NCBI GenBank assembly: GCA_902800325.1
Contig: CADCDW010000003.1
Coordinates: 13,452 to 77,451, forward strand
Source of the DNA: an uncultured Lachnospiraceae bacterium
GTDB lineage: Bacteria > Bacillota > Clostridia > Lachnospirales > Lachnospiraceae
Direction: 5' to 3'
Length of the DNA: 64,000 nt
Made by a program: the position numbers and the translations under genes. Positions 1-64,000 of the stretch are shown here, piece after piece; positions within the stretch are counted from its first letter, which is position 1; each line of letters begins with the position of its first letter. The notes below the pieces were generated by a model. That model searched no databases. It was not told the DNA's origin and saw only the letters and a list, made by a program, of their open reading frames with translations.

Positions 1-1436
1 ACAGATGCACCTATATGCTGTGTTATTCCACCGGCCTCGCCTGCAGTAACATCTGAATGTCTTATAGCATCAAGAAGAGAAGTCTTACCATGATCAACGT
101 GTCCCATAACACAGACAACCGGTGGCCTTGGAGTCATAAGTGATTCGTCCTCTTCTTCTTCCTTTAAAAGTTCTTCTATAACATCTACCTTTTCTTCCTC
201 TTCAGCTATGTAGTTATACTCAAGAGCAATCTCTGCAGCTTCATCAAAAGAAAGATCTGAATTAACATTGTAAAGCTTTCCGGCCATAAACAACTTCTTT
301 ATAAGCTGCGCTACCGGAACTTTTATCTTTGAAGCAAGCTCACTAACCGTAAGTACTTCAGGGAATTTTATAGATTTAATAACAGGTTCAACCGGTTCCT
401 GTTTCTTAGGTGTCTCTTTTTTAGGTGCTTCGGTCTTTTTGCCTTCTTTTCTCTTATTATCCTTTTTGCCCGGTCTTTCTCTGTCAAAATCCTTTTCTCT
501 GTCTCTATCTCTGTTATCTCTTTCTCTCTCTTTTTCACGGGCTCTTTCTTTGCTTCTGTCTCTGTCTTTTCTTGATTCTTTTCTGAGTGGTTCCTCAACA
601 GCAGAATCATTTCTTGAAAAATCTCTTTTTCCTGAAGCAGACCTTCTCTTATCACCATCAAAATCCTGTCTGTCTCTTCCGTTTCCGCGGATATCTCTGC
701 CCTGTCTTCCATCGTTGCGAGAATCTCTGCTGTCTCTTTGGTCTCTGTTATCTCTTTGACCTCTGTTATCGCCCCTTGTATCTCTTGCACCCCTTGCATC
801 CTTATCATCTCTTCCGGTTGTATTTCTTCTTGGAACCTCACCGGAATTTTCTCTTCTTGGAGTCTCTCTTTTTAAAGTCTCCGATACAGCTTCTTTTTTA
901 GGAGTTTCTTTTCTTTGAACCTCTGCCTTCGCCTCATCTGCCTTTACAGTATCAACCTTTGGTGTCTCTTTTTTTTCTGTCTTGACCACTTCCTTAGAGT
1001 CCGATACAGGCTTTACAGCAGGTTTTACAGCATTCTCTTCAACAGCAACCTGGGTTTTCTTAACAGCTTCCTTTTTTATTGTTTCACCTGCAACTGCTTC
1101 TCTTTTAACCGCAGGTTTTTTAACAACCTCTTTTCCGGTTGCTTCCTTTTTAGGTACTGCCTTTTTAACATCTGCAGCAGAAACCTTTGGTCTGGCTGCG
1201 GATACAGTTTTTGAAGAAGCAGCCGTTCTTGAGCCTGCCGGAGCCTTTGGTACAGCTTTTGCCGGTGCAGCAGTTTTAATATATAAACCTCTGATATATT
1301 GAATCAAATCATCACTTACATTACTTGTAGGTCTTAAACCCTCTTTTTTCTTATTGAGTTTGACTAAAAGCTCACTACTTGTAATCTGTTTTCCTAATTC
1401 GCCTGATAACTGTTTTGCTAATTCGTGTACTCTCAT
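1..1436 (-). CDS. infB: Translation initiation factor IF-2, 5' part (runs off window start)
   Basis: Not in ORF track. ATG at 1436 after GGAGGTG gives [10 protein letters not shown]. The same frame reads [43 protein letters not shown] (IF-2 G-domain) at the window edge. Last gene of the rimP-nusA operon. Confidence 0.97.
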
Positions 1437-1439
1437 AGA

Positions 1440-1763
1440 TTACACCTCCAAATCCTTACTACTATTTATTGCATCAATCACCTGTTTTGCAAGTCCGGCA
1501 TCTGTTACGGCCACAACAACCCTTGCTTCCTTTCCGATACTTTTTCCAAGCATTGTACTGTCAACCGAGATAAAACACGGAGCATTGTAAAACTCACATT
1601 TTTGTATAAACTTCTTCTTTGTATTATCTGATGCATCCTTTGCAACAAGCACAAGCTGTGCACTGTAATCCTGCAAAGCCTTTTCAACCAAAAAACCACC
1701 GCTTTTTATCTTGCCTGCTTTTGCTGCTAAAGATAGCATAGATAATGCTTTATTTCCTTTCAC
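1440..1763 (-). CDS. ylxQ: L7Ae/L30e-family RNA-binding protein (YlxQ-like)
   Basis: LSMLSLAAKAGKIKSG...LVLVAKDASDNTKKK...LGKSIGK pattern; position between ylxR and infB; GTG start. Confidence 0.9.
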   Translation of the reverse strand: MKGNKALSMLSLAAKAGKIKSGGFLVEKALQDYSAQLVLVAKDASDNTKKKFIQKCEFYNAPCFISVDSTMLGKSIGKEARVVVAVTDAGLAKQVIDAINSSKDLEV

Positions 1764-2021
1764 TCAAATCAACTCCTTTAAAAGAGTATCATATATTTCC
1801 TTAGGAATTTCGCACTTAAGTGCTTTTTCAAGTCCCTTAGACTTCATAGCCTTTTCGAGACAATCTTTATTGGGACATATATATGCTCCCCTGCCATTTT
1901 GTCTTCCGGTTTTATCCAGACATATAATATCCTCAGGTGTTTTTATAACTCGTATTAAATCATTTTTAGCTTTGGATATTCTGCATCCGGTACATTGTCT
2001 AAGTGGAATCTTTTTCGCCAT
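1764..2021 (-). CDS. ylxR: YlxR/RnpM RNA-binding protein (DUF448)
   Basis: PLRQCTGC...LIRVIK...GRGAYIC motif; position after nusA. Confidence 0.93.
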   Translation of the reverse strand: MAKKIPLRQCTGCRISKAKNDLIRVIKTPEDIICLDKTGRQNGRGAYICPNKDCLEKAMKSKGLEKALKCEIPKEIYDTLLKELI

Positions 2022-2074
2022 TAAGTCATACTCCTTATCATATAAAAAAATTAATCAGCCTAAATTCCTAATTC

Positions 2075-3241
2075 TTAATTATCGCCTTCATCGTAATTAT
2101 CATCCTCATAGTTATTGTCCTCATCATAACCATCATCATAATTACCGTCTTCATCATACTCATCATCAAGTCTGAATTCTATCTCGTCATCATCATATTT
2201 AGAAAGACCTGCCTGCGATTCACTCTTTATATCAATCTTATATCCTGTAAGTCTTGCAGCAAGTCTTGCATTCTGTCCCTCTTTACCGATTGCAAGAGAA
2301 AGCTGATAATCAGGAACAACAACCTTCGCACTCTTTTCATCAACATCCACATCAACCGAAACAACTTTTGAAGGACTGAGCGCATTTTCGATAAATACTG
2401 CCGGATCTTCATCCCAGTTAATTATATCAATTTTCTCGCCCTTCAAATCATCAACTATAGTATTTACCCTTGAACCATTTAATCCTACGCAGGCTCCAAC
2501 CGGATCCACATTCGGATCATTGGACCATACAGCAATCTTAGATCTTGAACCGGGCTCTCTTGAAATGCTCTTAATCTCAACGGTACCATCAGCAACCTCA
2601 GCAACCTCACGTTCAAAAAGCTTTCTTACCAAATCCTTGTGTGTTCTGGAAACAACAATTTTGAAGCCACCCTTCTGATTCTTCTTAACCTCAACGACAT
2701 AAAGCTTAATTCTATCTCCGCGCTTATAATACTCACCTTTAACCTGTTCATTTTCACTTAATATAGCATCAGTTCTTTCATCAAGGCTGACACTTATATT
2801 GTTGCCAACATATCTTTGAACGACACCTGTAATTATATCCTTTTCTTTACATACAAAGTGATCGTATATGGCATCTCTCTCGCCTTCTTTTATAGCCTGA
2901 ACTATTATACTTCTTGCTTTCTGTGCTGCAATTCTTCCAAATTCCATAGTCTTAATCTCAAACTTAATTTCGTCACCGACAGCAGCATCATCTTTCATGG
3001 CCTTTGCCTGAACCAGAGCAATCTCATTATCTTCATTTTCCACTTCTTCAACTACAGTTTTCTTTTGGAATAAAGCAATCTCTCCTGTTTCGCGATTCAT
3101 AGATACTTCTATAATTGCATCCTTACCAAAATCCTTTTCACAAGCAGATAAAAGAGAAGCTTCTATTTTCTCCATAATTTTATCTTTGCTTATACCTTTT
3201 TCCTTCTCCAATTGATTAAGTGCGTCAATAATTTCTGACAT
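2075..3241 (-). CDS. nusA: Transcription termination/antitermination factor NusA
   Basis: FGRIAAQKA, S1 domain, SREPGSRSKIAV, DPVGACVG and LSLAIGKEGQNARLAARLTG KH motifs; acidic D/Y-rich tail. Confidence 0.98.
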   Translation of the reverse strand: MSEIIDALNQLEKEKGISKDKIMEKIEASLLSACEKDFGKDAIIEVSMNRETGEIALFQKKTVVEEVENEDNEIALVQAKAMKDDAAVGDEIKFEIKTMEFGRIAAQKARSIIVQAIKEGERDAIYDHFVCKEKDIITGVVQRYVGNNISVSLDERTDAILSENEQVKGEYYKRGDRIKLYVVEVKKNQKGGFKIVVSRTHKDLVRKLFEREVAEVADGTVEIKSISREPGSRSKIAVWSNDPNVDPVGACVGLNGSRVNTIVDDLKGEKIDIINWDEDPAVFIENALSPSKVVSVDVDVDEKSAKVVVPDYQLSLAIGKEGQNARLAARLTGYKIDIKSESQAGLSKYDDDEIEFRLDDEYDEDGNYDDGYDEDNNYEDDNYDEGDN

Positions 3242-3270
3242 TTTTTTATCCTCCTTATTGTATCAACTCT

Positions 3271-3729
3271 TTACTCAAATGCTAATCTTATCATTGAGAT
3301 ATCTTTTTTATTTATGATTAATTCCTCTGTTTCATACAAAACAGTTATTTCTTGCTCTGTATATGATTTAAGTTCTGCAGTAAACTGTTTCAAGCCGTTT
3401 ACCTTGTTATAAAGCTTGATGTCGACTTTCCTGCCTATACTTCTTTTAAAATCCTTATCCTTTTTTAAAGGTCTTGTGAGCCCGGGCGAACTAACTTCTA
3501 AGATATATGCACTCTCTATCTTATCCTCTTCATCGAGTTTTTTTTCAAGAGCCCTGCTTATAAGAACACAATCATCTATATTGATTCCACCTTCCTTATC
3601 AGCATATACCCTAAGATAATAATCAGCACCCTCTTTTACATACTCAACATCTACCAGTTCAAAGGAATTCTCCTCTATGATAGGTGTTACAAGTCTGGTG
3701 CAATAATCTTCAATTTCATTTTTTTTCAT
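3271..3729 (-). CDS. rimP: Ribosome maturation factor RimP
   Basis: ELVDVEYVKEG, GINIDDC, YILEVSSPGLTRPLK motifs. Start revised to ATG at 3729 (MKKNEIE), which follows an SD-like GGTGGAG. Confidence 0.95.
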   Translation of the reverse strand: MKKNEIEDYCTRLVTPIIEENSFELVDVEYVKEGADYYLRVYADKEGGINIDDCVLISRALEKKLDEEDKIESAYILEVSSPGLTRPLKKDKDFKRSIGRKVDIKLYNKVNGLKQFTAELKSYTEQEITVLYETEELIINKKDISMIRLAFE

Positions 3730-3751
3730 CCCACTCCACCTTTCAACTTTT

Positions 3752-3789
3752 AAAAAGTAAAGAGTGGGTTTCCTTAAACCCACTCCTTT
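3752..3789 (-). promoter_or_regulatory. rimP leader terminator-like hairpin (attenuator candidate)
   Basis: Minus strand GAGTGGGTTT-AAGG-AAACCCACTC (10-bp stem) followed by TTTACTTTTT, ~25 nt upstream of the rimP start. Confidence 0.7.
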
Positions 3790-3853
3790 AGTAATCACTA
3801 CTTGATTTTTCTTTAATTATTATATTATTTTCCTTGATTTTTTAAAATTCAAT

Positions 3854-5551
3854 CTATTTTTTAATCAATTTTAATTCAATACTGCTTATAGCACCTTTTA
3901 TGCCTATATCTCCGGCTATACCTCCGTCACTTTGCCATGTAGTATAACTATCGTCAAAATATCCCGTTCTGTAAAATAAATCATAGTCATTATAGGCATT
4001 TCCATATAATCTTATCTGGATTCCATCTATAAGATATGTACTTGTTTTATCGCCCGCTGTATCATCATCTTTAACCCAATCCGTCCAAAATCCAAGTACA
4101 CTGTGAACTCTGTATTCTACACCTCCGCCGCTTAACTCATCAGTTAATCTGATTCGAACAGCACCTATACCCTTAAATATCCCATGTATGCCCGAAATTC
4201 TTCCATCAATAAGTATGCTGTTACCATCAAGCCCCTGACAATACAAATCATATTTTACCTTATCATAATTGCATATATATTCTTCAGATTCATTTATTTT
4301 CTTCTCTTTTTCATAATCTTCATCTTTCCTGCTTTCCTCATTTTTCTGCACCGGTACCAATTCATCATTTGGTACAACCGTTATACTTAAAGTTTCCACA
4401 AAATTATTTAAATTATCTAATTCATTTACAGAACCTCCATATTCAAGCCATGCATATCTAAAAAGCGCATAGCCTGAATACCCCAACTGATACGCTTTAT
4501 CACATTGTTTTTTCAAATTATCATCATATTTTCCCCACCCTGTATCACCGGCATACATTTCACCGGCTTTATATAGTGCAAGTCCCGCATAAATCGGTAT
4601 ACCCAGCTCATTTATACTTTGCCACTCCTGACATCTTTCAGAAAAAAGGGCAATTTCCTCTCCATCGGAAGATATAAATTCATCAGTCCAATAAAGCTGA
4701 GGCATTATGTAATCTATATATCCTTTCTCAGACATCCATCTTTTTATATCAGCTCCGTCATCCATTGCATTATCTATATTTCCGGCAGGACTTATACCAA
4801 AGAAGCAAGATGAATCTATATCTTTTATATTTTTATATACAGTAGATATCATATCATCCACATATGTCATTTTTTCTTCAACAGTTAAACCCTCGCCCAT
4901 TCCATCCACATAAAAATAATCATCAAAATGAATTCCATCCACCTCATATTTTTCTACAATTTCCTTAACTCCGTCGCATATAAGCTCTTTACTTTCTTCT
5001 TTAGAAGGATCAAGGCTAAGACATAGTTCTCCATCTACATTATAGTATTCTAATATAATATCTTTATGTTGCCCATAAAACTCCGTCAGCTTATAAGCTT
5101 CCGTAGTATCATTATTCCTTGACAGCCTGTATGGATTTATCCATGCTTCAAAAAACATACCACATTTATGAGCTTCTTCTATTGCAATCAAAAGTGGATC
5201 ATAATCCGGAGCATTTCTTTTACTTGAAATATAAACCGACCACGGAAATATATCTGACGGATAAACAGCATCACCCATAGGTCTTACATGAAAAATAACT
5301 GTATTCATATTATTGGCTTTTATATTTCTATACATCTCACTGATTTTTTTACGATATGAAGCTTCATCTAAGTCCATAAGGAATTCCTCTATATCAAGAA
5401 AAGAAATCCAACAGGCTCGTTTATCGATAGAAACAGATAGTTCCTCGGCGTGTATATCTTGATTATTTTTATCAATATAATTATTTTTTAACGGAAATAA
5501 CGTAGCAAAAATCAAAAAAACAGATAAAAAACTTAGAATATGTTTATTCAT
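3854..5551 (-). CDS. Secreted GHL10/DUF187 glycoside hydrolase-like protein with degenerate C-terminal ChW-like repeats
   Basis: Signal-peptide-like N-terminus; RACWIS, NTVIFHVRPMGDAVYPS, EAWINPYR, YEVDGIHFDDYFY, IDYIMPQLYW motifs; C-terminal YRVHSVLGFWTDWVKDDDTAG and DLFYRT...WQSDGGIAG blocks. Confidence 0.8.
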   Translation of the reverse strand: MNKHILSFLSVFLIFATLFPLKNNYIDKNNQDIHAEELSVSIDKRACWISFLDIEEFLMDLDEASYRKKISEMYRNIKANNMNTVIFHVRPMGDAVYPSDIFPWSVYISSKRNAPDYDPLLIAIEEAHKCGMFFEAWINPYRLSRNNDTTEAYKLTEFYGQHKDIILEYYNVDGELCLSLDPSKEESKELICDGVKEIVEKYEVDGIHFDDYFYVDGMGEGLTVEEKMTYVDDMISTVYKNIKDIDSSCFFGISPAGNIDNAMDDGADIKRWMSEKGYIDYIMPQLYWTDEFISSDGEEIALFSERCQEWQSINELGIPIYAGLALYKAGEMYAGDTGWGKYDDNLKKQCDKAYQLGYSGYALFRYAWLEYGGSVNELDNLNNFVETLSITVVPNDELVPVQKNEESRKDEDYEKEKKINESEEYICNYDKVKYDLYCQGLDGNSILIDGRISGIHGIFKGIGAVRIRLTDELSGGGVEYRVHSVLGFWTDWVKDDDTAGDKTSTYLIDGIQIRLYGNAYNDYDLFYRTGYFDDSYTTWQSDGGIAGDIGIKGAISSIELKLIKK

Positions 5552-5726
5552 ATTTACCTTATAATTAATACGCTTATCACCTATAATTATATTAATTTCA
5601 AGTTATTAATATTACTTCCCGGCAATAAGTATTCTTTCTTGCGAAGATATTCAAGCTAATAGAGAGAATTTATTATAGAAATCAGTAAATACTTAATTTT
5701 ATTACAATATATAAAGGGGATTTCAC

Positions 5727-5945
5727 ATGATAGATTACTCTCCATTTTGGGAAACCTTAAAAAATTCAAGCGAGAATTGGTATACACTTACCAACAAACA
5801 CAAAATGTCACACAGCACACTTCACAGACTTAAGCACAATAAAGACGTATCAACAAAAACCTTAAATGATTTATGCCGGATATTAAACTGTGATATATGC
5901 AATTTAGTTCGCTACATCCCAAACGAAAATGATCAAAAGCTATAA
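5727..5945 (+). CDS. Small Cro/C1 (XRE) helix-turn-helix protein
   Basis: IDYSPFWETLK...STLHRLKHNKDVSTKTLNDLCRILNCDICNLVRY; RBS AAAGGGG upstream. Confidence 0.85.
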   Translation: MIDYSPFWETLKNSSENWYTLTNKHKMSHSTLHRLKHNKDVSTKTLNDLCRILNCDICNLVRYIPNENDQKL

Positions 5946-5947
5946 AT

Positions 5948-5986
5948 AAAAAAAAGTCGGATTGGTTTTCCAATCCGACTTCTTTT
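5948..5986. terminator. Bidirectional intrinsic terminator between the XRE gene and tsf
   Basis: Perfect 12-bp stem AAGTCGGATTGG-tttt-CCAATCCGACTT with an A-tract on the left and a T-tract on the right, between convergent genes. Confidence 0.85.
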
Positions 5987-6013
5987 AATTTATAACAAAG
6001 TATATAACAACTT

Positions 6014-6952
6014 TTACTTACCAGCCATCTGAGCTGCAACTTCAGCTGCGAAGTCTTCATTCTTCTTCTCAAGACCTTCGCCTGTTTCAAAACGAACAAA
6101 GCTCTTAATTGCAAGTGAGCATCCATTAGCCTTAGCAACCTGCTCAACATATTTTGCAACGGTTTCCTTATTCTCAGCCTTAACATACTCCTGCTCTAAA
6201 AGACAAATCTCTTTAAGCTCCTTATTGAGACGACCCATTAACATCTTCTCGATGATATTATCAGGCTTGTTGGCATTCTTAGGATCATTTTTTGCCTGCT
6301 CCTTAAGAATCTTCATTTCATTGTCCTTGTAATCCTGTGGTACATCATCTGAACTTAAGTACTTTGGATTCATAGCTGCAACCTGCATAGCTACATTCTT
6401 TAAGCATTCTTCAACTGCCTCGCCTGAACCATCAGTAGCTGCTTCAACAAGAACACCAATCTTACCACCGGCATGGATATATGAAACTACAAGTCCATCA
6501 GAATCAATCTTCGCAAATCTTCTGATGTTCATATTCTCGCCAATCTTAGCTATCATAGCTGCGTGCTTTTCTTCAACTGTCATAGATGAATCAAGAGCCC
6601 ACTTCTCAGCCTTGAAAGTTTCCACATCTGTAGCAGGACTGTTTACTATCTGGTCAACAACTTCTTTAACATAACCCTGGAATACTTCATTCTTTGCAAC
6701 GAAGTCAGTCTCAGCATTAACTTCAACGATAGCAGCCTTCTTGCCACCATCAATTACAGTTGTTGCAACGATACCCTCAGCTGCAATTCTTCCTGCCTTC
6801 TTCTGTGCAGTAGCAAGTCCTTTTTCTCTAAGAAATTCCATTGCTTTATCAAAATCGCCGTCAGTTTCTGTAAGAGCCTTCTTACAATCCATCATTCCGG
6901 CACCCGACATCTCTCTTAACTCTTTTACCATAGCTGCTGTAATATTAGCCAT
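6014..6952 (-). CDS. tsf: Elongation factor Ts
   Basis: ITAAMVKELREMSGAGMMDCKKAL, EVNAETDFVAKN, RFETGEG. Confidence 0.99.
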   Translation of the reverse strand: MANITAAMVKELREMSGAGMMDCKKALTETDGDFDKAMEFLREKGLATAQKKAGRIAAEGIVATTVIDGGKKAAIVEVNAETDFVAKNEVFQGYVKEVVDQIVNSPATDVETFKAEKWALDSSMTVEEKHAAMIAKIGENMNIRRFAKIDSDGLVVSYIHAGGKIGVLVEAATDGSGEAVEECLKNVAMQVAAMNPKYLSSDDVPQDYKDNEMKILKEQAKNDPKNANKPDNIIEKMLMGRLNKELKEICLLEQEYVKAENKETVAKYVEQVAKANGCSLAIKSFVRFETGEGLEKKNEDFAAEVAAQMAGK

Positions 6953-7040
6953 TTTATATATCCTCCTAATATAATACTTATTTAAATATTTATAAGCATC
7001 TATCGGTCATAAAAAGCTATCAAAAGCTATCAATAACCTT

Positions 7041-7796
7041 TTATGCTTCCTCTGCTGCATCTTCCTCTGCATCTGCTGCAGCTGACTCAGCTTCCTCTGC
7101 TGTCATCTCATCAGCACCCTGATTTGCCTCTATAACAGCATCAGCCATCTTAGCAACGATAAGCTTTACTGCTCTTATAGCATCATCATTACCAGGAATT
7201 ACATAATCAAGCTCTTCAGGATCACAGTTTGTATCTGCAATACCAACAAGAGGAATTCCAAGTGTATGTGCTTCCTGGATACAGTTCTTCTCCTTGCGTG
7301 GATCAACAACAAATATCATATCAGGAATATTCTTCATATCCTTAATACCGCCAAGATTCTTCTGGAGCTTATCCATCTCCTTCTTAATCTCGATAACTTC
7401 CTTCTTAGGAAGAACATCAAATGTACCATCTGCTTCCATAGCTTCATACTTTCTAAGCTTGGCAATTCTTGTCTGAATTGTCTTGAAGTTAGTAAGCATA
7501 CCACCTAACCATCTCTGGTTAACATAGTACATACCACATCTTTCAGCCTCAGACTTAATAGCGTCCTGAGCCTGCTTCTTAGTACCAACAAAAAGAATCT
7601 TTCCTCCATCTGCTATACAATCAAATATTGCCTTGTAAGCATCATCAACCATACCTACAGTCTTCTGTAAGTCGATGATATAGATTCCGTTACGCTCAGT
7701 ATAGATATACTCAGCCATCTTAGGATTCCATCTTCTTGTCTGATGTCCAAAATGAACACCTGCCTCGAGTAACTGTTTCATTGAAATAACGCTCAT
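7041..7796 (-). CDS. rpsB: 30S ribosomal protein S2
   Basis: [43 protein letters not shown]. Confidence 0.99.
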
Positions 7797-7805
7797 AATA
7801 TACCT

Positions 7806-7893
7806 CCTTGGTTATACCTTCTGTGAGTTTCGAATACTTATTCGCGGAAACCACAGCGTCAAGTGGCACCAATCCGTTTATTCGCTCACATGT
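7806..7893 (-). ncRNA. rpsB 5' leader, candidate S2 autoregulatory structure
   Basis: Minus strand TGTGAG...CTCACA closing stem, internal CGAATA/TATTCG stem and GGATTGGTGC segment, lying between the promoter and the AAGGAGG RBS. S2 autoregulation through this leader is established knowledge; the match is by eye. Confidence 0.55.
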
Positions 7894-7926
7894 TTATTAT
7901 TTTCGTGTCAAACTGACACAAAGTGC

Positions 7927-7955
7927 ATTATAACATAAAAAAAAAGCGCAATCAA
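7927..7955 (-). promoter_or_regulatory. Sigma-A type promoter of rpsB-tsf
   Basis: TTGATT-17 bp-TATAAT with extended -10 TG on the minus strand. Confidence 0.75.
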
Positions 7956-7999
7956 GCACTTTTTTTATTTTAAAAGTTCATTTTTAAAGTTATACATTT

Positions 8000-8599
8000 C
8001 TATTCATTTTTCGGAGTTGTAAGCTCCTTTGCTATATCCTCATAAGACATATTGCTGTTAAACTTAAATGTATTAATCTGTATTTTATCTGATATTCCTT
8101 GATTCACAAGATAATTATCAAAATCATCCGCATCCTCGATTATGCCTGCTTCTTTCATCAGTGCTGCTACTTCAGGCGAGCCCATTCCGCTTGTTACGGT
8201 TATTGTTGCCTCGGTATATGAATTTTCAACCTTTTCTGTTGTAGTTTCTTTTGGTGCTTCAGTAGTTTTTTCTTCTGTTGAAATCTCTGTTTTTGCTTCT
8301 GTAGTTATTTCTGTAGTTGCTGCCGCTTTTTCCGAAACATCTGCTATACTATCTGTAGTTACTTCCTTTACAGCTTCAGTTGTTTTATCGCCAACATCTT
8401 TTTGAGATTTATCATTTTCAGAAATACCATATGTAGCATCACTATTAGTTGCTTCAATCATACCCAGATTTTTTGCTCTCTTGATTATCTCATCATCTGA
8501 CATTTTTTCTTTATCTGAAGTTCCGTAAGCAGCCAGCATAACTATCACTCCAAATATTATGCCTATACCCAGTCCCCTCATAAAATATTTTAATTTCAT
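8000..8599 (-). CDS. Single-pass membrane protein with a C-terminal YceG/MltG-N-like domain (SweC/YqzC-like)
   Basis: N-terminal TM helix, T/E/K-rich linker, C-terminal ITVTSGMGSPEVAALMKEAGII...FDNYLV...FKFNSNMSYEDIAKEL. Resemblance to SweC is from memory. Confidence 0.6.
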   Translation of the reverse strand: MKLKYFMRGLGIGIIFGVIVMLAAYGTSDKEKMSDDEIIKRAKNLGMIEATNSDATYGISENDKSQKDVGDKTTEAVKEVTTDSIADVSEKAAATTEITTEAKTEISTEEKTTEAPKETTTEKVENSYTEATITVTSGMGSPEVAALMKEAGIIEDADDFDNYLVNQGISDKIQINTFKFNSNMSYEDIAKELTTPKNE

Positions 8600-9240
8600 T
8601 TCTTTGCTCCCTGATACAAATCTACTATAAGTTTAACTTCTCCAACACCAAGCCCAAGATTTTTAGCTATTTCCAATATACTAAGACCCGATTTATGCAT
8701 CTCCAGTATGATATCCTTATTGGCATCTACTGACTTAATATCTTCTTCATCATCCTCTGCCAGTACATCTTCTTCCATAGCTTCAAGCTCTATGGCAAGC
8801 TTTTCTTCCCGCTCATTCTTTTTATTAATAGTATTATTATTAATGATTTCATTTACTTCTTTTTTATATTCGTCAACCATCGATGCGGTTGTCATTATCT
8901 CTTTTTGCTTATCCGAAAGCATACTGTATAAGAAAAGCGCTTCGCTGTGATTTCTCTCAATTTCTTCATTCACAGAAACAGCATAGTCACCAAGAGCAAG
9001 TGTTTTCTGATTTACTATCTCTGAAAACTTAGCTTCTATATCTCCAAGCTTATTGTCAATATGCTCGTCCATATAACTATCTATAAGCTTTTTTATCTTT
9101 TCCTTCTGCTCATCACTTAGTTTTTCCGGTATTTTTATTACACTTTCATCTTCTTCCTCTTTTGACCTTTCAGACAAAAGGAAACTTCCAAATATAAATA
9201 TCAAACCCAATATAATTAGTAAAATTACTGCTCCTGACAT
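8596..9240 (-). CDS. DUF6115-type membrane-anchored coiled-coil protein with C-terminal HTH (SwrB/SweD-like)
   Basis: N-terminal TM helix, coiled coil, C-terminal ILEMHKSGLSILEIAKNLGLGVGEVKLIVDL; lies between fliA and rpsB, the position of swrB in B. subtilis. Confidence 0.6.
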   Translation of the reverse strand: MSGAVILLIILGLIFIFGSFLLSERSKEEEDESVIKIPEKLSDEQKEKIKKLIDSYMDEHIDNKLGDIEAKFSEIVNQKTLALGDYAVSVNEEIERNHSEALFLYSMLSDKQKEIMTTASMVDEYKKEVNEIINNNTINKKNEREEKLAIELEAMEEDVLAEDDEEDIKSVDANKDIILEMHKSGLSILEIAKNLGLGVGEVKLIVDLYQGAKK

Positions 9241-9311
9241 AACTTCTCCAATCCTTTATCGTTATACAGCCAAAAATGATATCATTTTGTTCTGATATCA
9301 TTTTACCGGCA

Positions 9312-9623
9312 TTATATTTTAATATCAAAATTTATGCGATTTACCTCTGAATCAGTCTTAGAGGTTTCGTCATCATGGTTGCTTTTCTTCTTTTTTTTGC
9401 TATATATATTAGAATACTTGTTTTTTCCTTCTTCTTTGGCATCATAAGTCTGCTCATAAAATACAGCTTCTTCTTTTTGGACTACAGTTTCTTTTATCTG
9501 TTGTTCTTCTTTTTTTATTTCAGATTCGGCATGTATAGTATTCAACGTACTTTGTGCATCTGTATTTTGTTGTATAGCCGCAACAGGTGCCGAGCTTTGT
9601 GCTGCAATAATCGGTGCTATCAT
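9312..9623 (-). CDS. Hypothetical protein of the flagellar cluster
   Basis: 103-aa ORF in operon context with RBS AGGAGTTGG; ends in FDIKI. Confidence 0.7.
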   Translation of the reverse strand: MIAPIIAAQSSAPVAAIQQNTDAQSTLNTIHAESEIKKEEQQIKETVVQKEEAVFYEQTYDAKEEGKNKYSNIYSKKKKKSNHDDETSKTDSEVNRINFDIKI

Positions 9624-9638
9624 AAAACCAACTCCTTC

Positions 9639-11243
9639 TTAAAAAGACGATGTTGTCAACTCACCATCGCTGATCAGGTAAAGATTATGTGTTTCTTTTT
9701 CCTGAATAACCCTGTTCATACCCGCAATAGAAATTACAACACCTCGATAAACATTGCCAAGTACCTTTACTTTTCCTTTTCTTCCTTCATTAAATTCAGC
9801 TCTTATAACAGTAAGCTTTTCATTTTTATCATTTCTTTCGGCTATAAGCTCAGTAAGATTTGCGTTATGAGTCTTAATCTGCTTAAGATTTTCCGGACTG
9901 AGTTTTGCTCCAAGTTTAAGTTTTTCCTTATACACATTAAGATATGATGTGATTTCAGTTATCTTTTCATTAAGCTCATTAACACTTTTAATAAGCACCT
10001 TCATATCATCATATAGCTGAGGATTAACACCAACCTTTATAATTGTCTGAGTTTCCATCCTGTTACCTATGCTGTTTACCTCAATATATGATTTACAGGC
10101 TATATCTCCGCCAACTATAAATCCTTTTCTGCCGCTTACAATAATTTTATCGCCACATTTTATATTGCTATGAAGTATGGAACCGGCAAATATATCTCCG
10201 CCCGCGTCAACTATAGCACTCTCAAAAAACTGTGCATATACATTACCATCGGATTTTATTACGCCCTTACTCATACCCTGGACGCCGCCTTTTATCATGA
10301 TATTGCCCCCCGCCGTAAGATTGGCAGCCTCAACAACACCATTTACCTGTATATCACCACTTGCCTTGACGGAAAAACCTGTTTTAACCGTTCCTGCTAT
10401 AACAACATTACCATCATATTCTATATCACCTGTAGATGCATCTACATCCGCAGGAACACTAAATGTATCCGAAACAAATACAGTTCCGTTAGTAAGACTG
10501 ACATTTCCACTTACTTCACTGTATAGAATGGTTCCATCTTCAGATTCTTTTATATTTCTTCCATGCTTAAGTTTTTTAATCTTTGGTTTATTTTGCGGAA
10601 TAGCTACTCCGTAAACATTTTGTCCGGGTTTACCCATATCATGTGGAGTAAGCTTTGCAAGCATATCGCCCTCCTTGACAGGAGTAAATATACTCAAATC
10701 ATGATAATCAACACTTCCATCCTCATTAAGCTTTGGCTTAGACATAGGCGAAGTATTAAAGAAATATTCTATAACCGTATCAGTAGCCATAACAGGCTTT
10801 ACACCTTTAGCAACCGGTATATTAAGACAATACTGCCTTGCCATCATAAATACATCTATTACCTTTTCTGCAATTCCATACACTATCTTTTCGTTGGCAA
10901 GTTCAAGCATTATTTCTCTTTTATCCATCTCTTTACCACCTGAAGAAGGCGGATAAAATCTGATATATGCAACGAGCTTATCCGGTGAAACTATAACTAT
11001 AGCACTTTCATTAAACGGTGAAATCCGAACATCACATAACTTGCGCTCTAAGATTTCACTACCCATATTTTCAATTTCAGACTTTAAGCTTATCTTATCT
11101 TCAATTACAATTCCTTTTTTTTCAAGGAAATCAAAAACCTCTTTATATTCTAATTTTTTCCCGTCACTGACAGCAGGATAAATAGTAATATATGTTCCGT
11201 CATCCTTGATATTAACCTTAAAAAAAGAATTTTTATACTTCAT
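9639..11243 (-). CDS. FapA/DUF342 family protein
   Basis: VDYHDL, GDMLAKLTP, GNVSL, DVDASTGDIEYDGNVVIAGTVKTGFSVKASGDIQVNGVVEAA beta-helix repeats. Confidence 0.88.
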   Translation of the reverse strand: MKYKNSFFKVNIKDDGTYITIYPAVSDGKKLEYKEVFDFLEKKGIVIEDKISLKSEIENMGSEILERKLCDVRISPFNESAIVIVSPDKLVAYIRFYPPSSGGKEMDKREIMLELANEKIVYGIAEKVIDVFMMARQYCLNIPVAKGVKPVMATDTVIEYFFNTSPMSKPKLNEDGSVDYHDLSIFTPVKEGDMLAKLTPHDMGKPGQNVYGVAIPQNKPKIKKLKHGRNIKESEDGTILYSEVSGNVSLTNGTVFVSDTFSVPADVDASTGDIEYDGNVVIAGTVKTGFSVKASGDIQVNGVVEAANLTAGGNIMIKGGVQGMSKGVIKSDGNVYAQFFESAIVDAGGDIFAGSILHSNIKCGDKIIVSGRKGFIVGGDIACKSYIEVNSIGNRMETQTIIKVGVNPQLYDDMKVLIKSVNELNEKITEITSYLNVYKEKLKLGAKLSPENLKQIKTHNANLTELIAERNDKNEKLTVIRAEFNEGRKGKVKVLGNVYRGVVISIAGMNRVIQEKETHNLYLISDGELTTSSF

Positions 11244-11275
11244 ATTTATCCCCCATAAATCACACTAAAAAAAAT

Positions 11276-12043
11276 TTACCCCATAAATACCTGAAATTCA
11301 TCGCCCAGACCATTTTTAAGCTTCTTCAATGCCTTTGAATGTAGCTGTGACACTCTGGATTCAGATACATCCATAACCCTGCTTATTTCTTTCAAGGTCA
11401 AATCCTCATAATAATATAAAAGAATAACCTTCTTTTCTTTCTCAGTTAAAATGTCCAATGCTTCCTCAAGCTTTTCCCTGAGTTCGCTTTCCTCTACCAC
11501 CTTTTCAGGCTCAATTCTGGCATAGCTTCTATTGGAAGAGGCCTTAACTTCATTTCCCTGATCAAGAAAATCTTCGATTGAAGAAATATTGGATATATTG
11601 GTCTGTGAAAGCCAATTTAAGTATTCATCCTCTGATATTCCAAGTTCTTTTGCCATATCACTGTCTGAATAATTAGGTCCTAACTCTTTTTCGAGTGTTT
11701 TCACTGCAGTATCTATCGCTTTTTGTTTTTGTCTTACGGAACGTGGAATCCAGTCAAGTTTTCTTATCTGGTCAAGTATAGAACCTCTGATTCTGAGACT
11801 TGCATAGGTTTCAAACTTGATACCCTTACCATAATCAAATTTATCTATAGCATCTATGAGACCAAATATTCCATAACTGACAAGATCATCATATTCTACA
11901 TTTGATCCAAGGTATATACTCAGTCTGCCTGCAACCACCTTAACCAAGGGTACATATTCAATTATAATCTGTTCACGAATCACGGCTGATTTTGAGTGAT
12001 TGTACTCTATCCAAAGCCTTTCTTTATTGTCAATTACAGCCAT
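11276..12043 (-). CDS. fliA: Flagellar sigma factor sigma-28 (FliA/SigD)
   Basis: DLVSYGIFGLIDAIDKFD, FETYASLRIRGSILDQIRKLDWIPRS, LTLKEISRVMDVSESRVSQLHSKAL. Confidence 0.97.
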   Translation of the reverse strand: MAVIDNKERLWIEYNHSKSAVIREQIIIEYVPLVKVVAGRLSIYLGSNVEYDDLVSYGIFGLIDAIDKFDYGKGIKFETYASLRIRGSILDQIRKLDWIPRSVRQKQKAIDTAVKTLEKELGPNYSDSDMAKELGISEDEYLNWLSQTNISNISSIEDFLDQGNEVKASSNRSYARIEPEKVVEESELREKLEEALDILTEKEKKVILLYYYEDLTLKEISRVMDVSESRVSQLHSKALKKLKNGLGDEFQVFMG

Positions 12044-12062
12044 CTTACACCCCTCTTATAAG

Positions 12063-12350
12063 TTATTTTGCTTCCTCTTTTCCTTCAGCAGCTTTTTCCT
12101 TATTAGCTTCGCTATTATTACCCGTACTGTCTACATTTGTTTTTGGCTCCATAAGCCTTATCTTGTCAATAAGCTTTATGGCTATTGAGGCAATCACATA
12201 AAAGACTACCAACACTATTATAAGTATAATTAGTGAATCGATAATATCTCTATCATATTTAATATTGAGAAGCATAGCTATAAGTGTGGCAGTTAAGACA
12301 ATGATTGCCCGGGCATTTTTGTATTTATTCTTTAAATCCAATTCTGACAC
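12063..12350 (-). CDS. Small two-TM hypothetical membrane protein
   Basis: Two hydrophobic helices and a charged tail; located between cheD and fliA. Confidence 0.75.
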   Translation of the reverse strand: MSELDLKNKYKNARAIIVLTATLIAMLLNIKYDRDIIDSLIILIIVLVVFYVIASIAIKLIDKIRLMEPKTNVDSTGNNSEANKEKAAEGKEEAK

Positions 12351-12358
12351 ACCTCTTA

Positions 12359-12844
12359 TTATATAATATATCGTTCGGCACCGGCTCTTGTAATGGCAAG
12401 CTCACATGTTTCAGGATTAAAAACTATTGTTCTACCAAAATTAAGTCCTACATCTTCAGAAATAATCGGTATCTTAAGCTCCGAAAGCTTGTTTTTAACA
12501 GCAATAACATTATTTTCACCTACATTGCCGATGCTTGATTTTAAAATATGATTGAACATCTGTGCTCCACCGGCAATTTTGGCTTTTAAAGAATACTCCT
12601 TAATTCCCTCAGATATAAGCTTTTCTAAAAGCAAATCTATACCGGTATCTGCAAATTTTAATTTGTTGGCATTATTATTTATCTTGTTACTGTCCGGAAG
12701 CATAATATGTACAAGTCCCGCCAAACCACTTATTCCATCATAGATTACAACTCCGACACATGACCCCAATCCTATGGTCGTAATCATATCAGGAGTACGG
12801 CAGGTATTCATATCTGCTATACCAACCCTAATTATATCAGCCAT
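12359..12844 (-). CDS. cheD: Chemoreceptor glutamine deamidase CheD
   Basis: TIGLGSCVGV, GLVHIMLP, AKIAGGAQMF, EDVGLNFGRT. Start revised to ATG at 12844 (MADIIRVGIADM). Confidence 0.95.
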   Translation of the reverse strand: MADIIRVGIADMNTCRTPDMITTIGLGSCVGVVIYDGISGLAGLVHIMLPDSNKINNNANKLKFADTGIDLLLEKLISEGIKEYSLKAKIAGGAQMFNHILKSSIGNVGENNVIAVKNKLSELKIPIISEDVGLNFGRTIVFNPETCELAITRAGAERYII

Positions 12845-13463
12845 TGGTACCTCCAATTCCAAGTTTTTCAAGAAGGAGGTCATACGAATTCTCATACGAT
12901 ATCATTATAAGATGTCCATCAAGTTTGTGGTCACCTACGTAAAGCTCCGAACTGATAAGAAGAGACTCGTCATTAACCTGGCTATATTCTATATATGGTA
13001 CACTCAATATCGCTCCGGCTATGTCTACACATACCTCCGGCAGAGAATATCTTATCTTGGTACCTGTCAAAGTTTCCAGCGATGCAACATATGATCCAAT
13101 CATAATATTGGATATCTCACTAATCGCTGATACACCCATCTCTGTATTCCAACCGGCATCTTCTCCAAGAGCAAGCTTTACAAATAATTCCGCATCATCA
13201 ACCGTCAAAAGAAATGCTATAACAGCTTCAAAACCTTCACTTATAGTACTGAAAACACCGACAACTATAGACTCAGGACTACCGACAACTCTTTCAAGCT
13301 CTTCAAAATCACACATCTCAACAACCGGTATACTCATCATAATTTTTGTTTTAAGCATAACGGATAAAGATGTGGCCGCATTACCGGCACCGATATTGCC
13401 CATTTCTGTAAGCGTATCAATTACTCTTTTATTGAAGTTTGAATCTGCATTAAACATAAGCAT
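12837..13463 (-). CDS. cheC: CheY-P phosphatase CheC
   Basis: Two CheC motifs: DTLTEMGNIGAGNAATSLS and SAISEISNIMIGSY. Confidence 0.93.
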   Translation of the reverse strand: MLMFNADSNFNKRVIDTLTEMGNIGAGNAATSLSVMLKTKIMMSIPVVEMCDFEELERVVGSPESIVVGVFSTISEGFEAVIAFLLTVDDAELFVKLALGEDAGWNTEMGVSAISEISNIMIGSYVASLETLTGTKIRYSLPEVCVDIAGAILSVPYIEYSQVNDESLLISSELYVGDHKLDGHLIMISYENSYDLLLEKLGIGGTNG

Positions 13464-13468
13464 TACTC

Positions 13469-13918
13469 CTATTCATTTTCAACATCTGTTATCAAAGCAG
13501 GAATATTTAAAATAGAAATAAGTGTATCATTATACTTACCTACGCCGGTAACATATGATCTGGATTCAACATCATCGGATGTAACCTTTTCTACATCCTC
13601 GTCATTTAAAGTTACAACCTCTTTTACTTCGTCAACAAGCACTCCTATATCAGCACCTTCATACTTTATTATAAGTATTCTGGTTGCTCCTGTATTTTCC
13701 TTAAACGGAAGATCAAATTTTTCTCTCATACTCATAACAGGTATAATTACACCACGCAGATTAATTACCCCAAGGAAATACGGCTGAGTATGCGGAACTC
13801 TTGTTATAGGCATAAGTCTTACGATATTATCAATATAGGAAATATCAATTCCATACTGTTCACTGTCAAATCTTAAAATAATATACTGCTTTAAATCGTT
13901 ATTAACATTGTTATCCAT
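13469..13918 (-). CDS. cheW: Chemotaxis coupling protein CheW
   Basis: YGIDI, ITRVPHTQPYFLGVINLRGVIIPV, GVLVDEVKEV. Confidence 0.96.
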   Translation of the reverse strand: MDNNVNNDLKQYIILRFDSEQYGIDISYIDNIVRLMPITRVPHTQPYFLGVINLRGVIIPVMSMREKFDLPFKENTGATRILIIKYEGADIGVLVDEVKEVVTLNDEDVEKVTSDDVESRSYVTGVGKYNDTLISILNIPALITDVENE

Positions 13919-13930
13919 ATCGCACCTCCA

Positions 13931-16018
13931 CTATACCAATGTATTTGAATCAATTATCAATGCAACTTCACCATTACCAAGGATAGTGGCTCCGCTTATC
14001 ATCTTAGGAACTCTGATAAATTTACCTAAAGGCTTGATAACGATTTCCTGCTGGCCAAGAAGATTATCAATTACAAGACCCGCCTGCTTATCGCCCTTCT
14101 TAACAATAACAACTATAAGGCTGTCATCATCTTCAAGCTCAGGATCCTTTTCTACAGGTTCAAGATCAAGAACTTCATTGAGTCTTACAATAGGTATAAC
14201 CGTTCCTCTCAAATTGATAACTTCTTTTGTATGTACATACTTGATTTCATCAGATGGTATCTCTTCAACAGTAACAATTGAATTAAGAGGAAGTGCATAT
14301 TTTTCACCTGATATATCAACCATGAGAGCCTGAATAATTGCAAGTGTAAGCGGAAGTCTGACGATAAAGGTTGTACCCTCTCCAAGCTTGGTTGATACTT
14401 CAACATCTCCTCCTAAGCCTTCTATCTTATTCTTTACTACGTCAAGACCTACTCCTCTTCCCGAAACATCAGTTATCTTTTCAGCAGTCGAAAAAGACGG
14501 CATAAACAACAGATCAACTGCTTCTTTGTCAGACATAAACTCTGCCTGTTCTTCTGTTATATTACCTCTTTCTATCGCTTTTGCTTTAATCTTTTCTACA
14601 TCTATACCGGCACCATCATCTGATACCTCGATAGTAACATTGTTGCCATCCTGATATGCATCAAGGCGAATCGTACCAACTTTTGGCTTACCGAGCTTAA
14701 GTCTGTCAATTGTATCCTCCAAACCATGATCGGCAGAATTCCTAAGCATATGCATAAGAGGATCACCGATTTCATCAATAACTGTTCTGTCAAGTTCTGT
14801 GTCTTCACCGGTCATAATAAGCTCCATTTCCTTATTGAGCTTCTTGGACAAATCTCTGATCATACGAGGGAATCTGTTAACAACACTTTCAATAGGTACC
14901 ATTCTTACCTTCATAACAGATTCATGAAGATTTGTCGTAATTCTCTCAAGATATTCTATCTGTTCATTGAAAGACTGATCGGATCCCGCCATCACGCCGG
15001 TAACAGACACAAGTCCGTTCTTTGCGATTATAAGCTCGGAAACAAGATTCATAAGGTCGTCAAGTTTTTCTATATCAACTCTTACCGAACGATTAACAAC
15101 CGGCTTTCCTGATTTTGCAGGTGTTTTCTTTTCATCCTTCTTCTCTGACTTTTGTTCTTTTGCAGACTCTTTCTTATCATCTGCCTCTTCTGCTTTAGGA
15201 GTGGTATCCTCAACAACATCAGGAATATCAAACTCTTCTATAACAGCTTCTTCAATCTCTGAAACATTTTCTATTATTTTCTTTATTTCTTCAAGCGATT
15301 TATCAGATATAATAAACATCGAAAAATCAAAATCGAATTTTTCATCTTCAATGTCCTGGACACTTGGAACAGACTTGATTATTTCACCCTTATTTTCAAG
15401 TCCTTTAAATACAAGAAATGCTCTCGCAGCCTTAAGAAGACAGCTTTCCTGAATGTAAACTGTTGTAGCATATACATGCATACCTTTTTCTTTTGCTTCC
15501 TGCATTGCATTTTTCTCAAAATCCGCAATCGGAATTGAAAGATATTTCTTTCTATCATCAGATGAGCCTGATTTAGCTTCCTGATTTTCAGAAGTTTTTT
15601 CTTCTTTAGCTGCCGGTTCTGAGCCAACACTTTCCGACTGAGCAAGAACGTCATTTAAAACCTTGATAACATCCTCATTATCCTCAGTTCCCTCATCACC
15701 TGACTCTGTGATATTGGCAAGATAACCTTCTATACAATCCAAGCACTTAAACACAACATCAACAATGTCCGCATTAACATTAATTTTACCATTACGAACT
15801 TCAGAGAAAACATTTTCCATATCATGTGTAAGTCTTTGCATTCTCTTAAAGCCCATAGTTCCTGCCATACCCTTAAGGGAATGAGCTGCTCTGAAGATTT
15901 CATTTACAGTATCAATGTTGTCAGGTTCTGCTTCCAATATAAGGACCTGATCGTTCAAAGTCTGTATATGCTCCTTTGTTTCATCAATAAAAATCTCAAG
16001 ATATTGGCTTAAATCCAT
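13931..16018 (-). CDS. cheA: Chemotaxis histidine kinase CheA
   Basis: IFRAAHSLKGM (Hpt), VRVDIEKLDDLMNLVSEL, RNSADHGLE, DDGAGID, GRGVGLDVV, C-terminal CheW domain. Confidence 0.98.
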   Translation of the reverse strand: MDLSQYLEIFIDETKEHIQTLNDQVLILEAEPDNIDTVNEIFRAAHSLKGMAGTMGFKRMQRLTHDMENVFSEVRNGKINVNADIVDVVFKCLDCIEGYLANITESGDEGTEDNEDVIKVLNDVLAQSESVGSEPAAKEEKTSENQEAKSGSSDDRKKYLSIPIADFEKNAMQEAKEKGMHVYATTVYIQESCLLKAARAFLVFKGLENKGEIIKSVPSVQDIEDEKFDFDFSMFIISDKSLEEIKKIIENVSEIEEAVIEEFDIPDVVEDTTPKAEEADDKKESAKEQKSEKKDEKKTPAKSGKPVVNRSVRVDIEKLDDLMNLVSELIIAKNGLVSVTGVMAGSDQSFNEQIEYLERITTNLHESVMKVRMVPIESVVNRFPRMIRDLSKKLNKEMELIMTGEDTELDRTVIDEIGDPLMHMLRNSADHGLEDTIDRLKLGKPKVGTIRLDAYQDGNNVTIEVSDDGAGIDVEKIKAKAIERGNITEEQAEFMSDKEAVDLLFMPSFSTAEKITDVSGRGVGLDVVKNKIEGLGGDVEVSTKLGEGTTFIVRLPLTLAIIQALMVDISGEKYALPLNSIVTVEEIPSDEIKYVHTKEVINLRGTVIPIVRLNEVLDLEPVEKDPELEDDDSLIVVIVKKGDKQAGLVIDNLLGQQEIVIKPLGKFIRVPKMISGATILGNGEVALIIDSNTLV

Positions 16019-17232
16019 TATAGCACCCCTACTTTCTTAATAATTTCTTTTGCTATATCATTTATATCACATACCACATCGCACATACCTTTTTCGTATA
16101 TGGCACGCGGCATTCCATATACAGTTGAAGAAGCTTCATCCTGGGCAATAACATATACTTTTTTATGCTTGGACAAATTAACAATACCATTTGTTCCATC
16201 AGCCCCCATACCTGTCAAAACAACACAAACTATCTCATCATAGCTTGAATTAACAAGACTGTCGTACATAATATTGCCACAAGGTTTAAGTCCAACAACA
16301 GGTGGAGAATCATCCAATTCAAGATAATGTCCATTATTCTTATCTGCAACCTTAAGATGTTTACCACCCTTACAAAGATATATATTGCCTCTTTTTATTA
16401 ATTCGCCGCCGTTTACCTCACTTACCTTAAGTTCGCCAAGCTCATCAAGCCGTTCTGCCAGCGTTGTAGTAAAATTAGCCGGCATATGCTGAACCATAAT
16501 CATCGGTGCAGCAAGATTTTTAGGTAACATCGGAATAACTGTTCTAAGCGCTTTAGGACCACCCGTAGAACTAACAAGTGCTATTAAAACATTTGAACTA
16601 TATGAAGCTTTATGATATAAGGAAGCATCAACCTTTTTTAATCCTGTTTTCACAGATTTCCGGGTTTTACTATCCTGTGTTTCTCCATTTTTGTAATGTC
16701 CCTCATTATCTGCTTTCTCATTATGCTTATGTACATTAACATTTCCCTGTTTTCTTATAGCTTCATGTTTTGCAAGGATATTTTCGTTAATTTTACCGTC
16801 GTCTTCATTGTACCCGGGTATAGCATTGGATGAATTTTTCTTTTTGTCTGATAGTTTTAAAATATCAATCAACTTATCAGAAAAAACAGATTCATCCATC
16901 TTATAAATATTATCCGGCTTTTTAAGAAATGCTATTGCGCCAAGCTCCAATGCCGTAATTGTATATAGCGCCTCGTCCTTAGTACTGAGAAGAACAAAAG
17001 GCATCATCATATTCAGTCTTTTCAGCATCGTAAGCAGCTCAATACCTGTCATAACCGGCATATTTACATCACAAATAACTGCATAAATATCCTTATGAGT
17101 CTTAATCATCTCAAGACCCTCAGCACCATTTTTAGCAATATAAGCAACTGTATATTCATTTGTCCCATTAATTATAGCAGATAATACTCTTCTCATGAGT
17201 GCAGAGTCATCTACGAGCAATATTTTTTTCAT
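16018..17232 (-). CDS. cheB: Chemotaxis methylesterase CheB (REC plus esterase)
   Basis: REC VDDSALMRR...DVNMPVM; catalytic SSTGGP, VQHMP and LTGMGADG motifs. Confidence 0.95.
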   Translation of the reverse strand: MKKILLVDDSALMRRVLSAIINGTNEYTVAYIAKNGAEGLEMIKTHKDIYAVICDVNMPVMTGIELLTMLKRLNMMMPFVLLSTKDEALYTITALELGAIAFLKKPDNIYKMDESVFSDKLIDILKLSDKKKNSSNAIPGYNEDDGKINENILAKHEAIRKQGNVNVHKHNEKADNEGHYKNGETQDSKTRKSVKTGLKKVDASLYHKASYSSNVLIALVSSTGGPKALRTVIPMLPKNLAAPMIMVQHMPANFTTTLAERLDELGELKVSEVNGGELIKRGNIYLCKGGKHLKVADKNNGHYLELDDSPPVVGLKPCGNIMYDSLVNSSYDEIVCVVLTGMGADGTNGIVNLSKHKKVYVIAQDEASSTVYGMPRAIYEKGMCDVVCDINDIAKEIIKKVGVL

Positions 17233-17942
17233 TATTTCAATCCCGATTCTTTCGCCCTGTTTTGTCTTTCACTTTCAAATATAAATTTTATTATTATATC
17301 CCTGTCTTCCTGCTTCATTTTTAAGAATTCGAGTCTTTGTTCGTATAGTCCCGAGTGACCGGCAATAGTATTGCTGCTAAGTATTCTGGCCATTATATTG
17401 AAGCTATGTACAGCATTTAAAATTGCTATTTTAAAATCGACCATTACAATTTCATTTTTTTCAATATCCATTTTAGATACTATCTTAAGCCCACCGCCAC
17501 TTATATCTATTATCTTTAAATCATTCCATATAAGCTCCTTATCAGACAAATCATATAATTCTGCCATCTGATATTCTTCATCTGATACAGTTCTCATCCT
17601 TCCGTTCAAAATACATTTATATCTGTAAAATTCTCTTCTTTGAACTTTTTCAAGCTTTCCAAGAAGTACTATTTCAAGAAAAAACAGATTGCCGCTTCTA
17701 TATCTTGATGATATAACAACATTGGTCTGCATAAGTCCCTTGTCTGTATAAAAACAGGCAGAATATTTATCATCAACATTTAAAGGAACAATTTTTCCTT
17801 CATATATAGGCATAGAAATCTGAAGTGTATTTTTAGGCATTATGTCACAGATTTTACTTGAAAAAACTTTCTTTATTTCGTCATTTCTGATAATCTGATC
17901 AAGCTTCACCAATTCAATTTTATTACCAATTGATAATCCCAT
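17232..17942 (-). CDS. YcgR/MotI-like PilZ-domain flagellar brake (c-di-GMP effector)
   Basis: QRREFYR (RxxxR) and DISGGG (DxSxxG) PilZ motifs. Start revised to ATG at 17942, after GGGGTG. Confidence 0.88.
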   Translation of the reverse strand: MGLSIGNKIELVKLDQIIRNDEIKKVFSSKICDIMPKNTLQISMPIYEGKIVPLNVDDKYSACFYTDKGLMQTNVVISSRYRSGNLFFLEIVLLGKLEKVQRREFYRYKCILNGRMRTVSDEEYQMAELYDLSDKELIWNDLKIIDISGGGLKIVSKMDIEKNEIVMVDFKIAILNAVHSFNIMARILSSNTIAGHSGLYEQRLEFLKMKQEDRDIIIKFIFESERQNRAKESGLK

Positions 17943-18006
17943 AAGCAATTCACCCCAAAATAATTTAATTATAAGAATTATTTTTATCAAACCTCTTTAT
18001 ATTCCA

Positions 18007-18068
18007 TATATAAAAAGTAAAATATATAAAAAGTAAAATATATAAAAAACAAAATACATAAAAACAAA
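18007..18068. repeat. 16-bp AT-rich tandem repeat (2 identical plus 2 degenerate copies)
   Basis: TATATAAAAAGTAAAA x2, then TATATAAAAAACAAAA and TACATAAAAACAAA. Confidence 0.8.
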
Positions 18069-18968
18069 TCAGCGTTTATTTTTCTTTCTTCTCGATTTAA
18101 TAAACTCAAAAAATATCCTCGCTATTCCTTCATTGCCCTCTTCTTTATCCTCTAAGCCCGTACCTGTCAGCTTATCAGCCAGTGAAGCAATACATCTCGA
18201 TGAAGAGGTCGTCGGATACGCCATTACTACAGGCTTTTGTTCAATTATAGCTCTTGAAGCATTTTTATCCTGTATTATCGATCCGAGATATTCCAGCTTA
18301 GTATTTAAAAACTTGGAAGAAACAGCATTAATCTTTGCAAAAATTTCATCGCCTTCCGCATCATTTTCCACTCTGTTGGCAATAACTCTTATCGTCTTAT
18401 ATATCGGATTAAATCTCTCATTTCTTCGTAATACTTTTAACAAAGAATACGCATCCGTAATTGAAGTAGGTTCAGGAGTTACTACAAGCAATACTTCCGG
18501 ACTGACCATAACAAATTCCATAACCGCATCCGTTATTCCCGCTCCAGTATCTATAATTACAACATCATACATCTTATCAAGTCTTGCAAGACCGGATATC
18601 AAAAGCTTTATACTGTCATTATCAAGAGCTGCAAGCTCTGAGACACCGGAACCACCTGAGATAAAGCCTATTCCTTTCGGACCGGTGGTAATTATCTCTT
18701 CCATTGTTTTATTGTTATGAATCAGATCTAAAAGATTATATTTAGGTCTGATTCCGAGCATAACCTCAACATTGGCCAGTCCAAAATCAGCATCAAATAT
18801 GACAACCTTCTTTCCTCTTTCAGACAATTCTATAGCCAGATTAACAGATATACTGGTTTTACCCACTCCGCCTTTTCCACTTGTTACTGCGATAACTCTC
18901 GCATTGGAAGGTCTGGATTCTTCCTGAACCATCTGCCTTAACTTAGAAGCCTGGTCCATCTCCTGCAC
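18069..18968 (-). CDS. flhG: MinD/ParA-family ATPase FlhG
   Basis: [41 protein letters not shown]; follows flhF. Confidence 0.95.
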
Positions 18969-20193
18969 CTCCTAACAAGCTCTTGGCAACAATCTGAGGA
19001 TCGATAACACCTATATCCTCGGGTACATTCTGACCCCATGTTGCGTATGACAAGGTCTTGCCCATATCAAGCTTTAAATTTAATATTGAACCTGATGCTC
19101 TGGTTTCATCAAGTTTGGTAAAGATAAGTTTATAGTCAAACAACTTTTCATATGTCCTTGCAATATCAAGCAAATCTTTATATTTAACAACTGCACTAAC
19201 CACAAGAAAAACCTCTGTTTCATAATCTGATACGGCATCAACCATCTCTTTTAGATTTTTCTTTTGTTCTTCATTTCTATGTGAATGACCTGCCGTATCA
19301 ACAAATATCAAATCACATTCATTATATTTTTCAACATAATTCTTTATATCCTCCGGAGTATATACCACCTCCATAGGTGTATTTAAAATATTAGCATACG
19401 TTTTTATCTGCTCTATCGCTGCTATCCTGTATGTATCTATAGAAAGCATGGCAATATTTTGTTTTTCCTCAAGCTTAAACTTAGATGCAAGCTTTGCCAT
19501 CGTCGTAGTCTTGCCTACACCGGTATTACCAACAAAAAATACAACCTTAGGTTTTTTTTCTCCGGGTGTGAGAGGCTTAACCTCTCCAAGCTTAAGAACT
19601 ATTTTCTGATATACATTTGCCAGAATATTATCAAGCGGCAAAGAATTATTTTCAAAATCAAACTCCCCGATTATTTCATCAGCGATATCTTTATTTACTT
19701 CATTATCTATGAGCTGATTATATATTAAATCGATAATACGGTTCTTTGAAGCCGGTTTCGTCTCCGACTTATCCCCCGATGCACCTGAATATGTCTTTGC
19801 CGGGTTCTCAGAAACAACCGCATCAAAGTGCAAACCACGCACTTCGCTTTCCGAACTTTTTATATCTGAAGAATCAGAACCGGCATCTTTACCTGACATC
19901 ATTTGCTGTTCCAAAAGCCTGGCTATGCTGTTAATCTTCTCCTCTATGGCATTTTGAGCATCCTCGCTATAACCCTCTTTTGAAGCCTTATCAACAACTT
20001 TTTCAGAAGATTTATCTGCAACGTTATCATCTATGGCTGCCGTAAGCTCAACTGTATTTTTCTTGAAAAGCTTCATAATGCCTTTTCTCTTAATTGTCTT
20101 TACATTCATCACAACAGCCTCAGGACCTAAATCTTCCTTTGCCATAAGAATAGCATCCTTTTCAGTTGCTGCCTTGTACTTCTTAATTATCAT
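18943..20193 (-). CDS. flhF: Flagellar SRP-type GTPase FlhF
   Basis: [48 protein letters not shown]. Confidence 0.97.
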
Positions 20194-22225
20194 CTATCGT
20201 TACCACTCCTATTGACTTAAGTTCAATATCGGAATCTATCTCATTGTATGAAATAACAACCAAATCACTGAAATACTCATTTGTCATTTTCTTAAAATAC
20301 ATCCTCACTATAGGTGATGTTATAATGATAGGATTAAGTCCTTTATTTTCAAGTTTTTGTATTTCAACTTCAGTTGCATTAAGTATCTTCTTGGTTACAG
20401 CAGGATCAAGCGAAATATAAGCTCCCTGTTCTGTCTGTTTTATCGATCCCATAATCATTTGCTCAACCTTAGGATCAAGTGTTATAACCTCTGTCATATT
20501 TTCATCACCAAAATATTTATTGGATATAGCACGTTTTAAGCTTTGTCTTACATATTCTGTAAGGATATCCGTATCTCTGCTGGTTGCCGCATAATCTGCC
20601 AGAGTTTCAAATATTGTTACAAGATCTCTTATGGATATGCCCTCTTTTAAGAGATTTTGCAATACCTTTTGTATATCTCCGACTCCAAGCAGCTTTGGTA
20701 CCAATTCATCAATAAGAGTCTTATTAGACTCTTTGATATTGTCGATAAGGTTTTGAACATCCTGTCTGGTAAGCAGCTCATCCAAATGGTGTTTTATAAC
20801 TTCTGTAAGATGTGTTGCTATTATAGATGGAGGATCAACAACTGTATATCCCAGTGATTCCGCGCGTTCCCTCTGGGATTCGGTAATCCACATGGCTTCG
20901 AGATGAAAAGCCGGCTCCAGTGTAGGAATACCAGTTATCTCATCTTCTACATAACCGGGATTCATAGCCATATAATGATCAAACAATATCTCTCCCTCAC
21001 TAACCTGTATACCTTTTATCTTAATTATATACTGATTAGGATTAAGCTGTATATTATCTCTCAAACGAATGATAGGTACAACAGCACCAAGCTCTAAGGC
21101 AATCTGTCTTCTTATCATAACAACTCTGTCTAAAAGGTCTCCACCCTGATTAACATCCGCTAATGGTATTATACCATAACCAAACTCCAATTCAATAGGA
21201 TCAACCTGCAGAAGCGAATTAACATTTTCATGACGTCTGACTTCATCAGCCTGTACTTCCTCTTCCTCAACTTCTTCTTCAATTTCTGCTTTTTTCTCAG
21301 CATTCTTTAATGATGTTGATATGACTATAAACAGTATACCATAAGCTGCACAAAAGAAAAAGTTAAGAGGCGTAAAAAGTCCAAGTCCAAGCATAGTTCC
21401 GCCTACGAACAAAAGTACCTTAGGAATACTGAAAAGCTCACCTATAAGTGTATCACCTATACTTTCTTCTTTAGATGCCTTTGTTACAAGTATACCCGTA
21501 GACAGTGAAATCAACATAGACGGAATCTGTGAAACCAGTCCATCACCGATTGTAAGGATAGTATACTTCTGTAAAGCCTCACCGGCTGATAATCCCTGCA
21601 TGGTTATACCAAGCGCTATACCTCCTACAATATTGATAAGTGTAATTATAAGACCTGCAGTTGCATCTCCTTTTACGTATTTGGTAGCACCATCCATAGC
21701 TCCAAAGAAAGCTGACTCCTGCTGAATCTTTTCACGTCGTTCAATAGCCTGCTGATCTGTTATGGCTCCGGATGAAAGGTCGGCATCTATAGCCATCTGT
21801 TTTCCCGGCATCGCATCAAGAGTAAATCTTGCGGTAACTTCGGAAACTCTTTCAGAACCCTTGTTTATTACCATCATCTGAACTATAATCAATACAATAA
21901 AAATAATTGCACCGATTATAAGATTACCACCACCAACGAAAGAACCAAAAACCTCTACGACCTTACCCGGGTTACCGGTAGAAAGTATGAGTCTTGTTGA
22001 AGATACATTTAATGAAATTCTAAAAATCGTGGTAAACAAAAGCAATGTAGGGAAACCTGACATACCAAGTGTTTCCTTGGCAAACAAGCAGTTAAAAACA
22101 ATAATAAGGGACATTGATATATTGAAAAGAATAAGTATATCAAGCATCCATGATTTCATCGGTATGATAAAAAATATAACGGCAGCAAGTAAATAAAAGC
22201 CTAAAAACGCATCATTTTTTTTCAT
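20183..22225 (-). CDS. flhA: Flagellar export protein FlhA
   Basis: FPTLLLFTTIFRISLNVSSTRLIL, SEVTARFTLDAMPGKQMAIDADL, GAMDGATKYVKGDA. Confidence 0.98.
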   Translation of the reverse strand: MKKNDAFLGFYLLAAVIFFIIPMKSWMLDILILFNISMSLIIVFNCLFAKETLGMSGFPTLLLFTTIFRISLNVSSTRLILSTGNPGKVVEVFGSFVGGGNLIIGAIIFIVLIIVQMMVINKGSERVSEVTARFTLDAMPGKQMAIDADLSSGAITDQQAIERREKIQQESAFFGAMDGATKYVKGDATAGLIITLINIVGGIALGITMQGLSAGEALQKYTILTIGDGLVSQIPSMLISLSTGILVTKASKEESIGDTLIGELFSIPKVLLFVGGTMLGLGLFTPLNFFFCAAYGILFIVISTSLKNAEKKAEIEEEVEEEEVQADEVRRHENVNSLLQVDPIELEFGYGIIPLADVNQGGDLLDRVVMIRRQIALELGAVVPIIRLRDNIQLNPNQYIIKIKGIQVSEGEILFDHYMAMNPGYVEDEITGIPTLEPAFHLEAMWITESQRERAESLGYTVVDPPSIIATHLTEVIKHHLDELLTRQDVQNLIDNIKESNKTLIDELVPKLLGVGDIQKVLQNLLKEGISIRDLVTIFETLADYAATSRDTDILTEYVRQSLKRAISNKYFGDENMTEVITLDPKVEQMIMGSIKQTEQGAYISLDPAVTKKILNATEVEIQKLENKGLNPIIITSPIVRMYFKKMTNEYFSDLVVISYNEIDSDIELKSIGVVTIDDN

Positions 22226-22261
22226 CTGTTATTTACTCCTTTCCGTTATTTTTTAATCACT

Positions 22262-23383
22262 TTAACTAACCATATTTTTCATGCTCTTTTTAACATTAAT
22301 CAGATAAGCAAACACCTCAGCAACAGACTGATATAGTTCCTGAGGAATCTCGTCTCCGACCTCCACATTGGCATATAACATACGTGCCAAAGGTTTATCT
22401 TCATATATTTCCACATCATTTTCTCTTGCAATATCTTTTATCTTATAAGCAAGATAATCTGCACCCTTGGCAACAACCACCGGTGCCCTGCTCATATTAT
22501 TATCATATTTTAAAGCTACCGCAAAATGTGTAGGATTTGTAATTACCACATCTGCTTCAGGTATATTTTGCATCATACGACGCCTTGATGCCTGCTGCAT
22601 TCTCTGTCTTTGCTGTCCCTTTACCTTAGGATCTCCTTCAGAATTCTTAAACTCATCCTTAACTTCCTGTTTGGTCATTTTAATATCCTGCTTGTGCTTC
22701 CACTTTTGGTAAAACAGGTCAGCAACTGCAATAATCAGATATACTGCAGAGATTTTTATACCCAGTTCAAAAATCAGATCAAATAATATCCCCAGATTAT
22801 CTTCAAGATTTGTATCATATGCGTTTATAAAAACGCCCAGATTGTCCTTAATAATGCTGTAGCTCATAAAGCCAAATATCACTACCTTGGCAATAGACAT
22901 AAGTAAATTTATAAGTGCTCTTCCGGAAAACATTCGCTTAAACCCATTTATAGGATTAAGCTTGTTTAGCTTAGGCTGGAGAGGCTTTGTTGTGACCTTC
23001 CATGATATCTGAAGTCTTTGGGCCATAAATCCAATAAATAAAAATATAAGCAAAAAAGGCAGTATGGTTATCAAAACATATAACAGTACATTTGTTATGA
23101 TTTTATGTGCTGTATCAGATGAAAAATCATCTGTGGAATAAACATGCATTTGCTGCCAGAATGTATGAAACACCTCAATTAGCCTTCCGGACAAGAATCC
23201 CATAAGAAACCTTAATGCAACAAATGCCGAAAAAAGTGCGATGGCACTTGATAATTCAGTACTTTTTGCAACCTGTCCTTCCTTACGTGTGTCCTCTATT
23301 TTTTTTGCAGTCGGTTCTTCAGTTTTATCATCATTTGCAAAAAACTGAAGATTATAACGAAGTATAATTTTATATTCCGGCAT
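22262..23383 (-). CDS. flhB: Flagellar export protein FlhB
   Basis: KTEEPT, KMTKQEVKDEFKNSEGDP, NPTH autocleavage motif. Confidence 0.98.
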   Translation of the reverse strand: MPEYKIILRYNLQFFANDDKTEEPTAKKIEDTRKEGQVAKSTELSSAIALFSAFVALRFLMGFLSGRLIEVFHTFWQQMHVYSTDDFSSDTAHKIITNVLLYVLITILPFLLIFLFIGFMAQRLQISWKVTTKPLQPKLNKLNPINGFKRMFSGRALINLLMSIAKVVIFGFMSYSIIKDNLGVFINAYDTNLEDNLGILFDLIFELGIKISAVYLIIAVADLFYQKWKHKQDIKMTKQEVKDEFKNSEGDPKVKGQQRQRMQQASRRRMMQNIPEADVVITNPTHFAVALKYDNNMSRAPVVVAKGADYLAYKIKDIARENDVEIYEDKPLARMLYANVEVGDEIPQELYQSVAEVFAYLINVKKSMKNMVS

Positions 23384-23387
23384 AAAG

Positions 23388-24161
23388 CTATAAGCCTCCT
23401 AAAACCGTCGTTACAACATCATTCATTTTTTCTACAAGATAATTAGCAATACTTGGGATATACATAGTTACAATCGAAAGCATAAGAAGCCCTCCCAAAA
23501 CCTTAAGCTGCATTCCTATAGCAAACATATTCATCTGAGGTGAGCTCTTTGAAATTACCCCAAGTATGACATTAAGTATTATTGTACTTAAGAAAACGGG
23601 CATGGCAATCCTAAATCCTATACTGAAATACTGTCCTATAAAACCCAAAACTTCAGTAAACAGATAGCCATAATTAATATTAATATGTCCCAATGGTACA
23701 ACATCAAACGACTGGGCAAGTGCCCTAAGTATGTAAAAATGTAGATTTGTTATAAGAATAATAAGATATATCATCTTATCATATAATTCTGCCGTAATTG
23801 TAACCATAGTACCAACAGACGGGTCAAAGGTCGTAGCCATGGTAAATCCTATTTCTCTATCTATAAACTCTCCCGCCATGACTATGATTGCCATAACAAA
23901 GCTTGAAACAAAGCCCAATGAAAGACCTATAAAAAGCTCCTTTAACAGCAGTACTGTATAGCCAAACACTGTCGTATATTCCGGAAGCGGCATATTCATA
24001 GATGTAAAAATCATAATTGCTATACATCCAGCAACAAGAACACGCAATCTCGTATTAATGCTTCTGTTGCTAAATAAAGGTGCTGTGGCTATAAATCCAC
24101 CGGTTCTGGCCAACACCAGCAAAAAAGCTTCAAGGGTTAAGGTTGAAATTCTTAAATCCAT
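23388..24161 (-). CDS. fliR: Flagellar export protein FliR
   Basis: LLVLARTGG, PQMNMFAIG; multi-TM; position after fliQ. Confidence 0.95.
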   Translation of the reverse strand: MDLRISTLTLEAFLLVLARTGGFIATAPLFSNRSINTRLRVLVAGCIAIMIFTSMNMPLPEYTTVFGYTVLLLKELFIGLSLGFVSSFVMAIIVMAGEFIDREIGFTMATTFDPSVGTMVTITAELYDKMIYLIILITNLHFYILRALAQSFDVVPLGHININYGYLFTEVLGFIGQYFSIGFRIAMPVFLSTIILNVILGVISKSSPQMNMFAIGMQLKVLGGLLMLSIVTMYIPSIANYLVEKMNDVVTTVLGGL

Positions 24162-24167
24162 ACCGCA

Positions 24168-24437
24168 CTACCCCACAAAATCTCCAAATCTACTATAAAT
24201 ATCCTGAATAAAAGCAACTATGTTATTTAAAATCCAGTTGCCTGTTAAAATCAAAACAAGAAAAACAGTTAAAATCTTAGGAACAAATGTAAGTGTCTGT
24301 TCCTGAATAGAGGTTACAGTCTGAAAAATACTGACAATCAAACCGACTATAAGCGACGCAAGAAGCATCGGAGCTGAACATTTTATTATAAGCCATATAG
24401 CCTGACTTGTTATATCTATTACGTCACCAACTGACAT
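24168..24437 (-). CDS. fliQ: Flagellar export protein FliQ
   Basis: GLIVSIFQTVTSIQEQTLTFVPK. Confidence 0.97.
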   Translation of the reverse strand: MSVGDVIDITSQAIWLIIKCSAPMLLASLIVGLIVSIFQTVTSIQEQTLTFVPKILTVFLVLILTGNWILNNIVAFIQDIYSRFGDFVG

Positions 24438-24482
24438 ATCAAATCACCTCTAATCCTCAAAAACTAAACAAAATATATTTCA

Positions 24483-25313
24483 TCAATGGAATGATTGAAC
24501 AAGCTGTCCAATGATAAGATTCCATCCGTCAGCCATAACAAAAAGTAAAATCTTAAAAGGCATTGAAATCGTAGTCGGAGGAAGCATCATCATACCCATG
24601 GACATAAGCACTGATGAAACAACCATATCAATTATAATAAAAGGAATATATATTAAAAAGCCTATTATAAATGCGGCTCTAAGTTCACTGATAATAAATG
24701 CCGGTATAACAACCGTAGTCGGTATCTCGCTTACATCATCAACCGTATCTATTCTGGCAATATCCATAAATAGTCTTAAATCTTCCTGTCGTACCTGCCT
24801 TAACATAAATTCACGAAGCGGTGTAATTGCATTGTTTATCGCTTCTTCCTGAGTAATCTCCTGAGCCGATAAAGGTTCTATCGCTTCTTCATTTATCCTT
24901 ACAAATATAGGACTCATGATAAAAAGTGTTAAAAACAACGAAAGCCCAATCAATATATTATTAGGCGGAGACGACTGCGTTCCAACTGCAGTTCTTACAA
25001 AATGCAAAACTACAATAATTCTCGTGAACGACGTCAGCATAACTAATATTGATGGAGCTAATGAAATTACCGTAATTACCAGGAACATCCTAAGAGTTCC
25101 CGCAAGTCTTGTTTCATCTGAATTCGAATCAAGAGTAAGGCCAACAGAAAAGCCGTCATTTTCATCATCGGTAACGGCATTTTCCACACCCTCTTCAGGA
25201 TCTGTATCAGGTGTAACTCCGGTAGCATATGAACTTGTTCCTGAAATAAAGACAGCTAAAGCAATCGGTATTAATATCAATATAATTAACTTACGAAGCT
25301 TACTAAATCTCAT
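24483..25313 (-). CDS. fliP: Flagellar export protein FliP
   Basis: LTSFTRIIVV, SPPNNILIGLSLFLT, PAFIISEL, MGMMMLPP, DGWNL. Confidence 0.97.
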   Translation of the reverse strand: MRFSKLRKLIILILIPIALAVFISGTSSYATGVTPDTDPEEGVENAVTDDENDGFSVGLTLDSNSDETRLAGTLRMFLVITVISLAPSILVMLTSFTRIIVVLHFVRTAVGTQSSPPNNILIGLSLFLTLFIMSPIFVRINEEAIEPLSAQEITQEEAINNAITPLREFMLRQVRQEDLRLFMDIARIDTVDDVSEIPTTVVIPAFIISELRAAFIIGFLIYIPFIIIDMVVSSVLMSMGMMMLPPTTISMPFKILLFVMADGWNLIIGQLVQSFH

Positions 25314-25321
25314 TTTTCTAC

Positions 25322-25735
25322 CTACTTTGTGTCCTCATCATCTTTTGACTTTTTATTTTTAAATTTCAACAGAACATCTTTAAAGTCAATTTTTCCTGAC
25401 GTTCCGTCCGGAGCATCAACTGCCCCATTAATATTTAATCTAAGTCCTTCTTCATCAAGTTTATCAATAAAGGTCACTTCATCCTTACCCAAAGCAATCG
25501 CATAATAATCACGACCGATTTTAACAATCGCTATAAACTTATTATTACCAAGTCTGAATGACTCTATTATTTTAATATTGGACTTATTGTTTAAATTGTT
25601 GGCCTGCACTTTGGCTACAAATTTGGTTGAAAAATAAGCCATAGCCAAAACCAACGCAAATATAAGCAACAGCGACAGAATGTTGACAAAAGAACGCCAG
25701 CCTCCATAGCTATTACCCAACAAAAAAATTCTCAT
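25322..25735 (-). CDS. fliO: Flagellar biogenesis protein FliO/FliZ
   Basis: One TM helix then IKIIESFRLGNNKFIAIVKIG; position between cheY and fliP. Confidence 0.88.
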   Translation of the reverse strand: MRIFLLGNSYGGWRSFVNILSLLLIFALVLAMAYFSTKFVAKVQANNLNNKSNIKIIESFRLGNNKFIAIVKIGRDYYAIALGKDEVTFIDKLDEEGLRLNINGAVDAPDGTSGKIDFKDVLLKFKNKKSKDDEDTK

Positions 25736-25736
25736 A

Positions 25737-26099
25737 TTATTCTACTGCCTTTTTAACTGCCTCAATAACACGATCCGGCTGGAACGGCTTTACAATAAAA
25801 TCCCTTGCTCCTGACTGAATCGACTCAATAACCATAGCCTGCTGACCCATAGCCGAGCACATTACTACACTTGCATTAGGATCCTTTTCCTTAATCTTCT
25901 TAAGTGCCTGAATACCATCCATCTCAGGCATGGTAATATCCATAAGCACAAGATCAGGTTTGGTTTCTTCGTACTTTTCAACAGCCTTAGCGCCATTTTC
26001 AGCTTCTCCGGCGATATTATAACCGTTCTTGGTTAAAATATCCTTAATCATCATTCTCATAAATGCTGCATCATCACAGATAAGTATACTCTTTGCCAT
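25737..26099 (-). CDS. cheY: Chemotaxis response regulator CheY
   Basis: CDDAAFMRMMIKDIL, DITMPEMDG, SAMGQQAMV, KPFQ. Confidence 0.97.
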   Translation of the reverse strand: MAKSILICDDAAFMRMMIKDILTKNGYNIAGEAENGAKAVEKYEETKPDLVLMDITMPEMDGIQALKKIKEKDPNASVVMCSAMGQQAMVIESIQSGARDFIVKPFQPDRVIEAVKKAVE

Positions 26100-26114
26100 A
26101 AAATTATACTCCTT

Positions 26115-27278
26115 TTACATTTTTTCCCTTATTATATCGGTAATTCTTATACCAAAGCTTTCTTCTATAACTACAACCTCGCCTTTTGCAACCAGTTTTT
26201 GATTTACTATAACATCAATCGGTTCGCCGGCAAGCCTGTTAAGTTCTATTATTGTTCCGGGTGCAAACTCAAGAATTTCTTTAATTGACTTCTTAGTTCG
26301 ACCAAGTACAACTGATACATCAAGCGGAACATCCATAATCAAATCTATATTTTCCTGCTGAAGCACAGGATTAGGCATAGGATTAAATGCTTTAAACTGC
26401 ACATTTTGAACATTTACATCCTGCCCCATCATCGGCTGGCTCATCATCTGTTGCCCCATCATCGGTTGTCCCATCATCGGCTGTGGTACAGGCTGTGGTG
26501 TCGGTTGTGGTACAGGCTGTGGTGCCGGTTGTGGTGCCGGTTGAGGCTGTGGTGCCGGTTGAGGCTGTGGTGCCGGTTGAGGCGCCGGTGTTTCCTCTTC
26601 TCCACTTGAAAACTTTTTATATAAATCCTTAGCAAGATTTATAGGATAAAGTTGCATTATAGTACTATCAACCAAATCACCTATAGTCATCCTGAAAGTT
26701 ACATTTACAAATTCGCCATTTATGAAATTTGATATCTTAGCCGGATCAATATTACCGGCCATATCTATAAGTTCTGCCTCAGGCGGGCTGATATCCACCT
26801 TACAATTAAGCATTGATGAAAGTGAAGTGGCAGAAGAACCCATCATCTGATTCATTGCTTCACAAATTGCACTAATATGCAAATCCGTTAGTTCAGGAGA
26901 AGGATTAAGTCCATCGCCACCCATCATCAAGTCTGTGATTACTTTAACATCTTCTTCCTTAAGAATCAATACATTATTTCCATCAATACCCTCTTTATAA
27001 TTTATATTGATAAAAACACAAGGTCTTGCATATTCTTTTGTCATACTGTCCCATGTTGTTACTTCAACAACCGGGGTGGTTATTACAACCTTTTGATTAA
27101 CCAAGGAATAAAGGGTAGTTGCCGCTGTACCCATACATATGTTGGATATCTCACCTATTGCATCCTTTTCATCTGAACTGAGATCTCCGCCTCCGCCAGA
27201 CGATGCACTATCCGAAGAACCCGCACCCATGTCTCCAAGTAATGCGTTTATCTCTTCCTGTGATAACATGCCATCCAT
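26115..27278 (-). CDS. fliY: Flagellar switch phosphatase FliY (CheC-like plus FliN domain)
   Basis: DAIGEISNICMG and SAICEAMNQMMG CheC motifs, Pro/Gln linker, C-terminal NIDLIMDVPLDVSVVLG...GEVVV FliN domain. Confidence 0.95.
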   Translation of the reverse strand: MDGMLSQEEINALLGDMGAGSSDSASSGGGGDLSSDEKDAIGEISNICMGTAATTLYSLVNQKVVITTPVVEVTTWDSMTKEYARPCVFININYKEGIDGNNVLILKEEDVKVITDLMMGGDGLNPSPELTDLHISAICEAMNQMMGSSATSLSSMLNCKVDISPPEAELIDMAGNIDPAKISNFINGEFVNVTFRMTIGDLVDSTIMQLYPINLAKDLYKKFSSGEEETPAPQPAPQPQPAPQPQPAPQPAPQPVPQPTPQPVPQPMMGQPMMGQQMMSQPMMGQDVNVQNVQFKAFNPMPNPVLQQENIDLIMDVPLDVSVVLGRTKKSIKEILEFAPGTIIELNRLAGEPIDVIVNQKLVAKGEVVVIEESFGIRITDIIREKM

Positions 27279-27284
27279 ACCTGC

Positions 27285-28265
27285 TTATTCCTCCTCTCTA
27301 TAAATCTCAGTAACCTTTACAGCGTAATTGTCACTGGCAGAACCCGGCAATGCCTTAAACTTAACTATATTCCCAACATATATATCAAGTTCATCATCGA
27401 CATTGGTATTAAGTTTTATTACATCACCAATCTGGAGATTTACAAAATCCCAAACAGTTATGGAGCTCCTACCGAGTTCAGCAGAAATAGGAATCTGCGC
27501 TTTATTAATTGCTGTTTCAATTACATCGGCATAGCTTTGTTCATCTCTATCCTGCATTGTAGAAAACCAATATTTGGTATTAAGTTTATCCATAACATCT
27601 TCCAATGTAAGGAAAGGAAGACAAACATTCATAAGTCCCTCAACGCCGCCAATATTTATATTGATAGTAACTATAGCTATCATCTCTGCCGGCGAAATAA
27701 TCTGGGCAAATTGTGAATTTGTTTCTATCCTTTCGAGATAAGGATCTATCTCTACTACATTGCCCCATGGTTCTCTCAACAATTCTATAATAACATTAAA
27801 AATCTTTTCCAAGATAGATAATTCAATTTCAGAAAAATCCCTTACTTTTTCCAGCGGTTCACCAACACCGCCAAGCAATCTGTCGATTATCGTATATCCT
27901 ATATTGGTTGCAAGTTCTAAAATAATGTTACCTGACAATGGAGACATATTTACTATTGCAAGTAAAACAGGATTAGATAAAGCATTTGAAAACTCAGAAT
28001 ACGTTACCGCCTCCGAGTTCATAACCTCGACCTGAACATTTTTTCGTAAGTATGCAGGAAGGTTACTTGATAAAAGTCTTCCAAAATGTTCAAATATTAT
28101 CTCAAGTGTTCTTAGATGTTCTTTTGAAAATTTTGCAGGTCTTGAGAAATCATACTCTTTAACCTTAGCAGTCTGATTATCCTCTATAGTATCAACATCC
28201 AGCTCACCCGAGCTCAATTGTTTAAGCAAGGCATCTATTTCATTTTGTGATAATACGTCTGCCAC
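27285..28265 (-). CDS. fliM: Flagellar motor switch protein FliM
   Basis: VLSQNEIDALL, YDFSRPAKFSKEHLRTL; GTG start. Confidence 0.97.
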   Translation of the reverse strand: MADVLSQNEIDALLKQLSSGELDVDTIEDNQTAKVKEYDFSRPAKFSKEHLRTLEIIFEHFGRLLSSNLPAYLRKNVQVEVMNSEAVTYSEFSNALSNPVLLAIVNMSPLSGNIILELATNIGYTIIDRLLGGVGEPLEKVRDFSEIELSILEKIFNVIIELLREPWGNVVEIDPYLERIETNSQFAQIISPAEMIAIVTININIGGVEGLMNVCLPFLTLEDVMDKLNTKYWFSTMQDRDEQSYADVIETAINKAQIPISAELGRSSITVWDFVNLQIGDVIKLNTNVDDELDIYVGNIVKFKALPGSASDNYAVKVTEIYREEE

Positions 28266-28288
28266 GCAATTCGCCTCCTAAGGAAAGT

Positions 28289-28807
28289 TTACTGTGCAAC
28301 CCAATTGTAGAAGCTTACCGAATAAATACATTCTGTATTAAAGGTTTCCTTAAGATTTCTCAAAATTTCTTCCTTTATCTGCCTTTGAACTTCTACATCT
28401 ATAACCTGCGCATAAGTATAATTACCAATTACATCACGAGTCATATCATATATAAGCGATGTCGAAGCTTCCAGATTAGACTGAACCTTGCTATAATCCT
28501 TAGCTGTTTTGTCCAAATTTATTGTAAGTCCATATTGAAGTGCATGCACCTTATCAGAACCATCCGAAGCAAGATTTATAGGATTGCCCTGCTCAAGTTG
28601 GAAAGGAGCAAGGTCAGCAACATCAAAACCTGAAGAATCCCCATTTGACTGTGATGCAATCTCTAAATCAAGAATCTCCGCTATATCACTTATAAGCTTA
28701 TTTGTTTTTGTTGTAGACGGCATGAACACAAATACAAGTAATATATTAAATACAAGATTTATTATACAAATTGCAAGTATTATAACAGTAATAAGATTCT
28801 TTCTCAT
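28289..28807 (-). CDS. fliL: Flagellar basal body-associated protein FliL
   Basis: N-terminal TM helix, C-terminal IKEEILRNL...VSFYNWVAQ; position before fliM. Confidence 0.85.
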   Translation of the reverse strand: MRKNLITVIILAICIINLVFNILLVFVFMPSTTKTNKLISDIAEILDLEIASQSNGDSSGFDVADLAPFQLEQGNPINLASDGSDKVHALQYGLTINLDKTAKDYSKVQSNLEASTSLIYDMTRDVIGNYTYAQVIDVEVQRQIKEEILRNLKETFNTECIYSVSFYNWVAQ

Positions 28808-28833
28808 TTCAATTCTCCTCGTAGAATGATTTA

Positions 28834-29679
28834 TTAATTTGCAGAATTCTGTTGATTATATATCTTTATTACAACTCTTCTGTTTTTTGCTCTTCCTTCT
28901 TCTGTTGCATTTGAAGCGACCGGTTTACTTTCGCCGTATCCGGCAATCTTCATATTGGCATCAATGAAGTTCTCCTGCGACATGAGATACTCATAAACAT
29001 TTCTGGCTCTTTCGGTTGAAAGTGCCCTGTTATTCTCATACCTTGCAGTTGATATAGGGACATTGTCCGTATGTCCTTCTATTTCTATAATGCAATATTT
29101 ATATTTAACCAAAATGCTTGCAATTTTTTGCAAAAACATTTTTGAATCTTCCCTAACCTCAGCTTTACCCGAGTCAAAGAGTATGGAGCCATTTAAATTA
29201 AGTTCTACATATTGAGCATTATAATCAAGTATAATCTGATCATCTATACTATAAGATTCTGTCATCTGAACAATCTCTTCATACATCTCCTCAGATTGTT
29301 CCTCTCCCCGCTTATCATACTCATTTTTAAGTTCTTCATCCGAAAGCTTATCAGCATCTGAGGATGTAGCCTGATTGTCTTCGCCGGTATCGCCATCTAT
29401 AGCTCGCCCTGCCTGAGTCAAAATACTTTCTATATTGGGCACCTGAGTAACTCCACCTGACATCATATCACCCGATAAAAGAGATATATTGCCTTCGTTC
29501 ATAATAGAAAAATTCATATTATTAAACGATGCCATAATCTTTTGTATTTTTCCTTCATCCATAGTTGAGCTGGCAAAAAGCAAAACAAAGAAACAAAGCA
29601 AAAGATTCATAAGATCACTAAATGTCGCCATCCACGCTGGTGAGCCCTCTTCTGCAGGCTGCTCTTTTTTCTTAGCCAC
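28834..29679 (-). CDS. motB: Stator protein MotB
   Basis: WMATFSDLMNLLLCFFVLLFA TM with the conserved Asp; OmpA-like EGHTD...LSTERA...AGYGESKP...NRRV. Confidence 0.96.
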   Translation of the reverse strand: MAKKKEQPAEEGSPAWMATFSDLMNLLLCFFVLLFASSTMDEGKIQKIMASFNNMNFSIMNEGNISLLSGDMMSGGVTQVPNIESILTQAGRAIDGDTGEDNQATSSDADKLSDEELKNEYDKRGEEQSEEMYEEIVQMTESYSIDDQIILDYNAQYVELNLNGSILFDSGKAEVREDSKMFLQKIASILVKYKYCIIEIEGHTDNVPISTARYENNRALSTERARNVYEYLMSQENFIDANMKIAGYGESKPVASNATEEGRAKNRRVVIKIYNQQNSAN

Positions 29680-30461
29680 TACTGACCACCGCCTTCTTCA
29701 CCCAGCCCGGCTCTGTCCTTAGGAGCAAGGAACGCCTTAAGCTTTTCTTCAATAACTCTTGGATTTTCTCCTGCCTGTATCGAAAGAATACCTTCTATCA
29801 TAACCTCTTTAAGCTTTATCTCTGTATCATTAAGCTTGGCAAGTTTACTCGAAGCAGGAGCACAGACCCAGTTTGCAAGTACAGAACCATACAATGTTGT
29901 GATAAGCGCAACAGCCATGTTAGGTCCAATTGAATCAGGATCCGACAAGTCTTTAAGCATAAGTATAAGACCTATAAGTGTACCAATCATACCCCATGCA
30001 GGTCCCATAGAAGCAACATCTTTCCAAAAGCCTATATTACTTTGATGTCTTGTATCAACATTGATAAGTTCTGCTTCAAGTATGCTTCTTACAAGTTCAG
30101 GATCAGTACCGTCGACAATAAGCATTACACCCTTTTTCATAAATTCATCATCAAGGGAATTTGCAGACTCTTCAAGTGCAAGAAGACCTTCTCTTCTGGC
30201 CAGATTGGAAAGATCTATTATGGACTTTATTGTATCAATCTCGTTGGACTTAGGCGTCTTGAAGATTAAAAGATAAGACTTTAATCCTGCAAGGAATCCC
30301 TTTAAGGTATTCATAGCAAGAATTGTACCAAAAGCACCACCAAAGGTTATAAATACCGAAGGCATATCTATGAATGTGTCCATAAGTGCACCAACGCCAC
30401 CCATACCGTTGATCATAAGGAAAAGCGCTGCACCTATACCGATAATTGATGCTATATCCAA
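29679..30461 (-). CDS. motA: Stator protein MotA
   Basis: ARREGLLALE, PAWGMIGTLIGLI, MAVALITTLYG. Confidence 0.96.
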   Translation of the reverse strand: MDIASIIGIGAALFLMINGMGGVGALMDTFIDMPSVFITFGGAFGTILAMNTLKGFLAGLKSYLLIFKTPKSNEIDTIKSIIDLSNLARREGLLALEESANSLDDEFMKKGVMLIVDGTDPELVRSILEAELINVDTRHQSNIGFWKDVASMGPAWGMIGTLIGLILMLKDLSDPDSIGPNMAVALITTLYGSVLANWVCAPASSKLAKLNDTEIKLKEVMIEGILSIQAGENPRVIEEKLKAFLAPKDRAGLGEEGGGQ

Positions 30462-30491
30462 CTTAAGTCACCTCAAAACATCACACTCTTT

Positions 30492-30680
30492 TTATAAAGG
30501 AGTATGAATCTTTCTCTTATAATTTATAACTAAATCCGTTATTTCTTTACATGTCTCACTGACAATAAACTTTTTTCCGCTTGTAAGTGTAATAACAGTG
30601 TCAGGAGTTTCTTCAACCGTTTCAATAAGCTCTGCATTGATTATGATCTTTGCACCTTTAAGTCTTGTTACCTCTATCAT
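30492..30680 (-). CDS. flbD: Flagellar protein FlbD/SwrD family
   Basis: MIEVTRL...INAELIETVEETPDTVITLTSGKKFIV. Confidence 0.93.
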   Translation of the reverse strand: MIEVTRLKGAKIIINAELIETVEETPDTVITLTSGKKFIVSETCKEITDLVINYKRKIHTPL

Positions 30681-30728
30681 AAGCCATACTCTCCTAACAT
30701 TTCGATTATGACACTATACAACGCTTGT

Positions 30729-30757
30729 ATTATACCACAATAAACATTTTATGTCTA
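30729..30757 (-). promoter_or_regulatory. Internal sigma-A type promoter upstream of flbD-motAB
   Basis: TAGACA-17 bp-TATAAT with extended -10 TG on the minus strand. Confidence 0.7.
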
Positions 30758-30815
30758 CAAAAAAATCGCCCTTTCGTACTTGCCTTTCAAATAATACGGC
30801 ATATACAAAAGGGCG
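30758..30815 (-). terminator. Intrinsic terminator after flgE
   Basis: Minus strand CGCCCTTT...GAAAGGGCG imperfect long stem followed by ATTTTTTT. Confidence 0.65.
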
Positions 30816-30830
30816 TGATTATTATATTAA

Positions 30831-32237
30831 TTATCTCTTAAGATTTACCAATTCTTCAAGCAGCGAATCGGATGTTGTTATTATTCTTGAGTTAGCCTGG
30901 AAACCTCTTTGAGTTGTTATCATATCAGTAAATTCTGCTGACAAATCAACGTTTGACATTTCCAATACACCCTGAGTCATCTTACCGCCATTTTCATCGA
31001 CCGCAGAACCAATTCCGTCGAAATCACCGGAGTTCTGGGTGGTTTTATAAAGGCTGTCACCGATAGCCTCAAGACCCATAGGATTATCAAAGTTTGCAAC
31101 CGCAATCTGTCCCATAAGTTTTGTTTCACCATTACTGTAAACTCCAAAAATCTTACCTGAATTATCAATACTTACATCATTAAGCTTACCTGCAGCACGA
31201 CCGCCTCCGGTTGTATCCTGAGCCGCTCTGACCATTTTTGCCGATGATTTTCCTCCTGCTTCAAACATTGTAAGTGCTGAAAAATCTATAGTAATGCCTT
31301 CAACGTCTTCACCATTTACCTTCGCCGTAAATACATCTCCTCTGTCCGCTCCCTGTGGAGTTATCTTAAGGAGTGAATCCTTTTGTCCTGCACTTCCGGC
31401 ATATTCAAAAAGTCCTGAGTCAGGATCAAATTTAATCTGGATTGAATTTCCGCCACCAAGTGTTGCAGTATAACCGCCTTCAGTAACATTCGGAGTACTT
31501 GGATCGTCTGCCCCGAGGATATCAACGTTATTGGCATCCTTTATAGAATCAATTTCCAGATTATATAAGGACTTATCCGCCTGACCCGCATCCTGAGTCA
31601 TCTTAAATTTAACTGTATAGCTATAGCCAAGAGAATCATATATAGAAACCGATACCGTCTTGCCATCGGTTGATGTAAGTTCTGTATCCGTCATATCTAC
31701 ATTTCCCGTCATATGAGCGCTTGATGTCATCTCAGGTGAAGAAACCTTATTTTCTTCTGATTCGGGATAAAGAGCTGAAACTGTATCCTTTCTAATAACC
31801 GTTGGATTATCAGGGTCAACCTGCCAACCCATAACCTGATATCCATTACTTGTAACAAGACATCCTGCGGCATCTACTTCAAATGCACCAACCTTTGTAA
31901 AATAATTTACTCCACCACGGCTTACGATAAAGAAACTTGAGCTGTCAAGCATTAAATCGTATGGGTTATTGGTACTCTGTGCTGCACCAGTTTCAGTGAT
32001 TGAAGTTGAAATAGATGCCATCTTAGTACCAAGACCTATCTGAGATGCGTTTGTACCACCGGTATTGGTAGTTGCACCTGTAGCATTTGAAGTTGTTTGA
32101 TATAAAACATCTCTGAATAATACAGATGATGACTTAAATCCTATAGTATTTACGTTCGCTATATTGTTACCTATTACATCCATCTTTGTCTGGTGAGTCT
32201 TAAGACCTGCAACACCAGAATATAATGATCTCATCAT
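30831..32237 (-). CDS. flgE: Flagellar hook protein FlgE
   Basis: MMRSLYSGVAGLKTHQTKMDVIGNNIANVNTIGFK and LEMSNVDLSAEFTDMITTQRGFQANSRII axial termini; 468 aa. Confidence 0.93.
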   Translation of the reverse strand: MMRSLYSGVAGLKTHQTKMDVIGNNIANVNTIGFKSSSVLFRDVLYQTTSNATGATTNTGGTNASQIGLGTKMASISTSITETGAAQSTNNPYDLMLDSSSFFIVSRGGVNYFTKVGAFEVDAAGCLVTSNGYQVMGWQVDPDNPTVIRKDTVSALYPESEENKVSSPEMTSSAHMTGNVDMTDTELTSTDGKTVSVSIYDSLGYSYTVKFKMTQDAGQADKSLYNLEIDSIKDANNVDILGADDPSTPNVTEGGYTATLGGGNSIQIKFDPDSGLFEYAGSAGQKDSLLKITPQGADRGDVFTAKVNGEDVEGITIDFSALTMFEAGGKSSAKMVRAAQDTTGGGRAAGKLNDVSIDNSGKIFGVYSNGETKLMGQIAVANFDNPMGLEAIGDSLYKTTQNSGDFDGIGSAVDENGGKMTQGVLEMSNVDLSAEFTDMITTQRGFQANSRIITTSDSLLEELVNLKR

Positions 32238-32336
32238 AATTGTTTTCCTCCTGTTAACAATTCCCTTCTGTCATTCCGGGAAATAAAGCCTCCTTGCTAT
32301 CCGTTTCGGATGTCTCGGTCCGGCTTAATCAAAAAG

Positions 32337-32729
32337 TTACACTATTACTGCTCCATCAATATTGGTAAAGACATTGCTATCTTCATTTTGTTCCAAAGCT
32401 GTAACCACCATATTATTCTTTACATTTACTATAAATGCAAGATTATCCATCATAACAAGAGTCTCGTTTATACTCTTATCTCTTGCCTTTTCAACGCCTT
32501 CATTGAGTCTTATCTTCTGGTCATTTGAAAGAATAATATTTCTGCTTTCAAGTCTTTGGTTTGCGTGCTTTGAAAATTTAACATCATCAAAGCTTTCCGC
32601 TTTTTTTATTAAAATGTCCTGAAATGAATTTGTTTCGGTGGTTTTTTCATTATTAACGGCTTCCTTGCTATGAAGATATAAATCTTTCGCCTGTTCTATT
32701 GAAATGAGCCTTGAATTTAAACCTTCCAT
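32337..32729 (-). CDS. Flagellar operon protein (TIGR02530 type)
   Basis: VKFSKHANQRLESRNI...IVNVKNNMVVTA...FTNIDGAVIV; position between flgD and flgE. Confidence 0.88.
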   Translation of the reverse strand: MEGLNSRLISIEQAKDLYLHSKEAVNNEKTTETNSFQDILIKKAESFDDVKFSKHANQRLESRNIILSNDQKIRLNEGVEKARDKSINETLVMMDNLAFIVNVKNNMVVTALEQNEDSNVFTNIDGAVIV

Positions 32730-32767
32730 AATATCTCCACCTTATTTAATCTAATCGCTGTAACCAT

Positions 32768-33310
32768 CTATGTTTCTTCTGTTTTTGTCGCTCCACTCTC
32801 TGTTACATTTTCCGCAGCTGCATTTTCGTCTGAAGAATCGCCTGTATCATTTAAACCATCATTTGCATGTTCCTGAAGGAACATATAATAATCATAATCA
32901 ACAACAGAATCCAAATCACTTGCAGGATAATATGTATCATTTATGGATACCATAACCTCTCCATTTTTTACGGTAGCATATTGAACAAGCCCGCTTACCA
33001 TAGTCTCATTACCACTTGAATCGGTTGTGTTCATGATAACATACTGTCCAACAAGATTAAGACCGTTACTCTTATCAATCGCACCGCCAATATTCATTGT
33101 CGCTTCAAGAGATGAATACTGTGCCAACTGTGACATATACTCTGTGCTGTCACCCGGATTCATAGGATCCTGATATTTCATCTGTGTTACAAGAAGCTGT
33201 AAGAATGCATCTTTATCAAGATCAGAACCTGCTTTTGAATCTGTTTTTCCTGATGCATGATATGAAGATGACGCTGCCGCAACTCCACTTAACGCTGAAT
33301 CAATTGCCAT
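32768..33310 (-). CDS. flgD: Hook capping protein FlgD
   Basis: LDKDAFLQLLVTQMKYQDPMNPGDSTEYMSQLAQYSSLE. Confidence 0.96.
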   Translation of the reverse strand: MAIDSALSGVAAASSSYHASGKTDSKAGSDLDKDAFLQLLVTQMKYQDPMNPGDSTEYMSQLAQYSSLEATMNIGGAIDKSNGLNLVGQYVIMNTTDSSGNETMVSGLVQYATVKNGEVMVSINDTYYPASDLDSVVDYDYYMFLQEHANDGLNDTGDSSDENAAAENVTESGATKTEET

Positions 33311-33375
33311 ATTTTTTTCTCCTTTCTGTTATTTATTTTCAAGCCTTAAACGGGCTTATAATTAGTAATTAAGTG

Positions 33376-34872
33376 CTATATTGTATAGCTTACACTGTTA
33401 CCCTGTGCTCTCATCATCTCAGTTTCAAGCTGTTCTTCATCAGACGTATCATCCGGTATATCGCTTCCGGAATTAACTCTGATTTTTTTGCCATTTGATT
33501 GATTGCCGGAATTTTCATCAGGCATATCCTGTTCCTGTCCTTCAAAGAAGCCATGTGAAGCTATAGTAACTTCAACATCTTCAACCTTTAAATCCTGATT
33601 ATTAAGAGTTTCTCTCAAAGTAGCAATATTTTCCTCTATTGCATTTTTAGCTGCCTCGGTTTCTGCAACTATCTGAGCCTGCATAACACCATTCTTTGAA
33701 CTAACTGTAATCTGAACTCTTCCCAAGCTCTCAGGATTAAGTCTCATTTCAAGAGTTGTTACATCATTTGTCACATTGGCTTTTATCTCGTCCACAACCT
33801 GTCTGATTATATCCGCCTGAGAAACACCTTCCGTAAATCCGACCGTTTCATCGACACCATCCTGAACAATATTATTAATGGCATTATTCAGATTATTGAT
33901 TACACTTTGGTCTGTCGATTTAAAATCCTGTGATGAAGCGTTTTTATTATCACTATTTTCTTTATTAAAGACAATATCTGTATTAAAACCACTACTGATA
34001 TTATTATCGGCATTTTTTGGAATAAATGAACCTTCCGTTTCACCCTCGCCAACTGTAACAATTTCATCCTCACTATCAGATGAAGCAGCTATTTCATTAG
34101 CTTTGTCAAATAAATCTTTGATGTTAACAATATTTCCATCACCAAGATTAATATCCGCACTCTCCTCTTCCAAACCAATTAAGGAGGCTATATCAAGTGT
34201 TTCAAATGCCGCAATCGCTTCATTTATTTCAGAAGTTATATCATTTATAAGAGTTGCAAGCTGCTCGTCTATAAGTATATCAACCTCCGTTGCCCCCTCT
34301 TCAAAGAGGACAAATTCATTTACATTTTCAGTGTTGAATAAATCTGTATAATTCATATCAAGCACAGAAATCGCATCTCCGACTTCTTCATCACCTATAC
34401 CAAGTAAATCCTTAAGTATGTCCCGGACTTGATTGATAAGACCGGCAAGCTGTTCTGCCAAAGCTTCTGTTTTTTCTTCAACCGCATCAGCAGAACCCGA
34501 AACATCATTTACAGCTGTCTCTTTAACCTGATTAACATCAGTCGAATCATTTTTTGAAGAAATACCACTATCTGCCTTTTCCGTTTTAGCACCATCCCTG
34601 GTATTTATATTATTATCAGAATCTGTTTTAGCGTCAGCATCATAATTGCCATCTTTTACATTGTTTGAAGTATTATCAGTATTGGTGCTACTGCCGACTG
34701 ACAGATTTTCTGAAATCTTATTGTTTTCATCCTTGAAATTTCCGGAAGACATATTGATGAGACTTGAAAATGAATCTACAGCCCCTTCTTCCGCCTTAGA
34801 TTTTAGATTGTTTTTAGACTTTATACCGGAAGATAAATCAACCTGACTAATTCCATTTGTAGAAATCGCCAT
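33376..34872 (-). CDS. fliK: Hook-length control protein FliK
   Basis: Long acidic low-complexity N-terminus; C-terminal LEMRLNPESLGRVQI...AQIVAE domain. Confidence 0.9.
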   Translation of the reverse strand: MAISTNGISQVDLSSGIKSKNNLKSKAEEGAVDSFSSLINMSSGNFKDENNKISENLSVGSSTNTDNTSNNVKDGNYDADAKTDSDNNINTRDGAKTEKADSGISSKNDSTDVNQVKETAVNDVSGSADAVEEKTEALAEQLAGLINQVRDILKDLLGIGDEEVGDAISVLDMNYTDLFNTENVNEFVLFEEGATEVDILIDEQLATLINDITSEINEAIAAFETLDIASLIGLEEESADINLGDGNIVNIKDLFDKANEIAASSDSEDEIVTVGEGETEGSFIPKNADNNISSGFNTDIVFNKENSDNKNASSQDFKSTDQSVINNLNNAINNIVQDGVDETVGFTEGVSQADIIRQVVDEIKANVTNDVTTLEMRLNPESLGRVQITVSSKNGVMQAQIVAETEAAKNAIEENIATLRETLNNQDLKVEDVEVTIASHGFFEGQEQDMPDENSGNQSNGKKIRVNSGSDIPDDTSDEEQLETEMMRAQGNSVSYTI

Positions 34873-34899
34873 AAACTTTCTCCTTTCTGATATATTGAG

Positions 34900-35634
34900 T
34901 TAAGGTAATAACTTTTTTGTTATACTTGCCGCAAATTCAGGCTCCATAGCAGCAAGTACATCCGCCCTTTTTTCAGCACTCATATTGTTCATTATAAGTG
35001 CTACAGTGTCTAAATCATTTTTCATACTTTGCAATATATCAGCAGCATTTTTCGCTTTCATATTCTCATATGTTGACGCAAGTTCAAGTATTTCACTGTC
35101 TGCCTGCCTTGCCGAAATCATGCTTTCGTATATTTCTTCAGCACGTTCAGGACTGATTTCGTTATACCACTCAATATATGTATCGGCATCCGGAGCAGAA
35201 TCTCCATAGACTATTTCATCATAAAATTCATTTTTTTTCGCTTCAAAATCTTCCTGTTCCGTTTTATACACACTTAATTGATCCACTTCAGACTGTAATT
35301 CAGCCACTTTATCGTTTAATGCCAGTATCTCGGCATCCTTAGAATTAAGCTGTTCATCCATTACTTTAATCTGATCTAAAGCTTCCGAAAAATTATTGTA
35401 TGGATAATCACTTTCCTTTGCAATCTCCTCATCGGACGCATCCGGCAAAATCTTGTTGATAACAGGTACGTCTTTAAATACCGGTCTTAAAACCTCACTT
35501 CCAAAGCCCCCTACATCGCATTTTATCAAAAGTGCCATCAAAGTCAGAAACAGAAGTATAATAAGTATCATTATAACAATAGCTGACGCTCCTATTCCTT
35601 TTTTTCCTTCTTTATCTCTTTTTCCCTTAGCCAT
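34900..35634 (-). CDS. MotE/YlxF (FlbB)-like membrane-anchored flagellar protein
   Basis: TM helix, coiled coil, C-terminal YENMKAKNAADIL...MSAEKRADVLAAMEPEFAASIT (MgtE-N-like); position between fliJ and fliK. Confidence 0.75.
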   Translation of the reverse strand: MAKGKRDKEGKKGIGASAIVIMILIILLFLTLMALLIKCDVGGFGSEVLRPVFKDVPVINKILPDASDEEIAKESDYPYNNFSEALDQIKVMDEQLNSKDAEILALNDKVAELQSEVDQLSVYKTEQEDFEAKKNEFYDEIVYGDSAPDADTYIEWYNEISPERAEEIYESMISARQADSEILELASTYENMKAKNAADILQSMKNDLDTVALIMNNMSAEKRADVLAAMEPEFAASITKKLLP

Positions 35635-35636
35635 TT

Positions 35637-36098
35637 TTATTCCTCCACATCAGGTACTTTACTGTTAAACTGATAGCTTGCAACCTCATCCGTTTCCTTT
35701 CCTTCCTGTGCATTTAGTTCAGTTACAAACTCATCAAATTTTTGTTCTTTAAGCCTTTCATGCATCTTTCTTTCCTGCATAACCCGGTTTAACTTTTGCC
35801 TTGCTTTTTCAAGATCTTTGCTGGCTTTCTTTACACATTCTTCCTGTGCTTCTATAAGATCATCCATAACCTCCATGGCATTTTCGCACTCGGCAATTTC
35901 CAGCAGATCAAGCTTTCCACTCAAAGCCTCAAGATATATTTTATGATATTCTTCTTTTCTGTCATGTAAAGTTGCAAGCTTGTCCTCTTCAACATTTAAA
36001 GCGTGTCTTGCATTGGCATATTCCTGTTTTGCAGCTTCTTCAAGTTTAAGTTTTATATCAAGAATATTTTGCATACGGTATATAAATTTTGCCATCAT
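35637..36098 (-). CDS. fliJ: Flagellar export chaperone FliJ
   Basis: FIYRMQNILDIK, coiled coil, ERKMHERLKE...EGKETDE. Confidence 0.92.
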   Translation of the reverse strand: MMAKFIYRMQNILDIKLKLEEAAKQEYANARHALNVEEDKLATLHDRKEEYHKIYLEALSGKLDLLEIAECENAMEVMDDLIEAQEECVKKASKDLEKARQKLNRVMQERKMHERLKEQKFDEFVTELNAQEGKETDEVASYQFNSKVPDVEE

Positions 36099-36161
36099 GC
36101 CTCCTTATTATACAAAGCAGCCGGACACTGTATCTTTATCAACTATGCCAAATGATAAATA

Positions 36162-37484
36162 TTATTCAAATATTTCATTCAACATTTTTAATTCATCATC
36201 AATCAAAAATTTAGTATCAACATCCTGCGTCAGGAACTGATTAACTTTTTTTATCTTAGTAATAGCATAATCTATATCGGGATTAGATCCGGATCTATAT
36301 GCACCGATATTAATCAAATCCTCTGCATCATTATAAGTAGCAAGTACATTCTTGAGCTTACCTGCAGCAGCCTTGTGCTCTTTCGTTGCTATCGCACTCA
36401 TACAACGTGATATACTTGCAAGTATATCAATTGCAGGATAATGATTTTTATGACCAAGTTTTCTTGAAAGAACTATATGTCCGTCCAAAATACCCCTGGC
36501 AGTATCAGTTATAGGTTCATTAAAATCATCACCATCAACAAGTACTGTATAAAGTCCGGTTATTGAACCCTTAAATGTATTACCGGCTCTTTCTAATACT
36601 TTTGGAAGTTCCGAATAAACCGACGGCGGATATCCTCTGGTAACAGGTGGCTCTCCCGAAGCAAGTCCTATTTCTCGTTGAGCCATTGAAAAACGTGTAA
36701 GCGAATCCATCATCAAAAGTACATCTTTTCCCTGATCCCTAAAATATTCAGCAATTGCAGTAGCCGTTTTGGCCGCTTTATTTCGTATAAGAGCCGGCTT
36801 ATCAGACGTTGCTATAACAAGCACCGATCTTTTCAAGCCTTCTTCTCCAAGATCCCGCTCTATAAATTCGCCAACCTCTCTTCCTCGCTCTCCTATAAGC
36901 GCTATGACATTTATATCTGCTCTGGTATTTCTCGCAAACATACCAAGAAGTGTGCTCTTTCCGACACCACTACCGGCAAATATCCCAACTCTTTGCCCTT
37001 TTCCTATGGTAAGAAGCCCATCAACAGCCTTTACACCCAAAGGAAGAACTTCAGATATAAGTTTTCTTTGCAGAGGATCGGGTGGAGAATTATCTATCGG
37101 ATATTCCTCTTCAAACTCCAAATCACTTCCGTCCATAGGTCTGCCTATTCCATCAAGCACCTTACCTAAAAGCTGTGGTCCAACCTTTACAGTAAGCACA
37201 TCGCCTGTATTTTTTACTGTTGCGCCAAGTCCAATTCCGTCAACGACATCAAAAGGCATAAGTAATACCTTATTGTCCCTGAATCCAACAACCTCAGCCA
37301 TAACTCTGTTGGTTCCATCCTTCGAAATAACTTCGCACAAATCGTTCAACTTGCAAGGCGGTCCAAAAGATTCCATGGTAAGACCTACAATCTTGCTGAC
37401 CTTGCCAAAGCTCATCACATAGTCCCTGTCAAGCAAACTGTAATATTTTTGTATATTAAATTCATGTCTAAATTCTTCACTCAT
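36162..37484 (-). CDS. fliI: Flagellar export ATPase FliI
   Basis: GIFAGSGVGKSTLLGM, ALIGERGREV, MDSLTRF, LDGHIVLSR. Confidence 0.98.
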   Translation of the reverse strand: MSEEFRHEFNIQKYYSLLDRDYVMSFGKVSKIVGLTMESFGPPCKLNDLCEVISKDGTNRVMAEVVGFRDNKVLLMPFDVVDGIGLGATVKNTGDVLTVKVGPQLLGKVLDGIGRPMDGSDLEFEEEYPIDNSPPDPLQRKLISEVLPLGVKAVDGLLTIGKGQRVGIFAGSGVGKSTLLGMFARNTRADINVIALIGERGREVGEFIERDLGEEGLKRSVLVIATSDKPALIRNKAAKTATAIAEYFRDQGKDVLLMMDSLTRFSMAQREIGLASGEPPVTRGYPPSVYSELPKVLERAGNTFKGSITGLYTVLVDGDDFNEPITDTARGILDGHIVLSRKLGHKNHYPAIDILASISRCMSAIATKEHKAAAGKLKNVLATYNDAEDLINIGAYRSGSNPDIDYAITKIKKVNQFLTQDVDTKFLIDDELKMLNEIFE

Positions 37485-37512
37485 ATAGCATCTTCTCTTA
37501 TATTATTATTTT

Positions 37513-37537
37513 AAAAAGCCCCGATTAAAAACCGGGG
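37513..37537 (-). terminator. Terminator-like hairpin between fliH and fliI
   Basis: Minus strand CCCCGGTT-TTT-AATCGGGG followed by CTTTTT. Confidence 0.5.
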
Positions 37538-37553
37538 ATTTATATTAGCTTTC

Positions 37554-38327
37554 TTAAGACAACATCTTAAATGCAGTAATAAGATTTTGTATCTGAATAT
37601 CCATAGACAAGTTGATTATACCATTGTCAGTTTCAATAATGCACTGTCCTCTTTCAAGTTTTGGATCAGCAAATACATCAATGGTAATATTGGGATTAGC
37701 TGCACCTACGATTCTTTCGCTGTTATCAGATACATATGTATAGCTTTCCTCACATACCTTTATGGTATATTTTGACGTAGATTCAACATCATTCAAAGCA
37801 TTATTTATCATATTGAGCATAACAGGTTTATAATCATCCACAACAATTCCTGATATTTTTTTTATCAAATCACATGTAAGATTAATAAGTTTTTTCTCTG
37901 CATCATCAAGGTATGCTTCATTTTTTGCCAGCATTCTTGACTTTGCTTCTTCCTGCTCATTTTTTATATTGACAAGGTACTCGTCAGCCCTTTTCATAGC
38001 TTCCATATTGCCATCTTCAAGACCATGCTCATAGCCTTCCTTATATGCATTTTCTTTTATGGATTCAGCTTCCTGCCATGCTTCTTCAATTATTTTGTTG
38101 GCCTTGGATCTGGCATCATCTCTTAGCTCCTTGGCCTTGTCCATTGCATCATCCAATAGAGCCTGATTTTCAGGAGTTCTGTATTCTTCAGGCGCACTTG
38201 TATCAGCTTCTTCAAAAGTTTCCGCTTCTTTGGGTGCGCCCCCTATAATCCTTGTATTGGCATCTATGACAAAAGGGGTGGCATCGGAGCCAAGATTAAC
38301 AAATCCTGATTTAAAAAGACTAGACAA
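37554..38327 (-). CDS. fliH: Flagellar assembly protein FliH
   Basis: AYKEGYEHGLEDG GxxxG repeats, GQCIIETDNGIINLS; position between fliG and fliI. Confidence 0.9.
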   Translation of the reverse strand: MSSLFKSGFVNLGSDATPFVIDANTRIIGGAPKEAETFEEADTSAPEEYRTPENQALLDDAMDKAKELRDDARSKANKIIEEAWQEAESIKENAYKEGYEHGLEDGNMEAMKRADEYLVNIKNEQEEAKSRMLAKNEAYLDDAEKKLINLTCDLIKKISGIVVDDYKPVMLNMINNALNDVESTSKYTIKVCEESYTYVSDNSERIVGAANPNITIDVFADPKLERGQCIIETDNGIINLSMDIQIQNLITAFKMLS

Positions 38328-39336
38328 TTATCTCGTCACCTCCACCACGCGAAATAACGATTTCGCCCGAATCTTCGAGTTTTCTAATAATATTAACAAT
38401 CTTTTGCTGTGCATCTTCTACGTCCTTAAGACGTACAGGTCCCATAAATTCCATATCCTCTTTTATCATTGATGCAAGACGCGATGACAGGTTGTCAAAT
38501 ATAACTTTCTGTACATCTTCATTTGCATTTTTAAGAGCGATAGCAAGTTCGTTATTGTCAACCTCACGAAGCACTGTCTGGATAGCTCTGTTATCAAGAG
38601 TAAGAATATCCTCAAATACAAACATTCTTCTTCTGATTTCATCCGCAAGCTCCGGATCTTCAACCTCAAGAGTTTCCATGATATGCTTTTCTGTACTTCT
38701 GTCTACAGTATTAAGTATATTAACAATAGATTCAACACCACCAACAATGGTATAATCCTGATTTACAAGCGAAGAAAGTTTCTTTTCAAGCACTGCCTCA
38801 ACCTCTTTAATTACATCCGGGCTTGTTCTGTCCATAACCGCAATTCTCTTTGCTACATCAGCCTGTTTTTCAGGAGGAAGCGCACTGACAACCGCCGCAG
38901 ATTGTGCAGGAGAAAGATATGCGAGTATAAGTGCTATAGTCTGAGGATGCTCATCCTGTATAAAGTTAAGAAGCTGTGAAGCATCTGTCTTTCTGACAAA
39001 CTCAAACGGCCTTACCTGAAGAGACGCCGTAAGTTTACCGATAACAGTCTTGGCTCTGTCCTCTCCAAGTGCAGCATCAAGAAGCTGCTTGGCATAAGCT
39101 ATACCACCCTCTGCGATATACTGCTGTGCAAGACAGATTTCATAGAATTCATCCATTACCATCTCTTTTACATCAGCAGGAACACTTCTTGTATTGGCAA
39201 TTTCCAGGGTAAGCTGTTCTATCTCTTCATCTTTAAGATGTTTAAAAACCTGCGCTGAACGCTCCGGTCCAAGAGCTATAAGTAAAACGGCAGCTTTTTG
39301 AACGCCGGATATATCTTCTATTGATTTGACTGCCAT
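38320..39336 (-). CDS. fliG: Flagellar motor switch protein FliG
   Basis: KAAVLLIALG, EHPQTIALIL, MFVFEDI, GPVRLKDVEDAQ. Confidence 0.98.
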   Translation of the reverse strand: MAVKSIEDISGVQKAAVLLIALGPERSAQVFKHLKDEEIEQLTLEIANTRSVPADVKEMVMDEFYEICLAQQYIAEGGIAYAKQLLDAALGEDRAKTVIGKLTASLQVRPFEFVRKTDASQLLNFIQDEHPQTIALILAYLSPAQSAAVVSALPPEKQADVAKRIAVMDRTSPDVIKEVEAVLEKKLSSLVNQDYTIVGGVESIVNILNTVDRSTEKHIMETLEVEDPELADEIRRRMFVFEDILTLDNRAIQTVLREVDNNELAIALKNANEDVQKVIFDNLSSRLASMIKEDMEFMGPVRLKDVEDAQQKIVNIIRKLEDSGEIVISRGGGDEIIV

Positions 39337-39342
39337 TTATCA

Positions 39343-40944
39343 TCACTCCCATTCATCATTTAACCAGTTTCTAAGTAACAATGCAACTGCCTCAGGATTT
39401 TCATCGACAAACTTCTCAATTTGACTTTTGGAAGCCGAGCTTTCACCAAACTCGATATCGTCAAGCGTCTGATTTTCTTTTGTGGTAGCAAGAAGCGTTT
39501 CAACAGAAAGCTCCGGCTCAGTTTCTACAACTTCCTCCGCCTTCATGCTTCTAAATACCACAAACAGAAGCAATAAACCGATTATAACCGCAAGCACTAT
39601 TGAGAGAATACTTTGTACAGGAACCGATTTCTTTTCCTTAGGATAAAATATCGGAACCGTTCTTTCTATAACATATATATTAGCCTCTTTTATACCTGTA
39701 CCCTTTGATAACAGCGATATTATCTCAGGCGGATTGAGGTTTTCGACCGGTTCGGAATTTGCCTGCTTATACTCTGAGAAAGTCATATCTTCAAGCAAGC
39801 CCTGTTCTTCGAGTTCTTCCTCATTATACACAGCATATTTTGTAAGATATAACGAAAGACTTGAATTGGCAAGATCAACACTTCCTACAGGTTCAACCGT
39901 TTTTGTTTCTGTACTGCTTGTAGCATAAGTTTCTTTTATAAGCGTAAGTGTTGACTCTGAGTTTGCTTCATCCAAAAGATTGTAATCTGTTATCTCTTCA
40001 CCGTTAGCATCCGTACCGACTACGCCTCCGGTTCCATCAACATTTTCCGCAAGATAATAATAGTAAGACTCTTTAGGGCCTGTATCGTCGTCGGTATTTG
40101 TATAATATTCGATATTTCTTACTTCCTTATTGCTTATATTTATATCAAGATTTGAAGAAACGGAAACATCATCATAAACTCCCGAGTTAACCATAAGATT
40201 CCAAAGTTTACTATTATAATATTCTTCAACCTGCTGCTCTACAAGAAGTGTTGATGTAAGTGCTGATGAACTGTTAGCTCCCGAAAACAAAAGTGAGCCC
40301 TGTTTATCAATAATTGTAATATTGTTTGTATCATCATTACCTACACAGGTTCTGGCATACTCTGCTATACCCTGGACATTTTCAGCCTTAAAATTGCTGT
40401 TGGTTGTAATCATAATGCTAACAGACGTACTCTTTTCATTATTATAAATAGAGCTGTTTGTATCAGGCAAATCAATAGTTACAGATGCCGCAGACACACC
40501 TTCCATGCTCTTAATATCAGCTTCCATGTCAGCTTCAAGCTTTATCTTGGCTTTCAGCTTTCTTTCCGAATCAGTAGTACTGAAGCTGTTGTTTAAAAGC
40601 CAATCATTATCAACACTGCTCGCTGTTGCACTTATACCATTTTGTCCAAGTAAAAGTCTTGCCTCGGCAATCTGCTTTTCGTCAACATCTATACTCAAAG
40701 CATCATCAGAAACCCTATGCGTTATGCCATTTTCCTGCAAAAGGGCTTCAGCCTCGGCAGTTTGGGCAGAATTATCGAAAGTTGCAAGCCTTGTATATGA
40801 AGTTCTGTTTAAAATAGCAAAAAGAGCGACAAGGGTAATTATCACCGCTGCCACTACAGAAAAAAACAAAGCCTTCTGCCTAGCTGTGTATCTGTTCCAA
40901 AACTCTACTATTCTTGCAGGCAACTGCCTGAACCATTCTCTCAT
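39343..40944 (-). CDS. fliF: MS-ring protein FliF
   Basis: Two TM helices, EARLLLGQNG, FSTTDSE, C-terminal ENPEAVALLLRNWL. Confidence 0.93.
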   Translation of the reverse strand: MREWFRQLPARIVEFWNRYTARQKALFFSVVAAVIITLVALFAILNRTSYTRLATFDNSAQTAEAEALLQENGITHRVSDDALSIDVDEKQIAEARLLLGQNGISATASSVDNDWLLNNSFSTTDSERKLKAKIKLEADMEADIKSMEGVSAASVTIDLPDTNSSIYNNEKSTSVSIMITTNSNFKAENVQGIAEYARTCVGNDDTNNITIIDKQGSLLFSGANSSSALTSTLLVEQQVEEYYNSKLWNLMVNSGVYDDVSVSSNLDINISNKEVRNIEYYTNTDDDTGPKESYYYYLAENVDGTGGVVGTDANGEEITDYNLLDEANSESTLTLIKETYATSSTETKTVEPVGSVDLANSSLSLYLTKYAVYNEEELEEQGLLEDMTFSEYKQANSEPVENLNPPEIISLLSKGTGIKEANIYVIERTVPIFYPKEKKSVPVQSILSIVLAVIIGLLLLFVVFRSMKAEEVVETEPELSVETLLATTKENQTLDDIEFGESSASKSQIEKFVDENPEAVALLLRNWLNDEWE

Positions 40945-40965
40945 AAGTGCCTCCGTAAATCAGTG

Positions 40966-41292
40966 TTATAACTGCATATTCATAAGTTCCTTGTATGCAG
41001 ATACAACAGCATTTGTAACACGTACAGTATACTGCAACGAAATGTTAGCCTTACGCTGTGCCAAAGCCAAATCATGTACACTGTCCGTATATCCGAGAGC
41101 AAAACTCATCTCCTCTGCCTCTGCAGCTTTTTGATAAGCATCTGTCTCTTTGTACATATCAACAGCAGCCGAAAGAATGCTGTCAAACGAAGTTTTTGTA
41201 CTGTCAGATGAAACCTTGTGTCCATCATATATACTGTTTACATTAAAATCATTTCCATATAATTCAACCGGTGTTATCGCCATATGTATCAA
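40966..41292 (-). CDS. fliE: Hook-basal body protein FliE
   Basis: C-terminal LQYTVRVTNAVVSAYKELMNMQL; the start may be the downstream Met at 41283. Confidence 0.9.
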   Translation of the reverse strand: MIHMAITPVELYGNDFNVNSIYDGHKVSSDSTKTSFDSILSAAVDMYKETDAYQKAAEAEEMSFALGYTDSVHDLALAQRKANISLQYTVRVTNAVVSAYKELMNMQL

Positions 41293-41347
41293 CTCCTCAT
41301 ATATTTTTTATCCGATAAACAATTAAACCACCAATGCATCCCTGTCA

Positions 41348-41785
41348 TCAACCGAAAAGCTCCATACCCTTTTCAGCTATAGTCTTGGCGGCATTAAACG
41401 AAGTGATATTGGCTTCGTAAGCCCTGCTCGCATCTATAAGGTTGGTCATTTCAGTTACGGTATCGACATTTGGATACTCCACATAACCATCTTCATTGGC
41501 ATCAGGATTATCAGGTTCATATACAAGCCTTAAATCCGACGGATCCTCAACTATATGAGTTACCTTAACACCATTCGGCTGATAATTTGTCATATATCCA
41601 TTTAAAATATTATCAAAAGATGTTGTTGCTTTTTCTTCAAAATATACAGTCTTTCTCCTGTACGCTGTACCATCCTCAGTTCTTGTGGTACTTGCATTGG
41701 CGATATTTTGAGAAATAACATCCATTCTAAGCTGCTCAGCAGTCATACCTGTTGCAGCAACATTCATTGATGAAAAAACACTCAT
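41348..41785 (-). CDS. flgC: Basal-body rod protein FlgC
   Basis: TGMTAEQLRMDVISQNIANASTTR, GYVEYPNVD, SRAYEAN. Confidence 0.97.
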   Translation of the reverse strand: MSVFSSMNVAATGMTAEQLRMDVISQNIANASTTRTEDGTAYRRKTVYFEEKATTSFDNILNGYMTNYQPNGVKVTHIVEDPSDLRLVYEPDNPDANEDGYVEYPNVDTVTEMTNLIDASRAYEANITSFNAAKTIAEKGMELFG

Positions 41786-41797
41786 TTATTATACCTC

Positions 41798-42199
41798 CTA
41801 TGATGATGACGAAGAAAGCACTGTCTGATATCTTGAAAACTCCTGATTCATCTGGTCAATCAAAAGCTGATATCTTATGGTATTTTCAGCAAGATACGCT
41901 TCCTCGGTACTTATATCAACGTTGTTACCGTCAAGCCTGTATGACAGATTAGAATTATCGGTAAATACCTGCGGATCTAATACGGATAAATCCTTGTTGG
42001 CCATGTTGACACTCTGGTTTAGAGTTCTTCCACCTGCAAGTTCAGCCTGAAGAACAGTTTCAAAATCCAGATCCTTTCTCTTATAATTAGGTGTATCGAC
42101 ATTGGCAATATTATTGGAAATTAATTCATTTCTCATATTGGCCGCATCTGCCGCCTTATCAAGAATATTAATATAATTGTAGATGTCCGTATTAATCAT
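41798..42199 (-). CDS. flgB: Basal-body rod protein FlgB
   Basis: ISNNIANVDTPNYKRKD, RLDGNNVDI. Confidence 0.97.
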   Translation of the reverse strand: MINTDIYNYINILDKAADAANMRNELISNNIANVDTPNYKRKDLDFETVLQAELAGGRTLNQSVNMANKDLSVLDPQVFTDNSNLSYRLDGNNVDISTEEAYLAENTIRYQLLIDQMNQEFSRYQTVLSSSSS

Positions 42200-42272
42200 T
42201 TTTTTACCTTTCTCTTATCATAGGATAAGTCACAAAAACAACCATTTATGCCAAAAGAAACCAAATAATGTA

Positions 42273-42309
42273 CAAAAAGGATTTATGAGAACACTCACAA
42301 ATCCTTTTG
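42273..42309 (-). terminator. Strong terminator hairpin in the flgB leader
   Basis: Minus strand AAAAGGATTTGTGAG-TGTT-CTCATAAATCCTTTT-TG: 15-bp stem with one G-U pair, ending in a U-run. Confidence 0.75.
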
Positions 42310-42385
42310 TTATATATACTCCGAAAGTCCGTTTCCGCAGCATGTATCAATGAAAAATATTGTATTTTGTGCCCATTCACACTAT

Positions 42386-42414
42386 ATACTACCATATAAT
42401 GTGTTTTTCATCAA
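42386..42414 (-). promoter_or_regulatory. Candidate sigma-A promoter of the flagellar operon
   Basis: TTGATG-17 bp-TAGTAT with extended -10 TG, just downstream of the topA stop. Confidence 0.5.
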
Positions 42415-42428
42415 CAAAAAATATCAAT

Positions 42429-44402
42429 TTATGATGAAATATTTTCTGTCTGAGGCTTAGACCATGACATATAGTCACATTCAGGGTTGTTGACACATCC
42501 GTAATATCTTCTGCCCTTTCTCGTTTTCTTAATAACTATATCGGCATTACACTTAGGACATTTAACACCTGTTTTTTCAAAATACGGCTTTGTATTTTTA
42601 CAATCAGGAAAGCCCGGACATGCTAAAAACTTTCCATGAGAACCATATTTTACAACCATCATCCTTCCACAAAGATCGCATTGTGTATCAGAAACTTCAT
42701 CTTCTATTTTGATATGTTCAAGTTCTTTTTGAGCATTGTCAACCGATTCTTTTAAATCCGGATAGAAGTTTCTTACAACCACCTTCCATCCTATATTGCC
42801 GGTTTCTATATCATCAAGAAGCGATTCAATATTGGCAGTAAAATTGGTATCCACTATCTCAGGAAAGGCAATAATCATAATCTCATTTACAGCTTCTCCG
42901 AGTTCTGTCATATATAGATTCTTATTTTCTTTTACTATATACCTTCTATTGAGGAGTGTTGAGATTGTAGGCGCATAGGTGGATGGTCTTCCTATTCCGA
43001 GTTCCTCCATGGTTCTGACCAAAAGACTTTCCGTATAATGAGCCGGTGCTTGAGTAAAATGCTGCTTTTCTTCAAGAGTTTCAACCAAAAGTTTATCTTT
43101 TTCCTTTATATTGCTAAGCTTTGTATTATCTTTTTCATCATCTTCCGGCTTATATACAGCTAAAAATCCTTCAAATTTAACCTTTGTTGAAGAAGCTTTA
43201 AATTTATAATCACCTTTTTCAGTATCAGCCTTTAATGTAACGGTATTTGTTTCATATATCGCATCACTCATACGACTTGCCAAAAATCTGTTATATATAA
43301 GCTGATAGAGCCTGAATTGTTCTCTCGAAAGCTGATCCTTTAAAATCACAGGTGTAAGGGTAATATCTGTCGGTCTTATAGCCTCATGCGCATCCTGAAT
43401 CTTTTTTTCCGTTTTAGGAGCTTTAACGCTTCCCACATAGTTTTTTCCAAACTTTTCTTCGATATAATTCTTAGCTGCACTGTCTGCCTCATCGGATATT
43501 CTGGTGGAATCTGTTCTAAGATAAGTAATAAGACCTATGGTTCCTCTACCCTTTACATCCACACCTTCATATAACTGTTGAGCTATTCTCATAGTCTTAC
43601 TGGTAGAAAAATTAAGTTTTGTTCCTGCATCCTGCTGTAATGTACTTGTCGTAAACGGAAGTGGTGATTTTTTTGTTTTCTCACTCTTTTTTATACTTTC
43701 AACAAACATTTTTTTACCATCAACCGCAGTTTTTACCTTATCAAGTTCATCTTTTGCCATTTTATCATCTATATAGTGAAATTCAACCGGCTTAAGATTT
43801 TTCCCTACATTTACATAAGCATTTAAACTCCAGTATTCCTTTGGTATAAATGCATTAATTTCATTTTCCCTGTCACATACAAGCTTCAACGCAGCTGACT
43901 GCACTCTTCCGGCACTTAGGCCTCTTTTTATCTTTTCCCAAAGTAACGGACTTATGGAATAGCCAACCATACGATCAAGAACTCTTCTTGCCTGCTGTGC
44001 ATCAACGAGATCCATGTCTATATCTCTTGCATGCTTTATGGAATCCTTAACAGCCGTCTTGGTAATTTCATTAAATGTTATTCTCTTATATTTCTTTTTA
44101 TCAAGTTTTAATGCAATTGACAAGTGGTAAGATATGGCTTCTCCTTCACGGTCCGGGTCAGTTGCAAGATAAACTTTATCTGCTTTTTTAACTTCTTTTC
44201 TTAATTCCGAAAGCAAATCACCTTTTCCTCTTATGGTAATATACTTAGGCTCATAGTCATTTTCAAAATCTATACCCATCTGACTTTTAGGTAAATCTCT
44301 GACATGTCCGTTAGAAGCTATTACTTCGTAATTTGTTCCCAGGAATTTTTTGATAGTCTTCGCCTTGGCAGGTGACTCAACGATAACGAGATTTTTAGCC
44401 AT
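42429..44402 (-). CDS. topA: DNA topoisomerase I
   Basis: LVIVESPAKAKTI, ATDPDREGEAIS, SAGRVQS, LITYLRTDS (catalytic Tyr), C-terminal C4 zinc ribbons. Confidence 0.99.
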   Translation of the reverse strand: MAKNLVIVESPAKAKTIKKFLGTNYEVIASNGHVRDLPKSQMGIDFENDYEPKYITIRGKGDLLSELRKEVKKADKVYLATDPDREGEAISYHLSIALKLDKKKYKRITFNEITKTAVKDSIKHARDIDMDLVDAQQARRVLDRMVGYSISPLLWEKIKRGLSAGRVQSAALKLVCDRENEINAFIPKEYWSLNAYVNVGKNLKPVEFHYIDDKMAKDELDKVKTAVDGKKMFVESIKKSEKTKKSPLPFTTSTLQQDAGTKLNFSTSKTMRIAQQLYEGVDVKGRGTIGLITYLRTDSTRISDEADSAAKNYIEEKFGKNYVGSVKAPKTEKKIQDAHEAIRPTDITLTPVILKDQLSREQFRLYQLIYNRFLASRMSDAIYETNTVTLKADTEKGDYKFKASSTKVKFEGFLAVYKPEDDEKDNTKLSNIKEKDKLLVETLEEKQHFTQAPAHYTESLLVRTMEELGIGRPSTYAPTISTLLNRRYIVKENKNLYMTELGEAVNEIMIIAFPEIVDTNFTANIESLLDDIETGNIGWKVVVRNFYPDLKESVDNAQKELEHIKIEDEVSDTQCDLCGRMMVVKYGSHGKFLACPGFPDCKNTKPYFEKTGVKCPKCNADIVIKKTRKGRRYYGCVNNPECDYMSWSKPQTENISS

Positions 44403-44420
44403 AGTTTTTGCTCCTTATTT

Positions 44421-45566
44421 TTAAACTGAAATAATATAATACCCCTTAAGAGTCTGTTTTATCAGACCCTTTTCCTCCATATTATACAACAAACTTATAG
44501 TGTCACTGACACCAATCTTTAGTTTGTCAATTATATCATCAATATAAGTAGGTTCTAAACTCAGACAACTATACAACATTTTTTCGGCAGGTGCAAGAGA
44601 ATTTTTATTCAGTGACTTTAAATCATTGTTGTTTTCTACAGTTTTATCGCCTTCATCCAAAGTTTTATTTTCTGATTGAATTCCGTTCAAATCCTCAAAA
44701 ATATCATCCGGAGATACAACACACATTGCACCCTGACGTATGAGATTATTGGTTCCTTCACTATTTTTTTCAGTAATCCTTCCAGGTATAGCATACACCT
44801 GTTTGCCTTGTTCCAAAGCCAGATCTGCAGTTATAAGTGAACCACTCTTTTTTCTGGCTTCTACAACCAAAATGCCATCGGACAGTCCGCTTATTATACG
44901 ATTTCTAACAGGGAACAAGCCGGGACTCGGGTCAATTCCCGGTCCATACTCCGATATAATCGCACCATTTTGTGACATTTTATAATATATATCATAGTTT
45001 TCTCTTGGATATATAACATCTATACCGCAACCTAAAACCCCTACTGTGTATCCGCCTGCATCCAAAGCTCCCATATGGGACATTCCATCTATACCAAGTG
45101 CAAGTCCACTTATAATATTTATCCCTTTTTTTGCAAGCTCCCGCCCAAACATTCGTGCCAGTTCCTTTCCATACACACTGGCATTTCTGGCTCCAACTAT
45201 GCCTACATTCATATTATATATATTTAGTTTTTTCTTCAATATACCTTTTACATATAAAATATCAGGCGGATCAAACATATTAAGCAGTTTAACAGGATAA
45301 TCCTCCGAACCCGGATAAGTTATACTTATATTTTTATCTATAAGCTTATCCGCTAATTCCATTGCAAAGCTCATATTGTGTACATCAACAATCCGCCTTG
45401 CTTTATTCGTACCCAAAACTCCCTCAAGCATACCTAAAGAAGCCGAATGAACATTCTCAATACTGCCAAATTCCAAAATAAGTTTTTTTCTGCATACTGC
45501 ACCTATTCCTTCAATATTATTAAACCATAAATTAAGCAAATCCTTTTCTTTTTTATAAGTATTCAT
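44421..45566 (-). CDS. dprA: DNA-processing protein DprA
   Basis: IVGARNASVYG, ISGLALGIDG, FPVRNRIISGLS, SGSLITA, C-terminal winged helix. Confidence 0.97.
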   Translation of the reverse strand: MNTYKKEKDLLNLWFNNIEGIGAVCRKKLILEFGSIENVHSASLGMLEGVLGTNKARRIVDVHNMSFAMELADKLIDKNISITYPGSEDYPVKLLNMFDPPDILYVKGILKKKLNIYNMNVGIVGARNASVYGKELARMFGRELAKKGINIISGLALGIDGMSHMGALDAGGYTVGVLGCGIDVIYPRENYDIYYKMSQNGAIISEYGPGIDPSPGLFPVRNRIISGLSDGILVVEARKKSGSLITADLALEQGKQVYAIPGRITEKNSEGTNNLIRQGAMCVVSPDDIFEDLNGIQSENKTLDEGDKTVENNNDLKSLNKNSLAPAEKMLYSCLSLEPTYIDDIIDKLKIGVSDTISLLYNMEEKGLIKQTLKGYYIISV

Positions 45567-45593
45567 ATAGTCTTCCCCTTTTTATCATATTTT

Positions 45594-47123
45594 TTATTTA
45601 ACAGTTACACCCACATGATTATGATAAAACAGCGCTTCTTTAAGATGTTTAACATCTATCTTATCCTCTTTTTCCATATCAGCTATCGTTCGGGAAAGTC
45701 TGAGTATTCTATTAATTCCCCTTGCAGATATATCCTTGTTGGCTATACTGTTTTTCAGATAATTCTCCACATCATTATCTAAAATTATGTATTTCTTTAA
45801 AAGCTTTCCATCAAGCTCTGAGTTTAAGCAGATTTTTTCATCCTTATACCTTTTTCTTTGTATTTGCCTTGTTTCCACAACTCTCTGTCTTATACATCCT
45901 GAACTTTCTTCTTCCTTATCAGAAAAAATATCATCAAACTGTACCGGCTTAACCTCCATATTTATATCAATTCTATCAAGTAATGGTCCACTTATCTTCT
46001 GCTGATATTTTCTAATCTGGAAAGGCGTGCAGGTGCATTTATTAAGATTAGGATAGTTACCGCAAGGACATGGATTCATGGCAGCAACAAGCATAAAATC
46101 GGCAGGAAATGAGAAAGACGCCTGAACTCTTGATACAATAATTTTTTTATCTTCAAGCGGTTGGCGCAATACTTCAAGGACATTTTTGTTAAATTCCGGA
46201 AGTTCATCCAAAAACAGTATTCCATTATGGGACAATGTAACCTCTCCGGGTTTCGGTATAGCACCACCGCCTATAAGCGCATGATTGGATATCGTATGAT
46301 GAGGCGCTCTAAACGGCCTTTCTCTGATAAGTCTGCTCTTTTTATCAAGAAGTCCGCTTATACTGTATATTTTAGTTACCTCTACACTTTCTTCAAACGT
46401 CAATCCCGGCATTATAGTTGGAAGTCTCTTTGCAAGCATCGACTTTCCTGCCCCGGCAGCACCTGTCATAAGTACATTGTGAAAGCCTGACACTGCTATC
46501 TCAAGCCCTCTTTTTAATACAGGCTGTCCTTTTATGTCTGAGAAATCACATTTATACTCCGGCAGCATATCAAAAACATCTTCATCAGATCTTTGATACG
46601 GCTTAATATCAATATCTCCCCTGATATAGTCAATAGTCTCTGTAAGTGATGTAACTCCTATAACCTTCATGTCGCTTATAAGCCCGGCTTCTGCTACATT
46701 TTCCTTAGGAATTATGCATGATGTAATACCATATTCATAAGCATGATAAATCATTGGAAGCACGCCATTTACTGCCATTACACTTCCGTCAAGACTAAGT
46801 TCGCCTATGATTATCGTTTTTTCCGGATCTATCTTAGGGATTATACCCATTGAAAGAACAATAGATATGGCTATAGGCAGGTCAAAGCCCGAACCGTATT
46901 TTCTAATATCCGCTGGGGATAAATTGATAGTTATGCGCTTAGGTGGCAGATAATAGCCCGAATTTTTAAGCGCAGTTCTGACCCTTTCGCCGGCTTCCTT
47001 AACTGATGAGGATAGATAACCAACGAGATTAAGCATAGGCAGACCATCATTGATATCTGCCTCAACGCCAATCAAAGCACCGTCTATACCAACCACGGTG
47101 CCTCCTGTTACTTTACTAAACAT
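45594..47123 (-). CDS. comM: YifB/ComM Mg-chelatase-like AAA+ ATPase
   Basis: ITINLSPADIRKYGSGFDLPIA, GAAGAGKSMLAKRL, FLDELPEF, LVAAMNPCPCG, ISGPLLDRID. Confidence 0.95.
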   Translation of the reverse strand: MFSKVTGGTVVGIDGALIGVEADINDGLPMLNLVGYLSSSVKEAGERVRTALKNSGYYLPPKRITINLSPADIRKYGSGFDLPIAISIVLSMGIIPKIDPEKTIIIGELSLDGSVMAVNGVLPMIYHAYEYGITSCIIPKENVAEAGLISDMKVIGVTSLTETIDYIRGDIDIKPYQRSDEDVFDMLPEYKCDFSDIKGQPVLKRGLEIAVSGFHNVLMTGAAGAGKSMLAKRLPTIMPGLTFEESVEVTKIYSISGLLDKKSRLIRERPFRAPHHTISNHALIGGGAIPKPGEVTLSHNGILFLDELPEFNKNVLEVLRQPLEDKKIIVSRVQASFSFPADFMLVAAMNPCPCGNYPNLNKCTCTPFQIRKYQQKISGPLLDRIDINMEVKPVQFDDIFSDKEEESSGCIRQRVVETRQIQRKRYKDEKICLNSELDGKLLKKYIILDNDVENYLKNSIANKDISARGINRILRLSRTIADMEKEDKIDVKHLKEALFYHNHVGVTVK

Positions 47124-47192
47124 ATTATATTTCTCCTATTCCACCTCTCCGGAGCAGATCAGGATATATAATAATACTATTATATACATTTT

Positions 47193-47792
47193 TTATCTAT
47201 GTTTTTTAATTTTATTTTTAACTTTCTTTTTTACACTGAATCCAAATTTACCTATATTTTCTCCAAGTGTATAATACTGTCCATGTGAATAAGCGACAAG
47301 GTTTGCTTTTTCCAGATTAAATCTTCCGCTTTCGTCCATATATGAATCATCAACATCCACAGCCAAAACCTCTGCAAGAAACATATCATGAGAGCCAAGA
47401 GAAATAACCTGCTTAACAACACATTCAATATTTACAGGGCTTTCTTCAATAATCGGCGCATTTACCTTGACCGCCTTGCCCCTTGTAAGTCTCATTTCTT
47501 TAAATTTATCAACATCTCTTCCTGATTTCACACCACAGTAATCCATAGCTCGTGCAAGCTTTTTTGTAACAAGATTAATCACAAATTCTCTATGCTTCAT
47601 AAGCAGTTCATGAGAATATCTCGACTTTCTTACAGATATGGAAACCATAGCAGGATTGGAATTCACTGTACCGGTCCAGGCAATCGTAATAATATTGTTG
47701 ACTTCCTCATCTCCAACCGTTACCATAATAGCAGGCACGGGATATAGCATATTACCGGGTTTCCAAACTTCACGCGACATCTTATCCTCCAT
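47193..47792 (-). CDS. Flavin reductase-family (DIM6/NTAB-like) protein
   Basis: LYPVPAIMVT, NIITIAWTG, EFVINL, DYCGVKSGRDVDKF, GSHDMFLAEV. Confidence 0.9.
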   Translation of the reverse strand: MEDKMSREVWKPGNMLYPVPAIMVTVGDEEVNNIITIAWTGTVNSNPAMVSISVRKSRYSHELLMKHREFVINLVTKKLARAMDYCGVKSGRDVDKFKEMRLTRGKAVKVNAPIIEESPVNIECVVKQVISLGSHDMFLAEVLAVDVDDSYMDESGRFNLEKANLVAYSHGQYYTLGENIGKFGFSVKKKVKNKIKKHR

Positions 47793-47800
47793 AAGAATAC

Positions 47801-48478
47801 TTAATCAAGCATATTTCTGATTTCCTGCATCTTGTAATCCATAGCAGTAACCATATCCGCACACTTTTTAAGCTCCTGGGCAATAATCTCAGGATGCTTT
47901 AAATTGTCTTTTTTATACTTAAGTTTATGATCAAGACTTGCCCAAAAATCCATTGCAATGGTTCTGAATTGAACCTCAACTTTCATATATTTTTTCTGAT
48001 TTGATAGAAATATCGGAACTTCAACTATAAGGTGAAGGCTTCTGTAACCATTTGGCTTTGGATTTCTTATGTAATCCTTAACCTGAACTACATTTATATC
48101 ATCCTGCTTTGACAAAAGTTCCGAAACTGTATAAATATCCTCAGGAAACGAACATATAACTCTTACGCCTGCTATATCGGTAAGATTATTCTCAATATTT
48201 TCTATAGTTATATCGAGATTTTTCTTTTTCATTTTTTCTATAATACTAATCGGTTTTTTTATTCTGCATTTAATGGATTCAAAAGGATTTCTGTTATGTT
48301 GCAAAGCAAATTCCGAATTTAATACTTTCAGTTTTGTCTCAATCTCCATCAACGCACACTCATAGTACATCATAAGTATAATAAATGGCTGCATGTCTTT
48401 TAAGATAGCCTCCGGATTATCCGAATTCATCAAAAGCTCCATACTCATTTCATCTGTAGCCATACTCATTGTAACCAC
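47801..48478 (-). CDS. Small alarmone ((p)ppGpp) synthetase, RelQ/YjbM-like
   Basis: RIKKPISI, DIAGVRVIC, NGYRSLHL, EVQFRTIAMDFWASLDHKLKYK; synthetase domain only. Confidence 0.92.
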   Translation of the reverse strand: MVTMSMATDEMSMELLMNSDNPEAILKDMQPFIILMMYYECALMEIETKLKVLNSEFALQHNRNPFESIKCRIKKPISIIEKMKKKNLDITIENIENNLTDIAGVRVICSFPEDIYTVSELLSKQDDINVVQVKDYIRNPKPNGYRSLHLIVEVPIFLSNQKKYMKVEVQFRTIAMDFWASLDHKLKYKKDNLKHPEIIAQELKKCADMVTAMDYKMQEIRNMLD

Positions 48479-48510
48479 CTCACGTCCATACTTTTAAATA
48501 CATATGTAAA

Positions 48511-48654
48511 TCATTCTCTGCACCTGCACAGCAAAATATATGCGCAAAGTAAAAGTACAAGCACAATAACAAACTCACAAAAACCACTTATAAAATAAGA
48601 TATCAAAATACCTATCGCCATAAACAGCATGGCATATCCAATCAAAGCACGCAT
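48511..48654 (-). CDS. Small hydrophobic membrane peptide (47 aa), not in the ORF track
   Basis: Hand translation: MRALIGYAMLFMAIGILISYFISGFCEFVIVLVLLLCAYILLCRCRE*. GAAGAG lies 6 nt upstream of the ATG; the ORF fills the gap before the alarmone synthetase gene. Confidence 0.65.
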   Translation of the reverse strand: MRALIGYAMLFMAIGILISYFISGFCEFVIVLVLLLCAYILLCRCRE

Positions 48655-48692
48655 CGGCATCTCTTCACATAAAACACTTATATAATTATATG

Positions 48693-48766
48693 CCGTATTA
48701 ATAAAATAAAGAATAACATTATATCAATTCCGTATTAATAAAATATAGAATAAAATTATATCAATT
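48693..48766. repeat. 37-bp tandem duplication (35/37 identical) covering the stop of the GerW-like gene
   Basis: CCGTATTAATAAAATA(A/T)AGAATAA(C/A)ATTATATCAATT at 48693-48729 and 48730-48766. Confidence 0.85.
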
Positions 48767-49166
48767 CCTCATTACCAAGATTATCAACCGCTTCAGCAAC
48801 CGCCGCCTCTTCTTCAGGACTCTTTTTCTTTATAAGGTTTGATACTCTGTCAATTACCTCAGGTACAGAATCAAATATTTTACCTACTGTACTTTCGCTC
48901 TTTGCGGTAACAATCTTTGCATATCCGTTTTGAATTACCAAAACCGCAGAAGGTGACATCTTTCCACCCATACCTCCTGCTGCCGAATTGCTGCCTTTTT
49001 CTTTTTTGGCAAAGGCTCCTGCAGCAACACCAAAATTAACATCCACCAGCGGAAGAATGATTGTATCGCCTATCTTTGTCGGTTCACCGACAACAGTCTT
49101 TGTTGAAAGAAAAGAATCCATACCATTAAATAATGAAGCAACTGTCTGATTAAAATTATTATCCAT
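48756..49166 (-). CDS. GerW/YtfJ family sporulation protein
   Basis: KTVVGEPTKIGDTIILPLVDVNFGVAAG...GGMGGKMSPSAVLVI. Confidence 0.85.
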   Translation of the reverse strand: MDNNFNQTVASLFNGMDSFLSTKTVVGEPTKIGDTIILPLVDVNFGVAAGAFAKKEKGSNSAAGGMGGKMSPSAVLVIQNGYAKIVTAKSESTVGKIFDSVPEVIDRVSNLIKKKSPEEEAAVAEAVDNLGNEELI

Positions 49167-49191
49167 TTTTTAATTATCCTCCTGAAAAACT

Positions 49192-50241
49192 CTATATTTT
49201 TCTCGCCATTTTAATTGTTTGCCATATATATCTTTTAAGAACTATCCTTGCTAAATATCCAAGTATAATTCTTCCTTTTAAAGTAATATTTCCTTCGACA
49301 ACCCTTTCACGAAAATCAGGTTCTAAAGAAAAACCTTTCTGATACACGAACGGAAGTAAACTAAGATATCCGGTTACCTGACCTGTAGTACAAGGTTCAT
49401 CGAAGCCATATCTTATATGCCCTTTAACCTTTTTAGGTGCTATATGTTTTAATATACTTATAAGATACTTGCCTAAGTACTCTCTGGTTCTTACCGTACA
49501 TTTCATGTTCCAAAATCTTTGGAACCGACTGATTTTTTTATCAATTTCCTCTTTTTTTTCACTTATCTGATTAACCTTTTTTTCAAGTTTTTGATAAAGT
49601 GTCTCCTTTATCTCGTCCTCAGATTTTCCGTCCAAATCTTCAACTGTCTTTTTAGATTTTTTGAACAGTTTCTTAATTCTTCCAAAAAGCTTTTTATCTT
49701 CCCCATCAAGAGTATCCTCATCATTCCATAGGTCATACTCCGTTAAGTCTTCTTCATCTTCTAATGCATCAGAAACTGTATCTTTATCCAAAACATCACC
49801 TGAATCAAAGGTTTTTGCCGATTCCACACTATCACTTAATTCTTTTTTTTCTGAGCCATCCTCAACATCCGGCATACTATTTTCATCCGAAGAATCAGTC
49901 TCAGAAAACATATGGTTTTCGCTATTATTCTTTTTTTCTTTTTTTGATTTTTTTTCCTTTTTACCTTTCCCGTCTTTATCTCCAAGCTTAAACTTAATTC
50001 CGACTATCCTAAGGAAGGTATCAAGTTTTTTGTCATTTTTCTGAAAAATAATATTGATGCTAACAATCAAAAACCTGACTTTCGCCGTTACCGCTACGTC
50101 ATCGTCGATATCTGCAGCAAGCTTATATCTTACAGGAGCAAATAAAACCAGCAGCGTCACCAGCAATACAAGTCCAAGTATTATTGCAAGAATTATCAGT
50201 ATTATTTTTAGAATAATCCATAATACATGAAGCATAATCAA
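49192..50241 (-). CDS. DUF2953 (YtfI-like) membrane protein
   Basis: N-terminal TM with LLFAPVRY-like motif, acidic middle, C-terminal YGFDEPCTTGQVTG...LEPDF; adjacent to the ytfJ-like gene. Confidence 0.78.
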   Translation of the reverse strand: MIMLHVLWIILKIILIILAIILGLVLLVTLLVLFAPVRYKLAADIDDDVAVTAKVRFLIVSINIIFQKNDKKLDTFLRIVGIKFKLGDKDGKGKKEKKSKKEKKNNSENHMFSETDSSDENSMPDVEDGSEKKELSDSVESAKTFDSGDVLDKDTVSDALEDEEDLTEYDLWNDEDTLDGEDKKLFGRIKKLFKKSKKTVEDLDGKSEDEIKETLYQKLEKKVNQISEKKEEIDKKISRFQRFWNMKCTVRTREYLGKYLISILKHIAPKKVKGHIRYGFDEPCTTGQVTGYLSLLPFVYQKGFSLEPDFRERVVEGNITLKGRIILGYLARIVLKRYIWQTIKMARKI

Positions 50242-50244
50242 TCC

Positions 50245-50559
50245 CTATATTCCAAAAAATTTCTTTACATCGAAGCCTGCATCCGCATCATACATATCCT
50301 GAACAATATCACGCACAACTTCGTTAGCATCGGATTTGCTTTTAGCTATACCCAATACAATTATTTCTTCACTTGCCTTCTTATAAAATTTCTGAAACAG
50401 ATGCTTGTACTCATATATATCCATAATTCCATCTGTTATGAGAGGAAGGGTTACAACATAAACCTTATCAACCTTACGCTTATGTCTTATTTTTTTTACT
50501 ATTTTATCTTTTTTTCTTCCACTGAAACCTTGTACATAAGGTATATCAACTACCTTCAT
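50245..50559 (-). CDS. Hypothetical protein
   Basis: 104-aa ORF with RBS AGGGTGG, tightly packed in the operon. Confidence 0.7.
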   Translation of the reverse strand: MKVVDIPYVQGFSGRKKDKIVKKIRHKRKVDKVYVVTLPLITDGIMDIYEYKHLFQKFYKKASEEIIVLGIAKSKSDANEVVRDIVQDMYDADAGFDVKKFFGI

Positions 50560-50575
50560 AAAACCACCCTTGGTC

Positions 50576-51982
50576 CTAATAATCTTCTTCTATCATCTCA
50601 GTTATAAGCTTATTACAGGCAGTAAGCTCACTCATATCCTTACAACCTGAAAGCGTATAATCAAAATAATCCTTTATCTCCTGTTTCGTATTAAGAAATA
50701 TAGGCATAGCTGAAAGTATCTTACACATAATGCTTCTAACAACCGGCCTTCCGCAGTCACTAAAAAGGCTCATAAAATCAGCTATAAGCTTGTCCTTTGT
50801 CTCATTATAATATTTATCATCCACCATATCACTTTCATTTCTTGCCGACTTTTCAACGTCTATAAATAAGCTGGTTGACAAAAGCCTGCTTATCTTATCA
50901 AGGGTTTCAAATCTGTCAGACAAACCATATGCCTTTATATCCTCATTTTTACCGACATAGATATCATCAAATGCCGCTTCAAGAGGCATAATACTTTCAG
51001 TCACTTCCTCCTGAACGCCTTCAAGACTTACAAAGCTGTCCATAAGAATTTCTGATAAACTTTCGAAATCTTCACTTTCCATAGAGCTTTTTATAATATT
51101 AACAGATGCTTTATATGCCGGATGCTTTTCATTTGTACCGATAGTATCTTCTATTGTAAGAAGTATGGTATAAATATCATTGGCAATTTCCTGCATAAGT
51201 ATGTAATTGGATGCCTCTTCATTTATTATATCAGCAGCCTCATTTAATCTGCCATTTAGTGCGTCATATTCATCTTCAGAAAGTTCTTTGTAATCTGCAG
51301 CAGCCAGATCTGTATATACATGATACAAAAACGGATATTCTGTCTCAAATCCCTTTGGTTTTGTAATAAGCGAAGAAGTTCTTAGCATATCACAAAACTC
51401 ATCTAAAGAAGTTTTTTCCCCACCCTTATATAGCGCAAGAGTATTTGAGACAACATCACAGAATTTGCTCTTTGTCATCCTGACGGGAAGCTGCGCCATA
51501 AGAAGCTGAAGCTTACTGTTTATAACCATTTTGTCTGACTCGTTAAATACATAGCTGTACATCTTATCCGAAAGCAAGGCTATGTCGACTTCTTCTACAG
51601 ATTTTTTTACCTTAGCCTCTATACGGTTCAGTATATATTCATAGATTTCATATCCATCGGTATACGATGTAAGTATCTTCATCTTATACTCGATATTGTC
51701 CCTTATCTGTTTCACAGCCGTTAGAGCCTCTTCATCAACCGGTTTATTTTTAATAATATTGTCCTTAACTAATCTGCTTAAAACATCAAAATACTTACAC
51801 ACATCTGAATTCTTATCAGTCATATCCGATATGATTTCTTTCATGGTGTAGTAATTCATACTCATTTTAATTGTTGCATAATAATTATATTTTTCATAAA
51901 GAAGCTTTGCATATTCCCTTATGTTGGTTTCTTTATTAATATCACTTTTTATCTCACCAATTAGTTTTTTCACACTGCTCAT
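50576..51982 (-). CDS. Hypothetical all-helical acidic protein (468 aa)
   Basis: Long ORF with RBS AGGGG; no motif recognised. Confidence 0.8.
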   Translation of the reverse strand: MSSVKKLIGEIKSDINKETNIREYAKLLYEKYNYYATIKMSMNYYTMKEIISDMTDKNSDVCKYFDVLSRLVKDNIIKNKPVDEEALTAVKQIRDNIEYKMKILTSYTDGYEIYEYILNRIEAKVKKSVEEVDIALLSDKMYSYVFNESDKMVINSKLQLLMAQLPVRMTKSKFCDVVSNTLALYKGGEKTSLDEFCDMLRTSSLITKPKGFETEYPFLYHVYTDLAAADYKELSEDEYDALNGRLNEAADIINEEASNYILMQEIANDIYTILLTIEDTIGTNEKHPAYKASVNIIKSSMESEDFESLSEILMDSFVSLEGVQEEVTESIMPLEAAFDDIYVGKNEDIKAYGLSDRFETLDKISRLLSTSLFIDVEKSARNESDMVDDKYYNETKDKLIADFMSLFSDCGRPVVRSIMCKILSAMPIFLNTKQEIKDYFDYTLSGCKDMSELTACNKLITEMIEEDY

Positions 51983-51988
51983 TTTTAT

Positions 51989-52942
51989 CTATCCCCTATG
52001 TTCATGTGTATAAATATGTTCATTACAATATTCATAATTACCATTGCACTTTGTGCAGAATCTGAACACCAGATCCTCACCGTCGTTTTCGGTTTTACCG
52101 CAGATAGCACATCTATGTCTTGTAATACCATCCGGCATCTGTTTTGCACCACCATTTTGTTTTCTGTTAAGATAATCACTCATGTTATAGACATTATCCT
52201 TATTTTTTCTTTCAGAAAAAGGCGAACCGAATCTTTTTTTCTTTTTTTCCGACGCATAATTTTGATATGAATATCTTGTTCCCCTTCCATAACTATAGTT
52301 TTTTAATATGTTATAGAAGATAAAGAAATTAGCAACTGCTACAACAAGCAATGCCCTGAAAGTTATAACAGGTACATCAAAATATTCATAAAGTAAAAGT
52401 GCGAAATCAATACATGCGATATATTTTGCCTTTAACGGAAAAAGGAACATAAAGTAAACCGTACTTTCCGCATATGCCATGGCAAAAGCAAAGAACACGC
52501 ATACAGGAATTGTATAATTAATAAACACCCCACCTATCTGCGCTTCGTAGATATATAACATATCCGCACCCTTTGTTATAAATAAAAACGCACTCACGAC
52601 AAGAACAGTAACAAAATTAAGAAGCATACTTCCCAATGTATAAAGATTGTACATAAAGGTTCCCATACCTCTTTGGGCCGATGAACCTATAAAATAAAGA
52701 CACACAAGTGATAAAACGGTCCATTCATCAAATGCAGAAGGAGCTGTAAATATCCATGTCACAAGTCTCCAATACTCATGTCCATAAAATACATCATATG
52801 GGGATAAAATTATTTTTTCATAGACATTTGGTGCTGCAACCGAGAAAATATAATTGAATGCAAAAAGCAATGTCAGCACCAACGGCAGATTTTTAATAGC
52901 ATATTTTCCAAATTTCTTTTCAAGCTTTGTTATAAATTTCAT
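51989..52942 (-). CDS. Rhomboid-superfamily-like multi-TM protein with a C-terminal Cys/His zinc finger
   Basis: GHEYWRLVTWIF (rhomboid WR motif), about 6 TM helices, C-terminal CAIC...CTKC...YCNEHIYTH. Confidence 0.7.
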   Translation of the reverse strand: MKFITKLEKKFGKYAIKNLPLVLTLLFAFNYIFSVAAPNVYEKIILSPYDVFYGHEYWRLVTWIFTAPSAFDEWTVLSLVCLYFIGSSAQRGMGTFMYNLYTLGSMLLNFVTVLVVSAFLFITKGADMLYIYEAQIGGVFINYTIPVCVFFAFAMAYAESTVYFMFLFPLKAKYIACIDFALLLYEYFDVPVITFRALLVVAVANFFIFYNILKNYSYGRGTRYSYQNYASEKKKKRFGSPFSERKNKDNVYNMSDYLNRKQNGGAKQMPDGITRHRCAICGKTENDGEDLVFRFCTKCNGNYEYCNEHIYTHEHRG

Positions 52943-53154
52943 AATGTTTTGTCCTTAAATCATATATTCTTTTATGATTAATAATATTAATCAAGCGTAT
53001 ACACATCGATATTTTAACCTATATCAATGCATATACGCTTATTATATCCTAAAATCATCTAAAAAACAACTTAAAACTCAGAAGCTTATGTTTTAAAACC
53101 ATGAAGCTTATGTTATAAGTAAAAAACAGTCAGTTCATATCATAAATTTTCCTG

Positions 53155-53499
53155 TTATACATTTTTTGAAGGAGGAATTCTGATAATCGTTCCCAAAGGC
53201 ACACGCATATCAAGAAGTTCCTTATTGTACTCCATAAGTCTTCCTACATCTATAGATAGTTCTTCTATTATGCTTTTTAAAGTTTCACCGGTTCTTGCGG
53301 TAAAATATCTGCGTTCCTCCTCCTCTTCATAGATTTCGGTCGGAACACATATCTCGTCTCCCGGCTTCAAATTATAAACATTTACGTACGGATTTTCCTT
53401 TAAGACATCTACAAGCCTTACTCCATAAAGCTTTGAAATCTTATATAGCGTATCTCCTGCCACAACTTTGTGGATGGTTCCCTTACATTCTTTTTCCAT
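53155..53499 (-). CDS. LysM-domain protein (two LysM repeats)
   Basis: HKVVAGDTLYKISKLYGVRLVDVLKENP...LKPGDEICVP and a second, degenerate repeat. Start revised to ATG at 53499, after AAAGGGG. Confidence 0.85.
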   Translation of the reverse strand: MEKECKGTIHKVVAGDTLYKISKLYGVRLVDVLKENPYVNVYNLKPGDEICVPTEIYEEEEERRYFTARTGETLKSIIEELSIDVGRLMEYNKELLDMRVPLGTIIRIPPSKNV

Positions 53500-53590
53500 A
53501 TTTTTCCCCTTTTTGATTATTCTATGCAAATGCTTCATAAAAAAAACAAAAAAATAATAAAATTTAGATAAAATTTCATATTTTTAACTG

Positions 53591-53619
53591 TTGTATTTTG
53601 TCGTTTCTTCTATTATAAT
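53591..53619 (+). promoter_or_regulatory. Sigma-A type promoter of the activase gene
   Basis: TTGTAT-17 bp-TATAAT, followed by an AAGGAGG RBS region. Confidence 0.6.
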
Positions 53620-53682
53620 TATCTTTTGACACGTTAGAAATTTATAAGACAAGGAGGCAGGCAGTCAAAAGCCGGATTTAAT

Positions 53683-56600
53683 ATGAACAGATTAGGAATT
53701 GATATAGGTTCAACCACAGTAAAGGTTGCAATTATAGATGAATCACACAATATACTTTTTTCTGAATACAAGAGACATTTTGCCAATATCAAGGAAACAT
53801 TAAAGGAACTACTTGAAAATGCAAAAGAAAAGCTTGGCGATTTAAATGTAGCCCCAACCATAACCGGTTCAGGCGGACTTGCTCTTGCCAATGTCATAGG
53901 TGTACCATTTGAGCAGGAAGTTATCTGCGTAACCGACGCACTAAAGGACTATGCTCCTCAAACTGATGTTGCTATAGAACTTGGTGGTGAGGATGCAAAA
54001 ATTATATATTTTACGAACGGTGTCGAGCAGCGTATGAACGGAGTATGTGCAGGAGGTACCGGTTCCTTTATCGATCAGATGGCATCACTTCTTCAAACAG
54101 ATGCCATGGGACTTAATACATATGCCAGAGACTATGACACTATCTATCCAATTGCCGCAAGATGTGGTGTATTTGCCAAAACAGATATACAGCCACTCAT
54201 AAATGAAGGTGCAACCAAGCCAAACCTTGCCGCATCAATCTTTCAGGCAGTCGTCAATCAGACCATAAGTGGTCTTGCCTGCGGTAAACCTATAAAGGGA
54301 AATGTTGCTTTTCTTGGTGGTCCTCTTCATTTTCTGGATCAGCTTAAGGAAGCTTTTATAAGAACTCTTAATTTAACTGATGACAGTGTAATCGCACCAT
54401 CACATTCACACCTTTTTGCTGCTGTAGGTGCTGCACTTCAGGCCAAAGAAGATATTAATTTTTCTCTCACTGATTTAAGCGGGAAGCTGACTGATGATCT
54501 AAAGTTTTCAGTTGATGTAGACAGACTTCCTCCACTTTTTGCTTCTGAGGAAGATTACGCCAAATTCATCAAAAAGCAGTCAAAATACCATGTTAAAAGA
54601 GCTGACCTTGCTACATACAAAGGCAAATGTTATCTTGGCGTAGATGCAGGTTCAACCACAACTAAGGTTGCTCTGGTCGGCGAAGACGGAGCATTATTAT
54701 ATGATTTTTACAGCAGTAACAACGGTAGTCCTTTAAAAACCACTATCCGCGCCTTAAAGGATATATTTAAAAAGCTTCCGGATGGTGTTGAAATCGCATC
54801 AGCATGTTCAACCGGATATGGAGAAGCTTTGATTAAATCTGCTCTTATGCTTGATCATGGCGAGGTTGAAACCATAGCCCACTATACCGCTGCTGCTTTC
54901 TTTGATCCTGATGTGGATTGTATCCTTGATATAGGTGGTCAGGATATGAAATGTATAAAAATTAAAAACGAAGTAGTTGACAACGTTATGCTCAACGAAG
55001 CATGTTCTTCAGGCTGTGGTTCATTTATAGAAACCTTTGCAAAATCATTAAATTATGAAATCAAGGATTTTGCCAAAATAGCTCTTTTTGCAGAACATCC
55101 TATAGACCTCGGTTCAAGATGTACTGTATTTATGAATTCAAAGGTTAAACAGGCTCAAAAAGAAGGTGCATCCGTAGCCGATATATCTGCCGGACTTGCA
55201 TATTCGGTTATAAAAAATGCGCTTCTTAAAGTTATAAAACTTACCGACCCTAAATCACTCGGTAAAAATATAGTTGTTCAGGGCGGAACTTTTTATAACG
55301 ATGCAGTACTAAGAAGCTTTGAACTTATATCCGGCCGCGAAGCCATACGTCCGGATATAGCAGGTATCATGGGTGCATTTGGAGCCGCTCTTATCGCAAG
55401 AGACAGATATGAAGAAGGCGCAAAGACGACCATGCTTTCCCGCGAGGATATAGAAAACCTTACATATGAAACCAGCATGGCGAGATGTAAAGGCTGTACC
55501 AACAATTGTCTTCTTACCATCAATAAATTTTCAGGCGGAAGACGTTTTATTTCAGGAAACAGATGCGAAAAAGGTCTTGGCTTGAAGAAAAATGCCAACA
55601 ATGTACCTAATTTATTTGAATATAAATTCAACCGTTTATTCCGGTATGAACCATTAAGTGAAGCCGAAGCCTCTCGTGGAACAATCGGAGTACCAAGAGT
55701 ACTCAATATGTACGAAAACTATCCGTTCTGGTTTACATTTTTAACCAGGCTCGGTTACAGGGTCGTACTCTCTCCAAAATCCTCTCGTGATATCTATACA
55801 CTTGGTATAGAGTCCATTCCAAGCGAGTCAGAGTGTTATCCTGCAAAAATTGCACACGGTCATGTTATGTGGTTACTCAAGCAGGGAATCAAGACAATTT
55901 TCTATCCTTGTATACCATATGAAAGAAACGAAACACCGGATGCTAACAATCACTACAACTGTCCTATCGTTACTTCATATGCAGAAAATATTAAAAATAA
56001 TATGGAAGAATTAAGTGATCCTGATACAACCTATATAAGACCGTTTCTTTCTCTCGACAACAAGCAGGCGCTTAAAGAACGTCTGATGCGAGAATTTAAG
56101 AAATATACTGATGTAACCATGCAGGAGATATCCGATGCGGTCGATGCAGCTTATATAGAAGCAGATGCAGTGAAAGCCGATATTAAAAACAAGGGTGATG
56201 AAACTATTAAGTACCTGGAAGAAAATGATAAAATCGGTATAGTACTTGCCGGTCGTCCTTATCACATAGACCCTGAGATTAACCACGGTCTTCCTGAACT
56301 TATCAATTCATTTGATATAGCTGTGCTTACTGAAGATTCTGTGGCTCACTTAGGTGAAGTAGAAAGGCCTCTTATAGTATCAGATCAGTGGATGTATCAC
56401 TCCAGACTATACAAAGCCGCAAACTATGTAAAGACGAGCAAAAATCTTGAACTTATACAGCTCAACTCTTTCGGTTGCGGTCTTGACGCCGTTACAACCG
56501 ATTGTGTAAATGATATACTTACCAATTCAGGCAAAATTTATACGGTACTTAAGATAGACGAGGTCAGCAACTTAGGTGCTGCAAGAATACGTATACGTTC

Positions 56601-57915
56601 TTTGATAAGTGCTGTAAATGTAAGACGTAAACGCCACTTTGTTCCTTGCCCTGTATCAAGCGCAATCAACAGAGTTGAATTTACCCAGGACATGAAGGAC
56701 TACACTGTTCTTGTACCTCAGATGTCTCCTATTCATTTCAATATTCTTGAACCGGCATTTAGCCAAATGGGGCTTAATATAGTTATGCTTCCTGACGCTA
56801 ACAAGGAAGTTGTTGACACAGGATTAAAATATGTAAATAATGATGCATGCTACCCTTCACTTATAGTAGTCGGACAGCTTATGTATGCTATCAATTCAGG
56901 AAAATATGATGTAAATAAGCTTGCAGTTGTTATGACTCAGACCGGCGGCGGTTGCCGAGCTACCAATTATGTTGGTTTTATAAGACGTGCGCTCGCAAAA
57001 GCCGGTTACGGGCAGATACCTGTTATAGCTCTAAGTGTTCAGGGTTTTGAACAAAACTCCGGCTTTAAATTTACGATTAAAACAGTCAAGCTTGCTTTAC
57101 AGGCTATTATATATGGTGATTTATTTATGAGAGTCTTATACCGAACAAGACCTTATGAAAAAGTTAAAGGCTCTGCCGATAAACTTCACAAGAAATGGGA
57201 AAAAATTTGTATAAAGAGTATTAAAGATGGTGGTCGAGGATACAAAAAAATTATCAAGGGTATCATTCATGACTTTGACACTCTTCCTCTTAACGAAGAA
57301 GAAAGACGTCCACGTGTAGGAATAGTTGGTGAAATTCTTGTCAAGTTCCTTCCTTCGGCTAACAATCACCTTGTTGAGCTTCTCGAATCAGAAGGTGCTG
57401 AAGCAGTTATGCCTGATTTACTTGATTTCTTCATGTACTGCTTCTACAACAACAATTACAAGTATGAATTCTTAGGCAAATCCAAGAGTTCCGCCAAAAA
57501 GGCCAATCTTGGTATATGGGCACTGGAAGTTCTTCGTAAACCTTTACGCGATGAACTCAGAAAGAGCAACCGTTTTGAACCACCTGTACATATAACCACG
57601 CTTGCAGATTATGCCAGACCTATCGTATCAATCGGCAACCAGACAGGAGAAGGCTGGTTCTTAACCGGTGAAATGGTTGAACTTATCAAGAGTGGTGCCG
57701 GCAACATAGTATGTTGTCAGCCATTTGCATGTCTTCCTAACCACATAGTCGGCAAGGGTGTTATCAAAGAATTAAGGAAATCATATCCTGAAGCCAACAT
57801 CGTAGCAATAGACTACGATCCGGGTGCTTCCGAAGTAAATCAGGTCAACCGTATCAAACTCATGCTTGCAACTGCGCGCAAAAACATGCAGAACACCGAT
57901 GAAAAAGCTGTATAA
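53683..57915 (+). CDS. 2-hydroxyacyl-CoA dehydratase activase-related multidomain protein (two BadF/BadG ASKHA ATPase modules plus DUF2229-like modules)
   Basis: [10 protein letters not shown] and [10 protein letters not shown]; ELGGEDAK and DIGGQDMK; [10 protein letters not shown] and NEACSSGCG Fe-S Cys motifs; [15 protein letters not shown]. Confidence 0.9.
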
Positions 57916-57931
57916 TCCCCTCTCCCACGTT

Positions 57932-58621
57932 AAACTTCGGTTTCACGCATGATGACAGACATAGATATTCCTTTTATCAGTAGATTTAATTCTCTTATGT
58001 GACATCAAAGAAAAAAGGTGGTATTACAACGCGCCATCGATTTGTTAAATCAGCGTACTCGCACCTTTGAAATTCGCACGAACCCGAAGAACTCGCTTCG
58101 CTCAAACACTTCGGTTTCTGAGCGAATTTCTACAAGTGCTCGTTGCTGATTTGACACAAATCGGGCTAAATGTTGTAACACCGCCTTTTTCTTTTTCTGT
58201 CACTATAAATTTTCGGACAATCTCCTGATAAAAGGAATATCTATGCCTGTAGCTTAAAGCCACGCTAAATAGCGCGGCTTTAAGCTGTGGGTATCTGCTT
58301 TACCACTTAAATACAACTTCACACCTTAATAAACTAAATTCAGGAAAGTATATGAAAAGGCTGATACAACAACATTTTGTCCGATTTGCGTTAAATCAAA
58401 AGCAAGAATCCGTATATATTCGCTCAGAAATCGAGCTGTTTGAGCGAAGCGAGTTCTCGATTTCGTGCGAAGATAAAGGATTTGAGCTTATTGATTTAGC
58501 AAATTGATGACACGTTGTGTATCAGCCTTATTCATATACTTTCCTATTAAGAAACTTCATGGTGTGAAGTCATATTTAAGTGGTAAGCAGATACCCACCA
58601 TCATGCGTGAAACCGAAGTTT
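57932..58621. repeat. 690-bp composite palindromic element: 23-bp terminal IR enclosing two long hairpin units and a central hairpin
   Basis: Perfect IR at 57932-57954/58599-58621; unit A 57955-58250; central hairpin 58251-58286; unit B 58287-58598; identical 20-nt core at 58089-58108 (+) and 58437-58456 (-); no ORF in the track. Confidence 0.9.
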
Positions 58622-58638
58622 GATGCGATGGACAAGGA

Positions 58639-59931
58639 CTAATTTTTCTTTCCGAGTTTTACTACAATTGTATCCTCTACATATTCGTTGTCTTTCATAT
58701 ATTTTACAGTTACTTCTATTTTTTCACCGGCTTTGTAATATTCAAGCATATCCACAAGACCTTCAGCCGTAGATACTGTCTGACCGTCAAATTTTGTTAT
58801 GATGTAGTTTTTCTTTATGCCAGCTTTTTGGGCTGCAGAACCGTCTATTACCTCTGATACGAGGACTCCGGTAGGGATACCATATAACTCTGATGCATCA
58901 GCGGTGACAGTGCCGCATTTGATACCGAGACTTGCCTGATCGCGTTCATCAACCTTTTCTCTGGTTTTTCTTGAAACCATACCGTCGATTATTTCCTCAA
59001 CCTCACTTATAGGAATAGCATAGCCCATTCCCTCAACTTCTGTTGAAGCATATTTCGATGAATTGATACCAACAAGTTCTCCCTTCATATTGAGCAGTGC
59101 ACCACCGCTGTTTCCCGGATTTATGGCCGCATCAGTTTGGATAAGCGGTAAATCATTAGTATCGGTCGTTCTTTCTTTTGCACTTACGATACCTGTTGTA
59201 ACGGACTGTCCATAGCCAAGTGCATTACCTATAGCTACTACCTGCTCTCCAACCTTAAGTTCATTGGAATCACCTATGTTGGCTACTTTTATATTTTCTT
59301 TAGTACTACCCGAAATATCTTCAAGAGGAACTACCACTATAGCCAGATCATAACTTGAATCAACACTTTTAACTTTTGCATCATAGCTTTCACCGTCATT
59401 AAAAACTACAGAAACAGTCTCTGCCGATGCTACAACATGATTATTGGTTACAATTAAAAGTTCAGTATCATTTTTTCCTATGATAATACCGGAGCCTGCT
59501 CCTTCAGTCTCATATTCGTATGTTCCGAACATCCCCTGGTTTATCTGCTCAACACCTTTTACGTTTATCGCAACTATAGATGGCATTACATTTTCAGCAA
59601 TTTTTGAAACATCAAGAGCGCCACCCGATGCATAATTATTATCAACTGATGATGTTGTCTGGATTATCTCATCGGTTGTCGTTTTTTCGTCATCATTATT
59701 AGCTTTTGATTCTGTTGTTTCAACATCTGCAGTTTCTAAACCTTCCAATGTTTCACTAACAATCTTGCTTATATTCTTCTTCTCATTTACACCGTTTAGC
59801 TTATCCGCTGCAACAAGATTAAATACTCCTCCAGCTACGCCTCCAAATACTGCTGCTGTTGTAACTACCGCTACAGTTCTCTTAAAAAATCCGCCTTTTT
59901 TGCTTGTTTTCATTTCTGTCTCATGTTTCAT
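58639..59931 (-). CDS. htrA: HtrA/DegP-family serine protease with PDZ domain
   Basis: VTNNHVV (His), YDLAIV (Asp), AINPGNSGG (Ser), C-terminal PDZ, N-terminal TM anchor. Confidence 0.95.
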   Translation of the reverse strand: MKHETEMKTSKKGGFFKRTVAVVTTAAVFGGVAGGVFNLVAADKLNGVNEKKNISKIVSETLEGLETADVETTESKANNDDEKTTTDEIIQTTSSVDNNYASGGALDVSKIAENVMPSIVAINVKGVEQINQGMFGTYEYETEGAGSGIIIGKNDTELLIVTNNHVVASAETVSVVFNDGESYDAKVKSVDSSYDLAIVVVPLEDISGSTKENIKVANIGDSNELKVGEQVVAIGNALGYGQSVTTGIVSAKERTTDTNDLPLIQTDAAINPGNSGGALLNMKGELVGINSSKYASTEVEGMGYAIPISEVEEIIDGMVSRKTREKVDERDQASLGIKCGTVTADASELYGIPTGVLVSEVIDGSAAQKAGIKKNYIITKFDGQTVSTAEGLVDMLEYYKAGEKIEVTVKYMKDNEYVEDTIVVKLGKKN

Positions 59932-60153
59932 TTTATAATCATCTTCCTTTCCTCCTTGTTTATCTTTGTTTAGATAAACATTTAAGTAATATGAATTTTT
60001 ATAATGACATGAGGATTGCTTTTATCGTAATTCTCAAAGTCTTATGTAGCACAATAAATAATTAATATATTTATCATTTATACATATATTAAATCTATAA
60101 TTTGACAGATTTTTGATGAAAATTTGTTTAAATTGTGAACAAATACAGATTAT

Positions 60154-60186
60154 AAAACTGCCATATCATGTATATATGGCAGTTTT
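60154..60186 (-). terminator. Intrinsic terminator after the GTPase-DUF1980 gene
   Basis: 13-bp perfect stem AAAACTGCCATAT/ATATGGCAGTTTT with a 7-nt loop. Confidence 0.8.
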
Positions 60187-60189
60187 TCT

Positions 60190-61152
60190 TTAGTTGAAAT
60201 ATACAAGTTCTTCAGTTGCAGGTGATGTCATGGCAACTTCGGATACTTTTATAACAGGTCCGTCACCTTCAAACTCCGGATAGTATTCTTTTCCGATTTC
60301 TCCGGTAACCATAACCCACTGTCTGTCCTTTAATTTATCTGCACCGGTGTAATAAGCCTTAAATCCGACAAATGCTATATCATTCGCACAACATGTCATA
60401 GCAAATCTTCCCGGAACAAATTCATTTTTATTATACTCTTTAGGTTTATGCACCATTGCTTTAAAGTGTATCTTTTTACCAACATATTTATCAGGGTTAT
60501 CACATGCATCTATATAAAACAGTCCAAAATCTTCTTCTTCAAGATCTATAACCGGCTGATTTATATCATAAGGTAAAAACACTTCATCATCACCGACCTC
60601 AGCTAAGCCGTCTTTGTTTTCAAATATTACCTGTGCTCTTCTGTTAACCGCACGCAGACTTCTTCTATACTCTGCCTTTTTGGTATTTTCATCGCACCTG
60701 TTAAATATTATCATATCAGCAGTTGAAAGCTGTTCCATCATCATCGCTTTCATATTGGCTATATAGACATCAAAAGTCTGTGCATCGACAAATGTTATAA
60801 CCTGAACTATAGTCCATCCCTTAGGCACTCTTACAGAAAACAGTTTATCCATCTTCCATGTTCCGTTATATTCAATCATAACTCTTGTAGGACTGTATTT
60901 ATCCTGCAGATCAAGCAAATACTCTGTATTGATATCCTTATCTTCTAAATACTCAACAAATATATTTCTTTTCTTTAAATCTTCCCTGTCATACTCTTCT
61001 ATGCCCTCTTCACATACAAGCAAAAGTGTCGGCTCACCTTCTGTAAAATTTCTGTCTATAAGAGTCTCTTTGGCAAAGGTTGTCTTTCCGCTTTCCAAGA
61101 AACCAAGAAACATATAAATTGGTATCTCTTCTATCTGTTCCTGCCTTTTCAT
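60190..61152 (-). CDS. CobW/COG0523-like GTPase domain fused to a DUF1980/TIGR03943-like C-terminal domain
   Basis: FLGFLESGKTT P-loop, IEYNG, IIFNRCD; C-terminal FVPGRFAMTCCANDIAFVGF...WVMVTG. Confidence 0.75.
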   Translation of the reverse strand: MKRQEQIEEIPIYMFLGFLESGKTTFAKETLIDRNFTEGEPTLLLVCEEGIEEYDREDLKKRNIFVEYLEDKDINTEYLLDLQDKYSPTRVMIEYNGTWKMDKLFSVRVPKGWTIVQVITFVDAQTFDVYIANMKAMMMEQLSTADMIIFNRCDENTKKAEYRRSLRAVNRRAQVIFENKDGLAEVGDDEVFLPYDINQPVIDLEEEDFGLFYIDACDNPDKYVGKKIHFKAMVHKPKEYNKNEFVPGRFAMTCCANDIAFVGFKAYYTGADKLKDRQWVMVTGEIGKEYYPEFEGDGPVIKVSEVAMTSPATEELVYFN

Positions 61153-61254
61153 TTTATATCTATCCCTTCATTTAGAAATCATATAAACAAATTAGTTTAA
61201 TCTTTTTAATTCTAATATTATTTTTCATTATATATATGTTAGATCCGGAAATCA

Positions 61255-62496
61255 TTATGCCAACTTAAATAGTTCCTTAAGTAAGTCTTCTTTAAGTTCA
61301 CTTCCTATTACGCAAAGCTTACCTGTATAATCAGGTTTTCCGTCTCTTATCTCATATTCTCCCGGTACAAGATCAAAATATATCCAATCAGAGCCTGTAC
61401 TTGCAACTATACCTTTAGCTCTCAATATAACTCCATATTTATCCGATTCATACGCAAGAACTTCAAGTATTTCTTTCATTTCATCCTTGTCATATTTCTT
61501 GGCAGTTTCAAGTCCCCAACTGCTAAATATATCATCTGCATGATGGTGGTGATGATCATGGTCATGATGATGACAGCCACAAGTACATCCTTCTCCATGT
61601 TCATGATGATGTTCATCCTCGTCATGGTCGTGATGATGATGCTCATCCTCGTCATGGTCGTGATGATGATGCTCATCCTCGTCATGGTCGTGGTGATGAT
61701 GCTCATCCTCGTCATGGTCGTGGTGATGATGCTCATCCTCGTCATGGTCGTGATGATGTTCATCCTCGTCATGGCCGTGGTGATGATGCTCATCCTCGTC
61801 ATGGTCGTGGTGATGATGCTCATCCTCGTCATGGTCGTGGTGGTGATGCTCATGCTCTTCGTGTAATTTTTTAGCCTGTTCTATAAGAGCCTCAAGCGTA
61901 TTTGCATGCTCCATGGCATCAAGTATTACCTTACCATCTATATCATCCCAAGGTGTTGTAATAATTGCACAATCCTTGTTATGTTCTCTTAACAGTGCAA
62001 CCGTATCGCTTATCTTCTTTTCATCAACATTCTGTGTACGGCTTAAAACGATAGTTCCCGCGCTCTCAACCTGATTATTAAAAAACTCACCGAAGTTTTT
62101 CATATACATCTTACACTTTTGTACATCAACGACAGTTGTTGCACTGTTTATAACCACATCAGCATGTTCTTTAACATCTTCGACAGCTTTCATAACATCT
62201 GAGAGCTTTCCGACTCCTGATGGTTCTATTATAACTCTGTCAGGCGCAAATTCATCTATAACCTTCTTTAAAGCCTCACCAAAATCGCCTACAAGAGAAC
62301 AACATATACATCCGGAATTCATCTCTGTAATTTCAACTCCGGCTTCTTTAAGAAATCCTCCGTCAATTCCTATCTCACCAAATTCATTTTCAATTAACAC
62401 AAGCTTTTCACCTGAAAACGCCTGGTCAATAAGTTTTTTAATAAGAGTTGTCTTACCTGCACCCAAAAAACCTGATAATATATCTATCTTTGTCAT
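61255..62496 (-). CDS. CobW/COG0523 metallochaperone GTPase with a His-rich insert
   Basis: SGFLGAGKTT, ENEFGEIGIDG, GCICC (CxCC), IEPSG, C-terminal ILRAKGIV...LCVIG. Confidence 0.93.
   Translation of the reverse strand: MTKIDILSGFLGAGKTTLIKKLIDQAFSGEKLVLIENEFGEIGIDGGFLKEAGVEITEMNSGCICCSLVGDFGEALKKVIDEFAPDRVIIEPSGVGKLSDVMKAVEDVKEHADVVINSATTVVDVQKCKMYMKNFGEFFNNQVESAGTIVLSRTQNVDEKKISDTVALLREHNKDCAIITTPWDDIDGKVILDAMEHANTLEALIEQAKKLHEEHEHHHHDHDEDEHHHHDHDEDEHHHHGHDEDEHHHDHDEDEHHHHDHDEDEHHHHDHDEDEHHHHDHDEDEHHHHDHDEDEHHHEHGEGCTCGCHHHDHDHHHHHADDIFSSWGLETAKKYDKDEMKEILEVLAYESDKYGVILRAKGIVASTGSDWIYFDLVPGEYEIRDGKPDYTGKLCVIGSELKEDLLKELFKLA
61612..61848. repeat. 30-bp coding tandem repeat, 8 copies (HHHHDHDEDE)
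   Basis: CATCCTCGTCATGG recurs at a 30-bp period, with one 27-bp unit. Confidence 0.95.
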
Positions 62497-62622
62497 GTCT
62501 ATTCTTCCTCCTTATGTCGTGACATTATTAACTATATTTGATTTATAAATATTATGATGTGAGTGTCATAGTAAATTTTTACATTTGGTACTTATATCAT
62601 ATCATATATCTTCATCATTACT

Positions 62623-62650
62623 ATTTTAACCATTCTTTTAAAACTGTCAA
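62623..62650 (-). promoter_or_regulatory. Candidate sigma-A promoter of the CobW pair
   Basis: TTGACA-16 bp-TAAAAT on the minus strand. Confidence 0.5.
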
Positions 62651-62709
62651 CCATTTTGTTGCTGTTTTAAATTAACACTGTTTTGAATTAACAGTATCAA
62701 ATCACCATT

Positions 62710-63561
62710 TTATTGCTGTTTCAGGTTGACATCCAACTTATTATATGGAATCTCAATTTCATGCTCATCAAACGAATACTTAATAGATTCTATTATCTCC
62801 CATTTTGCATTCCAATAGTCATTAGAATCCACCCAGCACCTTGCTCCAAGATTTATCGAACTGTCATCGAACGAACTGACAAATACATTTATATCTTTGT
62901 CTTTAATGCTATACTTAGAAGTTTCCATAACTCCCTTAAGAATTTCTTTTGCTTCTTTTATGTCCTGATCATATGATATACCTATAGATAAATCCAGTAT
63001 GCGATCTTTATTGGTCGTAAGATTTATAAGCGAATTATTGGTTATACTTCCATTTGGTATAACAATCTGTCTGTTATCAAATGTTCTTATCTTTGTATAG
63101 AAAATATCTATTGACTCAACTGTACCCTCACATTTTTTATCATTTTCAATAATATAGTCCCCAACCTTGAAAGGCTTTAATATAAGTATAAGTACTCCAC
63201 CCGCAAAATTTGACAGACTGCCTTGCAATGCAAACCCAATAGTAAGCCCTGTTGTTCCCAAAATAGTAACAAGCGATGTGACCTGTATTCCCACAATAGA
63301 TGCCGCCATAATAATTATAACAGCATATATAACAGCTCGGATTAAAGAAATCAAAAAACCTGAAACACTTTTATCAAGCTTTGTCCTGTCAAAAGATCTT
63401 TTTATCAGCTTAAGAATAAATTTTACTATTTTAAATGCTATAAATAAAAATATAAGCATTATTGCAATCTGAAGAAGCTTATCCAAAAACCACCCGGCTA
63501 TCTTATCCATATATGCTTCAAAAACATTTGAATCCACTTTTTCAAAATCTGAAAGAATCAT
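62710..63561 (-). CDS. mscS: Small-conductance mechanosensitive channel
   Basis: IGFALQGSLSNFAGGVLIL, PFKVGDYI, IVIPNG, FDDSSINLGARCW, IEIPY. Confidence 0.95.
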   Translation of the reverse strand: MILSDFEKVDSNVFEAYMDKIAGWFLDKLLQIAIMLIFLFIAFKIVKFILKLIKRSFDRTKLDKSVSGFLISLIRAVIYAVIIIMAASIVGIQVTSLVTILGTTGLTIGFALQGSLSNFAGGVLILILKPFKVGDYIIENDKKCEGTVESIDIFYTKIRTFDNRQIVIPNGSITNNSLINLTTNKDRILDLSIGISYDQDIKEAKEILKGVMETSKYSIKDKDINVFVSSFDDSSINLGARCWVDSNDYWNAKWEIIESIKYSFDEHEIEIPYNKLDVNLKQQ

Positions 63562-63664
63562 TTATTATTTCTCCTTAAAATAAAGTGAAAATTATAGATA
63601 ATTGTATTATTTCCGCAATTAATAATATCTACATAATTACTTAATGCAAATGTTTATTCAGTTT

Positions 63665-63712
63665 AAAAGCGACAAATCGGAAATAATATAGCTACAATCC
63701 CCGCTTTGTCGC
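63665..63712 (-). terminator. Terminator after glgB
   Basis: Minus strand GCGACAAA...TTTGTCGC stem followed by TTTT. Confidence 0.55.
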
Positions 63713-63738
63713 CTATTTAACATTTTTTATATTCTTAT

Positions 63739-64000
63739 TTATTTGTCAGATTTTTTTTTAAATACTGTAATTGAAAGAGGTGGAACAGTAATCGATATAT
63801 AGTGTTCCTGACCGTCACACTCTGCTTTCTTTGCCTGTTTTGCAGTTTTATTATTTCTACCTTCTCCACCAAACTTAACATTGTCACTTGAGAAAATCTC
63901 CTGCCACTTTCCGCCGGCCGGAGTAGCAAGCTTATAGCTCTTATGTGTCATAGGAGTAAAGTTACATATGATAACCAACGTGTCCTTTGGATTGGTGCCT
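63739..64000 (-). CDS. glgB: 1,4-alpha-glucan branching enzyme, C-terminal end (runs off window end)
   Basis: The open frame continues to the window edge: GTNPKDTLVIICNFTP...WQEIFSSDNVKFGGEG...ITVPPLSITVF, typical of the GlgB C-terminal domain. Confidence 0.85.
   Translation of the reverse strand, partial: GTNPKDTLVIICNFTPMTHKSYKLATPAGGKWQEIFSSDNVKFGGEGRNNKTAKQAKKAECDGQEHYISITVPPLSITVFKKKSDK

Follow-up and report, generated by a model that had tools for sequence, protein, structure and literature searches.

The locus and its 690-nt element

The window, i.e. the whole 64-kb stretch of DNA that was analysed, belongs to a rumen Lachnospiraceae MAG. Its GC skew is -0.21 and its genes lie almost all on the - strand, from which the - strand is taken as the leading strand. 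The sole long gene on the + strand, a BcrAD_BadFG and DUF2229 fusion, converges with an HtrA-like serine protease gene, and at this only convergent gene junction of the window the gap is occupied by a 690-nt element (57932-58621) with 16 and 17 nt left to the two stop codons, just as an earlier sequence-only reading had described a nearly filled gap. The genes and features are:

53683-57915, + strand: BcrAD_BadFG + DUF2229 fusion gene, 1410 aa, CoA-enzyme activase / dehydratase-like
57932-57954, no strand: outer inverted repeat, left arm, AAACTTCGGTTTCACGCATGATG, 23/23 complementary to 58599-58621
57955-58250, + strand: unit A, a self-complementary M-loop repeat of 296 nt (M: + strand; M': - strand)
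58089-58108, + strand: M loop of unit A, GAACTCGCTTCGCTCAAACA, at a hairpin apex; this 20-mer is identical in many phyla
58118-58123, + strand: CTGAGC internal-loop motif, 9 nt 3' of M in unit A
58251-58286, no strand: central hairpin of 36 nt, with 17-nt arms, one mismatch and a loop of 2-4 nt
58287-58598, - strand: unit B, a self-complementary M-loop repeat of 312 nt (M: - strand; M': + strand)
58342-58545, - strand: unit B core, the multi-copy part, with the terminal inverted repeat AGGAAAGTATATGAA / TTCATATACTTTCCT
58437-58456, - strand: M loop of unit B; the + strand reads M' = TGTTTGAGCGAAGCGAGTTC
58599-58621, no strand: right arm of the outer inverted repeat, pairing 23/23 with 57932-57954
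58639-59931, - strand: HtrA-like serine protease gene, 430 aa, Trypsin_2 + PDZ, convergent with the BcrAD_BadFG/DUF2229 gene

Complementarity analysis bore out the boundaries that the sequence-only reading had assigned to the outer repeat, unit A, the central hairpin and unit B. The outer arms of unit A (32 nt) are 94% complementary, those of unit B consist of a 14-nt stretch at 100% and a 26-nt stretch at 92% complementarity, and the terminal repeats of the unit B core (15 nt) are perfect. The best alignment of the two units was A(+) against B(-), where 75% of the central 114 nt are identical; at the sequence level units A and B are diverged tail-to-tail (oppositely oriented) copies of one hairpin repeat. 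The element is thus a composite in which an older intergenic palindrome encloses units A and B and the small central hairpin. The homology of A and B was missed by the earlier reading, from which the cross-phylum invariance of the 20-nt loop could not be seen.

The minimum-free-energy fold places the four helices end to end, with zero unpaired linker bases between them. The + strand folds at -337.9 kcal/mol with RNA parameters, against -151.8 +/- 6.2 for shuffles (z -30.1), and the - strand at -354.7 kcal/mol with RNA parameters (z -24.4) and -216.2 kcal/mol with DNA parameters (z -26.2), in confirmation of the linker-free four-way fold proposed previously. The single strand adopts this gapless junction since each unit pairs better with itself than with its partner, A and B being only about 75% alike. 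A strain variant, 58262 A>G, mends the sole mismatch of the central hairpin. This hairpin has no T-run 3' of it and is not a canonical terminator; no terminator-like site was found on either strand within 57700-58850, and promoter or terminator signals did not rise above chance in the window.

The ORFs inside the element span 43-53 aa only and are mirrored between the two strands. The claim that no transposase accompanies the element held, as none was seen near it and no transposase-sized candidate stood out among the genes of the 64-kb window. A further copy of the repeat was not found elsewhere in the window. The heptamer GTTAAAC, which matches GTTRRRY, abuts the left end of the element.

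Assemblies, orthologous loci and arrangement of the repeats

The same intergenic sequence was recovered with 0-1 substitutions in 8 loci of independent ENA, NCBI and Logan rumen assemblies, and DNA contigs of six further public runs span the element, which upholds the sequence against the concern of an assembly artefact. In several rumen metagenomes the DNA depth of the unit B core and of the M region of unit A was 5-8x that of the flanks, and loose contig ends at 58342 and 58542 run into other flanking sequences in several runs. The raised depth together with the differing flanks indicates that the M-loop family is multi-copy in that rumen community. Target duplication is not visible at 58342 / 58545, where the other copies of the unit B core are known only as loose ends, and neither an empty-site allele nor a target duplication nor exact element ends were recovered. 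A metagenome scan for near relatives of A and B returned just the window's own locus and one single unit (L145).

An orthologous locus (L143), with an HtrA 77% identical and an identical gene order, has an intergenic gap of 394 nt. It retains the outer palindrome with the arm ATACTCCGGTTTCCCGCATGA and compensating changes on both arms, and the repeat extends there over ~27-35 bp. It holds one A-like unit (75% identical to unit A) and one arm of the outer shell of unit B, and is without the central hairpin and the unit B core. As this relative has the outer palindrome and a single unit, the four-way junction is, on comparison of the two loci, specific to the window's lineage. The contigs of three other relatives end just past HtrA, which is the expected effect of a repeat at that spot. 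In Variovorax a doublet of units folds into a single long hairpin, not a junction, because its two units are nearly identical. The pairing itself is maintained by two-arm changes, between species and across phyla. The sequence-only reading had taken the four-way junction as the object of selection, and here it found no backing in either the single-unit ortholog or the Variovorax doublet: the junction does not look like the selected unit and reads as a by-product of two diverged self-pairing neighbours.

Two routes to the present arrangement were considered and set aside. A symmetric insertion of A and B at GATG^AGCT in an 82-nt parental hairpin was unsupported, the locus of the relative having one unit and different junctions, and an origin of unit B from inverted duplication of the target flanks was rejected as other metagenome copies share the ACTTCACACC shell. 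One RNA-derived contig links the reverse complement of 57932-58140 to 58622 onward; an inversion joint between the 23-bp repeats was absent in the six DNA runs, and this contig is likely a cDNA snap-back artefact.

M-loop units were found as singles, inverted doublets or direct arrays (L058, L051). The doublets are invariably M(+) followed by M(-), 210-380 nt apart, in Variovorax, Polaromonas, Methylophaga and the window; this order was seen in at least 15 loci, and in the window the two loops start at 58089 and 58437. Units tend to crown other hairpins, such as the window's outer palindrome, Vibrio attC sites and the terminator-like stem of L145, in whose loop the unit lies. One locus (L102) has a GNAT gene with an M hairpin on either side. 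Variovorax carries ~10-25 copies per genome as estimated from DNA depth.

The nearest neighbours of most copies are ordinary chromosomal housekeeping genes. A Pfam scan of the 119 nearest ORFs gave 113 families, none of them more than once, and all-against-all BLAST of ORFs within 3 kb returned Variovorax synteny and generic families only. The co-occurring nuclease or transposase that the earlier reading suggested looking for did not emerge, as neither Y1_Tnp nor GIY-YIG recurs among these 119 ORFs. Many M matches lie at contig ends; M-loop units break short-read assemblies and also give rise to spurious small ORF calls.

The M loop across bacteria and its probable active strand

The exact 20-mer M was present at a minimum of 120 genome loci from many phyla in a scan of one genome per species (596 Gb), where about one match is expected by chance for a random 20-mer; since an exact match was required, this count under-samples the true variability of the loop. 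Carriers include Variovorax, Polaromonas, Methylophaga, Vibrio and Pasteurellaceae; those available in culture are Variovorax paradoxus NBRC 15149, Haemophilus parainfluenzae and Butyrivibrio fibrisolvens D1 (plasmid pNP243). M was also found in Flavobacterium, Bacteroidales, Lachnospiraceae and other Clostridia, Nitrospirales, Acidobacteriota, Desulfobacterales, Desulfuromonadales, Gastranaerophilales, and Saccharibacteria and other CPR bacteria. No true copy occurred in 5,426 genomes of E. coli, so M is not a universal host signal, and it was not found in typical small plasmids.

M is enclosed by flank-to-flank pairing, as a hairpin apex, in 63/67 dereplicated families, and the sequence and GC content of the stem are unrelated from family to family. 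In an alignment of 25 sequences 89.8% of the cells of the 9-bp closing stem were paired, compared with 43.9% in shuffles and ~45% when the partner columns were slid, and two-sided changes were present in 110 cells where 35 were expected, a value reached by 0/500 shuffles. A second conserved feature lies in the 3' arm 9-10 bp below the loop and reads CTTAAC, CTGATC or CTAATC (CTGAGC in the window); a motif of the type CTNAWC, at a constant spacing from M, is shared by Bacteroidota, Proteobacteria, Acidobacteriota and Clostridia.

The covariance models of Rfam 15 gave no match over the M hairpin, at E <= 1 in the window, at the gathering threshold in 18 loci and at E <= 5 in 8 loci. Searches of the full-text literature outside subscription journals for M, M', their RNA forms, the cores and the second block returned chance primer matches only, and the M-loop repeat family appears to be undescribed. 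We know of no convincing mimicry of conserved rRNA or tRNA segments by the element.

The complement of M, M', reads TGTTTGA-GCGAAGC-GAGTTC with GCGAAGC at its centre. The natural variants of this centre, GCGTAGC, GCGGAGC and GCGCTAGC, all fit the mini-hairpin consensus GCGNAGC/GCGNNAGC. DNA mini-hairpins of this consensus are extraordinarily stable and poorly bound by SSB, and they occur at primase-dependent origins for ssDNA-to-dsDNA conversion in phages G4, St-1 and alpha3 and also in RSF1010 ssiA (PMC13037366). Other properties also distinguish the two strands. Arm mismatches on the M strand were 162 A.C against 109 G.T (p = 0.0015), or 34 against 16 by family, an asymmetry of G.T / G.U pairs that does not discriminate DNA from RNA. 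On their M' strands unit A (- strand) folds 15.7 kcal/mol and unit B (+ strand) 2.4 kcal/mol better. Of 50 co-directional gene contexts, 36 have M' on the sense strand, and M' showed no bias with respect to local GC skew (19 vs 25, p = 0.45); the orientation bias is therefore linked with transcription and less clearly with replication, a point in favour of RNA or the non-template strand. A transcript that reaches a unit of the window or an attC site contains M instead of M'.

M or degenerate M-like loops top one attC class in Vibrio cassette arrays. The sites of this class are:

L066, 1156-1252, 1721-1817 and from 4951: Vibrio attC sites with M or an M-like loop
L029, 2290-2390: Vibrio attC site with M or an M-like loop

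Three Vibrio attC sites have M' on their bottom (folding) strand. In Vibrio filamentous prophages it is the coding strand that bears M', in an inovirus the packaged (+) strand, and M is the final conserved sequence before three different host flanks. The GCGCTAGC variant begins a second phage copy and adjoins rstR in phage VAI2. The non-coding region next to the Vibrio inovirus replication module contains M or its variants, and 19 of the 129 viral loci with M-like sites encode one and the same inovirus Rep. The mismatch asymmetry, the sense-strand bias, the mini-hairpin centre and the strand placement in attC sites and prophages all favour M', which appears to be the active strand.

A further module was detected 65-90 nt upstream of M in 14/67 families. 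It consists of a pyrimidine arm, a loop, a purine arm, a short linker and a second purine tract; it is absent on the right flank and occurred twice in each reverse-strand control. Relative to the first purine tract the second one is a mirror copy in 8 of these 14 families and a direct copy in none, with 6 ties. Mirror repeats of this type could form a putative intramolecular triplex, of the purine motif on the M strand and of the U.A-U / T.A-T pyrimidine motif on the M' strand. A 22-nt block of it is identical between Haemophilus and Variovorax, and the window units retain the purine tract only, in long-range pairing with its complement.

Metatranscriptome contigs cover the window element at a depth similar to that of the flanking genes. 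In four Variovorax RNA assemblies the units reached 10-18x the flank depth in three runs and 300-400x in one, values derived from unstranded contigs in which DNA carry-over is possible; with a DNA copy number of ~10-25, just one of these data sets suggests RNA accumulation.

Interpretation and comparison with known systems

These data show that the window element is made up of two copies of a non-coding hairpin repeat, which is dispersed and keeps an invariant loop, and that an older palindrome surrounds them. For its mode of action, we see an even chance that it is a REPIN/BIME-like non-autonomous repeat acting as a folded single strand, probably ssDNA, with M' active. The case for ssDNA comes from the mini-hairpin consensus, from the occurrence in attC sites and inoviruses, and from doublets that resemble those of REPINs. 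M-loop units would then work as a folded single strand in which the GCGNAGC mini-hairpin of M' nucleates and marks the apex, and a sequence-specific factor acting in trans would read the flanking loop bases and the conserved internal loop 9-10 bp below. The ssDNA could be exposed during replication, transfer, or the ssDNA stages of cassettes or phages, or as the non-template strand. Candidate readers are a priming enzyme, or a nuclease or transposase by which the repeat spreads, in the manner of RAYT with REP and Ssn with NTS. With one M' hairpin per strand, a doublet in inverted order would form an orientation-independent site.

As the orientation bias is linked to transcription, an RNA alternative stays serious, and we regard it as possible, with a confidence well short of even, that M' transcripts form long hairpins which stabilise or process neighbouring mRNAs, or become stable small RNAs; in the families with the mirror module, a U.A-U triple helix at the end of the M' strand would keep 3' exonucleases out. 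This would agree with M' being sense in 36/50 co-directional contexts with no replication-skew bias, with wobble pairs favouring the M' strand, with the fixed distance of the mirror module from M in 14/67 families, and with the metatranscriptome contigs over the window element. The Variovorax units, at 10-400x flank depth in RNA against ~10-25 DNA copies, also speak for it, but in three of the four data sets the depth ratio is no higher than the DNA copy number, and the contigs are unstranded with DNA carry-over possible. Besides, no Rfam family matches, promoter and terminator signals are not above chance, GCGNAGC is a DNA-specific stability motif rather than a GNRA or UUCG loop, and a transcript that runs into a unit bears M rather than M', both in the window and in attC sites.

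The remaining readings differ widely in weight, and those of a priming signal and of an attC-like site are narrower versions of the ssDNA idea. Priming signals of the G4 oric, ssi, sso or Frpo type, where the M' hairpin excludes SSB and recruits primase, PriA or RNA polymerase and chromosomal copies are relics or domesticated versions of ssDNA mobile elements, appear unlikely. The M' consensus is that of known primase-dependent origins and ssiA, and M or its variants sit beside the Vibrio inovirus replication module with the same Rep in 19/129 viral loci; ssoA and Frpo are imperfect hairpins differing between strands, and the units resemble them as strand-different imperfect hairpins of 150-300 nt. 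However, most copies are chromosomal and lie between housekeeping genes, a replication-strand bias is absent, and the motif is missing in E. coli and typical small plasmids. It is quite improbable that the units are attC-like sites whose folded ssDNA is used by an integron-type or Xer-type tyrosine recombinase: M and M-like loops top one Vibrio attC class, GTTAAAC fits GTTRRRY at the left end of the element and the GNAT gene of L102 lies between two M hairpins, but the window is free of cassette arrays, the units have 2-3 times the length of attC, the base read by eye has no R''/R' or L''/L' box pair, the conserved boxes are near the apex and not the base, and an integrase is absent among the neighbour ORFs. 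We give hardly any credence to an assembly artefact, or to functionless palindromic debris paired merely through arm-to-arm gene conversion. Contigs of several relatives do end at the locus and arm conversion could maintain stem pairing without selection, yet the identical sequence comes from at least 8 independent assemblies and 6 DNA runs, and debris cannot account for an invariant 20-nt loop on unrelated stems across phyla.

Returning to the folded ssDNA repeat, a broader proposal is that the M-loop hairpin represents a pan-bacterial single-strand-active class with an invariant loop and mini-hairpin, an internal loop and, in about a fifth of families, the triplex module, which chromosomal repeats, one attC class and filamentous-phage ends would share via one conserved trans-acting machine. 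We advance this only tentatively; if true, it would link three ssDNA systems by common descent or a common host factor. As a distinct pan-bacterial class, the M-loop family has a real chance. With its loop at the apex of Vibrio attC sites and at the ends of inovirus genomes, the family offers a handle on the origin of attC and on the recognition of ssDNA elements, and the M' hairpin, along with the triplex module if real, could be useful parts for ssDNA technology.

Among the known systems, MITEs (Correia, ERIC, RUP) and the IS200/IS605-derived PATEs are likewise short, non-autonomous, intergenic and structured and can nest in hairpins or terminators, and the window element similarly belongs to multiple dispersed non-coding copies (5-8x depth, differing flanks, mirror-image mini-ORFs only). 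However, a terminal inverted repeat with target duplication was not identified, a parent insertion sequence is not known, and the M-loop family extends beyond one genus. The attC sites are also imperfect hairpins active as a folded bottom strand, one Vibrio class having M' at the bottom-strand apex, whereas the window units are without basal R and L boxes, cassette context and integrase, measure ~300 nt against 57-141 nt, and are conserved at the apex, which is normally the variable part of attC. The ssi/sso origins (G4 oric, RSF1010 ssiA, ssoA, Frpo) share with the M-loop units a long, strand-specific imperfect hairpin with a conserved apical mini-hairpin of the GCGNAGC/GCGNNAGC type, and M is present in ssDNA phage genomes; those signals are single-copy on phage or plasmid replicons, in contrast to the chromosomal, multi-copy and often paired M units.

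The NTS/SRM repeats are oriented hairpins dispersed near genes and read only as ssDNA by the small trans-acting protein Ssn, whose family spans several phyla (PMC11893778). The M-loop units are oriented and dispersed alike, but SRMs are 20-50 nt long with a conserved 5' flank, lie beside the GIY-YIG gene ssn and co-vary with it, and the identity of the NTS loop is non-essential (PMC11893778), where that of M is the invariant part; no GIY-YIG gene was present among the 119 ORFs neighbouring M-loop units. With REP/REPIN/BIME repeats, mobilised by RAYT (TnpA_REP, HUH Y1), the units share that they are non-coding extragenic palindromes in multiple copies, arranged as singles, inverted doublets (as in the window) or clusters, that most copies have no linked gene and that they are thought to be read as folded ssDNA by a trans factor. 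No RAYT was found in the 64-kb window and Y1_Tnp did not recur among the 119 neighbour ORFs. REP units measure 20-40 nt against 150-310 nt for M-loop units (296 and 312 in the window), the M-loop alignments have no GTAG/GTGG head and their conserved block is the 20-nt apical loop. The earlier proposal of selection on a folded single strand of a REPIN/BIME/MITE-like non-autonomous element fits the data, without the size and head that define REP/REPIN. REP, BIME, MITE and NTS repeats are normally species- or genus-specific through co-evolution with their own transposase or nuclease. Against the species-specific sequences of REP, the M loop is letter-perfect from Firmicutes to CPR bacteria while its stems have fully changed, which implies either that the reader is very conserved or that the element is unusually promiscuous.

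Mini-ORFs, a possible inversion and other repeats in the window

In publicly available annotations of metagenomes, a 51-aa ORF within unit B of the element (57932-58621) is listed as a gene (58352-58507). No Pfam hit was obtained for it, and equivalent mini-ORFs occur on both strands of units A and B. The 51-aa ORF probably arises as a side effect of the palindromic sequence. In the metatranscriptome run X28, one contig carried the reverse complement of 57932-58140 fused directly to 58622-58784, the junction that an inversion of the sequence enclosed by the 23-bp repeats would produce. An inversion-type joint at 57932/58622 was absent from six DNA runs, and the joint in the X28 contig could have arisen either artefactually, by cDNA snap-back, or through an inversion that occurs rarely. 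The window also contained other repeats:

61536-61893, tandem repeat of 30-nt period, inside ORF 61255-62496 (- strand)
26422-26591, repeats of 12/15-nt period, inside ORF 26115-27278 (- strand)
48690-48763, direct duplication of 37 nt, in an intergenic spacer

M at filamentous prophage ends and in a satellite

M, the 20-nt apical loop of units A and B, or its GCGCTAGC variant, forms the exact terminus of Vibrio filamentous (Zot-encoding) prophages, and the ends at M or GCGCTAGC adjoin three different host flanks. The loci concerned, with the related phage VAI2, are:

L128, 6426-12260 and 4276-4295
L124-L130 and L147-L160
L144 (phage VAI2)

In VAI2, the GCGCTAGC variant lies beside rstR, and ~480 nt separate it from the published attP, a dif-like site. 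In locus L152, copies of a 3.1-kb inovirus-like satellite encoding Rep are arranged in tandem, with four M-variant sites spaced 3114-3116 nt apart:

L152 1256, 4370, 7484 and 10600, - strand, M-variant sites

Arrays and a possible composite in other MAGs

In a Flavobacterium MAG (L051 5300-6900), long arrays of 20-21-nt period consist of CTTCTGTRA followed by 11-12 variable nt within a 62-nt super-unit. After each array come an M hairpin and a TTACTTTTTT/AAAAAAGTAA hairpin. M units of ~245-315 nt are arranged in direct tandem in a GC-rich ruminal Lachnospiraceae MAG (L058 440-1422):

L058 621, 864 and 1179, all + strand, M sites

In another Lachnospiraceae MAG (L008 940-2451), a variant of M on the + strand lies 1.5 kb from an M(-) site, the interval contains no ORF of at least 100 aa, and this locus may be a long non-coding composite.

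Vibrio attC sites and a cassette-like layout

Among the attC sites of Vibrio integrons, one class carries M or a degenerate M-like loop, such as ACTGTGGAGCGAAGCGAAACT, at the apex, and the remaining attC sites of the same arrays lack it:

L066 1156-1252, 1721-1817 and 4951-5050, attC with M or M-like apex
L029 2290-2390, attC with M or M-like apex
L071 around 6511, attC with M or M-like apex

In a Holophagales MAG (L102 2887-3790), M(+) and M(-) hairpins lie on either side of one ORF:

L102 3074-3517, - strand, GNAT acetyltransferase ORF

With the GNAT ORF placed between the two hairpins, the layout of L102 is similar to that of a gene cassette.

What the first reader, a model, noticed from the sequence alone, without database searches (positions are those of the whole stretch)
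58023..58520. Two diverged, inverted copies of one hairpin unit with an identical 20-nt apical core and compensatory stem changes
Seen: GAACTCGCTTCGCTCAAACA occurs at 58089-58108 (+) and 58437-58456 (-), each at the tip of its long hairpin. The closing stems differ but both pair perfectly (CCGAAG/CTTCGG in A, ATCGAG/CTCGAT in B). Flanks are homologous (TTCGCACGAA...TTTCTGAGCGAAT; ACAACGCGCCATCGATTTGTTAAATCA versus ACAACGTGTCATCAATTTGCTAAATCA), whereas the basal stems are unrelated in sequence. An invariant loop on covarying stems is the signature of a structure-plus-sequence recognition site. Because the cores are inverted, A and B could also pair with each other, giving an alternative fold. 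Inference: members of a dispersed repeat or RNA family recognised by a specific protein.
Basis: partly seen in the sequence, partly recalled or inferred. Interest (0 to 1): 0.68.

Follow-up and report, generated by a model that had tools for sequence, protein, structure and literature searches.

The report
Pan-bacterial capped hairpin inside a MITE
The two hairpins are real. They are the two halves of a roughly 690-bp non-coding, transposon-like palindromic repeat lying between two convergent genes, and their shared 20-base tip is a structured cap that recurs almost unchanged on unrelated stems in at least eleven bacterial phyla and matches no Rfam family.

Summary
Observation confirmed. GAACTCGCTTCGCTCAAACA occurs only at 58089-58108(+) and 58437-58456(-), each at the tip of a long hairpin. 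The two inner hairpins share 65 pairs: 14 changed on both sides, none broken.

The surroundings change the picture. Region 57932-58621 is one composite: 23-bp perfect terminal inverted repeats, hairpin domain A, a central terminator-like hairpin, and inverted domain B. The same head-to-head composite (600-700 bp, similar ends) recurs in rumen metagenomes. The apical ~140 nt of A and B are 10-20x over-represented in rumen DNA. It is therefore a MITE/REP-like dispersed repeat, sitting between convergent genes.

The surprise is the cap. It also occurs inside an unrelated MITE in a Bacteroidaceae genome and in the tips of Vibrio integron attC sites.

Copies found through their flanks alone show the cap is structured: UGUYUGA-[GC-(GNA/GNNA)-GC]-GAGUUY, with one compensatory G-C to A-U change. 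Rfam 15, annotated collections and literature searches gave no match.

Local role is probably 3'-UTR terminator hairpins. What recognises the cap is unknown.

The parts
53683..57915 (+). Flanking gene, 1410 aa CoA-enzyme activase (BcrAD_BadFG + DUF2229). It reads towards the element.
   Evidence: ORF list; Pfam.
57932..57954 (.). Left terminal inverted repeat of the composite, AAACTTCGGTTTCACGCATGATG, preceded by T (TA at 57931-57932). It is the 5' arm of the apparent outer stem 'P1'.
   Evidence: 23/23 complementary to 58599-58621. The same kind of terminus, (C)TAAAYTTCTGTTTCTCGCAG, bounds the 600-700-bp composites in rumen loci L167, L168, L175 and L176.
57955..58250 (.). Domain A. It consists of a locus-specific outer stem (57955-57986/58219-58250), an A-tract/T-tract stem (57999-58030/58172-58203) and an inner hairpin.
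   Evidence: Inverted repeats I3 and I4; folds.
58034..58176 (-). Dispersed-repeat core of A. It carries a GUCAA-type bulge region, the TTCGCTCAGAAA / TTCGTGCGAA box pair and the cap. The strand given is the better-folding one.
   Evidence: Depth is 10-20x that of the flanks in four rumen DNA metagenomes, and many 85-95% identical contigs run on into unrelated DNA. RNA contigs cover it.
58089..58108 (-).
   Evidence: cap structure from variants.
58187..58200 (+). T-rich tract directly after hairpin A on the + strand (TTTTTCTTTTTCTG). Probable termination point of the activase transcript.
   Evidence: Sequence. RNA contigs of three metatranscriptomes end at 58196-58215, and none covers 58260-58323.
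58251..58286 (.). Central hairpin AGCTTAAAGCCACGC-TAAATA-GCGCGGCTTTAAGCT: an A-tract, a GC stem and a T-tract. It is shared by both units and looks like a bidirectional terminator.
   Evidence: I7. A homologous hairpin lies at the same place in rumen relatives (AGCTTAAAAC-AGCAC..GTGCT-GTTTTAAGCT) and in Variovorax.
58287..58598 (.). Domain B, an inverted homologue of A. Outer stems are 58287-58325/58561-58598 and 58342-58368/58518-58545.
58376..58541 (+). Dispersed-repeat core of B.
   Evidence: depth; contigs that run on into unrelated DNA; RNA contig 58324-58561.
58437..58456 (+). Cap of B, TGTTTGAGCGAAGCGAGTTC on the + strand.
58599..58621 (.). Right terminal inverted repeat, CATCATGCGTGAAACCGAAGTTT, followed by G (TG where the relatives have TA).
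58639..59931 (-). Flanking gene, 430 aa HtrA-like serine protease (Trypsin_2 + PDZ). It reads towards the element.

Best explanation
Region 57932-58621 is one non-coding, non-autonomous, MITE-like repeat element inserted between two convergent genes. Its 23-bp terminal inverted repeats make the apparent outer stem. Inside it are two head-to-head copies of a hairpin module, placed around a central terminator-like hairpin.

Shown:
- the composite architecture, and its recurrence with similar termini in other genomic contexts;
- the high copy number of the hairpin cores in rumen DNA;
- the presence of the hairpins in rumen RNA;
- covariation of the stems;
- the near-invariance and internal fold of the cap, UGUYUGA-[GC-(GNA or GNNA)-GC]-GAGUUY;
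- the occurrence of the same cap on unrelated stems in at least 11 phyla, in an unrelated Bacteroidaceae MITE and in the tips of Vibrio attC sites.

Inferred:
- The element was spread in trans by a DDE transposase. Its termini start with TA, as in IS630/mariner-type MITEs.
- At this locus each flanking gene reads into the nearest hairpin. That hairpin, with its T-tract, terminates and protects the 3' end of the mRNA.
- The cap is kept by selection because it is a compact, hyper-stable tip: tandem G.A pairs next to a 2-bp helix closed by a GNA/GNRA-type loop. It would nucleate folding of the very long hairpin in a single strand (RNA or ssDNA). It would also most likely serve as the docking site for a conserved factor that unrelated mobile elements exploit.

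The identity of that factor is unknown.
For: Composite and termini:
- Nested repeats abut with no unpaired bases.
- An alignment of 19 rumen copies shows the central hairpin, outer stem, inner hairpin and 'tail' are all parts of one unit.
- 8 of 12 rumen loci have an inverted partner cap about 295 nt away.
- The composites are 600-700 bp with 15-27-bp TIRs beginning (C)TAAAYTT.

Repeat nature:
- Depth over 58034-58176 and 58376-58541 is 10-20x that of the flanks.
- 21 metagenome loci were found through flanks alone.
- The Variovorax unit is a high-copy repeat with many different flanks.
- A Bacteroidaceae MAG carries a ~560-bp MITE with different TIRs and TA flanks.

No coding capacity and no linked gene.

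Breadth: more than 120 loci, with about 1 expected by chance in 596 Gb. The phyla are read from the record titles.

Covariation.

Cap structure:
- N11 takes all four bases.
- GAA, GTA, GAAA, GATA and GTAA loops occur, and one G8-C14 to A8-U14 double change.
- Y20 keeps pairing with the G two bases 5' of the cap.

Context:
- Of 63 low-GC loci, 24 are convergent, 32 co-directional and 7 divergent.
- The gene next to the terminus reads into the element in 14 of 16 cases.

RNA:
- Hairpins A and B appear as contigs in four rumen metatranscriptomes, while the flanking CDSs are mostly absent.
- The contigs covering A end just after the T-tract.
- No canonical short terminator exists in the intergenic region.
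Against: - No empty site and no target-site duplication has been demonstrated. The window's right end has TG, not TA.
- No autonomous element with the same TIRs was found.
- In Variovorax the repeated units lack TA ends, and at least one pair sits at an orthologous position in several species. Mobilisation therefore need not be the same everywhere.
- Only 23 of 105 family members have a clear U-tract after the hairpin.
- In co-directional intergenic regions the element shows no orientation preference, 16:16. That is odd for an orientation-specific RNA role.
- The strand that folds better (94 of 109 copies, median 9.7 kcal/mol) is the opposite of the strand the flanking genes would transcribe first in the window.
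- The RNA evidence consists of low-depth contigs without strand information and could include DNA.
- Nothing here explains why 17-20 bases should be identical across phyla.
Confidence: 0.55

Rival explanations
1. The module is a single-stranded-DNA recombination or transposition site, in the manner of REP/RAYT, IS200/IS605 ends or integron attC sites. The long hairpin folds in ssDNA during replication or transfer. The cap, which contains the classic hyper-stable d(GCGAAGC)/d(GCGAAAGC) mini-hairpin, is the recognition or nucleation site for a HUH or tyrosine recombinase encoded elsewhere.
For: - The cap sits in the variable terminal structure of bona fide attC sites in Vibrio and Aliivibrio cassette arrays. 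Neighbouring attC sites carry related caps.
- It also sits in a short hairpin near the end of inovirus (ssDNA phage) prophages.
- The loops seen are GNA and GNNA closed by C-G on a G-C pair, exactly the DNA mini-hairpin type (the stability of that mini-hairpin is from my own knowledge).
- Folding asymmetry is independent of the direction of neighbouring genes. This fits selection on a single-stranded intermediate rather than on host transcripts.
- The hairpins are nested inside other hairpins' tips.
- The stems are very long and nearly perfect, which is unusual for RNA structure.
Against: - No recombinase or HUH gene was found near any of about 170 loci.
- The window lacks attC core sites.
- There is no orientation bias relative to co-directional genes, a rough proxy for replication direction. 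IS200/IS605 elements are strongly biased (own knowledge).
- The hairpins are present in RNA.
- U-tracts follow the hairpin in a subset of copies.
Confidence: 0.22
2. A and B are genes for free-standing structured RNAs. They would be a convergent pair ending at the shared central terminator, or a divergent pair. The cap and the conserved 5'-side bulges would bind a specific RNA-binding protein.
For: - RNA contigs match the hairpins but not the neighbouring coding sequences.
- The stems covary and G.U-type asymmetry is present.
- In Proteobacteria, Bacteroidota, Nitrospirota and Patescibacteria the hairpin is followed by further conserved modules: a U-tract, a YUUUUG-loop-CAAAAR hairpin, and UCGCC-x-GGCGAAA-x' with covarying x/x'.
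- The unit ends in TAAACT, a possible -10 box.
Against: - The element is multi-copy and carried as cargo of MITEs and attC sites.
- Promoter matches are not above shuffles.
- Helices of 23-39 perfect base pairs are atypical for functional RNAs.
- There is no Rfam family.
- Orientation is random in co-directional spacers.
Confidence: 0.15
3. This is a chance palindrome or an assembly or adapter artefact with no biological meaning.
For: Many database hits lie about 20 nt from contig ends, as an artefact might.
Against: - Contig ends at repeats and palindromes are expected from assemblers.
- The motif occurs in finished RefSeq chromosomes, and at an orthologous position in several Variovorax species.
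- It shows structured natural variation.
- It is present in many independent DNA and RNA runs.
- The fold z-scores are -31 to -37.
Confidence: 0.01

Closest known systems
MITEs with structured interiors, for example Neisseria Correia/NEMIS elements and IS630/Tc1-mariner-derived MITEs
   Same: - Short, non-coding and multi-copy, with terminal inverted repeats.
- Termini start with TA.
- Almost wholly palindromic.
- Sits at gene 3' ends and is co-transcribed with the neighbours, with terminator-like behaviour.
   Different: - No target duplication or parent IS has been shown here.
- The interior is a head-to-head pair of 200-300-nt hairpins.
- The hairpin cap is shared with elements that have completely different termini, in other phyla. 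To my knowledge that is not a property of any described MITE family.
REP / BIME / REPIN elements (mobilised by RAYT)
   Same: - Intergenic, high-copy palindromes, often as inverted doublets.
- Found in operon spacers and at 3' ends (in Variovorax, inside ABC-transporter operons).
- Proposed roles in mRNA stabilisation and termination.
   Different: - REPs are 20-40 nt, species-specific, and tagged by GTAG/CGTC at the foot of the stem.
- Here the hairpins are 110-350 nt and the foot is variable.
- The conserved part is the tip, and it is conserved across phyla.
- No RAYT gene was seen nearby.
Integron attC sites
   Same: - Imperfect long hairpins whose structure, not sequence, is conserved.
- In Vibrio the cap lies in the variable terminal structure of real attC sites.
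   Different: The window copies have no R''/R' core sites (RYYYAAC...GTTRRRY), no cassette array and no integrase. In attC sites the tip is the least conserved part.
Rho-independent (bidirectional) terminators
   Same: A-tract, stem, T-tract architecture in the inner hairpins and the central hairpin. Located between convergent genes, with RNA contigs ending at the T-tract.
   Different: The stems are an order of magnitude longer. The tip is a conserved 20-22 nt structured cap instead of a tetraloop. Most family members lack a clear U-tract.
d(GCGAAGC)/d(GCGAAAGC) hyper-stable mini-hairpins of ssDNA phage origins (phiX174, G4); recalled, not tested here
   Same: The centre of the cap is GC-GNA-GC or GC-GNNA-GC.
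   Different: Here the mini-hairpin is embedded in conserved flanks, UGUYUGA...GAGUUY, on top of a long helix in chromosomal repeats.

Membership tests
MITE (non-autonomous DDE transposon, IS630/mariner-like) | Terminal inverted repeats | tested here: met
   23/23 bp at 57932-57954 / 58599-58621. Similar 15-27-bp termini in rumen composites.
MITE (non-autonomous DDE transposon, IS630/mariner-like) | Small and non-coding | tested here: met
   690 bp with only spurious ORFs of 53 aa or less.
MITE (non-autonomous DDE transposon, IS630/mariner-like) | Many copies in different genomic contexts | tested here: met
   Copy number within this one genome is not known; the window holds one composite.
MITE (non-autonomous DDE transposon, IS630/mariner-like) | Target-site duplication (TA), or an empty site in a relative | tested here: inconclusive
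   TA at both ends in L167, L168, L175 and L176. The window has TA on the left and TG on the right. The TA may belong to the TIR, and no empty site was recovered.
MITE (non-autonomous DDE transposon, IS630/mariner-like) | A parent IS with the same termini | tested here: not met
   None in the plasmid collection or in about 180 fetched loci. The search was shallow.
REP/BIME/REPIN | 20-40-nt GC-rich palindrome with a GTAG/CGTC tag | tested here: not met
   Hairpins have a median length of 110 nt (range 29-358). There is no tag at the foot, and the conserved part is the tip.
REP/BIME/REPIN | Association with a RAYT gene | tested here: inconclusive
   No shared neighbouring protein in 128 + 21 loci. 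A single distant RAYT per genome could not be looked for.
Integron attC | R''/L''...L'/R' core sites, a cassette array and an integrase | tested here: not met
   Absent in the window. Present only around the Vibrio copies.
Intrinsic terminator | Stable hairpin directly followed by a U-tract, with transcript 3' ends there | tested here: inconclusive
   A T-tract lies at 58187-58200, and RNA contigs end at 58196-58215. The simple scanner finds none because its loop limit is 8. Family-wide, 23 of 105 copies have 5 or more T in the 10 nt after the hairpin, against about 10 in controls.
Any Rfam 15 family | Covariance-model match | tested here: not met
   Nothing meaningful at E <= 1 in the window region. 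Nothing at the gathering threshold in 20 diverse loci. Nothing at E <= 1-10 in Variovorax, Haemophilus, Flavobacterium and Lachnospiraceae units.

The most novel reading that the evidence does not exclude
The 20-22-nt cap is a universal, structured ligand. It would be a docking or nucleation site for a factor conserved across bacteria, for example part of the transcription termination/elongation machinery or of the ssDNA replication-restart/priming machinery. Unrelated selfish elements (MITEs with different termini, REP-like repeats, integron attC sites, inoviruses) would have captured it independently. That would make it a new, pan-bacterial class of cis element that Rfam and the repeat catalogues have missed.
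Probability: 0.25. Interest if true: 0.85.

Novelty: new variant of a known kind. Interest (0 to 1): 0.62.

Why it matters
Palindromic intergenic repeats are usually regarded as species-specific junk or local regulators. Here one 20-base structured tip is held almost constant on completely different stems. It occurs from Lachnospiraceae to Variovorax, Flavobacterium, Nitrospirales, Acidobacteriota and candidate-phyla bacteria, and it is carried by mobile elements of different kinds.

That degree of conservation calls for a conserved partner or a physical property under strong selection. Finding it could reveal:
- a general handle that mobile DNA uses on host machinery;
- a portable, very strong terminator or stabiliser module;
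- a simple marker for annotating a large class of repeats that break metagenome assemblies.

Tried and rejected
- Rfam in six scans: no family.
- Literature searches for the sequence in DNA and RNA spelling, for GCGAAGC, for concept terms and for REP papers: nothing relevant.
- E. coli genomes: only chance 22-24-nt matches.
- Plasmid and phage collections: copies exist but are unannotated. The 18-nt match in Enterococcus Inc18 plasmids is not in a hairpin tip and is probably chance.
- A linked protein gene: none. The 2.4-kb segment flanked by inverted copies in L094 encodes no transposase.
- Base-pairing of the cap with rRNA or tRNA of an E. coli rrn operon: at most 10-11 pairs including G.U, not significant.
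- The idea that all copies are attC sites: rejected. The core sites are absent, or in the wrong order, outside Vibrio.
- The idea that the outer stem P1 and the four-way junction are a selected RNA fold: rejected in favour of terminal inverted repeats of two head-to-head units.
- A U.A-U triple helix between the U-tract and the downstream hairpin in non-Firmicute units: attractive in a few cases but inconclusive in a systematic test (12 for, 16 against, 20 ties).
- A K-turn reading of the cap: the position -1 pair would be G.G, so it was not pursued.
- Resemblance of the cap to a mycobacterial NusA-binding RNA and to boxA: rests on memory only and could not be verified.

Full report
**1. The observation**

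The 20-mer GAACTCGCTTCGCTCAAACA occurs at 58089-58108 (+) and 58437-58456 (-) and nowhere else in the window, even with three mismatches allowed. None was expected in shuffles.

The copies lie in a 723-bp spacer between two convergent genes:
- a 1410-aa CoA-enzyme activase ending at 57915;
- a 430-aa HtrA-like protease ending at 58639.

The spacer is extraordinarily self-complementary. The repeats nest and abut without a single unpaired base:
- 57932-57954 pairs with 58599-58621 (23/23);
- 57955-57986 pairs with 58219-58250;
- 57999-58030 pairs with 58172-58203;
- 58251-58267 pairs with 58270-58286;
- 58287-58325 pairs with 58561-58598;
- 58342-58368 pairs with 58518-58545.

The fold energy is -347 (+) and -360 (-) kcal/mol, against about -160 for shuffles.

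A(+) is homologous to B(-). On the two inner hairpins, 65 consensus pairs include 14 double compensatory changes, 6 one-sided compatible changes and no broken pair.

**2. The cap is not local**

About one is expected by chance. By record title the carriers include:
- Bacillota (Lachnospiraceae, Hungatella, Clostridiaceae, Anaerovoracaceae);
- Bacteroidota;
- beta- and gamma-Proteobacteria (Variovorax, Polaromonas, Vibrio, Haemophilus, Methylophaga and others);
- Acidobacteriota, Nitrospirota, Desulfobacterota, Myxococcota;
- Patescibacteria, Melainabacteria, Lentisphaeria and Armatimonadota.

In nearly all of them the 20-mer is the tip of a hairpin whose stem is specific to the lineage.

In the commonest register the closing pair is G(-2)-C20, with one unpaired base (58 of 115 copies). 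For 35 distinct sequences in that register I tested an 11-bp helix:
- 86% of cells are paired, against 48% in shuffles;
- 162 cells changed on both sides, against 54 in shuffles;
- the covariation score is 0.97, against 0.20 in shuffles and 0.11-0.25 when the partner is slid.

These sequences were chosen for having at least six pairs, so pairedness is partly built in. The variety of pair types at every position is not.

**3. The cap is structured, and has a preferred strand**

In 94 of 109 copies the strand reading UGUUUGAGCGAAGCGAGUUC folds better than its complement, by a median of 9.7 kcal/mol. The cap itself explains only about 2 kcal/mol of that.

Extra copies and a degenerate scan show variation at only three places: Y4, N11 (all four bases) and Y20.

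Those searches fix the cap by construction. I therefore searched a metagenome collection using only the conserved boxes that flank the closing stem in the window (TTCGCTCAGAAA N28-36 TTCGTGCGAA). The 21 loci recovered carry these caps:
- UGUYUGAGCG-(A, U, AA, AU or UA)-AGCGAGUUY;
- two with GAGCAAAGC;
- one with GAACGAAGUGAG, which is a G8-C14 to A8-U14 double change.

The centre is therefore a 2-bp helix closed by a GNA or GNNA loop. It is flanked by GA...GA, which could form tandem sheared pairs, and by U-rich arms. Y20 keeps pairing with a G.

**4. What the window element is**

Three lines of evidence show it is a dispersed repeat.
- In four rumen DNA metagenomes, depth over 58034-58176 and 58376-58541 is 10-20 times that of the flanks. 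Many contigs at 85-95% identity run on into unrelated sequence. The basal stems and the central hairpin have single-copy depth.
- An alignment of 19 rumen copies shows the unit is larger than the hairpin. It comprises a central hairpin of terminator type (AGCTTAAAAC-AGCAC...GTGCT-GTTTTAAGCT), an outer stem, the inner capped hairpin, and a conserved 'tail' CTGCGAGAAACAGAAGTTTA.
- Eight of twelve loci have an inverted partner cap about 295 nt away. The resulting 600-700-bp composites end in 15-27-bp inverted repeats beginning (C)TAAAYTT.

The window's 'outer stem' is exactly this pair of termini. The 'four-way junction' is the consequence of two head-to-head units sharing one palindromic central hairpin. 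The same head-to-head pair around a GC hairpin exists in Variovorax, where the ~210-nt unit is a high-copy repeat with many different flanks.

In a Bacteroidaceae MAG the capped hairpin is the cargo of a ~560-bp MITE with quite different termini (TTGGTGTCCGGTAAAA) and TA flanks.

In Vibrio and Aliivibrio it forms the variable tip of integron attC sites, next to attC sites with related caps.

No protein gene is consistently nearby.

**5. What it probably does here**

Genomic context:
- In 63 low-GC loci the element lies between convergent genes 24 times, between co-directional genes 32 times (16 in each orientation), and between divergent genes 7 times.
- In the rumen subfamily the gene next to a terminus reads into the element in 14 of 16 cases.

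The spacer in the window has no ordinary short terminator. However, hairpin A is followed on the + strand by TTTTTCTTTTTCTG (58187-58200). Hairpin B is followed on the - strand by a weaker T-rich run.

RNA evidence comes from four rumen metatranscriptomes:
- Contigs cover 57932/57936/57966 to 58140/58196/58215, and 58324-58561.
- None covers the central hairpin.
- The flanking coding sequences are mostly absent.

This fits transcripts of the two genes ending at, and being protected by, the first long hairpin they meet.

The evidence is weak in three ways. Depth is low, contigs carry no strand information, and DNA contamination cannot be excluded. Family-wide, only 23 of 105 copies have a clear U-tract.

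**6. What remains unexplained**

The local role does not explain why 17-20 bases are the same in eleven phyla. It also does not explain why the better-folding strand is independent of the direction of neighbouring genes.

Two readings compete.
- The cap acts in RNA, as a hyper-stable nucleation tip or a protein site.
- It acts in single-stranded DNA. The GC-GNA-GC centre is the classic hyper-stable DNA mini-hairpin (own knowledge). The attC and inovirus occurrences point to ssDNA biology.

I could not find a partner. The cap is not complementary to E. coli rRNA or the operon's tRNAs. E. coli lacks the family altogether.

**7. Comparison with known families**

The element works like a MITE/REP-type palindromic repeat that doubles as a terminator. 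Correia elements and REP/BIME elements are the closest analogues.

Membership of any described family fails on a defining feature, or could not be shown:
- no GTAG tag and a very different size (REP);
- no core sites (attC);
- no parent IS and no proven target duplication (MITE);
- no Rfam match in six scans.

Searches of about 8 million papers for the sequence found nothing.

I therefore rate the window feature a new variant of a known kind. The cross-phylum structured cap is the part that deserves follow-up.

**8. Limits**
- The phylum count comes from record titles, many of them MAGs.
- Copy number in this particular genome is unknown.
- Mobility is inferred from repeat structure, not from an empty site.
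- All functional statements about the cap are inference.

Noticed in passing
L066 1150-1260, 1715-1825, 4945-5075; L029 2270-2400; L071 around 6511: In Vibrio and Aliivibrio integron cassette arrays, some attC sites have a perfect hairpin plus this cap as their variable terminal structure. Neighbouring attC sites carry related caps (ACTGTGGAGCGAAGCGAAAC, TTTTGTGAGGAACGAACA). Other attC sites in the same arrays have unrelated tips.
   Followed up: partly
L122-L128, L149, L153 (for example L127 6850-7040): Inovirus-like prophages (Rep_trans, Zot) carry the cap in a short 5-bp hairpin, CAGTG...CACTG. It lies where sequence conserved among the phages gives way to variable sequence. It may mark an attachment site or origin.
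   Followed up: partly
L005 2040-2150, L041 1850-1930 (- strand), L107 195-240, L013, L022, L011, L112: Outside Firmicutes the capped hairpin is followed by a U-rich tract, then a YUUUUG-loop-CAAAAR hairpin (often CCUAC...GUAGG), then UCGCC-x-GGCGAAA-x' with covarying x/x'. In a few taxa the U-tract mirrors the purine arm as a triple helix would require. A systematic test was inconclusive.
   Followed up: partly
window 57932 / 58622 (run X28): One metatranscriptome contig joins 58784..58622 to 57932..58140 on opposite strands through the 23-nt terminal repeat. That repeat is shorter than what I believe is the assembler's word length of 31 (recalled, not confirmed by the tool output). If so, the element also exists in the opposite orientation relative to its flanks, either by inversion between the terminal repeats or by insertion the other way round in another strain.
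   Followed up: no
L131 2300-2660 (Butyrivibrio fibrisolvens D1 plasmid pNP243): A ~290-nt near-perfect hairpin (z = -16) whose tip is a three-way junction. The cap motif comes directly after the 5' arm and is followed by two small extra hairpins, as if about 68 nt had been inserted 3' of the cap. It lies between a hypothetical gene and a TIR-domain gene.
   Followed up: no
L060/L070 1-310, L107 7-313, L010, L036, L015, L017: A Bacteroidaceae MAG (JAZNEI01) and its relatives carry a ~560-bp MITE with TIR TTGGTGTCCGGTAAAA and TA flanks, and with the capped hairpin as internal cargo. The copies break the assembly at the hairpin tip.
   Followed up: partly
L051 5532, 6337, 6632; L030 7075 and 7191: Direct tandem arrays of the unit in a Flavobacterium MAG and in Parabacteroides chinchillae.
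   Followed up: no
L094 264-2693: A 2.7-kb Gastranaerophilales contig is bounded by two inverted copies of the capped hairpin. They enclose three small genes (AbrB-like, HAD-like, membrane protein), in a cassette-like arrangement without a transposase.
   Followed up: partly
window 53683-53900 (N-terminus of the 1410-aa protein): A weak Pfam hit to DEDD_Tnp_IS110 (36 bits) beside BcrAD_BadFG and ROK. I read it as cross-matching between related ATPase/RNase-H-like folds, not as a transposase.
   Followed up: no
L129 2600-2660, L130 about 3001-3018: Enterococcus Inc18 plasmids hold 18 nt of the cap sequence in the leader between the cop and rep genes, but not at a hairpin tip. It is probably chance.
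   Followed up: partly
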